Below the pieces are notes generated by a model, which was not told the origin of the DNA, made no database searches, and worked only from the letters and a program-made list of their open reading frames with translations. Position numbers and translations under genes: made by a program. This document shows, piece by piece, positions 1 to 63,022 of a DNA stretch of 63,022 bases (its first letter is position 1; each line of letters starts with the position of its first letter). Source of the stretch: Patescibacteria group bacterium (GTDB lineage: Bacteria > Patescibacteriota > Gracilibacteria > BD1-5 > UBA2023); NCBI GenBank assembly GCA_031539165.1, contig JAVKLK010000033.1:1-63022 (forward strand), given 5' to 3'.

Positions 1-44
1 AGGAAGAAGGAAGAGTTTTGTTTTAGAACACTCCTATTGTATCA

Positions 45-59
45 CCCCCCCCCCCCCCC
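45..59. repeat. homopolymeric C15 tract
   Basis: 15 consecutive C at 45-59, followed by gtcaaggggg. Lies ~90 nt upstream of the first CDS. Confidence 0.9.
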
Positions 60-147
60 GTCAAGGGGGAGAATAATGAAAACAGATTGTATTTTCTTTT
101 AGTAGCACTATTTTTAGAATTGTTTCCTCTACTTCTTTTTCATTGCC

Positions 148-1506
148 ATGTCTCCCAATCTTTCTCTTCTCTCCCGATCATACGACCTCCGAGGCGTCTA
201 TGGCTCAGAAATCGACGAATCATTTTTTGAAAATATTGGGAAAGCTCTCGGAACTTGGGGGCCAGAAGGGAAAATTGTTGTCGGAGGTGATGCTCGGCTT
301 TCTACCCCTTCTCTCAAAAAAGCACTTTCAGATGGACTACGATCTGTTGGAAGAGATGTGATTGATTTGGGCATTATATCAAGTGATATGCTTCAATATG
401 CAACCATTGCTTACGCCGAAGAGATTGCCCTGGGAGTTATGGTAACAGCAAGTCATAACCCAAAAGAATACAATGGCTTTAAAGCATGCCTAAAAAATGC
501 GCGCGCCATAAATCTCAAAGAAATTGGCTGAATTCTTGCAAAGAGTATAGAAACCGCTTCTTGGTTATCACCAAAAGGTCTCGGCTCACTCGAACAACGC
601 AATCTTCTCCCTCTTTGGATTGAGCGAATTTCATCATTTCTCATGTCTGACGTGAGTCATCTCAAAGTTGTTGCAGATGCAGGAAATGGAACAGCTGGAG
701 TATTTATGGAGGCCCTCGCTCATAAGCTCGGCTTTGAACTCATTCCCCTCTATTTTGAACCAGACGGGAATTTCCCCAACCATCATCCATCGCCAATCGA
801 ATCAAAAAACATGCAAGACCTTATTCAGAAGGTTCAGGAAGTCGGAGCTGATATCGGAGTAGCGTTTGATGGAGATGCTGACCGTGCCGTACTCTGCGAT
901 GGAAGTGGAAGCATTATTGGCGCATCCATTACCATGGCTGCCATCGCAGAACTGTTCCTCCTCGAAAACCCAGGAAAAACGATTATCTACAATACTGTTA
1001 CAAGTCGCATCGTTCCAGATACGGTTGCCCAGCTTGGAGGGAAATCCATTCGGGAAAAAGTTGGCCACGTGTATATAAAAGATCGAATGTCTCAAAATTC
1101 GGATGTTGTTTTTGCTGGAGAACATTCCAGTCACTACTTCTTCCCAAGTCTTTGAAATATGGACTCTGGAGTGATTGCTTTTCTTCTCTTTCTCGAATAC
1201 ATGGGGCAATTCGAGTGCAGTGCTCAAGCAGTCCGAGAAAAATTTACAAAATATTCTGCCATAGAAGAAACGAATTTCCGAGTGCGAAATGTTGCGGAAG
1301 TATTGAATTTCCTTTCGGATAGATACAAAGATGGCTATCAAGAACACCAAGATGGAATGTTTGTATCGTATGAGGATTGGTGGTTCAGTGTGCGTCCAAG
1401 TTCTGGAGAACCACTCATCCGTGTTAATATAGAAGCAACGAGTTCGGAGCTTCTTCGAGAGAAAGCGGAAGAAATTCTCTCGCAAATTCCTCAATTTCAC
1501 GTATAA
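148..1506 (+). CDS. phosphoglucomutase/phosphomannomutase family protein (alpha-D-phosphohexomutase)
   Basis: Track ORFs 148-531, 643-1155 and 1159-1506 share one frame, joined by in-frame TGA at 532-534 and 1156-1158 with no TAA/TAG between. Active site TASHNP, Mg site FDGDADR, sugar-binding GEHSSH. Confidence 0.9.
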
Positions 1507-1530
1507 CATCCTGAGTTATCCTTCCAAAAC

Positions 1531-2307
1531 GTGAATCTTTCTCTTGAAGCACTCCTCGCAGAAAATGCCGACCTCAAGCGCAAACTTGAGGTGAGTCGTC
1601 GTTGGATGGAACGAGAGGTCCGAGAAAGTGCCCACAAAATTGCGGCAAAGCGAGTAGGGAAAATGAGTATTGGCGCGAGAGATTCTTTTCTCGAAGAAAA
1701 CCAAGAAGAAATCATTGCGAATCGTATCCGATCCTATTTTGGAGAGCTTCTCTTGCTTAATGCTCCCAAAAATACTGTAGAACATCTCGTCGATTCAGAG
1801 ATTAGTTATTTTTCTCTCTCCAAGCTCTCTTCTGGGGATGGCATAGGAGTAGTGAGTTCCTATACTAAGATTCTCGATAGCCTCATAGAATCAGCTATTA
1901 CCAATCAATTCCGAAAGTTCGTATCCAAACAAGGACCCGTGATTCTTCGTTCAAATGATCCTCTAGAAAAAGCACTTCACCTCGTTATCACCAAGAAGTA
2001 CACGCTTTCCACCGGTCGTCTCTACGGACTCTTGAAGGCTATCAAAAAAAATGAACCCCTTTTAGAGTTTGGAAAGTGTTTTGCTCGATATCTAGAAAAA
2101 TATCCGAGTCTTGGAGGTTTTCTCCTCTCTGATGCTTTTTTTGTTCCCTACTCAAATCTTATTGAGGGGGAAGTATTCGGGGGGAAAAGACATACAGGAA
2201 AAATATCCAAAGAAGAAACGGAATCGGTTCGAGAACTTCTGGTTGGATGATTCAAAAATAAAGACGGTCTTCTCTATCAGTTTCTGAGTCAGATGAGCGT
2301 CATATAA
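1531..2307 (+). CDS. hypothetical protein
   Basis: Track ORF 1531-2250 (GTG start) reads through TGA 2248-2250 to TAA 2305-2307. No motif recognised. Confidence 0.5.
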
Positions 2308-2457
2308 CTAGAGCACTTCCTTTAGTTCTTCCAGCTCATCTTGGGTAAAATAGGCAAGTATGTTCATAAACTGCTCTTGCTGACGAACTGGCATATCGGA
2401 TGCGCGGATTTTTGTTTCGATAGGTACTTCAACAAGAACCTCTGTTACAGAGAACAT
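2308..2457 (-). CDS. small hypothetical protein (49 aa)
   Basis: ATG (rc of 2455-2457) to TAG (rc of 2308-2310): MFSVTEVLVEVPIETKIRASDMPVRQQEQFMNILAYFTQDELEELKEVL. Supported only by being an open frame. Confidence 0.2.
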   Translation of the reverse strand: MFSVTEVLVEVPIETKIRASDMPVRQQEQFMNILAYFTQDELEELKEVL

Positions 2458-2578
2458 GATTTATTTTGATTTTTGTATAGAGTTGAGCGTGCTGAGTATT
2501 CAGCAAAGGAAAACAAATATTTTTGAGGAAACTCTCGAATATCTGTCGATGAATTTATTAAAACACAAACAATAATAT

Positions 2579-3067
2579 ATGTCAATAATTCTCTGAATCG
2601 ATCCGGGAACCACTACTGTTTGATACGCGGTAATCCGATTGGAGTGAAGAAAACGCTCGATTGTCGATATCGGAGTAATTCACACACCCCCAAAGGCAGA
2701 TCTTTCATTGAAACTTCTTGACATTGGAGCGGATATCGAGTCGCTCGTTCGAACCCATTCCCCGGAAATATGCTGAGTGGAGCGATTATTTTTTGGGACA
2801 AACATAACAACAGCTATTGATGTGGCTCATGGACGCTGAGTTATTCTTCATACTCTCACACGACTTTGAATCCCCCTTCGGGAACTCAATCCAATGGAAG
2901 TAAAAAAAGGCATCTGTGGGAATGGGAGAGCCCCAAAAACCCAAGTCCAAAATGCTCTCAAGCTCCTTTTTGCACTCGATACCATACCAAAACCCGATGA
3001 TGCGGCAGACGCGCTCGCAATTGCCTATATTACCAGCCTCTCCCTCGAAATTCACTGATTGTCCTAG
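2579..3067 (+). CDS. ruvC: crossover junction endodeoxyribonuclease RuvC
   Basis: Appears only when TGA=Gly: MSIILGIDPGTTTVGYAVI... with TGA at 2594-2596 and 2621-2623 on conserved glycines. C-terminal PDDAADALAIAY motif. Ends TAG 3065-3067. Confidence 0.9.
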
Positions 3068-3133
3068 CTTGAATTTTGCGAACTATTCCTATACTGGAGG
3101 CCTTACACTATTTTACGGCTGAACTTTTCTTTT

Positions 3134-4936
3134 ATGCATATCACCTCAGATTCCATTCGAACCAAGTATCTCGAATTTTTTGGAACAAAAGCGCACGCCG
3201 TCATCCCTTCTGCTCCACTCATACCAGAAAATGATCCTTCAGTTCTCTTCAATACAGCAGGAATGCAGCCTCTTGTTCCTTACCTTCTTGGAGAAAAACA
3301 TCCTATGGGGAAACGAATTGCTGATGTTCAAAAATGCGTCAGAACCGGGGATATTGACGACGTAGGAGACAACACTCACCTTACATTCTTTGAAATGCTC
3401 GGGAATTGGTCTCTCGGTGATTATTTCAAAAAGGAATCTATTGAATGGTCTTGGGAATTTCTCACTTCCGCAGACTGGCTGGGGCTCGACCCAAAGATGA
3501 TAAGCGTGACTGTGTTTGAAGGGGATGAAAATGCCCCTCGAGACGAAGAATCAGCGACAATATGGAAGTCTCTCGGTATGCCAGAAGGACGAATTGCCTA
3601 TCTTCCTGCAGAAGACAACTGGTGGGCAGCAGGACCGACTGGGCCTTGCGGACCAGATACTGAAATTTTTTATTGGGTGGGTGAAGGACTCCCTCCGGAA
3701 GGATCAAACAAAGGTACCGATAGTGCCAATTGGATGGAGATATGGAACAATGTGTTCATGCAATACAACAGAATTGATGCCACAACACTTACTCCACTCC
3801 CTGCACCTTGTGTAGACACGGGTATGGGACTTGAACGAATCACCGCAACCCTAAACGGAAAAACAACCGTCTACGATACAGATATATTTGCTGAAGTACT
3901 TGCTTCCATCAAAAATCTCGTTGGAGACCACTATCAAGAAACATCCGCTCGAATCGTTGCGGATCATGTACGAGCTGCAACCCATATGATTGCCGACGGA
4001 GCAACTCCGAAGAATGTGGATCAGGGGTACATCCTTCGACGGCTTATCCGACGAGCTATTCGAGAGTTCTACAAGATGAATTACTCCAAGCCTGCTCTTG
4101 TACAGATTGCTGAGCTCTACATTGCAAAGTTTAGTCCAGTGTACGATTCCATTCGCACTGGAGCACAAAAAGTTCGAGATGAACTCACAAAAGAAGAGGA
4201 GAAGTTTACTCGAACGCTCGAACAAGGGACTCGTGAATTTGAAAAAATTGTTCGAGGAATGCAAGAAGCTGCCCAAAAAACCGGACAAACAATCACCCAT
4301 ATCTCCTGACAGAGAGCCTTTACACTCTTTGATACCTATGGATTCCCTTTTGAAATGACGGCAGAAATGGCGAAGGAGCAGGGATTCACGGTTGATAAAA
4401 CTGGCTTTGAACAAAAATTTGCCGCACACCAAGAACTTTCTCGAACTGCCTCAGCGGGAATGTTTAAGGGAGGGCTCGCCGATCAATCTGAAAAGACTAC
4501 CGCTCTTCACTCCGCTTGTCACCTCATGCTTGCGGGACTCCGAAAGGTGCTTGGAGAACATGTGGCACAAGCAGGATCCAATATCACAGAAGAGCGACTT
4601 CGGTTTGACTTCACCCATCCAGATAAGATGACTCCTGAGCAAATTGCAGAAGTAGAAGCCTATGTAAATGAGGCGATTCAATCTGAACTCACCGTTACGC
4701 TCGGGGAAGAAGCAAAGGAACAGGCAAAAAATCGAGGCGTTTCAGGGTCTTTCTGGGAAAAATACCCTGATGTCGTCAAGGTATACAAAATGGTTGGTGC
4801 AAACGGAGTTGTCTATTCAGAGGAACTTTGTGGAGGCCCTCATGTAGCAAACTCAAAAGATATGGGGAAATTCCGCATCACCAAGGAAGAATCTTCAAGC
4901 TCTGGAGTTCGAAGAATTAAGGCGGTATTGGAGTAA
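3134..4936 (+). CDS. alaS: alanine--tRNA ligase (short form, ~600 aa)
   Basis: Track ORFs 3134-4309 and 4355-4936 share a frame, joined by TGA 4310-4312 inside ISGQRAFTLFDTYGFPFEMT. Class II catalytic core, then editing-site motifs HSACHLM and CGGPHV. Ends RRIKAVLE with no further domain. Confidence 0.93.
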
Positions 4937-4937
4937 A

Positions 4938-6101
4938 TTACACCTTCAATCTCACCTCCCGTACTTCTTGTGACTTCTCACGAGCGGCTTTTGTTCCAGA
5001 AAGCAGACCGAAACTTATCGTCGAGAGAATCCATGACAGCTCGTAGAGAAGGGGGATTCGGTAAAAAGGGTTTTGACGTACCTGCGCGATTCATGCACAG
5101 GCAGCAACAAGTCCGAATAGGAGAATTGGACTATACGGTCCATACTGCCACATTCCGAGAGCAAAAAGCAGAGTAAGGACAATCCCCTGCTCCACCGCTA
5201 ATACGTGGGGTGATTTCCCCGGGAAAAAATATTGAGGAAGGAAAAGAATATTCAATCCAGGAATATAGATGAGATATGGCGAAAGTGGGCTCGCAGAATC
5301 GGTGAAATACTTCTTAAGCCTTGCGTCAAGCTGGGCTTGTGAGTCCGACACCTGTTGAAGTATGTGGGAAAAGTTCAGATGATGCTGTTTATTAAAGGAA
5401 ACTTTAAGCACTTGCCAAAGGTATTGAGGAATTGTTTGAACAAAAGCCATCACATCATGCCCAGATGGTAAAACAGTGGCAAATCAGAGAAAATGAGGGG
5501 TTTTCCCCATCAAAAGAAATACTGCCGTACTCACAAACAAAAACACATATCCAAATAGCAAGACCAGCGCTACGTTATCCCCCTGGAGAAAGCTGATGAC
5601 TGCTATAAAAATTAGGATAAACCATGTACTGGTACGACATCATACGTCAGCAAAAGCATGCTGCTTTGTGGTGAACAAAGAAAATACTGGGATAAATGCG
5701 GTTATAATTTGAACTCTCTCATATTCTTGGAGCCCTTGAACATCAATGGAATCCTTTTCCATAAGCCATGAGTACTGACTCGATGCCTCTTGTCCATGAA
5801 GAGCTCGATAGGCAGAGATAAGAATTGCAAGAAGGTATGCTCCATAAGCTCCGAGAAGCACAAGCCGATCGAGCGAGAGAGAAAGAGCAGGAATCACAAA
5901 GGTTAAAAGATCCGAAAGGAACCAATGATGCACAAAAAGAAATATCCCCGCCAAGGCAAGCAGTCGAACCGCATGCTTGGCATGATTTCGAACAAACGGA
6001 TGGGAAAGGTTTGGATTGTGTCTGGCAAGCAGAAACAGCGGAGCAAGGAAGAAATAGCTTATTGCCGCGTTAACTCGGTCTTTTTGAGAATTGGTGTTCA
6101 T
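4938..6101 (-). CDS. polytopic membrane protein, DUF4870/Tic20-like N-terminus
   Basis: Track ORFs 5640-6101 and 5091-5453 are joined in frame through TGA codons at 5640-5642, 5484-5486 and 5091-5093, down to TAA (rc 4938-4940). Multiple hydrophobic segments. N-terminal AAISYFFLAPLFLLA...FVRNHAKHA resembles DUF4870. Confidence 0.6.
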
Positions 6102-6180
6102 GGAAGTAGTTTATCATAGAATTTCAAAAAAATCACCAAACACTGCTTGAGTTTTGATGATTTCATGTTGGAATTATTTT

Positions 6181-6255
6181 TGGTTGCGGAGGTTCGAATC
6201 GAACGAACGACCTCCAGGTTATGAGCCTGGCGAGCTACCACTGCTCTACTCCGCG
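6181..6255 (-). tRNA. initiator tRNA-fMet (anticodon CAT)
   Basis: Reverse complement is CGCGGAGTAGAGCAGTGGTAGCTCGCCAGGCTCATAACCTGGAGGTCGTTCGTTCGATTCGAACCTCCGCAACCA. It folds as a cloverleaf with a C1:A72 mismatch typical of bacterial initiators, a CTCATAA anticodon loop and an encoded CCA. Confidence 0.9.
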
Positions 6256-6338
6256 GAATACATACTAAGCCTTGCAAGAATCCAAAATCAAGGAAGGCGC
6301 AGACATTATGGAGATAAGTCCAAAAACTGCAAAAGATT

Positions 6339-6413
6339 TGGTGCCAATGAGTGGAGTCGAACCACCGACCGCAGGGGTATGAATCCTGTGCTCTACCGCT
6401 GAGCTACATTGGC
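6339..6413 (-). tRNA. tRNA with CAT anticodon (elongator Met, or Ile2 if lysidine-modified)
   Basis: Reverse complement is GCCAATGTAGCTCAGCGGTAGAGCACAGGATTCATACCCCTGCGGTCGGTGGTTCGACTCCACTCATTGGCACCA. Paired 1:72, anticodon loop TTCATAC, encoded CCA. Confidence 0.85.
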
Positions 6414-6526
6414 AAGTGCGCAGAAGAGTATACAAAAGATTTCAAGAGTCAATTTTTCATTGACTTCTCATCGCTTTACCCTATCATTCGCGCGTCTTTT
6501 TTGGACCTTCTTTTTTTATTCTATTT

Positions 6527-8671
6527 ATGGCCATCGCGACCGACCTAAAAAATATCCGAAATTTCGGTATTTGTGCGCATATCGACGCAGGAAAAACAAC
6601 TACTTCAGAACGTATTCTCTTCTACTCAGGAAAATCCCACAAAATTGGTGAGGTTCATGATGGAGCGGCGACTATGGACTGGATGGAGCAAGAAAAAGAG
6701 CGTGGTATTACCATCACCTCTGCAGCCACTACAACAAGCTGGAAGGGTACTCAGCTCAATCTTATTGATACCCCAGGTCACGTTGACTTCACTATTGAAG
6801 TAGAGCGATCTATGCGTGTTCTAGACGGAGCAGTTGCGGTATTCGATGCTTCTCAGGGAGTTGAGCCACAATCAGAAACCGTTTGGAAACAAGCAGATAA
6901 GTACGGAGTACCTCGAATTGCCTTCGCAAACAAGATGGACAAGACAGGAGCTTCATTCCAAATGACTCTTGATTCTATCAAGGAGCGTCTTACTGGACCA
7001 AATAAAATTCTTCCAATTCAACTTCCTATTGGAGAAGAAAGCGATTTCACGGGTATTATCGACTGTGTAGAAAAGAAGGCATACACATTCGAAGGGAAAA
7101 TGGGAGAAAATGTTATTGAAATTGCTATACCAGACTCTCTCAAGGCAAAAGTTGATGAGATGCACGCGGCAATCGTAGAAAAAGCAGCGGAGCAGAGCGA
7201 GGAGCTCATGAACAAGTTCTTTGATGCTGGGACACTCACTGTTACAGAAATCAAGCAAGGACTTCGAAAGGGGGTTGTCTCTGACTCTATCTACCTGTTG
7301 ATGTGTGGTTCATCTCTCATGAATAAGGGAGTTCAGCTCATTCTCGATGCAGTAGTTGACTACCTTCCTTCTCCAAACGACGTAAATGAAGGAACCATCA
7401 GTGGACTTGATGCAAACGATGAGTCAAAGACTCTCACATTCAGACAGGAAGCAAGCGAGCCTCTTTCTGCTCTCGCCTTCAAGATCATGACGGATCCATT
7501 TGTAGGACGAATCACCTTTGTTCGTGTGTACTCAGGAACACTCAAGTCAGGAAGCTACGTTCTCAATCCAATTAGCGGACAAAAAGAGCGAATTGGACGA
7601 CTTCTCCAGATGCACGCAAATCAGCGTCAAGAAATCGATGAAATTCCAGCAGGAAACATCGGTGCGGTTATTGGACTCAAGGATACAAAGACAGGAGACA
7701 CTCTGTGTGAAGAGACAAAGGCAGTTATTCTTGAGCGAATGGAATTCCCAGAGCCAGTTATCTCTATCGCGGTAGAGCCAAAAACAAAGGCAGACCAAGA
7801 AAAAATGGGAATGGCCCTGAATAAGCTTGCAGAAGAAGATCCTTCATTCCGAGTTTCTACGAATTCAGAAACTGGTCAGACTATCATGGCAGGAATGGGA
7901 GAACTTCACCTTGAAATTCTCGTAGATCGAATGAAGCGTGAGTTCAAAGTAGAAGCAAACGTTGGAGCACCTCAGGTTGCCTACCGAGAAACTATTACTC
8001 AGGCAGTAAAAGATCAACAAGGAGTTCACAAGAAGCAATCTGGAGGACGAGGACAGTTCGGAGACGTTACTATTACTTTTGAGCCAATCACTCCAGAAGA
8101 ACGACGAGCAGATCCAGAAGGACTTGCTGAAGAGAATGTATTCGTGAATAAGATTGTCGGAGGAGTGGTTCCACGAGAATTCATTCCTGGTATCGAAAAG
8201 GGTCTTAAGAAAGCATACTCTCGAGGAATTATTGCTGGATATCCTATCGTTGACGTAAAGGCAACTCTTACTTTTGGTAGCTACCACGATGTTGACTCAA
8301 ATGAGCTTTCATTCCAACTCGCAGCAATCAAGGCATTCCGAAATGCTGCTGCTAAGGCAAAACCAGCACTTCTTGAGCCTATCATGAAGGTTGAGGTAAA
8401 TACTCCAGAAGAATACATGGGAGATGTTCTCGGAAATTTGAACTCAAAGCGAGGACAGATTACTGAGATGACCGAGCGAGGAATGGCAAAAATCCTTCGA
8501 GCGTTTGTTCCACTTTCTGAAATGTTCGGATACTCTACTGATCTGAGATCTATGTCTCAAGGACGAGCAACCTATGTTATGGAGTTCTCTCACTATAACC
8601 AGGTTCCTTCAAACATCACTGAGAAAATCCGAGCAGAGCGAGGAGTGAAGTTTGAAGAAGACGAAGAGTAG
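6527..8671 (+). CDS. fusA: elongation factor G
   Basis: Uninterrupted 714 aa ORF. G1 [10 protein letters not shown]3 [12 protein letters not shown], and full EF-G domains III-V. Contains no TGA. Confidence 0.98.
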
Positions 8672-8696
8672 ACAATTTCCTCTCCTGTGAAGTAAT

Positions 8697-8719
8697 AAAG
8701 CCCGGCATTGCCGGGCTTT
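8697..8719 (+). terminator. rho-independent terminator after fusA
   Basis: Hairpin AAAGCCCGGC-ATT-GCCGGGCTTT followed by a T-rich run, 26 nt after the fusA stop. Confidence 0.7.
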
Positions 8720-8800
8720 ATTACGCTTCAGTGGAATTTTCTTAGAAAGATATATACTGGATTCAGGTTAAGCCTTCTTTTAAAAAAAATTAAATTCCCC

Positions 8801-9445
8801 ATGATAATTTACTCTGATTTCTCTAAAACCATTACTTGACCACTGGGAGTATCAACATGGTCGAGCGTAGCAAAGAGTTGACTCCTTTGAAGTGAGTATG
8901 CTCAGAAGCGAGACCAGCTCTACGCAGAAAATATTGGTTACGAGCAAGCTGGAAATATTGAGAAAACAAATGCATGGTTTCGAAACCATGCAACACTAAT
9001 GATAGAATACGGATTATCCAAAGTCCATATAGAGCAAATAGTCCGCTCTGAGAATTATCTCCCAAGAGATGGATTTTCCAGTTTTATAGAAAAAATTAGA
9101 GCAAAGCATATACCGCTCATAATTGTAACTTCAGGATTTACCAACTTCATCGAGGCATGGTTTCAGGTACACGGATTCCCAACAGAAAATATCACTCTCT
9201 ATGGGAACACATTTTCTTTTGACCAAAATTGAAAAACAAATGGACTCGTTGGAATATCTCGCACTCCTCTAGATAAGTGGACTGAAGTTCCTCTATCTTC
9301 GGAAGAAAGCATCTATATTGGAGATGGGCATCGAGATTTACCTCCTTCAATTCCCACAAAACACTATACTACATACTGATTCTCAGACTCCGCATTCATG
9401 ATAAACCTCTGAACTGAGGGAAGTTTCCATGATATTCAACTATAA
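8801..9445 (+). CDS. HAD-superfamily hydrolase-like protein (pyrimidine 5'-nucleotidase-like)
   Basis: ATG 8801 runs through six in-frame TGA codons (track fragment 8999-9232) to TAA 9443-9445. Motif I region is IIYSDFSKTIT (DxSxT, not DxDxT). Also IIVTSG and a GDGHRD motif IV-like sequence. Confidence 0.6.
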
Positions 9446-9487
9446 AAACTTTTTATCCTGCCTCCATCACAAACATTTTCCCAAAAT

Positions 9488-9522
9488 AAAATCCCCTTGT
9501 TCTCTATGCTCAGGGGGATTTT
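9488..9522. terminator. hairpin between convergent genes (HAD-like CDS / lysS)
   Basis: AAAATCCCC-(17 nt)-GGGGATTTT with A/T runs on both sides, between two convergent stops. Confidence 0.5.
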
Positions 9523-9536
9523 ATATTTCAAATTAT

Positions 9537-11138
9537 CTACTCTTCACTCGACTTCGGGCGCATCAGAGGAAAAAGCACCACATCTCGGAGATTATTCTGT
9601 TCCGTAAGAAGAGCCACGATTCGATCAATTCCCATCCCCCATCCAGAAATCGGAGGCATTCCGTGCTCCATGGCTCTGACAAACTCAGCATCTCCTGTCA
9701 TGGCCTCCTCATCTCCAGAAGCAGCCGCTGCCTCTCCTTGAACAAAGCGCTCTGCCTGATCAATCGGATCCACGAGCTCGGAGTAGGAATTCACCAACTC
9801 CCATCCATTGATAACCAACTGGAAGGCATCCGCTTGATTTGTATGAGTATCATTTCTTCGGGCAAACGGCTTCAATATGATTGGATAATTATACAAGAAA
9901 GTCGGATTGATAATCTTTGGACGAGACATTTTCTTGTATAAGTAGTCAATGAGCGTGGTGAGTCCCATCTGGTCCATTCCTTCTATAACAATCCCTTTCG
10001 ATCGTATATCAGCACGCAAAGATTCTACCTCGGTGTACACAGATACATCAATTCCGGTATCCTTTTTTACAAGCTCGATATAGTCAAGCTTTGCCCAAGG
10101 AGTGGTGAAATCCACCGGCACCAACTCATTCGACTTATTCAGAATATTTCTCTTTCGATCAAGACCAAGCGTATCGAAAAGATAGTCAAACATTTTCTCG
10201 GTAAAGGCGATATTGTCTTTGTACGTCCAGTATGATGCGTTATGTTCAAGATGAAGGTGTTCTGGAAGATGAGACGGATCCATGCCTTCATTTCGGAAGG
10301 CTTTTCCAAGCTCAAAAATCTTCTCCATCCCAGCAATATTCATGAGTTTCAGAGGAATTTCATGAGAAATTCTCAGAAACACATCGATATCAAGGGCGTT
10401 CTGATGAGTAATATACGGCCTTGCTGCTGCTCCAGTTGCAGCATTCGTAAGCACCTGTCATTCAATTTCAGTAAATCCTTCTTTCCAGTAAAACTCTCGC
10501 AGTGTCCTGATGAAGTCAGATCGGAAACGGAAGCGTTTCATTGCCGATTCATCCGTTATGAGATCCAAATGACGCTCTCGATACTTCATCTCTTCATCAG
10601 CAATTCCATGAAATTTCTCTGGAAGTGGGCGAAGCGCCTTCCCCAAGAAAGTAAACTCAGAAACGAATACGGTAAGTTCTCCTTTATGAGTACGAAACAA
10701 TTCTCCTTTTACTCCAATAAAATCACCCAAATCAAGGAGTTTTTCCGAAAATTTAAACGCAGAAATTTCATCCTCTCCAGAGCCAACACTCCCAACTGAC
10801 CCATTTGCCGTTGTGATAGAGCAGTTTTCTTTTGAAAACATAATCTGAATTCGCCCTGACTCATCCTGGAGATGAGCAAAAGCAATTTTTCCGAAGGTTC
10901 GATAGAGTACAATTCGTCCAGCAGTGATAGTATCAACCACGGGAGATGCAATTACATCCTCCACTGTCCGGAACTCCCCCGCTCGATTCAAAATAGAGTC
11001 GACGGAGTGTTCTTTGGGGAACGTCTCAGGGTATACTGGCACTCCTAACGTTCGGATTCTCTCAAGTTTTTGGCGGCGAACCTGCATTTCGTCGTTCCCT
11101 GACATATGGCTTTGTAATGAGGAAATAGAAGGACTCAT
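9537..11138 (-). CDS. lysS: lysine--tRNA ligase (class II)
   Basis: Track ORFs 10458-11294 and 9537-10454 share a frame, joined by TGA at 10455-10457. OB-fold region, NAATGAAARPYITHQNALD, LRISHE, and class II motif 3 region GMGIDRIV. Start placed at ATG 11138 (alternative ATG 11105). The track M at 11294 would overlap the divergent gene. Confidence 0.9.
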
Positions 11139-11253
11139 CCTAGCAAATTTTCTAGGAAAGTCAAAAATGAGGTCACCGGGAAATTCTCTGCACTGTATCC
11201 TCTGAGAAAATACTTCCGCTTGCACCAAGGATTCGTTCTGGTACAATCCAAGT

Positions 11254-11889
11254 ATGAGACCTTTAGATAATCCCGTTCTCGTTGCAGCATACAAGCATGT
11301 ACTCCAGCTGCTCCAAAAGGTAAAGCATTACCCGTACCACAACATTGGGCACACCCTCGATGTCTTTCGACGGGCTCGAGAACTCGCAAAATCGGAGCAT
11401 ATTTCTCCAGAGGAAGAAGAAGATGTGCTTCTTGCAGCACTCTTTCATGACACTGGTTTTATCGAGTCGTATTCGAAGAATGAGGAAATCGGGGTACGAA
11501 TCGCTCGAGACTGGCTCACGCTCCAGTGACATCCAAAAACGAGAATTGCCCGAGTTGAATCACTCATTCTTGCCACCACTCCATTCTCAAAAACAAAGTC
11601 TGTCCTTGAGCAGATTATTCAAGATGCGGATTTGGATAATTTTGGGAGAGATGATTGTTTCCAGAAGATGCAAAAGGTAGAAGAGGAACTTCGAATCATG
11701 ACCCCACTGGACACACGTTCCATCTATACTATATTTCGCAAGCTTCACCACGAATTTCGATTTCAGACAAAGACATCAATCCGGGAGCGTCAAGCAAAAA
11801 AATTCAGAAATGCGATTCGATTTGATCGAATCTATGAACACGTTCTTTCTCAGGAAAGCTCCGAAGTATCTCTTCCTATCATAGTCTAG
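11254..11889 (+). CDS. HD-domain phosphohydrolase
   Basis: Track ORFs 11254-11529 and 11632-11889 share a frame, joined through TGA 11527-11529. YHNIGHTLDV ... LFHDTGF ... QDADLDNFG, the H..HD..D pattern. Confidence 0.75.
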
Positions 11890-11902
11890 GCATGATCTAT
11901 CA

Positions 11903-13870
11903 ATGAAACGAATTCTCTCCACAATCGCCCTTATCTTTACTCTTGGAACATGAATTGATGTTTCTGCCAATTTCAGCTATCCATTTTGAGAGATAGCAAA
12001 GCCAAGCTGTAGGAAAGAAGCCTGGTCTACACTGCAGGCAGACTGCAAGATGCCTCTCCCAAAAATTTCTGGGGCAGACTATATGAAATACAAAAATGAT
12101 TCCTCATTCCGAAGAATCTACACCGTACTCTGGGGGGCAACCTACGACTACGGATGGGATGTTGGTTTGGGAAGTCATCTCGGGGTAGATATAGCTACCT
12201 CTGAAGGAACTCCCGTACTTGCTATCGGAGCGGGGAAAGTAATACAAGCCGGAAAGGCGAGTGGCTGGGGGAACTTCATTACCATCGCTCATACCCTTGT
12301 TGATAAAACGACTCTTTTTTCAAACTACGCACATCTCTCCGAAATCCAGGTAAAGGTGGGAGATATCGTTCAACAGGGGCAAGTAATAGGAAATGTCGGG
12401 AATACTGGAAACTCCTACGGAAATCACCTCCACTTCCAAATCGATATCACTGACCAACTGCACCCGTATTATTATTCAAAATGTGGAGCAGGGAAAAACC
12501 CTATCGATCTCGTGAACAAAGGAGAGTGTCGCTCGTTCCTCCTCTCCAATACTATCGATCCAATAGCATTTCTCGAAAATGGCACACTCAGCACAAGCGC
12601 ACCAACAGCCGAAACCATTGAAACTATCAAACAGAAGCCGAGCATTATAATTGAGAAAAAATCCATTAAGTCACGAGAAGAAATTCTTAATGAAGAGGCA
12701 GAAGAATATCTCAAAAGCTATAACGTACTCATTGGATTGCCCGCAAAGGGAATGACAACTCTTGTTGGAAGGCCGCTTGATATAACGATACGCGCAGAAG
12801 ATTTCAACAAAAATCCAAGTATCAAAAATCTCCCCGGAGCTGGACTGAAGATTGTTGTAGATGAGTCAAAGGGGACAATGAGCGCTTCAAATATTACTCA
12901 ACTTTTTTGAGGAAAACGAACCATCCAATTTATTCCAAAATCTCCCGGGGTAACCCCAATACGATTCGTGCTCTGAAAGAGAGAAATTGCAAAAGGAGTG
13001 ATTTCTGTTCTTCCGAAAGGACAGAATGTTACAACAAATCAAGTGGAGATACGCGCTACTGCAAAACCCTACCTAGGACAGGAGTATGATGCCTATATTG
13101 CCCCACTTTCTGCATATGGATCATACATTGGGAATCTCCCCTATAGAGAAAGATACATCCTTGAGGTAGTGAAAGGAAAGGCAAAGTTCTGCCTCAAATT
13201 ACCACCAAAAGGAAGCCCCTGTGATCCGAGCATCTTGGTAGAGTCTCTTGAATTCTGATCGGCAGATACTGCTCTTGGATATCTTTCCACTCGAATTGTG
13301 GCGCTTGGAGGTGCCCCCATTGAAGTATCCGTTCGTCAGAAAAATGCAAAAAACAGTCTCGCACGAACAAAGCTTACGGTTCAAAACCCGACAAATCTCG
13401 ATAGACGATACCTCTACTATGATGCGGTTATCGCAGGGCTTGGAAAAAATTGGTGGAGTACTCGAAGTGGGTACGCGGGACAAGAACAACAAATGACTAC
13501 TCCCATGGTTCGAGAAATGGTAGAGCGACTTCTTGCTTATCGGATGCTCAAAGCAGGGAACGACATTCAGAAAAAACAAGCAGCACGTTCCGCGCTTGAC
13601 ACCTTCAGAAGGACAAGCTCCTCGCTCCCCAATAAAAACTGGTCGAGAGGAGAATTTGCAGAATTGCTTCTCAGAACTCTCAAAATCCCTCTCGTACAGA
13701 GATCACCCGTATTCCAGGATGAAGCTGAGGCTTTTGAAAAAACTATTTGAACCCTCAGAAGTGTATATAGTTTCCGCTGGCAAGATCAATTCGGAGAACG
13801 GTACTTCCAAGGTTCAGCGAATATCACTGTTGGAGAAGCACTCTACCTTTTAGAAAGAGTGTATCGATAA
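11903..13870 (+). CDS. secreted M23 (LytM-type) peptidase with long C-terminal extension
   Basis: ATG 11903 with signal peptide MKRILSTIALIFTLG. Joined in frame through TGA codons to track ORFs 12050-12910, 12998-13258 and 13298-13750, then on to TAA 13868-13870. M23 motifs SHLGVDIA and GNHLHFQI. The C-terminal ~60 aa is SLH-like. Confidence 0.8.
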
Positions 13871-13884
13871 TACAGAAGCGAGCA

Positions 13885-15837
13885 CTACCGACGCTTCCTT
13901 CTGAGCTCGATGAGTTTGTCTCTCAAATCTGCAGCAAGTTCGAAATCAAGGTTACTTGCCGCCACATCCATTTCGAGTTCCAACCGTCTAATAGCAGTAT
14001 CGAGCTTCTCAGAAGGAAGTTCTGCCAGTTCAGCCTCACTTTTCTTCCCCTTAAGTCAGATTTCCTTGATGGAAGAAAGGATGGTTTGTGGAGTAATTCC
14101 ATGAGCCACATTGTACGCATGTTGCACTCAACGACGCTGCTGCGTAATATCAATCGCCTCCTGCATGGCAGAAGAAATCCTCTTTTGATGAGAGTACATG
14201 ATAACTCTTCCATTCACATTCCGCGCAGCTCGACCGATAATCTGGAGCAAGGCACTCGTAGATCGAAGAAATCCTATCTTCTCCGCATCAAGAATTCCGA
14301 TAAACGAAACCTCCGGCAAATCAAGCCCCTCTCGCAAGAGATTTACTCAAACAATAACTTCAATCTTTCCGAGTCGAAGATCTCGCAAAATCTCAAGTCG
14401 CTCAATCGTTTCAATCTCTGAGTGGAGGTATTTTACCTTTACGCCATTCCCCGCGAGATATTCAGCAAGCTCCTCGCTCGATTTCTTTGTGAGAGTGGTT
14501 ATAAGCGCTCTCTCCCCTCGAGATCGGACATCTTGAATATTTCGCATGAGTGAATCCACCATAAATTCCATATCCTCAAGCTCAATTTGAGGATCAAGAA
14601 GTCCAGTAGGACGAATAATCTGCTCATGGACCTCAACTTGCTTTTCTGCTTCATATTTGGAGGGGGTTGCCGAGACAAAAACGGTTTGTCCCAGTTTTTT
14701 CTCAAACTCTTCAAACTTCAACGGGCGATTCTCGAGTGCGGATGGAAGGCGAAACCCATATTCAACAAGATTCAATTTTCTTGCCCTATCTCCCGCGTAC
14801 ATTCCACCCACTTGAGGTATGGATATATGAGATTCATCAATGAATACAAGATAGTCTTTCGGGAAAAAATTGAGCAAGGTAGACGGAGTACTTCCTGGCT
14901 CTCTCCGAGATAGGTACATCGAGTAGTTTTCAACTCCATTCACATATCAGACTTCCTGAAGCATTTCTAGGTCGTATTCTGTCTTCATTTTGATGCGCTC
15001 TGCCTCAAGAAGTTTCCCATTCTTCTTGAAAAATTCTACTCGTTCATCCAGTTCAGTTCGAATCTTTGGAATAATTTCTGCAACAATATCGGGAGATGTA
15101 ACAAAATGTTTCGCCGGAAAAAGGGTGACCTCTGAAACAGTCTCAATTCGCTCGTTTGTAAGGGCCTCTTTCCAATACATGCGCTCGAGCTCATCTCCAA
15201 AAAAATCAAGTACGAGGATGTGCTCACTCGAGCTTGGGAATATTTCCAATACATCACCGATAAGTCGGAACATTCCCGGCTTAAAGTCTGCTGAAGCACG
15301 ACGAAATTGAAGGGATACGAGTGTCGAAATAATCGACTCCATCGGGTAGTTTTTCTTGGTTTCAAAGAAGACGGTTTGTCCATGATAGTCATCAACCTCC
15401 CCTATTCCATAAATACAAGATACGGATGCAACAATAATGACATCCCTTCTTGTAAGAAGACTCTCCGTTGCAGCATGACGAAGACGATCTATTTCTTCAT
15501 TGATAGTCGATTCTTTCTCGATATATGTCCCTGTTTTTACCACAAAAGCCTCTGGCTGATAGTAGTCATAGTAACTGACAAAGTAGTGCACCGCATTCTC
15601 TGGAAAAAATTCTTTAAATTCTTGCGCAAGTTGTGCGGCAAGAGTCTTGTTGTGGGCAAGCACAAGAGTGGGACGTTGAAGCTCCTGGATAATATTTGCC
15701 ATGGTAAAGGTCTTTCATGAACCAGTAACTCCAAGCAGTGTCTGAAATGGATTTCCTTTACGAATTGAAGCAACGAGTCATGCAATTGCTTCGGGTTGAT
15801 CGCCGGTGGGTTTGTATTTGGAGTGAAGCTGAAACAT
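13885..15837 (-). CDS. uvrB: excinuclease ABC subunit B
   Basis: All fragments (15702-14947, 14943-14347, 14337-14128 and the tail) share one frame. N-terminus [18 protein letters not shown]. Walker A GVTGSGKTFT has its second G encoded by TGA (rc 15715-15717). C-terminal UVR motif [13 protein letters not shown]. Ends TAG (rc 13885-13887). Confidence 0.95.
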
Positions 15838-15954
15838 CGGTCAAAAGAAGAACGAAGGAGTACATTTAGAAAATCATTCTATCAGAAAGGAAGTGATTTG
15901 CGATTGATTTTCAAAATATATATCCGATAATGATTCGGTAATCCGTTGTTATTT

Positions 15955-16512
15955 ATGCAGACGTTTCTTAAAACAGAACAAGACGGGAACCGAGTAGAGT
16001 TCCTTGTCGATACCAATATCTTCTCTCTATCAAGCATTCTCAAGGCATCCTATATGTTTTTGGATGTTGCCTATTTCTTCTTCCGCAAGGACGAACAAGG
16101 AAATGTTGTAGTCCAAGTCACCAGAAAAGGTGACACTGGGATTGCTCCTGAGAGCCTCATCCGAGACTACAGTGATGAACTTCTTGCCACCGTTCTCCGA
16201 GAAAATCTTGAGCGAGACAACAAAGAAATTCGTGAAACTATCGTAAAAACCGCTCTTGGCGGGTATGCGGATGTACGAGGACATACGTCTGTAAATACAA
16301 ATCAGTATTCTCAGAATCTAATAGATTTTGATAAAGATATTGATGAAATCCTCAAAGAAATTGAAAGTGATCCAGATCTTCAGATAGACCAAGCAGAAAT
16401 CGATGCCGTTCTCAAAGAGATAGAATCATCTGAATCAAAGCGTAAAAATGGAAGCGTAACTATTGATCCTAATAAAGTTAAAGATGCTAAAGCAAAATTT
16501 TGATCTCGATAA
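15955..16512 (+). CDS. hxsD: HxsD-like protein with acidic repeat tail
   Basis: ATG 15955 (track TTG 15946). VEFLVDTNIFSLSSILKASYMFLDVAYFFF resembles the small His-Xaa-Ser system protein HxsD. The C-terminal tail carries the repeat IDEILKEIESDPD / IDAVLKEIESSES. Reads through TGA 16501-16503 to TAA 16510-16512. The family call is from memory of the family, not a search. Confidence 0.5.
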
Positions 16513-16690
16513 AGAGCTATACTCTGCATCCTCAATAGACACAACACTTGAGGCCTTTCAAGAGGGGTTTGAAGATGTGTATTTCAGTCGAACCGAATCT
16601 GGAATTGAGATACATGCAGAAAGTAAGGATGCCATCGAAATTGCCTTCTTGGAATTCGTGACCTACTGTACTTCTGTTTCTTCCCTATAG
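16484..16690 (+). CDS. second small HxsD-like protein (68 aa)
   Basis: ATG 16484: MLKQNFDLDKELYSASSIDTTLEAFQEGFEDVYF...IAFLEFVTYC. Overlaps the end of the previous CDS in another frame and stops 3 nt before the radical SAM gene. Confidence 0.4.
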   Translation: MLKQNFDLDKELYSASSIDTTLEAFQEGFEDVYFSRTESGIEIHAESKDAIEIAFLEFVTYCTSVSSL

Positions 16691-16693
16691 CTT

Positions 16694-18172
16694 ATGAGTA
16701 TGAATCTCCTTTCGCTTGCAAAAAATATCCATCCTAGTGTAGGATTCTTTCGATTCAAGAAATTGAATGGAAAAATTCTGATAACAAATGAAATAGGTGG
16801 ATGGCACTTCCTTGATGAAGATGAGTTTGCCTCATATGTTCAGGGTAAACTTGAGGATGGACCTTTATATGAAGCGTTAAAAAACAAGCTCTTTATAAAG
16901 GGACCCGATTATGAGGCTCAGATGGCAGCGGTATACCGGAAAAAAAATTCCTTCCTATTTTTCGGACCAACACTACACATGATTGTAACTACTCTTCGGT
17001 GTAATCATGCCTGCAAGTACTGTCATGCGGCTGTAGCCCCAATGACCGCAAAAGACTTGGATATGACAGTAGAAACAGCGGAAAAGGTTGTTGATACCAT
17101 CTTTTACTCATCGTCACCAAATCTGACCATTGAGTTTCAAGGAGGAGAAAGTCTGGTAAACTGGAAAGTTGTACAGTTTGTAATAGGATATGCCAAACAA
17201 AAGGCGTACTTTCTAAAAAAGAATCTTACCTTCTCTTTGGTCACCAATCTGTCTTTGATGGACGATGAAAAACTTACATATCTTCTAGATGAGGGGATTA
17301 ATATCTGTACGTCACTTGATGGAGATACGGAAACACATAATGATCAGCGAGTTTGGAAAGATGGAAATTCATATGAGAAAGCCACCTATTGGATTAAGAA
17401 AATAGAAAATGAGATGAAAAAGCGATGAGATGAATCCTACAAAGTATGAGCCCTAACTACTTGGACAAAAACAAGTATAAAGAATTATAAGAAGATAATT
17501 GATGCCTACGCATCTCTTGGAATAAACACAATTGGATTTAGATGGCTGAATCCGTATGGGTTTGCGGCTGCGCAAAAAGCCGACATGAGTTACTCTCTTG
17601 AAGAATATAAGGCTTTTTATAGGAATTGAATGGACTACATTCTTGATTTAAACAAGAAAGGGGTCTATCTTAGAGAAATGATTTCATCAGTATATCTGCA
17701 AAGCATACTAACAAACGAAGGAACTCAGTTTATGGATATTCGATCTCCTTCTGGGGTAGCACTATGATGAGTGGCATACAATTATGATGGGAAGGTCTAT
17801 GCGTCAGATGAATCACGCATGCTTTGAAGAATGGGCAAACAAGATTTTCTTCTCACTCCTATGCTAGAAACTGGAGAGGCCACATATACAGCCATGGCAA
17901 ACTCAGATGTGACAAAAATCGCAACTCTTGCAAGTACTTTGGATGGATTACCAGGATACAATGACTCTGTTTACAAACCCTATATGGGAACGGATATTAT
18001 CTATTCCTATACTCAATACGGGAATCCTTATAGTACTTTTGCGAAAGATGAGAAGAATAAAATGCATCTCGTAACTCTAGATTATCTGTTTGAAAAACTC
18101 CAAGATCCAGAATCAGCAAAAATATTCAAAAGCTGGGTATTTGGTGAAGATTTTCTAAAATCAGAGGCCTAG
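16694..18172 (+). CDS. radical SAM maturase, HxsB/HxsC-like (rSAM-1)
   Basis: Track ORFs 16694-17428 and 17831-18172 share a frame, joined through six TGA codons. CNHACKYC (CxxxCxxC) and FQGGES. N-terminal FRFKKLNGKILITNEIGGWHFLDEDEF is typical of peptide-maturase rSAMs. No Cys after the core. Confidence 0.85.
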
Positions 18173-18231
18173 CTGGTTCTTCTTGATTCTCGAGATTTAC
18201 ATGCTATACTTAAGTCACTAACATCACTATT

Positions 18232-18717
18232 ATGAGCATTAAACCAAAAAAGGAGCTCCCAAAAATTAAAAAAAATCTCTCTGGATTTCTGACACCAGAG
18301 AGCTCAAAAATAAAAAAACTTGATGCACTCGCTCTAGCAGTTGGAGCACTCGCCCTACTATGAGGTGTATCGGAAGCAGCAGCAAGCCACTCTAGCTCTA
18401 TAACTCCATCTCATAGCAATGCTGGAAGTCATGGAAATGGAGGAATCCAATCTGGAACCGCCTCGCACGTGAATGGAAATGGTATTGATGGAACAGTATG
18501 GTATAACCAAGGATTTGCAAACTGCGCCGTGAGTCAAGTAGTGAATTGACACGTAAGTGGAAGTATCCCGAGCCAAGTTCCTGGAACGGCAGATATTTCT
18601 GGATGAAATATTATGGGGACAAATTTATCTGCACACTCTAACAGCACAGTAAACAGTCACGCGAGTCATGGAAGTCATGGAAGTCATGGAAGTCATGGAA
18701 GTCATGCTGCTTACTAA
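18232..18717 (+). CDS. hxsA: His-Xaa-Ser repeat protein, putative RiPP precursor (HxsA-like)
   Basis: 161 codons. Lys-rich N-terminus, one hydrophobic segment LDALALAVGALALLGGV, then scattered SHSS, SHSN, SHGN, SHVN, GHVS, AHSN, SHAS, ending SHGSHGSHGSHGSHAAY. Three in-frame TGA codons. Confidence 0.75.
18664..18708 (+). repeat. tandem 9-nt coding repeat (agtcatgga x4 plus agtcatgct)
   Basis: Encodes (Ser-His-Gly)4-Ser-His-Ala at the C-terminus of the HxsA-like CDS. Confidence 0.95.
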
Positions 18718-18726
18718 ATTTTAGAC

Positions 18727-19422
18727 ATGAACAAAATAAAACAGTCACCTCAGATTATTATCGCTAGTATTCTGGCGTTTCTCATAGGATGTGGAGCTAT
18801 GTTCGCATGGTCTCAGCTACAGCATGTCTGAAATGGGAAATCAGAGAAAAAAGAAACTCGTGAAATGGTGCAAAAAAATTCTTCTGGCACTACTACCGGA
18901 ACCTGAGAGGTACCTTCTATTCGGATACCAACCCAATCTGATGTGTTTATGCAGAGCTTCTCTTGAATTATAAATGGAGAAGGATTTGATGCAAAGTTCA
19001 CAGCATACGGTCAAGCAAAAAAAACCATAGGCGACTATATAGCGAATGGAAGTGGTGGAATCTTTTACGAGTATCCAGGAACCGATTATGTAGTTCCGTC
19101 CCTTTTTGTCTGTGAAACCCTTACAACAGCAAAGAATATGAAAGACTTTGAAGGAGAGCTCCGGAATTCTATTCGCAAGTACCAAAGTGTTTTTACAATA
19201 CAGTCTAAATCTTCAGAAAACCCTGATTTTAAAATGCTCAATGAACATCTTCAGTCGTTTATATCAGGAAAAATACCATTTGAAGCATATCAAAAACTCG
19301 TAAGTCCTCTTCTTCAAAAATATGAGAAAGAGAGCAAGCTTTTTTCTTTCTTTCAAGAACTTATTGATATGAAAAAGGATGACACAGTTGACTGTGCCCA
19401 GCTCTCAAGAAAATACTTCTAA
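18727..19422 (+). CDS. putative lipoprotein
   Basis: ATG 18727, 9 nt after the precursor stop. Signal peptide with lipobox FLIGC. Joined through three TGA codons to track ORF 19138-19422. Confidence 0.6.
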
Positions 19423-19425
19423 GTT

Positions 19426-20898
19426 ATGTCCCGCGCCCATATACAATTTAGGGGGGTTATCGCCGATATTGACCAGAAGAAGAGTGGATGACATTTTCCC
19501 GATCAGCTCATTATTCGGGTTTGAAAATGATGTAACTTTCGTTGTGCCTTTTGTAATGTTGCAGAAAATGAAAAAGTCTTAAGCATAAAGGCATCACTCA
19601 AGGAAATTCTTGCCATAACCTTCCGCAAGATTCTTCATTCGAATCTTACCTCTGGAAGGATTAATGTTACCGTCTCTTGAGGCGAACCAAGTATATTTCA
19701 GGCAGAAACTATTTTTGTATTGAGATATTTTCGAAAGTATTTTGAAAAAAGAGGAATTACTGCTCAATTCGATATTCAAACGAACGCATCAAATATTGAT
19801 CAGAGATTCTCCGAAATACTCAAACAGGAATGAGTGGTTCAAGCTCTTGTTTCAACACATGCTCATGATCCCGATATATACAAAAAAATTATTGGTGTTC
19901 CCTATGAAACTCTGGGAAAGAAGGCTGAGCTAGGAATACGCAATCTCATCGAATGTTGAATTCCCGTTTCTCTTAATATAGTAATGAACTGAGTAAATGC
20001 TGATCATTACTTTGAACATATACAATACCTCGTTGCCTCTTTCCCAGAGATTGAACTTTATAACCTGGGTATGATGCAGCCTCACTGAATGGCACAAAAG
20101 AATTTAGAAGAGCTCTATCTTCCTTACGAAAAAGGACACCATCAGTATAACAGAGCAATTCACTATCTTAAGTGAATTGGGAAACGAGTTCATTCACATC
20201 TCGTAGGGCCACCTGTATGCTATATGGACGATGTAAGCTCAAGTCTTGAGTATCTTCATAACCGGAACATTTTCAGGGAATGACCTCAATCACAAACGCT
20301 TATTCAGGATATCAATGATGATAACAAAACTCATACCTCAGCCTGCAGAATGTGCAGAGCCAAGAGAGTATGCAGTGGAACATGGAAAGAATATGCTGAC
20401 AAACAGACGCTCCATCCAATCCCCACTGGACAATTTCTTATAAGCTCAAAATGATGCCATATATTTGAGAATAAAGCTGCTGCTGAAAAGCTTTATTCTC
20501 AAGGAATTCGTGAAGTATTCATTCTTGGAAAAGACAGTAATCAAATTATTGATGACATTGCTACGGTTAAGAATATCTGATACGAATCTATCATTTTAGT
20601 AGATACATTTGAAAATGTGAAAAATCCTTCGGACATATCCTGAGTAACAATTCAATCTTGGTTTGAAGACATGAAGAAGTACGGTCTTCAGAAGCTGCTT
20701 CATATAGAAAGATACAACCGAGAGAGTGGATTTCAGTTCCAGATTGACTCAGATGTACATATTCCCTATTTATCTTCAAAAGAAGCTGAGTGGATAAATC
20801 AACACCCTTTTCCAAGCATAGTATACCATGTTCACTCCTGGAGTCATGAGGCAAAGATGAAATGTCAAAATCGTTCAAATATAGTTTTCTGAAAATAA
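19426..20898 (+). CDS. radical SAM protein with C-terminal Cys motif and ~170 aa extension (rSAM-2)
   Basis: ATG 3 nt after the previous stop. IIRVGKGCNFRCAFCNV (CxxxCxxC). VSGGEPS with the first G encoded by TGA 19678-19680. Later CRMCRAKRVCSG (CxxCx5C). More than ten in-frame TGA codons. Tail matches track ORF 20671-20892. Confidence 0.85.
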
Positions 20899-20901
20899 CA
20901 T

Positions 20902-22347
20902 ATGAAAGTGGTAATTTTTTGATTTGGAAGACAAGGAAAAAAATATGCCTCGTATTTTAAATCCAAGGGAAATCACCAAATATTGATTGTTGGGAGGCAA
21001 AAAAGAAATGATGCCGATGGGCAGAAATATTGTGAATATGAACATTTCTTACAAGAATATAGATATACATCCTTTGATCTTGCGATAGTTGCAGTATCCC
21101 CCTTAAATGAACAAGAAAAGGTCATTCAAAACATTACCGAGCTTCCCATTTCGAAGATTCTCATAGAAAAACCCATAGGGAGTAGCCTGCTCCTAAAAAA
21201 ACTTTGCTCTAGAGAAAATGTTTTTTACTACTTCGATGAACTCTTTCATCCAGTATTCAACATGATGCTCAATCCAGAACGCTTACATATAGAAGCTGAG
21301 GATGAGAGTGATGCAATGAATATTATTGATCATGCACTCTCTTGATTTCTTTATCGAAAAGACTTTGAGTCAATCATATCAAATCTTTCAATAGAATATA
21401 AAAAATGATCTCCCAGCTATACTATTTATGAAAACGGAGAGACAATCGTTCATAAAGATGGAAATCTATCGTTCGGGAATCATGCTTTCTTCGAGTTAGC
21501 TTTTGATGCTGGAGTAAAATCTACTCTAGAAAGTATGGAAGATCCTGTAATCTGGGAAACAATTCGTATAAATAGCATATTCCTCCGGGAGTTTACGGAG
21601 CGCTGGAAACAAAAAAAGAATGTAGACTTATTTATAGGATTAAATGAATGTGAAGGACAATGTTTATTTTGTAATAAATGAGTGGGTCTCGTATGAGTTA
21701 CTGAGAGTGGAAAACAAAGTCAAGAAAACTGCATCCGCTACACTCCAAAAACAGAGGCAGAAGTATTCAAGATTGCAAAAAAGTGTTGGTGAAGTCCTGA
21801 AGTAATAACTATAACGGGATACGAGCCTATTCTTTACCCCAGGCTTACGGAACTACTTGACATAATTAGGGAAAGTAATCCCTCGGCCAAGATTCGCCTA
21901 AGAACGTCTGGATTTATAGAAATAAACCCAGTTCTCTACGAGAAGATAGATGGCGTCGAGCTTCCTATATATGGCTCAACTGAATTCATTCAAAATGCCA
22001 TGGGGGGCAACACAAAAGCATGGGAATGACTGCAGAAGAATATTGAAATAATCCAATCATATTGATTCATTGGGAAAATATTTTTTCAGACCATTCCTCT
22101 TCGAGAAAATATCCACGATATCAAGCATATACTTAACATGGTAGATGCTCTTGGAAATCAGAATGAGTTTCGGATTATATACCCCTATTTCATGCCAACT
22201 ATTCATATGGAACAGTTACTAAGTCGTGCAGAGGTGATAAAAACACTTCTGTCTGAATTGCCAGAAGTACTGAGAAAAAAATGTACTTTGGTTAACTTTC
22301 CAAGAAAACCATATTTAGATAACTTATTTAGAAGCATATGCCACTAG
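20902..22347 (+). CDS. Gfo/Idh/MocA-type NAD(P)-binding domain fused to a radical SAM domain (rSAM-3)
   Basis: N-terminus MKVVIFGFGRQGKKYASYF (GxGxxG, with one G encoded by TGA) and ILIEKP (the EKP signature). C-terminal half has CEGQCLFC (CxxxCxxC) and ITITGYEPIL. Joins track ORFs 20983-21345 and 22138-22347 in one frame. Confidence 0.8.
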
Positions 22348-23057
22348 TATCACGCCCTGTTTGATTCTGATTTAATATTCTCAGTGATGCTAAAAGCGAA
22401 TTTCACAGTCTGTTTCATGGAAATGAGATGGCAAGTTATTGCAAAATCATAAGTAGTGAATCTCACCCTGATATTCCAACCATAAAAGAAGTATATTTTT
22501 CATTTTGGAAAACAAGCGCCTACTCAAACGGAATTTTAAATTTTACAGAACTTCTCTCTCGGAGTCATTCACAAGAAGTACCAAAGATAGAAGCTCTATA
22601 CGAGAATCTTCTCAAGAAACAGTGAAAGCCAGGGGAAATATGAGAGATACACTACGGAATAGATTACTTAGACCATGATTTAGCCATATATTTTTGTTTT
22701 AAGGATAAATTAACTATCACAAAACTTCTTTCGGATGCATGTAAACTTCCGGAGGACTTTTTTTCGGAGTTCTTTTGGGAAGAGGCACGGAGGTTTCATC
22801 TTAAAATAAAGTACCATAGAAATGGGCAGGATATATCTGGAGTATTCACTTCGCATAATACCCCCGATATCAATGGCTTCCTCAAGTTTTTATCGAAATA
22901 TGAATCCGAAAAGCTCAAAGATATAGAGGCATATCACTCTAAAATAAAGGAAGAGTTTGTTATATATAATATTGAGTACTCGTTTAATTTTACAAAATGA
23001 AAGCTTGAAAATGTAGTATATTTCGTACTTCCTCGGTTTTGAGAGATTAGTGAGTAA
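22338..23057 (+). CDS. hypothetical protein
   Basis: ATG 22338 overlaps the previous stop by 10 nt (alternative ATG 22428). Includes track ORF 22428-22625 and reads through TGA codons to TAA 23055-23057. No motif recognised. Confidence 0.5.
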
Positions 23058-23784
23058 GTGACTGGTCTTTATATTTCTTTCAGATATGGAGATATCCGAG
23101 ATAGAGCGTCTTCATATCCGCATCGAATGCATTCCTAAGATCAAGCTGAATTCTTGAAAAGAATATTCTCCAAAAACGAGATTCAGAGAATTTATCACGC
23201 CAAAGATAATCTCGAAGGCACGACTTCAGGAAATGGATATCACAGCTCGAATTTATAAATAAAATAGCAAAGTCCTCTTCTCGAAAGGAGTAGCGTAGAG
23301 ACATAAAATCAAGGATTCCAATATCTCATGTTTCCATCTCAAAGAAATTGGAATTATCGAGACTTCCATGAATTAAAACTTTGCCAGAATCATTTTGGAT
23401 AGCATGAAGCGAAGATAGGGTAGCCCCCAGTTTCCCTCCTGTCTGAACAGAATACGTTGGACGTGTCGCTCATTTGCGCACATTCTCTATCTTGAGAAAT
23501 GAATAAGGTCATAGCTCACCTGAATCAATAATTCTTGGTATACGAATAGAGGAATCAGCAAGCAATTGATAAAAGTAATATTCCTTGTCCCTCTCGTGAG
23601 AAGAAACATAAAATTTATAAACCCACTGATATGCTGGATTAATGCAAACATACCCATAGTTTCCTGTAACTACCCGGAAGCCCTGCCCAGATAAAAAATC
23701 GTTCGGAAGAAGAGAGATAACTTCAGTCTTTCTCTCTTCCAATAAAACTCTTCGAAGCCGAATATCCTGGAAAAAATCGTTCAT
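23047..23784 (-). CDS. APH/choline-kinase-like phosphotransferase-fold protein
   Basis: Track ORFs 23509-23784 and 23080-23304 share a frame, joined through TGA codons. VLIHGSLDNSNFF (compare HGDLGDSNIF of aminoglycoside kinases) and GILDFMSLRYSFREEDFA (DFG-like region). Confidence 0.6.
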
Positions 23785-23840
23785 ACGTTATATAGTACTC
23801 TCTACCCTCTCGTTCTGGAAATTAATTTGCGAGGAAAAAA

Positions 23841-25136
23841 ATGAAACATACACTTCCCTCAAAAAGAAAGTTTTCTGTTAAAATGCCAACATTACTTGAG
23901 TCACTTCTCTGAGAATACGGTTCGCTTCTTGCGTGCTCCTTATTAGAAGTTCCAAGTTTCTCACAAATAGAAGAAATAGTGCAGAATACGGCAGTTCCCT
24001 TATCTACAAAAATTGCTGCAGCATCCAGACTGGAAAATATACCCTTCACCTCAGACGTATTAGATTTTCTTTGAAATGAAGAGATACATCCATCAATCCA
24101 AGCCGTCATAGTCAGTAAGTTTACCTTTGGGAAAGAAGTTAAGATTCTTGATTTTACAGATAGAATAAGTGATCTCCCCCTTCTAGTCCGGGAAGTTTTC
24201 TGGGCAGTTTTACCAATTCAAAGACGTGACATAGCTCAGATTATGAAGTCCACTTTGAGCCTATCAGAAAAGCAAATATTAGCTAAAAGAGCTCGAAATA
24301 GCATGCCTTCTCCAGAGCTATCATTTTGATTTCAAAGAATGCAACACTATCTCTATACCTGAAAGAGAGAAAGTAAATCTAATGCAATTAGTTGATGAAA
24401 TGAAGATTTTGAGAAACAAAAAACAATAATTGCATTGAAATTACATAAGCAAACCGAGCCTATATCAGTCAGCGAATACTGAATCATTACAGAAAATTCT
24501 CACTTCAATTCTTCTACCAGAGAAAAACATGCAGTTGCAGTAAATCGATATCAGCTTTCTCTTCTTCAATGGAAGAATCATTTCAAGATTATACCAAACA
24601 AAAGGAATCTTATTTTTTATTACAGGAAAGAACAGGGGGCTTTTGATCCGCACTACATTGAGATGGTACGCTTCTTAAAATGGTATATAGCTTCTTCCGG
24701 GTCACCACTATATACGGATATAAAGATAGCCCTTCGAGATAGGTCAAGTTTATTGCATGCAAAAAATATTTTCGGGGGAGAAGACTCTGACTATATCAGT
24801 GAAGAGTGACCCTTATTTCAAGCAAAGACAAGTGTTTTCTCAGATATGATTCACTTAAACCATGGAACTCCTGAAAAAACACCAGGGAGTTTAAGTATAG
24901 TCTGAGATGCAATTGCATCAGATCCTGAAAAATACTGCCCGTCATATATCCCCTTGCATCTTCTCTACTTTGGTGGAAGTAACTACACAACGATATATAG
25001 AAACTATAAATGAATACTACCAGGAAGTAACGAACTCGGTTTCCCTATGAATAAAAGTATGCGAGAGATTCTATCAGAGCTATTCGATGCTATAAGATGT
25101 GCTGAACTCACTCAATTGAAAAACGCTTGAATATAA
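23841..25136 (+). CDS. hypothetical protein (431 aa)
   Basis: GAGGAAAAAAATG ribosome-binding context at 23831-23843. The frame is open from 23841 to TAA 25134-25136 only when about nine TGA codons are read as sense. No motif recognised. Confidence 0.6.
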
Positions 25137-25166
25137 AATATTAAAAGTTGCCGAAGGAAAAACGAA

Positions 25167-26516
25167 GTGTACACTTTGAGCATGAAAAATAATCTTCTCG
25201 CCAAAGAAAAAACTACGAAAGAAAATCGAATTTGGGTCAGAATTGCAGCAGCCTGCAATGAGAAATGTAAATTCTGCCTCGATAGCGAAGCGCAGGATGG
25301 TCGATTGATTCCGGAAGATGAGGTAAAGCAAAAGATTCGCGAGGCTTTTGTTGCAGATACATATAATAGAGTGATTCTCTCATGAGGAGAAGCAAGCATT
25401 AATCCAAAGTTTTCTGAGTATATACAGTATGCAAAAGAAATTGGCTACAATCGGGTGCAGACGGTCACAAACGGTAATATGTTCTTCCGAAAAGAATTTT
25501 GTGACAAAGTAGTGAACGCCTGATTGGATGAGGTTACATTTTCAATGCACGGACACACTCCAGAGCTACACGATTATCTTACAGCAACACCCGGATCTTT
25601 TAAACGTGCACTTATCGGAATAGCAAACCTAAGAAAGTATCATCCTCATGTAATACTCAATATCGATATCGTGGTGAATCGACTCAATGTATCATTTCTT
25701 CCAAAAATAGTCTCCTTGTTCTTGAGATTTGGAATTATGGAATTCGATATACTCCAGATAATCCCCTTCTGAAGAGGTTTCAAAGAATTCAAAAATGAGC
25801 TTTTCTATAAAATCGAGGATGTACTCCCTCAGCTTCATGAAACATGGAATCTCTCAAAGATTCCATGAATGTATATTTGGACAAACCGTTTCCCTGCCGA
25901 AGCTTTTGAATGATACGAAGATCTAATACAGGATCCACGGAAAATAAAATCTGAGACTCTCGGAGAAGCAAGAAGTGAATACGATACTTTCATTCAGAGT
26001 CATGGAAAGAAGAAGCCTCGATGCTTCTGAGAAAGATGTGATGTCTGTTTCTTACAGCAATATTGTCATGATTTCCTCAAAAACAAAGATGCTCTTTTAG
26101 ATGGTAGAAAATACATCATTTGAGACAGGGCTTCCGGAGATATATCAGAAGCGGAACTCGTAGTTCTTAGGGGAGAAGAATTTCCAAGTGAGGTATATCG
26201 AAAATATGGGAATAATGGTGAAGAATTCATAGAAAAAATACAATCCCTGAAGCTAACAAAGACACAGCAGATTGTTAACGTACCAAAGTGCATACGAGCA
26301 GAGAATAACTCAGGGCAATATGAATGGTATTGAGATACGAGAGTTATTTGAGATGCTGAAGAATATACCGGACAGTACATTAAGAACTTCTATCGGAAGA
26401 AATCCCCGCGCTGCAAGTCCTGCATTCATTTTGAGAAGTGTGAGGGAATACATATAAATTTCATTCGATCCTATGGATTCCAAATAATGAAACCTATCCA
26501 GAAGAAAGAAGCATAA
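25167..26516 (+). CDS. radical SAM protein with C-terminal Cys-rich region (rSAM-4)
   Basis: Track ORFs 25167-25385 and 25524-25772 plus the downstream frame. AACNEKCKFC (CxxxCxxC). ILSGGEAS with a G encoded by TGA. CFGERCDVCFLQQYC and RCKSCIHFEKCEG near the C-terminus. GTG 25167 follows AAGGA; alternative ATG 25182. Confidence 0.85.
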
Positions 26517-26565
26517 ATCTCTGAAAAAGGTTGCTATTGTCGGAATTTAGGATTATATATTCGGT

Positions 26566-27555
26566 ATGGCAAACATCTGATACATCCAAGTAAATCGATA
26601 CTGCAACAATCAGTGCCATTTTTGTTCAAACCCATCAAACGGAAAAAACATAAGCTATGAAAGAGGGCAAAAGATTATCGATGAGTTTGTATCAAAGAAA
26701 TACAAGGGAATAATATTCACAGGCGGTGAGCCAACTCTATCTCCCGATTTAGCTCGTTGGATAGCATACGCGAAGTCTGTATGAATGGAATCTCGAGTAA
26801 TATCAAACTGAATGCGCTGCTCAGATTTCTGATATACAAAAAAACTTGCAGATGCTGGACTAGAACTCATTCACTTTTCTGTATTTTCGTACAATCCAAA
26901 AGTACACGACTTCCTCACAGATACTCCAGGATCATGGAAAAAACTAATGCTTTCCATATGAAATGCCCTAAAACTGGGTATTAGAGTTCAAATCAATACG
27001 GTCATTAATCGCTATAATCAGAACCATCTAGATGTAACAGTGAAATTTCTCTGTGGACAATTCCCAGAAATCCGTCACTTTGTATGGAACAATCTCGACC
27101 CCCTCATGATGCGAAAAACGGAGATTGCATACTCTACACTTCCAGATTTCTCTACATTTGAGAGGCCACTACAAAAGGCTATGACTTTTTTAGAGGAAAC
27201 TGGAAGAACATTCCGGGTGGAACGGGTACCTCTTTGTTATATGAGAGGCTTTGAGCATTTCTCAACAGAAACCAGAAAGATAGTCAAGGATGAAGAACGA
27301 ATTGTTCACTTCCTAGATGAAAGAGAAGTGGTAGAGCAAAAGTCAGAGTGGTTTTTTCATGACAAATCAGAGACTTGCAAAGGCTGTGATTTGAATGCAA
27401 TTTGTGCTGGAATCTGGCTTGCAAAACCAGCAAATATTTTCTGAGTCGATCATCCATGATATTTCAAAGATATCGAATATAAACCTCAAAAGCTTTCCTT
27501 GCAAGAAAAAGAGCTTATTATCTCAAAAATTAAAAATACTGGCAAATATGCCTAA
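26566..27555 (+). CDS. radical SAM protein (rSAM-5), paralogue of rSAM-4
   Basis: MANIGYIQVNRYCNNQCHFC (CxxxCxxC), FTGGEPTL, HDFLTDTPGSWKKL (compare HDYLTATPGSFKRA in rSAM-4), and C-terminal CKGCDLNAICAG. Includes track ORF 27040-27444. Confidence 0.85.
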
Positions 27556-28435
27556 TATTATTATCAATAATATCTGTAATCAGCGCTGCAGCTATTGTTT
27601 CGCAATGGATAGTATGACAGTGGATAAACTCCCCTTGCAGAATCAATCACTCGGAACATACCTTCAAATATTAAAATTCCTGAAAAAAGAGGGGGAGAAA
27701 GAGGTTCGACTTCTATGAGGTGAACCCCTTCTACATCCAGAAATATCAAAGTTCATAAAAATTGCCAACAAAGGGTGATTCTACACGCGAATATTCTCTA
27801 ATATTAATTTCTCTCCTGAATTTCTCCAGAAAACACTTCAGGGAAATAGCATCCCCAATGCTACTAACTGCAATATCAATAATCGTGATTTCTATTCAGA
27901 TAGCGAGTATGCTCAAGTGAAAAAAAACATTATTTACCTTCGAGAGAGCGGCTGTGATGTAACGATTGGCTACAATGTATACTCTTTAGAAAAACCATTC
28001 TCGGATATAATAGATATTTCAAGGAGCACGGGAATTCGGAGAATTAATCTTAAGGTTACCAATACCGCGTTGGGATCCCCCCTTATTGTTGACACATCAT
28101 CTAGAGAGTTTGGTAAATACTTAGCTACGGCTGTCATTCCATATCTCGGAGAATTTGAGTTCCTATTTTCTTGTTGATTAAGCAAGTCGATTTTCAGTGA
28201 AGAAGAAATTACCACCATGAATCAGCACTGACTTCTGCCAAAATGGTGATGCGATGGAAATATGGGAAAATACGATATAGATGTAGACGGATCAATATTT
28301 AAATGCTTTCCAACTCGTCCCCTTTACCTAAAGAAATCTATTCATATAAGCAATTTCTCTCCGAGACAAAAATCCATAGAAAAATTTGCTCAGCTAGAAA
28401 ACTCTACCGACATATGCATAGCTCATAAACTTTAA
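27548..28435 (+). CDS. radical SAM protein with partial SPASM/twitch-like motif (rSAM-6)
   Basis: ATG 27548 overlaps the previous stop by 8 nt. NNICNQRCSYC (CxxxCxxC). LLGGEPLL with the first G encoded by TGA. GCDGNMGKYDIDVDGSIFKCFP resembles the start of a SPASM domain. Includes track ORF 27917-28177. Confidence 0.8.
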
Positions 28436-28439
28436 ATCT

Positions 28440-29501
28440 ATGTTTCCTTTTACTCTCTGATATTCAGAAAATCCCGTTGTTCAAAAATATCAAGACTTAT
28501 ACGCAAAAGATCTCCTAGAAATAGCAATGGAGCTAGAGACATCTTTTGAGAAAATGGATTCTAAATTTCTCCTTCTTGGAGATATATCAACTACGCTTGA
28601 AGCTTTTCGAGCCAAGGAGTTAGAGGCAAGTGAAGCGCTAAAATTTCTCCAACAAGAGTTTGAATATTGGAAATCGAACTGTAAATCACGTATGTTTTCA
28701 TTTTCATGAAACAGTATCCCTGGAGTAGCAGTGCTTCTCTCAGAAAAAGACGCAAATATCCATGCACGAGTACATGATGGACACCCTGAACATGTGCGAA
28801 CCAATGTCGTTTGATGATGGGGGAAGGTTCCAGTAGAAGACTGGATCACCCTCTATGAGAAAAGCTTTTCAATTCTCAAAACATCCTCACCCTGATTCTG
28901 CAATGAACTTTCATGAATCATAAATAAAATAATTCCAATGGACGTGAGTATCAGGGTACATAATTCTTGCTCGTATGATCGATGCATATGACATCTTTAT
29001 TTAAGTTACCCCTTGGAAATAGATGTCCCCGAACTAGCCGTACTTGAAGCTCTCATACATGAGTCGAACCACAATAAATTAAACCTTATTCTAAAGCAGG
29101 ATCCCCTCGTTCTAAATGGACGTGAAACCAAATATTATTCCCCCTACCGCCCAGATGCGCGACATATTCATGGGATTTACCTTGGACTCCATGCAATGGC
29201 TTGAGTATTTTATACACTATTCGAACTTCACTCAACTGGGAAATATCTTCTCAATCATCGATGGCTAGAGAAGGCAACGGCATACTTCATCAAAGATAGC
29301 CTTTCTATAAAAGTACTCGATCGATATGCACAACTTACAGATCTTGGGAAAACTGTCTATGAAGAAATGAAAGCGGTTCATGAAGAAACCGCGAAAATGG
29401 TTAGTCAGTGTGTAACACCCGATATTCTTAATAGAGCAAAACACATAAATCAGGAGCATTTTATGAAAGTGCAGATGATTCACTCAGATTTGTTATATTA
29501 A
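28440..29501 (+). CDS. HExxH-motif domain protein (family co-occurring with rSAM peptide maturases)
   Basis: ATG 4 nt after the rSAM-6 stop. LIHESNHNKLN (HExxH), then YSPYRPDARHIHGIYLGLHAMA. Joins track ORFs 28527-28709 and 29013-29204 in frame. Confidence 0.65.
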
Positions 29502-30728
29502 TTAAAGGTGGAGGGCACTTTGAATCCAGCGAAGTAATTCATAGAAGATAGACTTCCCTGATACCCCTGTAATCACCCACCCTAAAAATCAGTAAAAGAA
29601 GAAGGAGGGTGGTTGATGCAGAACAAACTCTCGGAATAAAAAGGCTTCTCCATAATCATGAATTCGTTGTTTGAATGCGGAAAGAAGTGTTAGATGTTTT
29701 GGGACAATAGAAAAAACAGGCTGAGAAGTATCTATTGAGAGAAATGAAAGATCATTCTTTTCAGGATTGTAAGCATTCTTCTCACGAGCTATTCTCATGA
29801 AAGAATCCCAAAGTATAGATGTTTCTTTCATTGCAATCAAATCTCATACCCTCAAATCAGAAACAGGAATACGCAAATTTCCTCAAATCAATGTCCATAT
29901 ACTACGAATCCTAGGAGAGAAATAAAATATCTTCTCTAGAAGAAAAACTGATACTGTCTGCCAGAAAAGAAAAAATATTCCAGCAATAAGAAGTACAGAA
30001 AAGTACGATTGAATAAATACCAAAAGAGATTTATTTTGGAAGCTTTCAAATAAGACGGCAAGTATCATAAGAAGTGTTCCAAATAGAAGCACTCGGAGCT
30101 GTTTCAAAGTGAGTTTTGGAAGAAGAATCATGAGTATTCATGCCTTCATAATCAAATAATTCTCTCTACCAAAACTCACTATAACCCTATCAATATCTAC
30201 GAGTAGCCCCAGTCCAAATGGTGATGCAGAGAGGAAAAAGAGAGATGAGAAAACAAGCATTCTAATTCACTGAATTCCCCAAGAGCGAAATTTAAACGGG
30301 TGTTCCTCTAAGTTTGGAAGAATTCAACCTAAGCCAAAAAAAAGAAGTATTCGTTGAAAGATTGCCAGCAGAAATACTCCTGCTGCCATATTCGACAGAA
30401 GAGCGAAGGGAATGCTTTTAAGAAAACCTATACAAAATATAACACCAAGAGCGAGAATATTTTCAAGCTCCAAGATACGCCTCACATAAACAAAAAATCA
30501 GAGGGAGAAAAAAACAATCAGTGTTAGATAGTCATGAGTGGCTAACTCCGGTCCTAATTCGTGCCTTACCAAAAGGAGGCCAAAGATACAACTCACGAGA
30601 ATCGGGACAATTCAGTACTTTTTTTTCTCAAGGAAACATAGAAATAAGAGTACTACAGCGAAAACCCCCCATTCAATGGAAATGATTGGAGGGATTCCAG
30701 AGAATATAGTGGGGGGAACTCAAGGCAT
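29502..30728 (-). CDS. polytopic integral membrane protein
   Basis: Joins track ORFs 29883-30131 and 29589-29840, extending upstream to ATG (rc 30726-30728) through TGA codons. About 8 hydrophobic segments and a soluble C-terminal part. The start is 1 nt after the upstream stop. Confidence 0.6.
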
Positions 30729-30729
30729 T

Positions 30730-33642
30730 TTATCGAATCGAACTAAGAAGCGGTGGTGGGTCCTTAATGAAATTTGGATTATATTCTATGACTACGGGAA
30801 ACGCGGCGAAAGAATCAGTCGTCGTGCTGATAGTGCGTAGTCTTGGGGCAGCGCCAGAACAATTCCCGTCAAGATTACACGTTGCCCCTCCCATAACCTT
30901 CGTAGTGGTATATCGGTTTGGTATTTTAATTCAAGCAGTACCACCAGAATTTTCTGCATCAACCAAGGTGTATCGACGGAGGAAATTTAAATCATACTTT
31001 TGAGCAAGATCTCGGTCACAAGAAGCATTTCCAATAATAGACGGACAGTACACCGGGCTCTTTGTAGCACCTCCAAGAGAGTTTGCGCTGATTACCGATC
31101 CATAGATATAGAGTTGATTCTGAAGCTTATCAATTCCGACACCCGCTCCAAGCTCGTCTGTTCCATCAAATCCAACAAGTGCTCCATCAGCATACAGAAA
31201 TCCTGATATGTTTGTAACAGAAGGATCAATGTAAATATTTCCTCCTTGTCCCGAATCGTCTTTTAGGGCAATAATAGCAAGATTCCCTCCCCCTGTATCG
31301 TACGCAATATTTGATCGAATAAATACATTCAATCCCTTCGTGACAATCGTTCTCTTCCCAGAAACGGTATATACCCCCGAAGCATCCTGAAGCGAAAGTC
31401 TCTGCCCTCCCGATGTAGCTTCATAGAGATATACTACTCCGTCATCTTGTGCAATGGATGCTCCATTAAGCATACTTCAGGATGTGATGCGACCGGCAGC
31501 CATATCAGAAGAACTCAGAGAACCAGAAACAGGCTCTGTTCGAAGTGATCTTGTGCCAACAGAGGCAGCTCGACGAATAGCCAATCGAGTATCTTCCTTC
31601 GAAACTCAAGACAATACGGTCACATTCTCCGAGAATTGATTCGTTGTAATCTGATTTGCCTCATCCGATGCGGTGAGTCCAACTATTTTTACTCCATTTT
31701 GGAGCGTAGTACTCCGAACATCTCCCCAGTAACTCGTTTTTCAAACAACGGGGCCATTTATAACAGCCCTCTTTCCGTCAAAACTGTACGCAAGGTGGGT
31801 AGAAAATACCGTGTTATTCGTTCGTCCAACTGTTGTTCCTGGAATCTGCTCCAGTGTAGTGTAAAGGGGGCTTTGAGTGGAGCTACTCGATGAAGGAAAT
31901 GCAAATTGCTGAGCAAGAAGATTTCGAGATACCCCTATGCTCGCATTCTCCATTGAAAGATGGTCTGTACCAGCATGAAACGTGAAAGAAGGTGTAGATG
32001 AATTATCTACAAACTGAACAGAAATTTCAGGAGAAGCAGCATTCAATGAAGTCTGACTTTGTATTGAAAGAGTGCTCTGCTGAATTGTTCCCTCGATTAA
32101 TCCACCCGTTCGTATGTCTCCAGTAAGTTCCAGAAGATACGGAACTTTCCATTTCCCATCAACAGACGCAGAATCAGAAACTACCGTGTTTGTAAACTGT
32201 GGATCAGTGACTCGAATTCGCATCTCATTAAGCGTAAACGCAGACGATGAATCCGAAGGAGTTGTACCTGGAGCATACCCGGATGCCGTAGGAGCATACG
32301 CTGAAAAGTTCACTCGATACTTTCATGAGTTCACCCCATTTGAAGTAAGTACTCCTGGAATAGAGAACGTCTCCGTACCTACTGGAGCAATGGGTATACG
32401 AACCGAACTCGGATTAGCTGTATTAGAAACAAATACGGCTGAGTCATCTGCTCGTGTATGTTGGTTTAAGTAATTCGTGTTTTTGTACGTAAACTCTTGC
32501 GCAAGAGTTCGATTAATTCCCGATGCAGGAAGAATAGGATTTCCATACCCATCCCTCAATACATACGTGAGTTCATACGGTGTTCCATTTGCTACTGCAG
32601 AACCAGGAGAAATGCTATTACCATCTACTGAAAGCGTTGGGGCATGCATTGGATTTGCATACACCACATAGGAGAATCCTGCCGATCAGCCTGCACAGTT
32701 CCCTGCAGCATCACATACTTGAGTAATATTCCACTGATAGGGGCGTCCAGCATTGCTCAAGTTCTGTCGAACATTGCTGATATCTCCCGTATATCGAATC
32801 GTATAATCTGTCGTAGTTCCAGAAACTGGAGTTTGAGCATTAGTCGTTGCATTGGTAAAGTTTCCCGACCAGCTTGCAAGAGGAGAGCCGGCTCCATCGC
32901 TATATACTGCTGAAAATCCCTGAGCACTGTTTGCTACTAAGTTTGGTCCACCAGAAGAATCGGTGAAGTTCCCCGTTGTTACAACCGGTGGTTGTGTATC
33001 AACACGGTATGTGTTCGATCCATAGCGAGGAACAGAGAGATTTCCTGCCCCATCAACAGCAATCGCAGCAAATTTATAGGCCCGGTTTCTATTGGAACGG
33101 GCAGAATCCGTATATACAATTGATGTGTTTGCGGTCAGTCCTCCAATCTGAGTATACGAAGTCCATCCACTCGAGAAATCTGGAGAAGCGTCCGAGTATG
33201 AAACGTAATAATAGTATCCCGAAAGGTTCGATCCTCCATAATCGGATGCTGTTACCGACACAGAAACACTCGGGTTGTTTGACCATCCATCCGTATAATT
33301 CACTGAGGCGGCCGATGGAACTGTGGCATCCCAGTACTGACACCCAATTCATCCAGCCCAAGCACTGTATACTCTAGCCTGTGCAAGATACTGTATACCG
33401 TATGTACCTGGATAGAGACTATCGAGAGAAGGGTTCGGTCCAGTGCCGTCAAACTGACCATCAGCAGAACACTGGGTAATGCTTGAGCCTGTAGAAAGAG
33501 AATACCCGCCATACCAAGCAGCAGAAGTGGTCTGCATGCAAGCAAGAAGGATAAGTATGCCACATGAAATCTGGCAAGAAATCTGAATTAGGCGTGAATA
33601 TCTCATAAAAGGGGAGGTAACACCCCTATAGTAGTACATCAT
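30730..33642 (-). CDS. large secreted/surface protein (~970 aa)
   Basis: Five track ORFs (33349-33642, 32686-33303, 32323-32667, 31741-32313, 30931-31473) share one frame, joined only by TGA codons. Signal-peptide-like MRYSRLIQISCQISCGILILLACMQTTSAAW (alternative start 33606). Ser/Thr/Gly/Asn-rich, beta-rich repeat-like segments such as NTYRVDTQPPVVTTGNF. Confidence 0.7.
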
Positions 33643-33663
33643 TTTTAAAGTGCAACCCCGAAA

Positions 33664-34281
33664 CTATTGAGCTGGAAGAGTGAGCGGTGGCTTCGGAAGA
33701 TTCTGGATTCGTGCGCGACAAGCGGACTGCGCATTCGATGTAGTAAGGGCTTTGCAGAATTCCTCTGTCACACGAGGCAAAGAGAGATTTTGAACTTGTT
33801 GGATCTCACAACTCTCTCGATATATTGAACCAGAAGCATTCTGATATATATCCTTACAGGCAGATGGACTCTCGGATTTTGAAGCGGTAAAGTGTTTCAC
33901 CTGAAGCGTGCAGGCTTCTATTTTCTGAGAATCTCCAAGAGTGGCGCAAGATTTGGCATCTCCTGAACGCTTTGCGAGTTCCAACTTTACTGAATCTTGG
34001 CAAACTTGTTTAATTCAAACATCTTCAAAAACATCACAACCAGACTCATCAGTTGCCGTTTTTGCGATAGAGGCGGCTACCTCTCGCCCACAGATTTGAC
34101 TCGCCTGAGCTACACAACTCCGATAGGTTGGATTTCTGTCGAGATCGGCACCAATCGCCTCAATGCTTGCCTTGGGATCTGGAGCAGGAGGGAGTCCTGG
34201 TTGAGTAGGAATATCCGATTTTGTACAAGAAGCAAGGATAAGGAGGCTTACAGCCAGGCCGAAAAAAGAGAGAGATCGCAT
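33664..34281 (-). CDS. Cys-rich lipoprotein
   Basis: Track ORFs 34015-34281 and 33664-33984 joined by TGA (rc 34015-34017). Signal peptide with lipobox LILASC. Regularly spaced Cys. Confidence 0.6.
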
Positions 34282-34387
34282 GGAAAAAGATTACTCCCCC
34301 ATCATACTGGGGAATCTGATGATGTGCAAGCAGAAATACAGTTGCAATACAAAAGAAGGGCCATACACTTTCAGTTCTTTCGAAATA

Positions 34388-34966
34388 ATGCGATATATCC
34401 TTACTTGACCCCCTTGTAGCGGGAAAACATCTCTCAAAGAAGCCTTACGTTCAACTGGAGTTCGTGTAGTGGACGAAATTCAAATGCGCTGTATCAAATG
34501 ATATGTCGATACTCTCTGATGAGAGCAAGAGTGGAAGAATTGGATTCGTCCAAATGGAAAAATGCATGAATCACACTTCCGAGAATTCATGACCCGATGT
34601 CTGGATCTTCAAATGGAAGAGGAGGAGCATACATGAATGAGTGCTCCTGTCGTATTTGATAGAAGTGCTCTTGATTGTTTGAGTTTTTTAGAACTTCGAA
34701 ACATTCCGTGAATCCGGTACGAATGGCTAAAGATTGCACGACATATAGAGCAAATCTGATGATACCAGCACATCTTTCACTGTGCGATGATAGAATCAGA
34801 ATTCTCTAAGAGAACGGCAGCAGGAAGAGTAATAACATCCGATGAGGCTCAAGCCTTTGAAGCAATAAATCAACGCAATTATCAGGCATTCCCCCAAAGC
34901 ATTCTTCCTGAAATGGATATTCAAAGTCGTGTGAATGCAGTATTAACTGTTATACAGAAGGCATAG
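34388..34966 (+). CDS. P-loop ATPase (AAA_28-like)
   Basis: Invisible under the standard code. MRYILTGPPCSGKTSL, with the Walker A G encoded by TGA 34406-34408. VVFDRSALDCLSF. Ends TAG 34964-34966. Confidence 0.7.
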
Positions 34967-35789
34967 CAGCAATCTTTTGCGCAAGCAAAAGCCACTGATT
35001 CAGTGATATATCAGCGGGGCGGGCGAGAAGCGATATATCCATGGAAGAGAAACATTCCGAAAGATATCGTTTGGTTTCAGGGTTACCTCCAGAAAGATTC
35101 GATAGGGCGAGTTTTCTTGGTTGCGCAAACCCACGGGAAATACATGACAAAAAAAGACGCTCTTGCTCTTTCGATCGAGGAGCATTCGTTGTTTCAAATA
35201 CAAGAACGCTCGATTCCACTTTTGGAGGGGGGACAAAATTTCATGGACTTACCCGAATTGCTTCATGTATTTCGGAAGTACGATTTGCACAGGCAAGAGA
35301 GAGATAGGAAGCTCCGAAGCCACGAGACTCTCGAATCTTATCTCCCACTTCCTGTTGCATCAAAATAACCATCGCACTCGGGGAGTGTTCTACCTCGTAC
35401 AGAAATCGAAAAAGGATTGGCGAAGTGATGTAGTAGGGAATATTTGCAACAACGATGCTTTCTTGCTTGGGAGAGAAATGCAAAACATCCTGATGCAGAA
35501 TTTCAAACTCCGTTGAGGCATCCGGCATTAATTCTTTTTTAGCATATCTATCCTTGAGGATGGCAATCATTTTGGGATCGAACTCAACCAAAGTAAGCGA
35601 TGCTGGTTTTTGCTTGAGGATATGTTCTGTTAGAGCTCCATATCCTGGTCCAACCTCGATTACATGCTTCCCTTGCAAGGATTTAAGCTCAGCGATAGAC
35701 GCGAGAATATGATCGTTGGTCAGGAAGTTCTGGCCGAGAGATTTCTTCGGTTCAATGGAATATCGACGCTGGATTTCAGAATGAGACAT
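34950..35789 (-). CDS. rsmA: 16S rRNA (adenine1518/1519-N6)-dimethyltransferase
   Basis: Track ORFs 35241-35789 and 34950-35219 share a frame. KKSLGQNFL, VIEVGPGYGALT, ANIPYYITSPI. Confidence 0.9.
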
Positions 35790-35805
35790 GCTTCTTCCTC
35801 AGAGA

Positions 35806-36558
35806 TTAATTATTTTGCGTTTTTGTTTTCAAATTCCATTTACTTTTTATTCTTGAAAGTTCCCCCACATAAATAGTCCACTGCATGAGAAAACTCTCGT
35901 AGTTTTGGTTGAGTTTATCTACAAAAATATCTTTATCAGCAATATACGATTGAACCGTATTTTGCGTTCCAATCAGTCGTGCCATATCTCTATAGGCAGT
36001 CATTTTTGTTTGAACAAGAGCCTTGCACGATGAGGCACCATACAAAAACTGTGAGGCACCCCCATCAGTCGAAACTCAGCCACTAAATGCCATAACAGCC
36101 TCTCGAAGAGGGTTTCCTTCAGTCTCCAACGAAGAACATATATTCGCATACTTTGTTGGGAAGGCATCTTTTGCCTTCGGTCAAGTCTCGTCGAACCAGT
36201 CTACCAGTTTTTTATTTACCTCGACTGGATTCTTCGTATTGGCACCCTGAAATCATTTGAGTGCTTGCTCTACCTCTGCATCAAGTTTCTGAAACTCTCT
36301 ATCAAGAACTACCTGATATGCCACGTCATACGAACTTGCAACTTTCCCCTCTGGACAAAGATACTCCGTGATGGATTTTGGAGTTCACTTCGCCCGTGCG
36401 TCAAGGCAGGCCTGAATATCGGCAGTATATTTGCTCTGAGCATCTGAAGCGAACAAAAACACAAAAAATCCGCCAAGAATAAGCGCTGCTGCTCCACCAA
36501 AAAGGGAGAGAAGGTATTTTCCAAGACGACGGAGTGTCGATGCTTTTATTTGTTTCAT
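35806..36558 (-). CDS. membrane-anchored hypothetical protein
   Basis: ATG (rc 36556-36558): MKQIKASTLRRLGKYLLSLFGGAAALILGGFFVFLF. Joined through TGA codons to track ORF 35806-36045. Confidence 0.5.
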
Positions 36559-36833
36559 CGGAAAAAAGAGACTATTTTCTGCCGAAGAGTAGCAGGTTTT
36601 GACTCTTTTTCAATCATCTCAACTCCAAAAATAAGCATTTTTATGATTGAACCGAGTGTATGTCTCTCTCCTTCTTCCAAAACACGACGTTTGAGTTCAT
36701 CACGAGCTTTTTCTGTTCTTTTGATACCATAAATAGAGGTGATGATGCCTCAAAGAATCATACCAGTGACAAGCGCATCCATTTTCTTCACGCCCCGCTT
36801 TGCGAGGGCTCGTTTTCCAGAACTTCAAAACAT
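36546..36833 (-). CDS. small membrane protein (95 aa)
   Basis: Its ATG overlaps the Hsp20 stop (TAATG at 36835-36831). One hydrophobic segment MDALVTGMILGGIITSIYGI. Three TGA codons. Confidence 0.4.
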
Positions 36834-37273
36834 TATGATTCTAACTTATTAATCTTGATGGTTTTGGAAGGGAAACTGAGTTTTGGAACCGAAACAGAGA
36901 GGAGATTATTTTCCATGGTTGCCTGCACTTTATTGAAGGCAAGGTTCTCCGGAAGAATGATACTTCGGGAAAACGGACCAAAAAAACATTCTGTCACCAA
37001 CATGCGATTTGATTCTGAATACACAGACGGTCGAACTCGCTCTCCTGAAATAGTGAGAATATTTCGCGTAACGGATATATCGATTTCTGATATATCAATC
37101 CCCGCGAGAGGGGCGATAATAGTAATCGCCTCTTCTCCATCGAGAATATCCAGAGCCACCTGACCTACATCAAGCTCAGGAGCCTCCTCATCCGAGTGTT
37201 CGACATGAATGTGTCAATCGCTGTGATCGTCTGAATGAGTTTCCTCATTTCCGAGTCCAAAAAACTTAAACAT
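36833..37273 (-). CDS. Hsp20/alpha-crystallin family small heat shock protein
   Basis: Alpha-crystallin core GQVALDILDGEEAITIIAPLAGIDISEIDISVTRNILTISGER ... LLSVSVPK. Start set at MFKFFGLG (ATG rc 37271-37273). The track fragments are joined by TGA at 37214-37216. Confidence 0.8.
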
Positions 37274-37417
37274 AGGTTGAATTTGAGCAAATGGTATCGA
37301 GCAATCCAGTTTTTGCAAATATTGAAGACTCATGGTAGTCTTTTGAAGACTGCCTCGTTTCCTTATATTGTCCATCTCGTGACTGTACCTTCGATCATCA
37401 AAGACTTTTTCGGGAAT

Positions 37418-38623
37418 ATGACCCTTCTCCCCACCTGGTGGCCAAGGGGACATGAAACGAGGGAAAAAATTACTGTCTCCCTTCCTGAAATAGAGCACAA
37501 TCAGACCGTTCAAAAGATACGACTCAATCGAAAACAAAAAATATTCTTTCTTGATACTATTGGGTCTCTCGTTGGAGCCTGAATCCCCATTGTTACATCG
37601 CTGAAACTTCTCTATTTTCAGTCGAAAGACAAGCCCGTGAAAGATCTCTGTCTTTATGCAAAAACTCAGATTGAAAAAGGGAGAAATCTCGCTTCAACGA
37701 GCAGAGACATGCCGGGAGTTTTTAATCAGTTTGATAGTGCCATGTTTGAAATGGGCGATGCGACTGGGAAAATAGGCTATATTTTCACCACTTTGATGGA
37801 AAAAGAGGAGAAAATGTTAGAAATTGAACGAAAAGTAATTGGAGCTCTCATTTACCCAATTGCCGTAATCGGAGTTGCTGTACTTATGGTCGTAGGTCTG
37901 CTGATTTTTGTGATTCCAAGAATTGAGAGTATTTATGCAGAAGCTCATACGGCACTCCCTCCCCTGACACAAGGAGTGCTTTCGTTTTCTCACTTTTTGC
38001 AAAAGTATGGAATTTGGGTTGGAGCTGGAGTGGCGGGGATGGTATTTTGTGGACAAATTCTCCTCCGACAAAAATCATTCCGCTTGTTCTTTGACACAAA
38101 TATTCTTCGTATCCCCATTTTTGGGAAGCTCATTCGATACAAAATACTCGTAATATTTTCTGACTTTCTTTCGCTCCTCCTTCAGTCATGAGTCACCATT
38201 CATCGAGCCCTTGAAATAATACGGGAGGGGATGCCCAATCTTGCATACAGACTTCACATAGAGAGCATTATCAAAGAAGTCAGACTCGGGAAGCACCTTT
38301 CCAGTGCTCTCGGATGAGAGTATCTCGATAAAAGACTCGCTGGTGAGACGGGAGAAGCTCAAGAGTTACAGGCGAGCAAGGAGCGCCTTGAGGCTTTTAG
38401 TGTCGAGCTCTCCACATCAGTAAAGGTAGGCGAAACCACAGGAACTCTCGCAGCCATGCTGGGAAAGTCTGCAAAAAGGTACGAAAAAGAGATTGACGGA
38501 ATAGTAAAGAACATGAGTTCCCTTCTGGAGCCCATTGTTATTATTGTCGTCGGAGGAATTGTTGGAGTAATTATCTTAGCAATCATGATGCCATTCTTCA
38601 ATATGGCAAAAGTGATTGGCTAA
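37418..38623 (+). CDS. pilC: type IV pilus assembly platform protein PilC (GspF family)
   Basis: Track ORFs 37235-37582 and 37637-38191 plus the downstream part share one frame. Two GspF-type repeats ([17 protein letters not shown] with a G encoded by TGA; [19 protein letters not shown]). C-terminal TM segment [25 protein letters not shown]. The start (ATG 37418) is uncertain. Confidence 0.8.
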
Positions 38624-39693
38624 TTCATAGAAGCCTCTGCAAGACGCTCTGTTTGATCGGCAATCTGAAGAGCCTCAATAATGCCCCCCATCTTCCCCTG
38701 CATAATTGCTGGAAGGTTGGAGAAATTCTGACCAATACGGTGGTCTGTAACTCGATCTTGCGGGAAGTTATAGGTTCGGATTTTCTCTGATCTATCCCCA
38801 GTTCCCACTTGAGCAAGTCGCGCAGAACCTAATTCTGCATTTCGCTTTGCCTCTTCTAAAGCATATACTCGGGCCCGCAAAATCTCCAGAGCTTTCATTT
38901 TATTTTGGAGCTGAGACCGCTCATCCTGACATTCCACTACTACTCCTGTTGGCACATGGACCATACGGATTGCAGAATTGGTCTTATTAACCGCTTGACC
39001 TCCCGCTCCACTCGAACGAGAAACGAAAATTTCCAAATCTTCTTCTCGAATATCAATATCAAGAGCCTCTACTTCTGGCATCACCGCAACGGTCACGGTA
39101 CTCGTATGTACTCGCCCCTTTGCCTCTGTCTCTGGAATACGCTGAACTCGGTGAGTGCCCCCCTCAAATTTGAAGTGAGAGTAAGCCCCCGCTCCTGATA
39201 TTTTCACAATCATTTCTTTAATTCCCCCCACATCAGCAGAGTTTTCTTCCAAGACTTCTGTTGAGAAGCCAACCTCTTTTGCATACAACATATATGCATT
39301 GGCAAGCTCTCGACCAAACAATGCCGCTTCATCACCTCCAGCACCCGCTCGAACTTCAAGAATAATGTTTTTATCATCGTTTTTATCCTTTGGAAGGAGC
39401 GCAAGCTTAAGAGCCTCTTCTAAATCAGGGAGTTGGGACTCTGACTCGGTGAGTTGCATTTTGGCAAGCTCAATCATCTCGGAATCCTTTTCTGTAGCGA
39501 GAATCTCTTTTGCTTCGGCAAGATTTTGAATCAATGACTTATACTGAGCATACAACTCTACGGTTTTCTCCAAAGTTTTCTTCTTCTGCATAGTCTCCTT
39601 GAGGAGCTTTGGATCACTATAAATGGCGCCGTCTTGGAGTTTTGTTTCAAGAGCATGGAAATCGTCGACAAGATGGTCGAGTTCAAACTTCAT
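38620..39693 (-). CDS. prfA: peptide chain release factor 1
   Basis: Uninterrupted 357 aa [17 protein letters not shown] (PxT-type RF1 tripeptide position) and [11 protein letters not shown] (GGQ). Confidence 0.95.
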
Positions 39694-39808
39694 AGGAAGA
39701 GGGGGGATAATGTGGCTTGCAGTCTAGAGAAAAGCTGGAAAAAATCCACTCATTTTGCATTTTGCGGAAGTCTCGATAGTATCTGCCCTGCAAAGTGTCT
39801 TGATTCAA

Positions 39809-39891
39809 GCCCCGATGGCGAAATGGTAGACGCGGAGGACTCAAAATCCTCTTCCTCTGGAGTGCGGGTTCAAGTCCCGCTTGGGGCACCA
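39809..39891 (+). tRNA. tRNA-Leu (anticodon CAA)
   Basis: GCCCCGATGGCGAAATGGTAGACGCGGAGGACTCAAAATCCTCTTCCTCTGGAGTGCGGGTTCAAGTCCCGCTTGGGGCACCA. Anticodon loop CTCAAAA, long variable arm, encoded CCA. Confidence 0.92.
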
Positions 39892-40141
39892 ATCAAGCAA
39901 CAAAACGTCAAGACATTCAGCTTTGCAATCAAAATAAGGAGGAGTATAGTACTTTCGCACTTCACAATCCGTGCATCTGCCTCGCGTATTTTTCTCTACA
40001 ATTTTACGCACTCCTTGGTGGTCCTGGATGGTCCGGTCTTCGTACCAACCACAACCACCCCTACCCTTGCTCTCTGTGATACGGTGAGCCTGGGACTCCT
40101 GCACACAGGGAACAAATAGAGGACATAACGATTGTGCGGTG

Positions 40142-40170
40142 AAAACTGAGCTCAAAAGGCTCAGTTTTTT
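40142..40170 (+). terminator. rho-independent terminator
   Basis: AAAACTGAGC-TCAAAAG-GCTCAGTTTTTT, ~250 nt after tRNA-Leu and 55 nt before the giant ORF. Confidence 0.6.
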
Positions 40171-40224
40171 GCGTGTTAGAGGGGTATTGGATATACTGAA
40201 CCCAGTAGTAGTCAATCCCCCTTT

Positions 40225-43200
40225 ATGACAGGAAATACAGAAGTGCACGGTCAAAACCCGAATACTCAGCAAGCCCCACTCAATGCCGTTCAACTGCGCA
40301 AGCTTGAACAAAGCGTCTATGCAGCATCTCTTGAGTATGGTAAATCCAAGATTACCACCTCAGAATGAGCAAAGGGGTTCCTGCAGTTTGCAACGAGAAT
40401 TATGAGCTTTGCAGATCTCGCAAACCGAGCAACAAGTCTTTCGCCAGAGCTGCGATCCTATTTGGAGGCAGTAGAGAGCCATATGTATCGTGACCGGGAT
40501 TTCCAGAATGAGTCAATAACTCGAGGGGAATTCAGCAGCAAAGAGTCTCGAGAATCTGCGGGGAAATGAATGCAACGAGCCATGAGTCAACTCGTGACGA
40601 AAGTATCTTTCTTCGAAAGAAGACGTGAAAGAATTCTAAAAACTATCGAAACAACCTACGATATATCCGCCTCCCAGAAACAAGCCGCACAATCTCTTCT
40701 CTGAAGCTATCCAGGAGAATCTCTCACGAATCTGATGTATCCGAAGCAACTCAATACCTATCTCCAGGTAGTCTTCGGAGACACCATGCCTCTTATGAAA
40801 TCTTCAGCAAAGCGCCTGCGATCAATTGCTGGAACCTATTTCAACCAATTAAGCCCTGAAGAAAAACGAGAACTCCTTGCGGGAGAGCCATCAACCGAGC
40901 TGGTGCAAAAACTCTGGGGTTGACTGGGTATTTTGGAGAAGAAACGATTCATAGAGGAGTACGGTCTCTCCTACTCGTTTGATCAACTCGTAGATCTTGA
41001 TCCGACAAATTTTTCGCGTGAAAACCTCACCAAAATCGCACAGGAGCATATTCGAGAGCAAATTTCAATCTGAGCCTACTCCAAGAGTGACACTCAGCAC
41101 GGACAGGAAGTATTGGCAACTATCGTAGATGAGCATTTCGACTGGTTTAGTATTGCAGGAGAAACGCTCACCTCAGATGAACTGATTCAGTTGCTCGAAA
41201 ATAAAAGCTTCAGTCCCGCTCTAGCAAAACGAATGGCGGAGGATATCTGGAACACCCACGAAAGCTGGAAAGGGATTTCAGCGAAGGAAACAGTGGAATC
41301 TGCTCAAGAAAAACGAAGGAAGTATGAGCAAGCAGAGCGCCTGAATGAGGCATCTATCCATCAAATTCGCGAAAAACAACTTGAATCAGGAGGAAGTATC
41401 GAGGGGGAAGATGTACTTCTGGGCGATGCATTTCGAACAAATCAAAAGAGTGCCGTTCTCATAGTTACAGACCCGACAACAAACAAAGAGCGATACTATC
41501 GAGTTTCCGCAGGTCACGAAGTAACGGAAGATGAGCCAGAATTGATGAGCATATATATAACTCCAATCGGAGAAGATGGAAATATCGATGCATCAATTGT
41601 AAAAAAATCCTCAGATAGAGTAGAAGGGATGCGGTGAATCCTACCTCGCATTCGGGGACAACAAGCAAGAATTGTCTCGTCAGAAGTTTTCGATGCCAAC
41701 AATGGAACTTCCATTTCTAAACAAACCGTGGATGCAAGCTCCATCATTCACGATCCCGATGCAGTAAACCGAGTGCCTTCTTCTTCAACGGAAGACTCTC
41801 AGGAAGAGGGTGCCCCAGATGGAGCCTCTCTTGGAGGTGCTCTACTCGCTACTGGAATGGGCTGAGGAGGCGCAGGACAACCACCGGAAGATGGTGAGTC
41901 AATTGGAGATGAGGAAGAAGAGCCAGAAGAACATCCTCAAGGAATCCCTGCTGAAATGGCGGGAGAAGCACCGGAAAATACACAAGAAACACAGACTCTT
42001 ATTCACTCACTTGAAGAACTCAATAAGAAGCTCTCCGAAAGCATCGAAGGCTTCAGCAAGATAGAGGAAGGATCCCTTATCAGTATCGGAAAAGCAGGAC
42101 AAGATACTTGGAATGTCTTCAAAGTGGAAAGTATTTCTGAGACAGGACTCAGCTTATATGATGGAAATGCGGGGGGCGTAGGAGTCGAGACGATTTCCTT
42201 TCAGGATCTTTTCAACGCGCACAAACGCCTCCGTCTTAAGGGTTTGGGCAAGCATAGTGGAGCATCCGGGCTTCTCAGCCTCATGCAAAACCATTCAACG
42301 AAAAAAGACACTTGGGCAGGCATGGAAATTCGGAAGAATGATGCAGGGGAAGATGAGTTTGATTTCACTGACAGACGATTTGACTCCGTAAAACACCGAA
42401 AACACTATTTCGTCGGTCGGGACGGACGAATTGTAGAAATCCTTTCTCTTGCAGATGGGACAATCACTGCAAGAATTGGAGAAAAATATAACGAAAAGGA
42501 GAATACTGCTTCATGGGGAGAAGAGCACGAATATCCGATTCAGTATCTCGCTCACTTCATGATACGATTCTCTGTGGAGCCAAAAAACAGTCCCTACCGA
42601 GAAATCGCACAACGTCCAGTAGAAGAGCATACAGAACATGGGCGCGTTAAGCATATATTTGGTCGATTGAGCATCCATGATGTATTTGCGGGAGGAAAGA
42701 AGTTTTTTGAGGAATTTAAGCACAAGCTCGAGCATGGAAATCACATGCAAGAACACCGTGTCATGCTTGGAATTGCTGATAAGCTATGAATGAAGAAGTG
42801 GAATGCGGAGTGGTATTGGGACTACAAGTCCAAGGCGGAGAACGAAGAGAAGAAAATGATCGAAGATCGACTCGATACTCTGGGGAAAATGTCTTCGCCC
42901 GACAGACAAAAATCAATCCGAGCCTCTCTCCTCAACGATGGGACGCACGACTATGATCACTGGACCAATGCGCTGAGCATGATAGAGAAACATGGGCACC
43001 TCTATGCGGGAGGACTTCAAGATCTTGAGGGTTCTTGGATCTACTTCCGACGTATAGCGGGCATCCCTCTTGATGCGGATATAAGCCAGTACTCTGAGTT
43101 TCAAGAAGCAGTGAAAGGCGTTCGAGGAAGTATTCTTGACGGAAACGTCACCGAGGAGGCAGTCATTCAAGAGTATATGAAAAAGAATGTCCATTTCCCC

Positions 43201-44592
43201 AATTCACAGATTTGGCGAATGGTGAAAAAGAGAATCCAAAGCGGAAATGACGAAGAGTTAAAAAATGGTGGCATAGAAGTTGAACAATTCAGCACGCTCG
43301 ATCAGCGCGTAAATTATGCCCTCTCAAAGATAGAATCTCGAGAATATGCACATGCCATTGGGGCAATGGAGCCAATTTTCGACAAAGACGGACCAGCTCA
43401 CAAAAAGCAATCCCTCGCATTCATGTTTGCCATGAGTCGAATTCCCGAGCGTCTTCCTCCTTCTTTACTGAGCAAATTCACGGATATCTACAACAAAGGA
43501 CGCCTCCACTCTCCCGCTCTGGTATTTATTAAAGATCTCTCGAGTCAAGCAATATTTCGAGATACCGTGAAAGCGATTGTGGAAGAGAAAGTCTCCAGAC
43601 TTCAAGCAGATCCTGCCACTCAAGCAGAAGGGAATGCTCTGAAAAACGATTTCGACCAGATGATGGGAGCAATAAGCAAAAACGGAGATATGAAACCTAT
43701 TTTTGCATCCATGAAAAAATTCTGGGAGTCCTACGGTCCAGAAATACAAAAGGAATTGACCGCAGCGCCAGAAAGTTCTATCCTCAGCAGCAGTACTGCT
43801 CGAAATGAGAATCCGGCGCTCGGACGATATCACTCAAAGCTAAAGTCACAAATTGGAGACGCCAATATTGCAAATGATGGGGAAATCGATCGTGGAACCC
43901 CTTTTGCAGCAGGAGAAACAGGGGCGAGTGTTATCTTCCTCCGTCCTGATAAGGTGATTGATAAAATGGGGCTTAATCTTTCCAGTAACTCATTCGCTCA
44001 GACTGGATTGGAAAAAGCATTCCAAGAAGATTTTGTCGATGCACTAAAACTCATCCGAGACAAAGGTGTAGAAGAGCTTTCAGAAGAGGATAAGCGCGCG
44101 CTCTTTGAATCTGTATATACAGCATTCACCGCCAAGATACAGTCTGTGAGTGATATCAGTCGATTCCTCCGACATGAAACAGTGAAGCCCTTTATAGAGA
44201 TGGGACTAGAACCTCCAAAAGAAGCTACTCGGGCTCAAGTGGAAGAACGAACTCGAGAAATTGCTGAACGACTTGCGCCGAAGAAAAAGGATTTACGAGA
44301 GAAAAATCGACAAATCAAGCAACTCTCTGATGCAAATCAACAAGTTCCTGATGGCCTTGAGCTGGAAAGCGTCTTACTCTCACAAGAGGTGCGACAGCTT
44401 GAAGCAGAGATGAAGGCAGAACAAAATAAGCTTCAACGATTTGGGAAGTATAACCCTCTAGATGATGCCCACCAAGCCCACTTTGAGGCCATGTATGCCC
44501 GATTCACCGGATCAGGAACCAGCGTTGCCCAAACCGTGAACCATGCGCGCAATGGAGCTGCGGCGGTCATGAACCCCGCTCGACAACCGTAA
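40225..44592 (+). CDS. giant hypothetical protein (~1455 aa)
   Basis: Track ORFs 40735-40923, 41113-41637, 41956-42789 and 42790-44592 are all in frame 1, joined only by TGA. First ATG after TAG 40177-40179 is 40225. Acidic low-complexity stretch GDEEEEPEEHPQG. No domain recognised. Confidence 0.7.
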
Positions 44593-44607
44593 AATATCCC
44601 CGATACA

Positions 44608-44637
44608 AAGCCAACCACTCCTCGGTTGGCTTTTTTT
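44608..44637 (+). terminator. rho-independent terminator after the giant ORF
   Basis: AAGCCAACC-ACTCCTC-GGTTGGCTT followed by a T7 run. Confidence 0.7.
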
Positions 44638-44661
44638 GAGCGAGAGCATATACTCTGGGCC

Positions 44662-45825
44662 ATGAACCGAATTGGAATTGACGCACGAATGTATGGGAGT
44701 GCTTTCACAGGAATTGGAAACCATGTTTCCCATCTTTTAAAAGAGCTCGCAAAAATTATTGAAAAGTGAGAAACGCAGAGCGAATATATCATCTTTTGTG
44801 AAGAGGGAAATGCCGAGGAAATAGCCTCACTCTCACCCTCATTCAAAGCCGTACCGGTGGATATTCCCCACTATTCTTTCAAAGAACAAATTCTCTACCC
44901 CTATCTCATCCAAAAACAAAAGGTGGATTTGATGCATTTCCCTCACTTCAACGCTCCTCTCGCATACCGAAAGCCGAGCATTGTGACTATTCATGACCTT
45001 ATCCTGTCCTTCTATCCAGGCAAATCAATCGGATCGTGGTTCAAAGAAAGGGCCTATCATCTTACTCTCGCCTCTATTACAAAGCGAGCGGAGAAGATTA
45101 TTTCTGTGAGTGCTCACACAAAGAAAGATATCGTTGAGCTTCTTCAAATTGACGATAGGAAAATTCAGGTCATCTACAACGGCGTAGACGAGCGTTTCTT
45201 TGAAACAATTCCCGAGAAGAAAATACAAGAAGTAAAGACTCGTCTTGGACTCTCTCGATATATTCTCTACCGCTGACTTCATCGAGATCACAAAAATCTC
45301 TGACGACTGGTTCATGCGTTCAAGAAACTTCTCGACCTTTGATACGAGGGTCAACTCGTGCTCGCAGGAAAAGAAGATCCTCGAACAGGAGAGGCGAGAG
45401 AGGCAGTACGAGAACTCTGACTGAGAAATTCCGTGGTATTTCCTGGATATATTGAAGAAGATGACATGATTCCCCTCCTTCAATGAGCGGAACTCTATGT
45501 AATGCCGTCTTTGTATGAAGGGTTCGGTCTACCGATAATAGAAGCCATGGCAAGCAGGGTACCTGTTGCTGCATCAAAAACCACTTCACTCCCAGAGGTA
45601 TGAGGTACTGCAGCACGGTATTTCCACCCTCTTCGAGTCGATGAAATGGCGACTACTTTGCACGAGATACTCATAAGCTCCCCTCTTCAGGAGACAATGA
45701 AGCAGGAGGGAGTGATTCAGGCAAAAAAATTCAGTTGGGTTACCCTCGCAGAAGAAACCCTAAATCTATACAAGGAAGTACTCCAAAATAGAGGACTCCT
45801 TCCCGTAAAAGACAGAGAGGATTAG
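44662..45825 (+). CDS. GT4-family glycosyltransferase
   Basis: [12 protein letters not shown] ... track ORF 44857-45276 ... then [38 protein letters not shown], with TGA encoding the first G of EVGG. Ends TAG 45823-45825. Confidence 0.85.
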
Positions 45826-46508
45826 TACTGCTCAAAGTGTATCGCCTCCTTAGGAATGCCAAGCAAGGAGAGTTTCTCTCGAACATCCTTCACCATTACT
45901 GGACTTCAACAAATGAAGAACTCTTGAAATTGACCAATATATTCTGGGGTCAATGCTTCTGTCACATACCCCTTTCGAAAAGGAGATGAGGCATCTTTGG
46001 GTCGACTTATGTATTGTTCAAAAGAAAAATTTGGGTTTTCTGATTGGATTCGAACAATTTCTTCCTGTAAGAAAACATCGTCTTCTGTTCTTACTCCAAA
46101 AAGAAAATGCGTACGAGACAAGGTTCTTCTTTGCTCGAGTGCTTTAATCTGAAAATACAATGGAGCAAATCCTGTCCCTGTTCCGATAAACAATCGAGAT
46201 ACTTCACCATCCGTGAGAGTAAAATGTCCAAGAGGCCCCATTCCAGAAAGCGTTTGCCCTATCTCAATATCACATATTTCTCGACTTCATGCCCCTTCAT
46301 GGGGGAGGCGTTTAATGATAAAATGAAATACTCCTTCTTGAAAGAAACTTATTGAGTAGGCTCGGCGCAATCCCGATGGAAGAAGAAACAGCACATACTG
46401 TCCCGGGAGAGGCGGGGGAGCTTCCGAACAAGAGAATTGCAACTCAAAGACATCATGAGTGAGAGCTTTCTTATTCAGAAGCGTGTAGGAATGCTGAACT
46501 ATGGCCAT
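45822..46508 (-). CDS. ferredoxin-NADP reductase-type FAD/NAD(P)-binding oxidoreductase
   Basis: Track ORFs 46287-46568 and 45906-46241 share a frame. RRAYSIS (RxYS FAD site), GTGTGFAP, and FICGSPVM with the G encoded by TGA. Start set at ATG 46508 to avoid overlapping the upstream CDS (alternative 46568). Confidence 0.75.
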
Positions 46509-46515
46509 AGTAAAA

Positions 46516-46884
46516 TTATGCTGCTGCGCGAAATGATTCATTATTTGCCGAAGCGCTCGAATATGCATGCGAGACGACCGGGGTATCTGGAGTATTCACT
46601 TGGACCGCTTTTCGAACTGCTTGCATCTGAGAGATAAAATCAGCATATTCTGCAACTGCCTCCGGAGAGATTTGTTGTGCAGAAAATGGAAGCAATGCTC
46701 GAATATTGGGAACCAAAGGAATAATTCTTGCTCGAAGCTGAGCAATAATCTCCTTCGTTTGTACCGATCCATCGGAAACAACAGGAAAGGCTCCCTCTAT
46801 CATGGGAGCTACTCCTGCTTCTTGAGCTATTCAGTCAGCAGGAGTGGGTTTCGCTGTATCAACGGAATCAGACTGAGATATCAT
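46516..46884 (-). CDS. hypothetical protein downstream of recA
   Basis: ATG (rc 46882-46884), joined through one TGA to track ORF 46516-46803. No RecX-like motif recognised. Confidence 0.45.
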
Positions 46885-46907
46885 GCTATGATGATAGCAT
46901 AAAGCGC

Positions 46908-47900
46908 TTATTTCGCAAACTTTGCACGAATCTCTGCCTCAATAGATTCGGCAATTTCTGGATTCTGAGAGAGAAATTCTCGAGCATTTTCTCGCCCTTG
47001 CCCCAGTTTCACTTCTCCATAACTATAAAACGCCCCTGATTTCTTGATTGCTCCAATGTCCGCACCGATATCAATAATCTCTCCTGTCCGAGATATTCCT
47101 TCATTAAAGAGGATATCAATTTCCACTTCACGGAATGGTGGAGCAATTTTATTTTTCACTACTTTTACTTTTGCCCTATTTCCTGTTGCCTCTTTATCAT
47201 CCCCGGTTCCTGATTCAATTTTTTCTTTTCTTCGTATATCAAGTCGCTGAGATGCATAAAACTTCAATGCATTTCCTCCAGTGGTAGTTTCCGGATTCCC
47301 AAACATGACTCAAATCTTCATTCGAATCTGATTGATGAATATAACCGTCGTATTGGATTTAGAGATAACTCCCGTTATTTTCCGAAGAGCCTGTGACATC
47401 AGTCGAGCTTGCAATCCCATGAAAGAATCACCCATGTTCCCTTCGATTTCCGCTTTCGGAACCAAGGCAGCTACAGAGTCAACCACTATCAAATCTACTG
47501 CACCGGAACGCACGAGTGCATCGACAATTTCTAAAGCCTGCTCTCCATAGTCTGGCTGAGAGATAATAAGCTCGTCGATATTTACTCCTATCTTTCGTGC
47601 ATACTCAGGATCAAGGGCATGTTCAGCATCAATGAATGCTGCCGTTCCACCTGCCTTCTGACACTCGGCAATAGCATGAAGTGTAAGTGTAGTCTTTCCT
47701 GAGGACTCTGGACCGTATATCTCAACGATACGCCCCTTTGCGTAACCACCTCCTAGGGCGGCGTCTAGGGCGATAGAACCAGAGGATACCGTCTCAACAT
47801 TGAGGAGTGATTGAGTCCCGAGAGTCATAACGGAGCCGGCTCCGAATTGTTTCTCTATCATCGCAAGAGCTTGCGTGAGGGCTTCTTTCTTATTACTCAT
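46908..47900 (-). CDS. recA: recombinase RecA
   Basis: Track ORFs 47310-47900 and 46908-47306 are joined by TGA 47307-47309 inside the invariant [29 protein letters not shown]. Walker [10 protein letters not shown]. Confidence 0.97.
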
Positions 47901-47976
47901 ATGAAAAAATTACAAATATAGGGTGATTGTATGAAAAATATATACTTTGCAAATAATTATATGTACTTTGTATATA

Positions 47977-48219
47977 TTATCTTCGTTTTATGAAGTGTTC
48001 CCGCATGGATGCTTCCGACCCAGAAGCGATTCTTTCGCTTCCGCATACACTACAGCGGTATTTGCCGAGGTCTTCATTTACCACCTCAACCGCAACGATC
48101 CCAGCACAATCGTGACAATAATGAACAAGAGCACCTCTCTCAAAATCAAAATTCTCACGCTTCTTTCCAAAAGAAGCCACATTTACCAAATCGTTGTATG
48201 TTGAAGTCATGCGGCACAA
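47977..48219 (-). CDS. small zinc-ribbon protein
   Basis: 80 aa ORF with CHDC ... CSVC (two CxxC pairs), between dnaJ and recA on the same strand. Confidence 0.5.
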   Translation of the reverse strand: MCRMTSTYNDLVNVASFGKKRENFDFERGALVHYCHDCAGIVAVEVVNEDLGKYRCSVCGSERIASGSEASMREHFIKRR

Positions 48220-48284
48220 ATAAGTATCTCATGTACTATACGAAAATCACGGAAAAATCCGAGAAAATCGAAGAAAACTTTTCT

Positions 48285-49406
48285 CTAATCGAACAGTTTC
48301 TCGAAAAAACCTTTAGCATCGTAGGTATCAAGGCGCTTTTCTTGAGCAATTGCTTGATAGAGTTCTCGCTCTTTCTTTGAGAGTTTTTTGGGGATTTCAA
48401 GAGCAAGCTCAAGGATGCAGTTCCCTCTTGGAGCAGCTTTCTTGGATACGTCAGGGAAGCCTTCTTGTTTAAAAACAAGCTCTGATCCGGGATCCGTACC
48501 TGGTTTGATATCAATCTCTTTGTCTCCCATAAGAGGAATGGTCACTCGTTTCTTTGTTCATAGAATGAACTCTACCGGATCGAAAGATACTCGATATCGA
48601 ACATGATTCCCCTCTCGTACAAGACCCTGAAATGTATCAGGAACTCGAAAGTGCACAAAAAGATCACCTGACCCATCCTTCCCTTCATGCCCCTCATCCC
48701 GAAGCTTAATCGTCATTTCATCATCGATACCTGCCGGAACATCTATCGTTCGTTTTCTTTTTTCTTCAATATATCGATGTCCTTTGCACGTCCCACAAGG
48801 AACGCGAATCACCTTCCCTGTTCCATCACAGCGCTCACAAGAGGATGATTGTTCCATAACGCCAAAAAGGGTTTGTACCCGACGACGCACTTTTCCGCTT
48901 CATCCACAGTCTGGACAAGAAGTGATATCGCTGGCAGATTTTGCACCAGAACCTTTGCAATCTGGACAAAGAATCTGCTTCTCAAATTGAACCTCTTTTT
49001 GCACTCCGGTGTATGCCTCTGCAAATGAAAGTGATACCGTAATTTCTATGTCGGCACCTATTTCTCTCCGACGTCACTGAGGGGATCGCCCCCCAAAGAA
49101 TGTCTCAAAAATATCCCCCATGTCGAACTCTTGTCAGAATCCACCAGAGAATCCACCAGAGAATCCACCAGAGCCAAAACCCTGAGAGCCTTCCATCGTA
49201 CCGAATCGGTCATAGTGAGCCTTTTTCGTCTCGTCACTCAAAACCGAGTATGCCTCGTTTACTTTTTTAAATTCTGCTTCCTTCGATGGATCACCTCGAT
49301 GCCTGTCTGGGTGAAGCTCCATTGCCTTTTTTCGATATGCTTTCTTTATATCGTCCGCACTCGCGGATCGATCAACTCATAAGAGTGAATAAAATTCGTA
49401 TGCCAT
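48285..49406 (-). CDS. dnaJ: molecular chaperone DnaJ
   Basis: [16 protein letters not shown] (G encoded by TGA, rc 49377-49379), HPD, G/F region (GGFS)3. Four CxxCxGxG-type repeats: [32 protein letters not shown]. Joins track ORFs 49134-49322, 48558-48890 and 48285-48545. Confidence 0.93.
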
Positions 49407-49539
49407 GCCCAAAAGATATCGAATGTTTCCCAAAAAACAAGCACCCCGCCAAAAAAATAAGCACCGAAACACAGAGTGTGCAAGTATTCTTCCAATAGAG
49501 TGGACTTGATTCCATCTTTTTCCCCTATACAGTAGAAGT

Positions 49540-50316
49540 ATGCAAGCATTGAATCATCCGAAAACGACGGAGCGAGTAGACTCCTTTCTCAAGGCATCTC
49601 CAAATCCCGATACTCATACTCGAGCCCTCTTTATTCGGGCTCAAAAATATATACGCTGGATATCTTGGATTCCTGGTCTACAAATGGTTGCCGTATGCAA
49701 CAGTCTTTCGTTCTATGCTGGAGAAAAGGATTCTGATATAGATCTGTTTATCGTGACAAAACCCAATCGCATGTGGCTTGCTCGATTCTTGATTACTGGG
49801 ATATTTCACTCACTGGGGGTCCGACGACATGGAACGGCAATCGCGGGGAGATTTTGTCTTTCATTTTTTTGTACGACGGATGCACTCGATTTCCAAAAAA
49901 TTGCGATTGAAGACGATGTGTATCTTCATGCATGGATACGTCACCTCAAGCCAATCTGGACAAAAAATCAAGCCTACGAGGTATTTTTGCAGGCAAATGC
50001 ATGGGTGAATCTTACTCCCGCTCAGAAAGAAAAAAATCTTCAATTTCTCCTTCCGAATCTACCAAAAAAATCCCCCCCTCACGCTTTGAAAAAGAAATGA
50101 TGGGAGGAAATGTATATCTTTGAAGCACTCTTCAACTGAACTGATACCGTGCTTCGATGGATCTTTGAGCCAAAGACTATTCGAGAGTGGGAGAGACTCG
50201 GGAAACCTTGGGGCATCCAAATCACAGAGAATATGCTCAAATTTCACAGAAATGATGCACGAATCGAGATACGAGAGGAGTGGAAGAGCTTGCTGCAAGA
50301 AAAGCAGAGCTCTTAG
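49540..50316 (+). CDS. nucleotidyltransferase-fold-like hypothetical protein
   Basis: Track ORF 49540-50100 extended through two TGA codons to TAG 50314-50316. GEKDSDIDLFIV resembles a Pol-beta-type NTase motif. Confidence 0.5.
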
Positions 50317-52988
50317 GCTTGAGATGGCGTGTGTGCCGACTGAGTAATAACCACCTCCGAGAGACCAGCCGCTCATCGAGCAAGTTCATCCTGCACTTCA
50401 TTGAGCTTTCATTGTGCCATCTTTGCCACATCAGCACCTGGAACTTCAAGACGATATGATCCTGGTTCATAGATACTCTTTGCTGTATCGATAACATTTT
50501 TTGGAAGCTTCGCCGTAACAATTGCATCGAGAATTTCTTTTTTTGCTTCTGGTTTAAGCTCGGCAAATTTCTTCCCAAATTCTGGGGTGAGTTTCCCACT
50601 CTGGGAATCTACATATCCCTCTTTCACGAGAGCTTCATGAGGATCATTCCCCATAGTTTTCCCGAGATAGAGAGCCAGTCCTGCGGCAGCCGCAAGAGTG
50701 ACCGCTCCAATTTTTGCTCTTCCAGGAACCTCTACTGCCGCCTTCGAAGTCACTGCGACCAGTTGTGCTCAGAGTTTTGGGGCAACAGCACCAACAATTC
50801 GAGCTCATCGGAATGCTGCACCAATGGTTTCTCCTGCAGTCTTGAGGGTAGAGTATCCTGTGATGAATGCTACAGCCCCCCTTGGATTCTTGGCCATATG
50901 TACGACGGATCCTCCGAGCAGTGCCATACCAAGGGCTCACTTTCCAGTATTCTCTAGGGTCAATCCTTCATTTTTATTGATTTCCACTTCAGAGAGAAGA
51001 ACCAGTCCTGCAACTGGCATAGAGAGAGCACTTCCAATCATCTTGAGCCATCCAGAAGCTTCTGCTTTTTTCTCCTGAGAGAGAAGCTCATACGTTCCCG
51101 CGCTGAGTCCAATGAGTGGTATTCCGTTGAAGAGGTGTTTGATTCCCTGAGTTCCAAGCTTCATAAAGGCAACTCTCAACTGCTGTATATCTTCCGTCTT
51201 CTGAATCATCAGAAGAGTCGTGTCCTGCACTCGAGAAATGGTTGCTATCTTAGAGATATCCTCCAGTGCCCCCAAATATTTCACCCCTACCACACTTCGA
51301 GCTGCAAGTTGTTTCTGTGTATCAAGTATTCCATTAAGTACTTCTGCATGCTCAAGTACTCTCGCCGAACCATTTCCACCGAATTTTTGCACATCTTGAG
51401 AGAGTTGCTTCAACCAGTCAACTGCATCGGATCCCTTGAGATTCTTAGTAACGAGACGACGAATTTCATCAAGATTATTCGTACTGCGAATTTGGTTTGC
51501 TGCTGCTTTTCCAACAATATCGTCCAATTCAGCAAACTGCTTCAGAGTTCCTGGGACTTTTGCTTCGGTCTCCAGTGCCTGAATCAGTCGATAGTTCTTC
51601 TGAACATCTTGCGTCAAACCTTGCAAACGACGAAGTTCATCAATATGTGAACCAGAAGATGCCGCAACACCAAGCTTCTTCTCTAGTTCTGCAAAATTCT
51701 GCAAAATTGGCTCGTAGTTCCCCAGTGCATGAGCTCGCATTACATCTTTCCCCATTTTGATACCATCAACCGTTGTATTTGTAAGCAGGCTTACTCCCAA
51801 ACTTGCCGTAGCAGCAACCATAGTCCCTGAAATGGAAGCAAACAAGCTCGCTGGTTTATAGAGGAGATAGAGAAGACTCGCCTTCTTTTGAGGATCATCT
51901 CCTACGGAAGCCACCAAACTATTCACCTCATCAAATCAAAACATTGCGGGAGGAATACCCACCCCATCAAGCGTAAGTGCAAAGTGCTGCTTGGGAGCAT
52001 TGAGTGATTCTTGGACCATGCTCACAGCAAATTTACTTGCTGGAATCACTCCAGCCATAAGAAGCTCAAAAATGATGCTTGCATTACCGAATGCGTATTT
52101 TTCTAAGAGTTCCAATCCATCACCCACAGCAAGCTTTCACTCTTTCTGCCATTTCTCTCCCTTGTCACGAATTACTTCCTCTGGAAATTTGTGCTTCTCC
52201 AAAATGCTCACCAGTGCTTTCGCTCTTTCGGGAGAAAGTTCAACCCCATTAAAGTATCGATCTTCAATCCACTTCTTCGACTGGGCAATAGAGGCCTCTT
52301 TCATTTCCTGCTTTTGCTCTGGGGTGAGTTCTGGAGTACGTTTCTTCACTTCTGCTTGAACCGCTTCCTTCACTTCTTGCGCTTTTTCTCCTACAGGGCC
52401 AACCACCTCTGAAATCTTAAAGCCGTTTGTCATGAATTTTACCAGATTCTCAAGAACCGTCATAACTCCAGCAATTCCTTCTTTGTGAATTGGTTCTAGA
52501 AGCTTACCAAGCGCTGCTGCTCCAGAGTATTCCAGAACTTTTTGTCCTGCTTCATTCACTGACTCTCGTGCCCCTTCAGCAATTTTTTTGATTTCGGTGT
52601 AGTCACCGGATCGAGCAGCTTGTTCCGCCTTTTTTGCCAAGACTTGGGCGGACTCCACAGAGCCTCCGACTGCAGCGCGAGCTGCTTCTGTGCCTGAATG
52701 AACGGATGTGCTGACCTGATCAAGAGTATGTTTTTGTTCTGGAGAGAGTCCTGCCTTGAAGTCAGCAAGAATGTCTTTTCCTTCCTGAACAAGTCCGGTT
52801 CTTTTTTCAGAAAGTGTATGCTCAAGCTTTGCCACGAGATCGGCATATTTTGCTTTCTCCGTATCGTTCGTTGCTCTACTTGCCCGCTCTTTGAGTGCTG
52901 CGAGGAGCGTTTCTGGATGACGAGTCTCTGTAAGATTCTCGATTGACTGAGGACCGGAAGAGAGCGTTGGATTTTGGGAGATAGACAT
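50313..52988 (-). CDS. giant hypothetical protein (~891 aa) with hydrophobic C-terminal third
   Basis: Track ORFs 52137-53039, 51936-52127, 50937-51926 and 50409-50753 share one frame, joined by TGA. Start set at ATG 52988 (alternative TTG 53039). Ends TAA (rc 50313-50315). Confidence 0.65.
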
Positions 52989-53048
52989 AAAAAAATGTGA
53001 GGTTTCCTTGATTTTCTCACATTTTTCTATTTTGAGCAAAAAATGATG

Positions 53049-56000
53049 CTAGACTCCTTGGAGTTTATTTGGCTCTCTCTTGAATTGGTTTTCAAACCAA
53101 GTTGAGAGTCCAGAAATTACTCCCACTGGCATATTTACATACATATTCTTGAAGTACCGAAGAAACGTTTCTTTTGCCACATCCAAATTTGATACTGATT
53201 CTCCTTTGTGTGCATTTCGAGTTTCAGTAAGAGCCCACACTGCAAATATTCCAAAAGTGAGTCCACCATTCACTACGCCCGGATGGCTGCTTCCGAGAAG
53301 GGTTGTCTTGAGTGCCTCTCCTGCTTTCGTTGTCCATTTTGACTCGGAAGCCAAAATGGTAGTAATTTCTCGAGCAAGAACGAGAGGTTGGCGAACGGCA
53401 TTTGCCACCGCTCCAACAACTGGTGTGTCGATTGGTTTCATAAGAACCGCATTGTTGAAGAATTTAGCAAAGCCATTCTTCCCCTCGTATATATCATACT
53501 TCAGCATTTTCTGAATCATTGCCTGCGAAGCGCCCCCTTCTTTTGGGGCTGCTGCAGCGGCTGTCTCCGATGTTGGGCGAGCGTCATGGGCAGGGGTTGT
53601 TGCCGGAGAAGGAGCTCCAGCAGGAGCTGCAGGAGCTGCAGGAGCTGCAGAAGTTCCGTTACGAGCAGCAAGAGCGGCTTCTATCTTGTCATTAAAGTGC
53701 TGGGCTGGCTTGAATACAACTTTGTTGTCACCCAGTTTCATTGTATAGGTTCCATCCAGAGCTCTGACAAAATTGACAGTCTTACCCGTAGAAAGAGTAA
53801 TAGTGCCCGTTTGTCCTATAACTTCTCGTTGAAGATTCACTCGATCTCCCGTAATAGTTGCTGTGGAAGCTCCAATTTTGGCTGGCTTATAATAATGAAG
53901 CGCCCCGCCAATCGCTGCATTCAAAAGGAACTCGGAGAATCCGTCATTCCATACATCTGGATCTTTTGATCGAAGCCTCTCTATGTCAGAAATACCAAGA
54001 TTTACAGCAGTAAGAACTGCGGGGACGAATAGTCCTTGTTTCAAAAGCCCATCTATCGCTGGATGCTTTGCTCCATCAAACAACTTCCCCACCTTTATCG
54101 GACTCGCCTGAGATACCGTTCGGAACAAAGCAAATCCAACCGAGTTCATAATAACCGTCTTGGCTGCATCTGGCTGGTTCATAAACCACTCCTGATTACG
54201 AATTCCCGCATGAGCAGCGGTAAACACCGTCCCCTCAATAGCAGAACGTCCAGCGACTCCAGCCCAACGCAGACCACTATTTAGTCTTCCTGCACCAACC
54301 GCGATTTGTTGTCATCTATTGAAGTGCAAAGCACCTCTGAGGGCCATTCTTCCAGCTACTCAGGCAATTCAGCCAGAAATAAGAACACTGGTGAGATCGT
54401 AAACGACAAAATTTACCATTCGAGTCATTCATTCGTCAGAAATCTTAAACCACTCATTCAGAGGATCTACCGCATCTCGATATTGCTCCCATTCGACAAG
54501 TTTGTCTGGATTTGAAATTTTTTGCACTTTTTTCTGAAAGGTAAATCGGCTCTCAAGCGCTTTTGTCTGAGCCTTTCGAAGTTCTTCCAAGTAGTAGGTG
54601 TAGTTTGGTACCCCTGCAGCCTCAAAGGCGGCACGATTTGCCTCAAACTCTCGCTTTGCAATGGTATCGAGCTCTGTGGTCATACGGCGCATGGCAATTC
54701 CGACCCGATTGGTAATATCATCGGATTCTGCCTTCGTAAGAGTTACCCCATCAATGGCGGAAGCATTGAGCGAATAAAACATATCGTGCATCATTTCCGT
54801 TCCATCATTTCGGCGCATAATTCGGATGGCAATCTTTCGCATGCTCGGCTCATCTTTTGCTGAGGCAAGCATCTTAAGATCAGCAATATCATCAGAAGCC
54901 CCTACTCCATGGGCCTCAAGAATCTTAGCAGCCTCTTGTGCAGCTCCTGCTGGAGAGAGAGTTTGATTACTCAGAATATCTTCAAGTGCGCGGCATGCTT
55001 TTGCTTTTGCTTCACTTCTTATCCAGCGAATAGACGTAACTCCTTTCCCTTCTCGAATCTCACTAAGAATAGCTCGAATTGAAAGATTGGCGAGTGTTGC
55101 AATGCCTCCTTTTTCTCGGTCAATTAGTCCACCCTCCGGTCTTCCCGAAGGTGAAGTGGTATCAGGCAAGCCTCCATAACCACCAGAGTTTGCTGGCGAG
55201 GAAGGAGCTGTCGGTTTAGCATCAGGGACATACAGCGGACTTCTCGGATCCCCAGAACTCGTACGTCGTCCTCCTCCGCCAATCGGTGAACTCACCGGTG
55301 CTGCTGAAGCTCATTCTCGAGGACTACTCTCCTCACTCTGTGGAGTGATTCCGGCAATTGATTCTAGAGCAGCCAAAGTAAGTGGCCCGAACCATCCATC
55401 TACAGAGCCCGAACGAGAAACCGTCTTTCAGAGAAGCACAATCTGTGCCTGTATGGCGCGAACATGTTCTTCTGTTGGAGCATCCTGAACCTGCTTCAAA
55501 AGAACGGCAAGACTCTTGTTTCCATCATCTCCAGCATTCAATTTTTCTTGAACTGCTGCAATTCTCTGAGCGTACTGCTTCACATGCTCTGTATTCCATG
55601 CAAGTTTGCGTGCTCCATCAGGGCTTTGAGATTCCCTTGAAGCCACTGACTGTTTCGCACGATCTCGAGTAGCTTGATCAATATTGGCATTCTCTCCTTC
55701 AATGGCTTGAGACGTTTCGGTACGAATTTGCTTCTCTCCATCTTTCTTCTTTTGATCTGCCTCAGAAGCAGCAAGGATATATTTCTGAAGAATGGCAAAT
55801 CGGGCCTCAAATTCAGGACCTGCATTTCCTCATTTCAGCGCTCGCTCCGATTGCATAAACTCAGTGAGTTCTTTGCGAACCTGCACATCAGCAAGGTTCA
55901 CTTTGGAAAGCTTATCCCAGAGCTGATCAATATTGCTTTCGTTGTATACTCCTCCCCAAGAAGCGATATTCCCGGCGAGAGTTGATTTGAGAGCTTGCTT

Positions 56001-56069
56001 CTCAGATTGAGTTCCTTTTTGCACGATTGCCGCATCCGTGTGAAACTCGAGTGTATATTTGTTAGCCAT
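53049..56069 (-). CDS. giant hypothetical protein (~1006 aa)
   Basis: Track ORFs 55830-56156, 55428-55646, 54429-55295 and 53049-54227 share one frame, joined by TGA. Start set at ATG 56069 because a terminator hairpin lies at 56118-56145 (alternative TTG 56156). DGWFGPLTLAAL resembles a peptidoglycan-binding motif. Ala/Pro linker AAPAAPAAPAGAPSPATTP. Confidence 0.65.
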
Positions 56070-56117
56070 AAGAAAAGGTGATTTACCCTCAAATTGCCAT
56101 ATTTCCTCTATCAATGC

Positions 56118-56145
56118 AAAAATCGGACCCTTTCGAATCCGATTT
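56118..56145 (-). terminator. rho-independent terminator after the RlmD-like gene
   Basis: On the minus strand: AAATCGGA-TTCGAAAGGG-TCCGATTT followed by a T run, about 25 nt after the stop at 56171. Confidence 0.5.
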
Positions 56146-56170
56146 ATTGTTGACAATAGTATAAATTATT

Positions 56171-57580
56171 TTAATTATCCGAAATTCGAGCAAGTCTCAC
56201 CACGGTCTCAATATGGTGCGTATGAGGAAACATGTCCACTGGTATTATATCGGTAATAGTATATTTCCCTCCTTCCAAGAGTGATGCCAAATCACGAACG
56301 AGTGTCGAAGGATTACAGCTCACATAGAGAATTTCTCTTGGCTGAAAAGCAAGAATGTTCCCCGCAGCGCTTGGGTGCATTCCGTCACGAGGTGGATCAA
56401 CTACGAGGGTATCCGCCGATCATCCATTCGCGAGAAATTTTTCCAGGAATTGTTCAACAGGAGCATTTACTGCTTCAAACGTATCAGAAAGTCCATTGAT
56501 TCCAGCATTCTTCGTGGCATCCATACTTGCGTCTGGAACGATTTCAACAGAATAGACTTTTTCAAATAAGTCCGCAAGAAGTATTCCAATAGTTCCCGTT
56601 CCAGCGTACAAATCAAGAAGTATTCCCTTTTGATATCGAATAAGTGATCGGACCGCTCCATAGAGCTGTTCGGCACCCTGGGTATTCGTCTGGAAAAAGC
56701 TTTTCGGACGAATCTCAAAGCGCTTCCCAAGAAGAGTCTCATCGATATATCCAGAACCGTGGAGGATTTCTGCTTCTCCCGTAACAATATCGGCACGACC
56801 AGAATTCTTCAGAAGAATCATCGTGTGCACCCCCTCTTCTTGGAGGAGGTTCTTCCATACCCCATCAAATCGGTCTCGATCAAAGGCCGGATCCTGTGTA
56901 TTAATACTCCAGAGAATCATGCAATTCCCCGTAGTTTTGGACTCACGAACGACAAAGTGTCTCCAAACTCCTTTGGCAGTCTTCGGATCATAGGTTGGAA
57001 GTCCAGAGGCACGAGTGAGAGCATCTGCCTTGCGAAAAATAGCGTTTACTCTATCGGAAGCAAGAACGCAGTACTCGCAATTCACAATACGGTCAAACTC
57101 TCCCTGCTTATGAAATCAAAATCGGAACTCATCATGAATTTCTTCCTTTGCAGAAATGTATTTCCCAAAGGAAAATTCCAGCTTATTTCTATATCCTTCC
57201 GTCTCTGGACTCGGAAGTATAGAGTGCCAATGAGCCTGTGTAAGATGACCATTTGCCGCAAGGCCAGAAAAACATTCTCGCACTTGCTCATCTTTGATTC
57301 TCAGTTGCTCCTCATACCGAATTGGGAGCCATTTACATCCTCCATACACTTGGTAGTGGGCAGGAAGAGGTTGCTCAAGAGGAGAATGTTCGATTACATC
57401 GAGCATTTGTCATTCCAGATGCCCCTTCCGAACTTTTAGGATTCGAACCGATACGAGCTGACCAGGAATTACGCCCCCAGACACCATAACAGCTCTTCCA
57501 TCTTCGGCACGCGCAAGTCCCTTGCCACTAAATACAAGCTTCTCAATCCGAACTCTCGGGAGAATTTCATTTTTTTTCAT
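56171..57580 (-). CDS. TRAM-domain RNA (uracil-5-)-methyltransferase, RlmD/TrmA family
   Basis: Fragments 57116-57406, 56420-57085 and 56171-56380 plus the N-terminus MKKNEILPRVRIEKLVFSGKG share one frame. DLYAGTGTIG, VVDPPRDGMH, YVSCNPSTL. Confidence 0.85.
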
Positions 57581-57601
57581 AAATTTCGTAAAAGGTCCGA
57601 A

Positions 57602-58147
57602 CTATCGAACAGTAATACCCTGACTCGTCAACTCGAAGTTCCCGGAAGAAGTAATCAGTCGAGGAGAAGCTATATTCACTGGAGCTTCTGCTGTTTTTTT
57701 CTTCAAGGCGACACTGGCAACAATCGAATTTGCATCGAGTTGCACTGGTTTTGGATAGCGAAGTTTGAGCAAGAGAACTCCCGGCATGCTCGAAACGGGG
57801 ACAATTTCTACAGGAACTCCCCCCTCTGTTTCTGCCGCTTCTCCAAACACTATCGCCTCTGGATCGGCGACAAGAGTGAGTTCAAGACCAGTAACTCCCT
57901 GAGCAGCACGCCCCATTCGGATCTGAACACGGTCTGTGCCAGCGCTCCCTTGAGCCAAAAGAATATCCGCGCTCTCTCGAATAGAAGATCACTTTGTTGC
58001 TTCGATAGCAGAAGCTTGGAGCTTCACACCAACATCGGTATTAAACAATGCAACATTTACTCCGAGGGCAAATGCCAAGGCGGTAGTTCCGATGGCGAGA
58101 TGCTTTCGGAGGGTTGCTTGCTTAAATTCTTGAAAAATATCTTTCAT
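57602..58147 (-). CDS. secreted or membrane-anchored hypothetical protein
   Basis: ATG (rc 58145-58147). Signal-anchor LAIGTTALAFALGVNVALF, joined through one TGA to track ORF 57602-57958. Confidence 0.5.
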
Positions 58148-58191
58148 ATACGGGCAATTGATTAGGATGAAGTGTATCCGAAATCCACCCT

Positions 58192-58842
58192 ATGGTCAAA
58201 CATTCTCTCTCATTTGGAGTCGACGAAGCAGGTCGATGAGCCTGGGCAGGTCCTGTATATGCCGCAGCATGCGTTTTTTTGAAACCAAAATTCAAGCGTA
58301 CCCTAACCTGGTGAATCATTACCGACTCAAAACTTCTCTCCGCACCCCTGCGTGATCGCATTTACGAGGAAATGCATGAGGCAAGAAATCGAGGAGAAAT
58401 AGCATTTGCTGTCGGTTCTAGTTCTGCCGAAACAATAGACAGAGTATGAATCAAAGAAGCAAATCGTCTTGCAATGGAAATGGCAATTCAAGAACTCATG
58501 AGGATTCTCTGACACAACTTTTCCATCTGTATTAAAGTAGATGGTCGAGACCATTACCGCTTCAATCTAGAAGTGCCCCACACTCTCGAAGAGCATGTTG
58601 GCTGAGACCGTCGTTTCAAAGAAATCGGAGCCGCCTCCATTCTCGCAAAAGTATCTCGAGATAGATACATGCAAGAATTGGAAAGGCAGTATCCCTATGG
58701 ATTTGACCTCCACAAAGGCTATGGAACAAAGTGACACAGAGAAAAACTTGAGAAATCTGGACCAAGCCCAGAACATCGTTTCTCCTATGCTCCAATCCGG
58801 GTTTTTGGAGAAAGAAAATTCTTCACATGTTCTTCAGAGTAA
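58192..58842 (+). CDS. rnhB: ribonuclease HII
   Basis: Invisible under the standard code. [22 protein letters not shown] with TGA 58237-58239 as the G of [35 protein letters not shown]. Ends TAA 58840-58842. Confidence 0.9.
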
Positions 58843-58888
58843 AAAACTTGATTCGCGCCCTGAAAAAACTATAGTTTTCCGCGAACTA

Positions 58889-60037
58889 ATGCCATTTTCC
58901 GTGAAATCTACTCTTGCCTTTTCCTTGGTTTTGATTCTGATATTTTCGTCAGGAATCAATTTCGTGACTGCCGCGCCAAGTGCTCCTACCAGTCCAAGCC
59001 TTCCTCCAACGGTTTCTTCGAGCGTTACAAAAGTAGTAGCTGAAACGCTTTCTACCAATACTGGAGAAACAGTGATTGCTCAAGATGAAGTAAGCTCTGC
59101 CCTTTCGAAGCTCATTCAAATTTACGAAAAACGGGTAACTCGGCTCCAGGATGAAGTAAACCGACTCCGTATCGAAAACGAGGATCTCCGCACTCAGATC
59201 ACAAATGCAGGACTTAAAGCCACAAGCATTCCAACTCCGGCCCTAGTACCATCGCAATCTTCAGGAAGCACAGCTCCAAAAACTCCTCAAGAAAAACGCT
59301 ACGATGCCATCGTATCAAATGTTGTGGTGAGTCTCCCTGAAATTTTGAAGAAAAATTCCGTCTCTGCCTCTGGATCAATTGGATTGTTTGAGTTCATTGA
59401 ACCAAAAAACTTCTTCATCTCCATCGATAACGGACTGAATCCTGCTGGAGTAACCGCATTTAAGACAAAAATCCTTTTTGAATACGACGCAAATCTTAAT
59501 CTTAAAATTATCGGAGTATTTGAATTGGATTACCCAACACAACGATACGTGACTGTTCGAGGAAACAATCCATTCTCTGGAGTTACTCGAATCCGAGTGA
59601 AAAACCCGAATTATGCTGGAAGACTCCTTGATGAACCAGTAATTCCAAACAGTACTGGAGGAACCATATCAGCAACCGCTTCTTCTTCATCGACAAAACC
59701 AACCGCCACTTCAACAGAAGCCCCTTCAGCAAATGCTACCGTGGAAGATGTTCGAAAAGCATATGATAAGAACAAACTCGGAGATGCTATTGAACTTGCC
59801 AACTCGGTACTTGCAAAAAATCCGAACAATATAGAGGTTCTCACTATGCGAGCAAGAAGCCAGTACATCTTCAGCAAGTTTGACTCGGCACTGGGAGATA
59901 TCGCAACCATTTATAAGATTCAGGGTGACGCTATTGATTGTGGTATAGTGAATGATGGTGCTCGAGCTGAGAAAGCTCTCAAAGGAGCCAAAGGAAGCAC
60001 ATTCAGCACCCTACAGACAACAAAGTGTAAGAAATAA
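58889..60037 (+). CDS. secreted protein with coiled-coil and TPR-like C-terminus
   Basis: Distal part of track ORF 58595-60037. Start moved to ATG 58889 (MPFSVKSTLAFSLVLILIFSSGINFVTA signal peptide) because the upstream part overlaps rnhB in another frame. Confidence 0.6.
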   Translation: MPFSVKSTLAFSLVLILIFSSGINFVTAAPSAPTSPSLPPTVSSSVTKVVAETLSTNTGETVIAQDEVSSALSKLIQIYEKRVTRLQDEVNRLRIENEDLRTQITNAGLKATSIPTPALVPSQSSGSTAPKTPQEKRYDAIVSNVVVSLPEILKKNSVSASGSIGLFEFIEPKNFFISIDNGLNPAGVTAFKTKILFEYDANLNLKIIGVFELDYPTQRYVTVRGNNPFSGVTRIRVKNPNYAGRLLDEPVIPNSTGGTISATASSSSTKPTATSTEAPSANATVEDVRKAYDKNKLGDAIELANSVLAKNPNNIEVLTMRARSQYIFSKFDSALGDIATIYKIQGDAIDCGIVNDGARAEKALKGAKGSTFSTLQTTKCKK

Positions 60038-60054
60038 TTTTCTGAGAAGCACAT

Positions 60055-60082
60055 AAAAAAATCCCCGTGTGGGGATTTTTTT
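60055..60082. terminator. bidirectional terminator between convergent genes
   Basis: AAAAAATCCCC-GTGT-GGGGATTTTTT, between the stop at 60037 and the groEL stop at 60106. Confidence 0.7.
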
Positions 60083-60105
60083 CTTGAAAGTGCAAGACTC
60101 TCAAA

Positions 60106-61752
60106 TTAGTACATACCTCCCATACCTCCCATTCCTGCTCCATGATCATGAGCTGGGGCTTCAGATGTTGGCTTCGGAGCATCAACAATAAGTGCTTCTG
60201 TTGTAAGGAACATTCCTGCAATTGAAATCGCATTTTCCAAAGCACATCGCTCTACTTTCTTCGGATCAATAATTCCTGCCTTGAGCATATCCACAAAAGT
60301 ATCTTTTGCAGCATCGTATCCGTAGTTTACATCAGAGGATCGAACGATGGAGTCAACAACGAGTGCTCCTTCTTTCCCGGCATTTTCAGCAATCTGACGA
60401 ACGGGATATGAGAGTGCTCGTGCGACAATCTGTGCACCAATCTCTTGATCTCGATTCTCAAATTTCATCGAAGCAATTGCCGCAGAAGCCTTGAGAAGAG
60501 CCACTCCTCCTCCAGCAACAATCCCTTCTTCAACTGCTGCTTTTGTCGCATTAAGTGCATCTTCAATACGAAGTTTCTTTTCTTTCATCTCCACTTCAGA
60601 CGCAGCTCCTACCTTGATTACCGCAATACCTCCAGCAAGCTTGGCGAGTCGCTCATGAAGTTTCTCACGGTCGTAGTCTGATTTTGTATTTTCAATCTGA
60701 GCTCGAATTTCTGATACTCGGGCGTCAATTCGAGTTTTGTCTCCAGCACCACCGATAATTGTGGTGGAATCTTTCTTTGATACAACCGTTTTTGCTCGAC
60801 CAAGATGTTCTACCCCCGCCATATCAAGCTTGTATCCAAGTTGATCGGTGATAACGGTAGCACCGGTAAGAATAGCGATATCCTGAAGTATTTCTTTCTT
60901 TCTATCTCCAAATCCAGGAGCCTTGATAGCAAGAACATTGAGAACTCCCTTGAGTTTGTTCAAAATAATCCCCGTAAGAGCATCCCCATCCACATCTTCA
61001 GCAACAATGACCAAGTCTCGCTTCCCCATACCCGCAAGAGCCTCCAAAAGAGGGAGAATATCTTTGAGACTTGATACTTTTTTATCAGTAACAAGAATGT
61101 GTGCATCAGAGATACGGGCTTCCATCTTTTCAGCATCACTTACCATATAAGGGGAGATATACCCTGTATCGAATTTCATACCTTCGGTGAGCTCAACGGA
61201 AAGACCAAAAGTCTGCCCTTCTTCAACCGTGATAACCCCATCTTTCCCCACTTTATCCATAGCATCGGAAATAATGCCCCCAACTTCAGCATCTTGTGCA
61301 GAAATTGTCGCAACTTGTGCTATCTCTTCTTTGGTAGAAAGCATCTTTGCATTTTTTGCAAGCTCAATCTCCACTTCTTCTCCTGCTTTCTTCATACCAT
61401 TCTTTAGCTCGATTGCATTGATTCCGGATCGAATTTCGCGGAGTCCTTCTTTTACCATCGCATAGGTTAAGAGGGTTGCTGTCGTAGTACCATCTCCAGC
61501 AGCATCATTCGTTCGAGAAGCAGCCTCCTTGATGAGTTCTGCCCCCATATTCTCGATTTTATCTTCGAGCTCTATTTCTTTGGCGATGGTTACTCCATCG
61601 TTCGTCACCTGAGGAGCCCCATATCCTTTGGAGAAAATGACATTCCGACCTTTGGGTCCTATAGTCGCGGTAACGGTTTTTGCCACTTTTTCAATACCAG
61701 TGAACATTTTGAGGCGAGCTTCGTCGCCGAAATGAATATTTTTTGCTGACAT
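60106..61752 (-). CDS. groL: chaperonin GroEL
   Basis: Uninterrupted 548 aa [15 protein letters not shown] and the C-terminal [10 protein letters not shown] tail. No TGA. Confidence 0.98.
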
Positions 61753-61797
61753 ATATTCAAAAATTAAAGACTAATAATCGTGAAGAGTATCTAGGAT

Positions 61798-62088
61798 TTA
61801 CCCAAGTTTGGCGAGTATGTACTCGTAGCCAACAATTCGGTATTTAGTCCCATCAACCTCGACCTCATCACCAGAATACTGTCCAGAAAGGACTCTATCC
61901 CCTGGTTTCAGGTCTATGGAGATATGTTTTCCGTTCGCGTCCTCTCGACCCGGACCAACTGCTACTACCTCATACATATTTGGGCGCTCTTTGTTTGCAG
62001 AGGCGGGAAGTATAATTCCCGACTTTGTGATGTTCTCGGCCTCGACTCCTTTCAAAAGAACTCGATCCGACATTGGCTGTATTTGCAT
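61798..62088 (-). CDS. groES: co-chaperonin GroES
   Basis: 96 aa: MQIQPMSDRVLLK...GIILP...EVVAVGPG, directly upstream of groEL. Confidence 0.95.
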   Translation of the reverse strand: MQIQPMSDRVLLKGVEAENITKSGIILPASANKERPNMYEVVAVGPGREDANGKHISIDLKPGDRVLSGQYSGDEVEVDGTKYRIVGYEYILAKLG

Positions 62089-62112
62089 ATCAGAGAGAAT
62101 TAAAAACTAAAA

Positions 62113-62140
62113 TTAAGCACTCAGATTATATATGTGCTAA
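62113..62140 (-). promoter_or_regulatory. CIRCE-like inverted repeat (putative HrcA operator) upstream of groES
   Basis: Minus strand reads TTAGCACAT-N9-GAGTGCTTAA, against the CIRCE consensus TTAGCACTC-N9-GAGTGCTAA. Lies 25 nt upstream of the groES ATG. Confidence 0.55.
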
Positions 62141-62152
62141 TTTTTAAGTCAA
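62125..62152 (-). promoter_or_regulatory. putative sigma-70-type promoter of groES-groEL
   Basis: Minus strand has TTGACT (rc 62147-62152), a 16 nt spacer, then TATAAT (rc 62125-62130). The -10 box lies inside the CIRCE spacer. Confidence 0.4.
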
Positions 62153-62362
62153 TAAAAATTCTTGCTCTCCATTTTTCACAATAATTCTGAAGAGAACTGG
62201 GAAATTATTTGACAAAGACTCCCTAATTTGAATAATCACGATTACTCTCGTTCCAAATTGCATAGGCAATAGGAACTCTCCGGCTTGTCCCCGGAGAGTG
62301 TATGGGCTGTTCACGTTTGTTGGACGCATACTGGTGCGGGCAACCGCAAGAAGGAGACAACC

Positions 62363-62923
62363 ATGAAAAAGACCCTGATTGCCCTCGTGGGCATGGCAAG
62401 TTTGGCTCTGGCGAGCACAGCGGCGATGGCGGTACAAGTGGACGTCGGTCTGAACAAAGCTGAGCTGGTCGCGATTGGCGGTGGCAGTGGTGACATGAAG
62501 CTCAACGGCGGCGGTTCTGGTTCCATCCAAGCAGCGTTCCCCGACGGCAACGGCATCACCAAGCAACAACCCGCTTTCGCTGGCTATCTGAAGTTTGACC
62601 AAGGCGTCGCACTGAAGCCGAGCACTGCCGTGGCCGACATCAACGCACACGTGGGCAAACCCGGTGGACTCACCAAGCTGGAACCTCAAGCCGTCGGCCT
62701 GATTGCCCTGAAGCCGGTCGCTGCCCTGCATGGCGACAAGGGAGAACCCATCACTAGCGATGTGCTGAAACCTGGCCTGGCCTCCGGCATTCCGACGCTG
62801 TGGAAACCTGAAGCCGTGATCGCCAAGAAAGCCGACGACAAGCGCCCCTGCACCGTAGCCGGTGGCAAAGGCGTGGCCCTCCAACCCGGCACTGGTGCTT
62901 TCGCTTCGGCGATGACCACCTGA
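62363..62923 (+). CDS. secreted hypothetical protein in the GC-rich terminal segment
   Basis: AAGGAG 6 nt upstream of ATG 62363. Signal peptide MKKTLIALVGMASLALASTAAMA. GC-rich codons. The frame closes at TGA 62921-62923 under the standard code, but has no stop before the contig end if TGA=Gly. Confidence 0.5.
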   Translation: MKKTLIALVGMASLALASTAAMAVQVDVGLNKAELVAIGGGSGDMKLNGGGSGSIQAAFPDGNGITKQQPAFAGYLKFDQGVALKPSTAVADINAHVGKPGGLTKLEPQAVGLIALKPVAALHGDKGEPITSDVLKPGLASGIPTLWKPEAVIAKKADDKRPCTVAGGKGVALQPGTGAFASAMTT

Positions 62924-63011
62924 TTCTGGGCCAAGGAAAGACCTGTAACCGCTTTTGGAACTCCCGAACATCCTCCTTGGAGTGATATCGGCTCTGACCA
63001 AAAGTACAAAG

Positions 63012-63022
63012 CCCCCCCCCCC
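63012..63022. repeat. terminal homopolymeric C tract
   Basis: The contig ends in 11 consecutive C. Confidence 0.9.

What the first reader, a model, noticed from the sequence alone, without database searches (positions are those of the whole stretch)
25167..29501. Three back-to-back radical SAM paralogues plus a HExxH protein with no precursor of their own
Seen: rSAM-4 and rSAM-5 share blocks (FSMHGHTPELHDYLTATPGSFKRA versus FSVFSYNPKVHDFLTDTPGSWKKL) and a C-terminal CxxCx5C(x)G motif that rSAM-2 also has. The rSAM-6 start overlaps the rSAM-5 stop by 8 nt. The HExxH gene (LIHESNHNKL) starts 4 nt after rSAM-6. I found no additional short His/Ser-rich or Cys-rich ORF in 23841-29501. Established: HExxH-motif domain proteins co-occur with rSAM/SPASM maturases, and some are annotated as aKG-HExxH-type peptide beta-hydroxylases. 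Inference: this string either acts on the HxsA-like peptide encoded 7 kb upstream or on the 431 aa protein at its head.
Basis: partly seen in the sequence, partly recalled or inferred. Interest (0 to 1): 0.6.

Follow-up and report, generated by a model that had tools for sequence, protein, structure and literature searches.

The report
Tailoring enzymes for HxsA protein tail
Three radical-SAM enzymes and an oxygenase that seemed to lack a substrate are the conserved end module of an enlarged His-Xaa-Ser (HXS) cluster in a tiny Gracilibacteria genome, and comparison across genomes ties two of them to specific features of the C-terminal tail of the HxsA protein encoded 7 kb upstream.

Summary
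Read with TGA as Gly (code 25), 25167-29501 encodes rSAM-4, rSAM-5, rSAM-6 and a stand-alone aKG-HExxH oxygenase. The genes are packed too tightly for a small ORF between them.

- In 203 other genomes of the order, rSAM-4 and rSAM-5 form a near-obligate pair (53 genomes have both).
- 55 of 56 rSAM-4 genomes and 55 of 60 HExxH genomes also carry HxsB. Where both lie on one contig, HxsB is always upstream on the same strand.
- p431 is a lineage-specific insertion, absent from all 26 related Hxs loci.

New result: the enzymes co-vary with the HxsA tail.
- rSAM-4 goes with long (HGS)n tails without a terminal Cys (44/50 against 5/30 genomes).
- rSAM-6 goes with a C-terminal Tyr (16/17 against 1/63) and often lies beside that gene.
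- The window's HxsA ends …SHGSHGSHGSHGSHAAY, so it has both features.
- HExxH shows no such link.

This is a new variant of the known HXS system, which is an anti-phage defence in E. coli. This scan noted a similar expanded cluster in another Gracilibacteria genome. The chemistry and biological role remain inferred.

The parts
15946..16512 (+). HxsD (188 aa)
   Evidence: TIGR03976 at 54 bits, cut-off 50. Conserved upstream of HxsB in relatives.
16694..18172 (+). HxsB radical SAM maturase (492 aa)
   Evidence: TIGR03978 at 464 bits, cut-off 370. No conserved auxiliary Cys.
18232..18717 (+). HxsA-like His-rich protein (161 aa), the proposed substrate of string 2
   Evidence: Sub-threshold HxsA3/HxsA4 matches. 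The profile of 11 homologues gives E 1e-38, and this is the only copy in the genome.
18283..18300 (+). Leader motif G18-F-L-T-P-E23 of HxsA
   Evidence: F19, L20 and E23 are invariant in alignment A1. It resembles a prepilin-peptidase site (from memory).
18658..18714 (+). HxsA C-terminal tail HASHGSHGSHGSHGSHAAY: an (HGS)n run plus a terminal Tyr
   Evidence: These tail features co-vary with rSAM-4 and rSAM-6 across 80 genomes.
18727..19422 (+). p231, unknown, conserved only in close relatives
19426..20898 (+). rSAM-2 (490 aa), HxsC-like with one conserved 4-Cys group
   Evidence: TIGR03977 at 72 bits, below the 268 cut-off. Orthogroup confined to family f1. Cys conservation.
20902..22347 (+). 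rSAM-3 (481 aa), Rossmann plus radical SAM fusion
   Evidence: Pfam Radical_SAM at 46 bits and a weak GFO_IDH_MocA match. Split into two genes in relatives.
22338..23057 (+). p239, unknown
   Evidence: Weak homologue at the same position in L022.
23047..23784 (-). APH-type kinase-like protein (245 aa). It breaks the + strand string into two transcription units.
   Evidence: Pfam APH at 28.5 bits. Homologues lie on the + strand in L022, L037 and L045.
23841..25136 (+). p431, a lineage-specific gene at the head of string 2
   Evidence: No homologue in related loci. One truncated self-hit. Distant relatives of the C-terminal domain lie elsewhere. An AGGA lies 5-6 nt before the ATG.
25167..26516 (+). 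rSAM-4 (449 aa; the start may be ATG 25182): radical SAM with two invariant extra 4-Cys groups
   Evidence: HxsC4 at 124 bits and HxsC at 65 bits, both below cut-off. Orthogroup of 18 rows, support 99. Present in 56/203 genomes. Cys conservation.
26566..27555 (+). rSAM-5 (329 aa): the rSAM of the island closest to HxsC, with one invariant extra 4-Cys group. Obligate partner of rSAM-4.
   Evidence: TIGR03977 at 94 bits, below the 268 cut-off. Present in 54/203 genomes, 53 of them shared with rSAM-4. Cys conservation.
27548..28435 (+). rSAM-6 (295 aa): radical SAM linked to HxsA variants that end in Tyr
   Evidence: Only generic rSAM matches. Sixteen other genomes have it. Y-ended HxsA in 16/17 against 1/63 genomes.
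28440..29501 (+). Stand-alone aKG-HExxH-type oxygenase (353 aa)
   Evidence: TIGR04267 at 63 bits, cut-off 40. Model pLDDT 95.3. It matches only 8s5f ChlB-HExxH and 22ob SjiH. Motif alignment.
29502..30728 (-). mem408, a polytopic membrane protein at the position held by an A24-type leader peptidase in relatives
   Evidence: Only the C-terminal ~200 aa resemble the F3-type proteins (E 2.6e-4 and 4e-4). No A24 domain was detected.

Best explanation
String 2 is the conserved distal tailoring module of a Gracilibacteria-type, much enlarged HXS (His-Xaa-Ser) cluster. Its substrate is the single HxsA-like protein at 18232-18717, which is why it has no precursor of its own. HxsD, HxsB and HxsA form the constant head of the cluster, and a variable set of enzymes follows.

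Shown by comparison: rSAM-4 and rSAM-5 are an old, near-obligate pair of HxsC-like enzymes carrying extra Fe-S cysteine groups, and they go with long C-terminal (His-Gly-Ser)n runs that lack a terminal Cys. rSAM-6 goes with a C-terminal Tyr.

Inferred: rSAM-4/5 modify the HxS repeats of the tail, as HxsC with HxsD does on the last HxS repeat in E. coli. rSAM-6 modifies or needs the terminal Tyr. The aKG-HExxH oxygenase then hydroxylates a residue of HxsA (His, Asn or Asp are precedents) or trims it oxidatively.

The 431-aa gene is a late insertion that happens to head the second transcription unit. That unit exists because a minus-strand kinase-like gene interrupts the + strand string.
For: Identity of the parts: HxsD and HxsB above cut-off; HExxH above cut-off; HExxH fold matches ChlB-HExxH only. 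Synteny: in L022, L038 and L039 the order is HxsD-HxsB-HxsA-p231-rSAM2-rSAM3-x-rSAM4-rSAM5-rSAM6-HExxH on one strand, without p431. In L026 and L030, HxsA heads a 15-gene string that ends in rSAM4-rSAM5-x-HExxH. Distribution in 203 genomes: rSAM-4 with HxsB 55/56 and with HxsA 53/56; HExxH with HxsB 55/60 and with HxsA 56/60. In all 31 genomes where both genes share a contig, HxsB lies upstream of rSAM-4 on the same strand at 6-43 kb. rSAM-4/rSAM-5 pair: 53 genomes shared, 3+1 unshared, mostly at contig edges. Orthogroups are old and have the shortest branches in the tree. Co-variation with the tail: rSAM-4 against (H[GAS]S)>=4 ends without Cys, 44/50 against 5/30, with 8 within-genus contrasts up and 0 down. 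rSAM-6 against terminal Tyr, 15/17 (16/17) against 1/63, with 6 contrasts up and 0 down. 'Y$' is the top feature of 211 tested, p 3e-13. rSAM-6 lies directly beside the Y-ended HxsA gene in G161, G449, G451, G456, G421, G331 and G059. Natural control G182: the HxsA heading the rSAM-4/5 string ends (HGS)6RW, while the second HxsA heading another enzyme set ends GGWC. The own genome has one HxsA-like gene, and 6 of its 12 rSAM genes lie here. Precedents: HxsC/HxsD modify the last HxS repeat (PMC13128918); aKG-HExxH enzymes hydroxylate His and Asp after rSAM cross-linking, or Gln and Asn, and can cleave the backbone (PMC12636437).
Against: HxsA and these enzymes sit in one island, so some co-variation could come from co-inheritance rather than function; the Fisher tests are not corrected for phylogeny. 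Five rSAM-4-negative genomes still have (HGS)n ends, and 6 rSAM-4-positive genomes miss the strict tail definition. HExxH shows no link to any HxsA feature, and in G035 it lies 96 kb from rSAM-4. None of rSAM-2, -4 or -5 reaches the HxsC cut-off. In the window a minus-strand gene and p431 separate string 2 from HxsA. The promoter scan was uninformative: 41 sites found against 49 expected.
Confidence: 0.78

Rival explanations
1. String 2 acts on the 431-aa protein encoded at its head (p431), as a protein-modification operon with its own large substrate.
For: p431 is co-directional, sits 30 nt upstream of rSAM-4, has a plausible ribosome-binding site, and heads the second transcription unit.
Against: The rSAM-4/rSAM-5/HExxH module is conserved in more than 50 genomes, but p431 is absent from all 26 related loci. 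Its only close hit among 5.8 billion proteins is a truncated call of the same gene. Relatives of its C-terminal domain occur in 4 of 88 family genomes, away from Hxs loci, one of them in a genome without HxsB.
Confidence: 0.03
2. Only the radical SAM enzymes act on HxsA. The HExxH oxygenase, with the adjacent A24-type membrane peptidase, is a separate sub-module serving another substrate, such as the neighbouring giant secreted protein.
For: HExxH shows no association with any HxsA feature. It stays paired with the A24-like gene even when far from the rSAMs (L036, and G035 at 96 kb). Giant secreted proteins flank it in 8 of the first 17 loci and in the window. Nineteen genomes have HExxH without rSAM-4, and 15 have rSAM-4 without HExxH.
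Against: 56 of 60 HExxH genomes have HxsA, and the 4 exceptions are incomplete assemblies. HExxH normally closes the same co-directional string as HxsA. Characterised family members act on small ribosomal peptides, often after an rSAM step. The giant protein is not always adjacent.
Confidence: 0.13
3. String 2 makes or modifies a small molecule or cofactor (MoaA-, NirJ/AhbD- or viperin-like chemistry) and merely sits beside the Hxs genes.
For: One source annotates rSAM-4 relatives as MoaA. Sub-threshold NCBIfam matches to AhbD, NirJ, MoaA and viperin, and PADLOC pVip matches of 50-68 bits.
Against: All these scores are far below the curated cut-offs (for example viperin 58 against 180, MoaA 59 against 284) and cover only the common rSAM core. 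The distribution is nested within Hxs-positive genomes, and there is specific co-variation with the HxsA tail. The HExxH family is known for peptide substrates.
Confidence: 0.05

Closest known systems
HXS (His-Xaa-Ser) anti-phage system HxsD-HxsB-HxsC-HxsA of E. coli and Klebsiella (Li et al., Nat Commun 2026, PMC13128918; NCBIfam TIGR03976-03978)
   Same: HxsD and HxsB score above the curated cut-offs. A His-rich HxS-repeat protein with a processed-looking N-terminal leader lies directly after HxsB. HxsC-like rSAMs (rSAM-5, -2, -4) are present. The inferred site of action on C-terminal HxS repeats parallels the +8 Da modification of the last HxS repeat by HxsC/HxsD.
   Different: About 14 genes and six rSAMs instead of four genes and two rSAMs. 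No protein reaches the HxsC cut-off. HxsA is 130-180 aa, has no Pfam domain hit, and carries an (HGS)n tail. The extra enzymes include an rSAM-4/5 pair, rSAM-6, aKG-HExxH, a kinase-like protein and a Rossmann-rSAM fusion. The host is a code-25 Gracilibacterium with an 0.89 Mb genome, whereas the paper places 99.7% of HXS systems in Pseudomonadota. The function here is untested.
aKG-HExxH peptide oxygenases (ChlB HExxH domain, PDB 8s5f; SjiH 22ob; BpmH; PflC/PosC)
   Same: TIGR04267 above cut-off. Full-length fold match to 8s5f (E 4e-9, TM 0.62-0.70). Shared HExxHxKL and SP[YW]RxDxR motifs. Genomic association with radical SAM enzymes and a ribosomal substrate.
   Different: Stand-alone rather than fused to the rSAM. 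About 16% identity to ChlB-HExxH. The subfamily of 124 proteins carries only a Candidatus Gracilibacteria label or no name. Substrate residue and reaction are unknown. It is constantly paired with an A24-type membrane peptidase gene in relatives.
RiPP-type radical SAM maturases with auxiliary Fe-S clusters (SPASM/twitch; for a C-terminal Tyr precedent, mycofactocin MftC, from memory)
   Same: CxxxCxxC plus conserved C-terminal Cys groups that include CxxCx5C. They act, by inference, on a ribosomally made substrate encoded in the same cluster. rSAM-6's dependence on a C-terminal Tyr recalls MftC.
   Different: No Pfam SPASM hit. rSAM-4 has two 4-Cys groups with its own spacing. The mycofactocin model scores are 49.5 and 38 bits for rSAM-4 and -5 against a cut-off of 265, and it is not among the top matches for rSAM-6. 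The substrate is a 130-180 aa exported protein rather than a short peptide.

Membership tests
HXS system (canonical HxsABCD) | HxsB radical SAM maturase (TIGR03978) | tested here: met
   464 bits against a cut-off of 370.
HXS system (canonical HxsABCD) | HxsD small protein (TIGR03976) | tested here: met
   54 bits against a cut-off of 50.
HXS system (canonical HxsABCD) | HxsA repeat protein recognised by an HxsA model | tested here: inconclusive
   HxsA4 at 31 bits (cut-off 55) and HxsA3 at 27.5 bits (cut-off 65). HxS repeats are visibly present.
HXS system (canonical HxsABCD) | HxsC radical SAM (TIGR03977) above cut-off | tested here: not met
   rSAM-5 94, rSAM-2 72, rSAM-4 65 and rSAM-3 26 bits against a cut-off of 268.
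HXS system (canonical HxsABCD) | Four-gene architecture HxsD-HxsB-HxsC-HxsA (over 99% of systems, PMC13128918) | tested here: not met
   About 14 genes in the order HxsD-HxsB-HxsA-...; six rSAMs.
HXS system (canonical HxsABCD) | Protection against phage | not testable with these tools
   No assay is possible. PADLOC 2023 has no HXS model.
aKG-HExxH peptide beta-hydroxylase (TIGR04267 / IPR026337) | Family HMM above the curated cut-off | tested here: met
   63.3 bits against a cut-off of 40.
aKG-HExxH peptide beta-hydroxylase (TIGR04267 / IPR026337) | Invariant HExxH and downstream SPxRxDxR motif | tested here: met
   H207, E208, H211, Y233, S234, Y236, R237, P238, D239 and R241 are invariant in 46 sequences. 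They align to ChlH and SjiH.
aKG-HExxH peptide beta-hydroxylase (TIGR04267 / IPR026337) | Fold of the ChlB HExxH domain | tested here: met
   pLDDT 95.3. 8s5f at E 3.6e-9 and TM 0.62-0.70 over ~345 columns; the next unrelated hit has E 0.46.
aKG-HExxH peptide beta-hydroxylase (TIGR04267 / IPR026337) | Fe(II)/aKG-dependent hydroxylation of a peptide | not testable with these tools
   Needs an enzyme assay.
HxsC4 (NF038332) | Family HMM above cut-off | tested here: not met
   rSAM-4 at 124.5 bits and rSAM-5 at 83 bits against a cut-off of 500.
SPASM/twitch radical SAM peptide maturases | CxxxCxxC plus conserved auxiliary-cluster cysteines | tested here: met
   rSAM-4 has C286/291/294/300 and C375/416/419/425, invariant in 18 sequences. 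rSAM-5 has C224/271/274/280, invariant in 17.
SPASM/twitch radical SAM peptide maturases | Pfam SPASM domain hit | tested here: not met
   Only Radical_SAM and Fer4_12 were found for rSAM-4 and rSAM-6.
Prokaryotic viperin (pVip) | NF038283 above cut-off | tested here: not met
   rSAM-5 at 57.7, rSAM-4 at 49.5 and rSAM-6 at 42.6 bits against a cut-off of 180. The PADLOC matches cover only the N-terminal core.
Peptidase A24 (type IV leader peptidase), for the gene next to HExxH | Pfam PF01478 above cut-off | tested here: not met
   The window's mem408 has no hit. Relatives L026 (42.8 bits) and L037 (33 bits) exceed the 26.5 cut-off.

The most novel reading that the evidence does not exclude
Gracilibacteria run a modular 'tail code' on HxsA. 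Interchangeable C-terminal tail types ((HGS)n-aromatic, terminal Tyr, GGWC/Cys-rich) are each read by a dedicated radical SAM enzyme set. rSAM-6 would carry out a previously undescribed modification of a C-terminal Tyr, and the rSAM-4/5 heteromer would modify tandem His-Gly-Ser repeats. After leader removal at G|FLTxE by a dedicated A24 prepilin-type peptidase, the result would be a combinatorially tailored surface effector.
Probability: 0.3. Interest if true: 0.75.

Novelty: new variant of a known kind. Interest (0 to 1): 0.6.

Why it matters
The HXS system was shown only in 2026 to be an anti-phage defence, and the chemistry of its radical SAM step (+8 Da on an SHRSS motif) is unsolved. The Gracilibacteria clusters are a natural experiment. 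HxsD, HxsB and HxsA stay constant while tail types and enzyme sets are shuffled, so enzyme-substrate pairs can be read from comparative genomics. That yields two testable pairings: rSAM-6 with a C-terminal Tyr, and rSAM-4/5 with (HGS)n runs. It also yields a stand-alone aKG-HExxH oxygenase with a defined candidate substrate. In addition, an 0.89 Mb genome spends about 1.5% of its DNA and half of its radical SAM genes on a single small protein, which argues that the product matters to these poorly characterised, small-genome bacteria.

Tried and rejected
- Small-ORF search in all six frames under code 25: nothing lies outside the large genes.
- p431 as substrate: rejected.
- PADLOC scan: only generic viperin-core similarity.
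- Promoter and terminator scan: 41 promoter-like sites against 49 expected, so uninformative. One weak site at 23768-23796 lies before p431.
- Link between HExxH and any HxsA 2-mer or 3-mer: none survives multiple testing; best p is 8e-3 over about 200 features.
- mem408 as an A24 peptidase: no Pfam hit. hhalign to F12 gives nothing, and only the C-terminal half resembles the F3-type proteins.
- The primary ChlB-HExxH paper is not in the library, so the exact Fe and aKG ligands could not be checked.
- G343's 30%-identity rSAM-4 hit was left out of the orthologue counts as a paralogue. G442's 36% rSAM-6 relative was kept and counts as an exception.


Full report
**1. What is there**

Under table 11 the region is a mosaic of short ORFs. 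With TGA read as sense, a dense gene string appears. TGA is glycine:
- It supplies the first G of the radical SAM GGE motif in rSAM-2, rSAM-4 and rSAM-6.
- 49% of the orthologue residues aligned to TGA codons are Gly; Trp is not among the top eight.

Database relatives are labelled Candidatus Gracilibacteria. The genome is 0.89 Mb in 46 contigs and estimated 100% complete.

| Gene | Coordinates |
|---|---|
| rSAM-4 | 25167-26516 |
| rSAM-5 | 26566-27555 |
| rSAM-6 | 27548-28435 |
| HExxH | 28440-29501 |

The 8-nt overlap, the 4-nt gap, the quoted sequence blocks and the CxxCx5CxG motif are all real. The intergenic gaps leave no room for a small gene, and all ORFs of 20 aa or more in the region overlap the large genes.

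**2. Identity of the parts**

The upstream genes are:
- HxsD: TIGR03976, 54 bits against a cut-off of 50.
- HxsB: TIGR03978, 464 bits against a cut-off of 370.
- A 161-aa His-rich HxsA-like protein.

rSAM-5, rSAM-2 and rSAM-4 are HxsC-like but far below the HxsC cut-off: 94, 72 and 65 bits against 268. rSAM-4 is also HxsC4-like at 124 bits against 500. rSAM-6 gives only generic radical SAM matches.

The HExxH protein passes the aKG-HExxH domain model (63 bits against 40):
- A profile of 46 homologues aligns HExxHxKL and SPYRPDxR to the solved ChlH and SjiH chains.
- A confident model (pLDDT 95.3) matches only ChlB-HExxH (8s5f, E 3.6e-9, TM 0.62-0.70) and SjiH in the PDB.

It is therefore a stand-alone member of the aKG-HExxH oxygenase fold.

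**3. Are the three rSAMs paralogues?**

rSAM-4 and rSAM-5 are: 33% identity over 163 aa, E 9e-26. rSAM-6 is related only at superfamily level.

A tree of 123 rSAM cores from the window and 26 related loci places each window enzyme in its own well-supported orthogroup:
- The rSAM-4 group (18 rows) and the rSAM-5 group (17-18 rows) span both families of the order and have the shortest branches.
- The rSAM-2, rSAM-3 and rSAM-6 groups are smaller.

Cysteine conservation:
- rSAM-4 has two invariant extra 4-Cys groups.
- rSAM-5 and rSAM-2 have one each.
- rSAM-6 has four invariant Cys with unusual spacing.
- HxsB has none.

**4. Does string 2 travel with Hxs genes?**

I searched all 204 genomes held for the order with each component.

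| Component | Found in (of 203 other genomes) |
|---|---|
| rSAM-4 orthologues | 56 |
| rSAM-5 | 54 |
| HExxH | 60 |
| HxsB | 100 |
| HxsA-like | 85 |
| rSAM-6 | 16 |

- rSAM-4 and rSAM-5 share 53 genomes. Most of the unshared cases are genes cut at contig edges.
- 55 of 56 rSAM-4 genomes and 55 of 60 HExxH genomes have HxsB.
- 53 of 56 rSAM-4 genomes and 56 of 60 HExxH genomes have HxsA. The exceptions are mostly fragmented assemblies.
- In all 31 genomes where HxsB and rSAM-4 share a contig, HxsB is upstream on the same strand, 6-43 kb away.

Gene maps of 26 loci show a constant head (HxsD-HxsB-HxsA), a variable middle with up to a dozen further enzymes, and a recurrent tail: rSAM-4, rSAM-5, sometimes rSAM-6 or a glycosyltransferase, then HExxH.

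The closest relatives (L022, L038, L039) have the window's gene order on one strand and lack p431.

**5. The 431-aa protein**

- It has no relative in any of the 26 loci, even with a profile of its C-terminal domain.
- Among 5.8 billion proteins the only hit is a truncated call of the same gene.
- An exhaustive scan finds 25 distant relatives of residues ~225-430 with no Pfam domain.
- In the family they occur in 4 of 88 genomes, away from the Hxs loci.

It is a lineage-specific insertion, not the conserved substrate.

**6. Co-variation with the HxsA tail**

I collected 98 HxsA-like sequences from 80 genomes. All share a basic leader with an invariant F19-L20…E23, a hydrophobic segment, a VNGH motif and a His-rich C-terminal tail. 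The tails differ, and the enzymes track them.

*rSAM-4 and the (HGS)n run*
- Genomes with rSAM-4 have an HxsA ending in four or more tandem H[GAS]S units plus at most three residues, with no Cys in the last six: 44/50 against 5/30.
- In ten genera containing both states, the contrast points the same way in eight and the opposite way in none.
- The median longest repeat run is 6 against 3.

*rSAM-6 and the terminal Tyr*
- Genomes with rSAM-6 have an HxsA ending in Tyr: 15/17 against 1/63, with six of six informative genera in the same direction.
- One apparent exception, G456, is an assembly ambiguity; the gene ends HGSHGSY.
- In an unbiased scan of 211 two-residue features, "C-terminal Y" is the top correlate of rSAM-6 (p 3e-13). 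For rSAM-4 the top correlates are the absence of a terminal Cys and the presence of SHG/GSH.
- In most of the family-f2 genomes that have rSAM-6, the gene lies directly beside the Y-ended HxsA gene. The link also holds in genomes that lack rSAM-4/5: G331, G421, G059 and G343.

*A natural control*
G182 has two HxsA genes. The one beside HxsB heads the rSAM-4/5 string and ends (HGS)6RW. The other heads a different enzyme set, the set found alone in G125, and ends GGWC.

*The window*
Its HxsA ends SHGSHGSHGSHGSHAAY. It has both features, and the window has both enzyme sets.

*HExxH*
It shows no such association.

**7. Mechanism**

Shown by comparison: string 2 belongs to the HXS-type cluster, and two of its enzymes are tied to tail features of HxsA.

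Inferred:
- rSAM-4/5, an obligate pair of HxsC-like enzymes, modify the HxS repeats of the tail. In E. coli, HxsC with HxsD is proposed to install a +8 Da change on the last HxS repeat.
- rSAM-6 modifies or requires the terminal Tyr.
- HExxH hydroxylates HxsA or trims it oxidatively. Family members hydroxylate His and Asp after an rSAM cross-link, hydroxylate Gln and Asn, and can cleave the backbone.

The caveat is linkage. Genes of one island are inherited together, and my tests are only partly corrected for relatedness.

**8. Comparison and novelty**

The canonical HXS system has four genes, and the paper places 99.7% of examples in Pseudomonadota. No paper in the library describes Gracilibacteria radical SAM or HXS clusters.
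- rSAM-4 relatives are named only "radical SAM protein" or MoaA-like.
- HExxH relatives are named only "hypothetical" or "HEXXH motif-containing protein".

Earlier notes of this scan already called this island, and one in another Gracilibacteria genome, an expanded HXS system. What this report adds is the enzyme-to-tail pairing and the rejection of p431.

I rate it a new variant of a known kind.

**9. Limits**

There are no expression data and no biochemistry. The exact metal and aKG ligands of the HExxH family could not be checked in the primary paper.

Noticed in passing
window 29502-30728 (-); L026:15969-17327, L037:1032-2300, L022:16015-16953 and 14 other loci: In 17 related loci the gene beside HExxH, on the opposite strand, is an A24 'type IV leader peptidase' family membrane protein (42.8 and 33 bits against a cut-off of 26.5; F3 against F12 hhalign probability 98.5%). 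Every HxsA leader carries G-F-L-[TS]-x-E with F, L and E invariant, which looks like a prepilin-peptidase cleavage site (from memory). The window's mem408 holds that position, but only its C-terminal ~200 aa are similar. The genome's one A24 gene lies on another contig (G000:C28:25383-25742).
   Followed up: partly
window 16000-30000: The Hxs island has 36-39% GC against 42-47% in the flanks. None of the five other genomes of the same genus has HxsB, HxsA, rSAM-4, rSAM-5, rSAM-6 or HExxH. The island therefore looks acquired, or lost in the sister genomes.
   Followed up: partly
L044 + L021 (G201:C4:171-205 kb); L041 (G342); L028/L029 (G182): Some relatives have 30-40 kb co-directional clusters with two or three HxsA paralogues of different tail types and up to about ten radical SAM genes. 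G182 carries two enzyme sets in tandem, each headed by its own HxsA.
   Followed up: partly
L026:14063-14842; L030:13255-14845: A GT2 glycosyltransferase with a sub-threshold match to SunS-type peptide S-glycosyltransferases (50.6 bits) sits between rSAM-5 and HExxH in two genomes. This suggests glycosylation as a further optional tailoring step.
   Followed up: no
window 23841-25136: Residues ~225-430 of p431 define an uncharacterised domain with 25 distant relatives (E down to 7e-26) in proteins of 206-907 aa, with no Pfam match.
   Followed up: partly
window 25167-25184: rSAM-4 orthologues align only from residue 5-8 of the GTG-started ORF, so ATG 25182 may be the true start (444 aa).
   Followed up: partly
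window 30730-33642 (-) and F4 proteins in L022, L023, L027-L029, L032-L034, L045: A giant (835-1667 aa) secreted Ser/Thr/Gly/Asn-rich protein lies just beyond the HExxH/peptidase pair in the window and in at least nine related loci (28-33% identity to the window's 970-aa protein in L037-L039). It may be linked to the system or merely mark its insertion site.
   Followed up: no
L125 (G456:C72:20092-20902): An ambiguous base inside the (HGS)n repeat of an HxsA gene causes an apparent frameshift. Tandem HGS-coding repeats may be prone to assembly errors, so tail lengths from draft genomes are approximate.
   Followed up: yes
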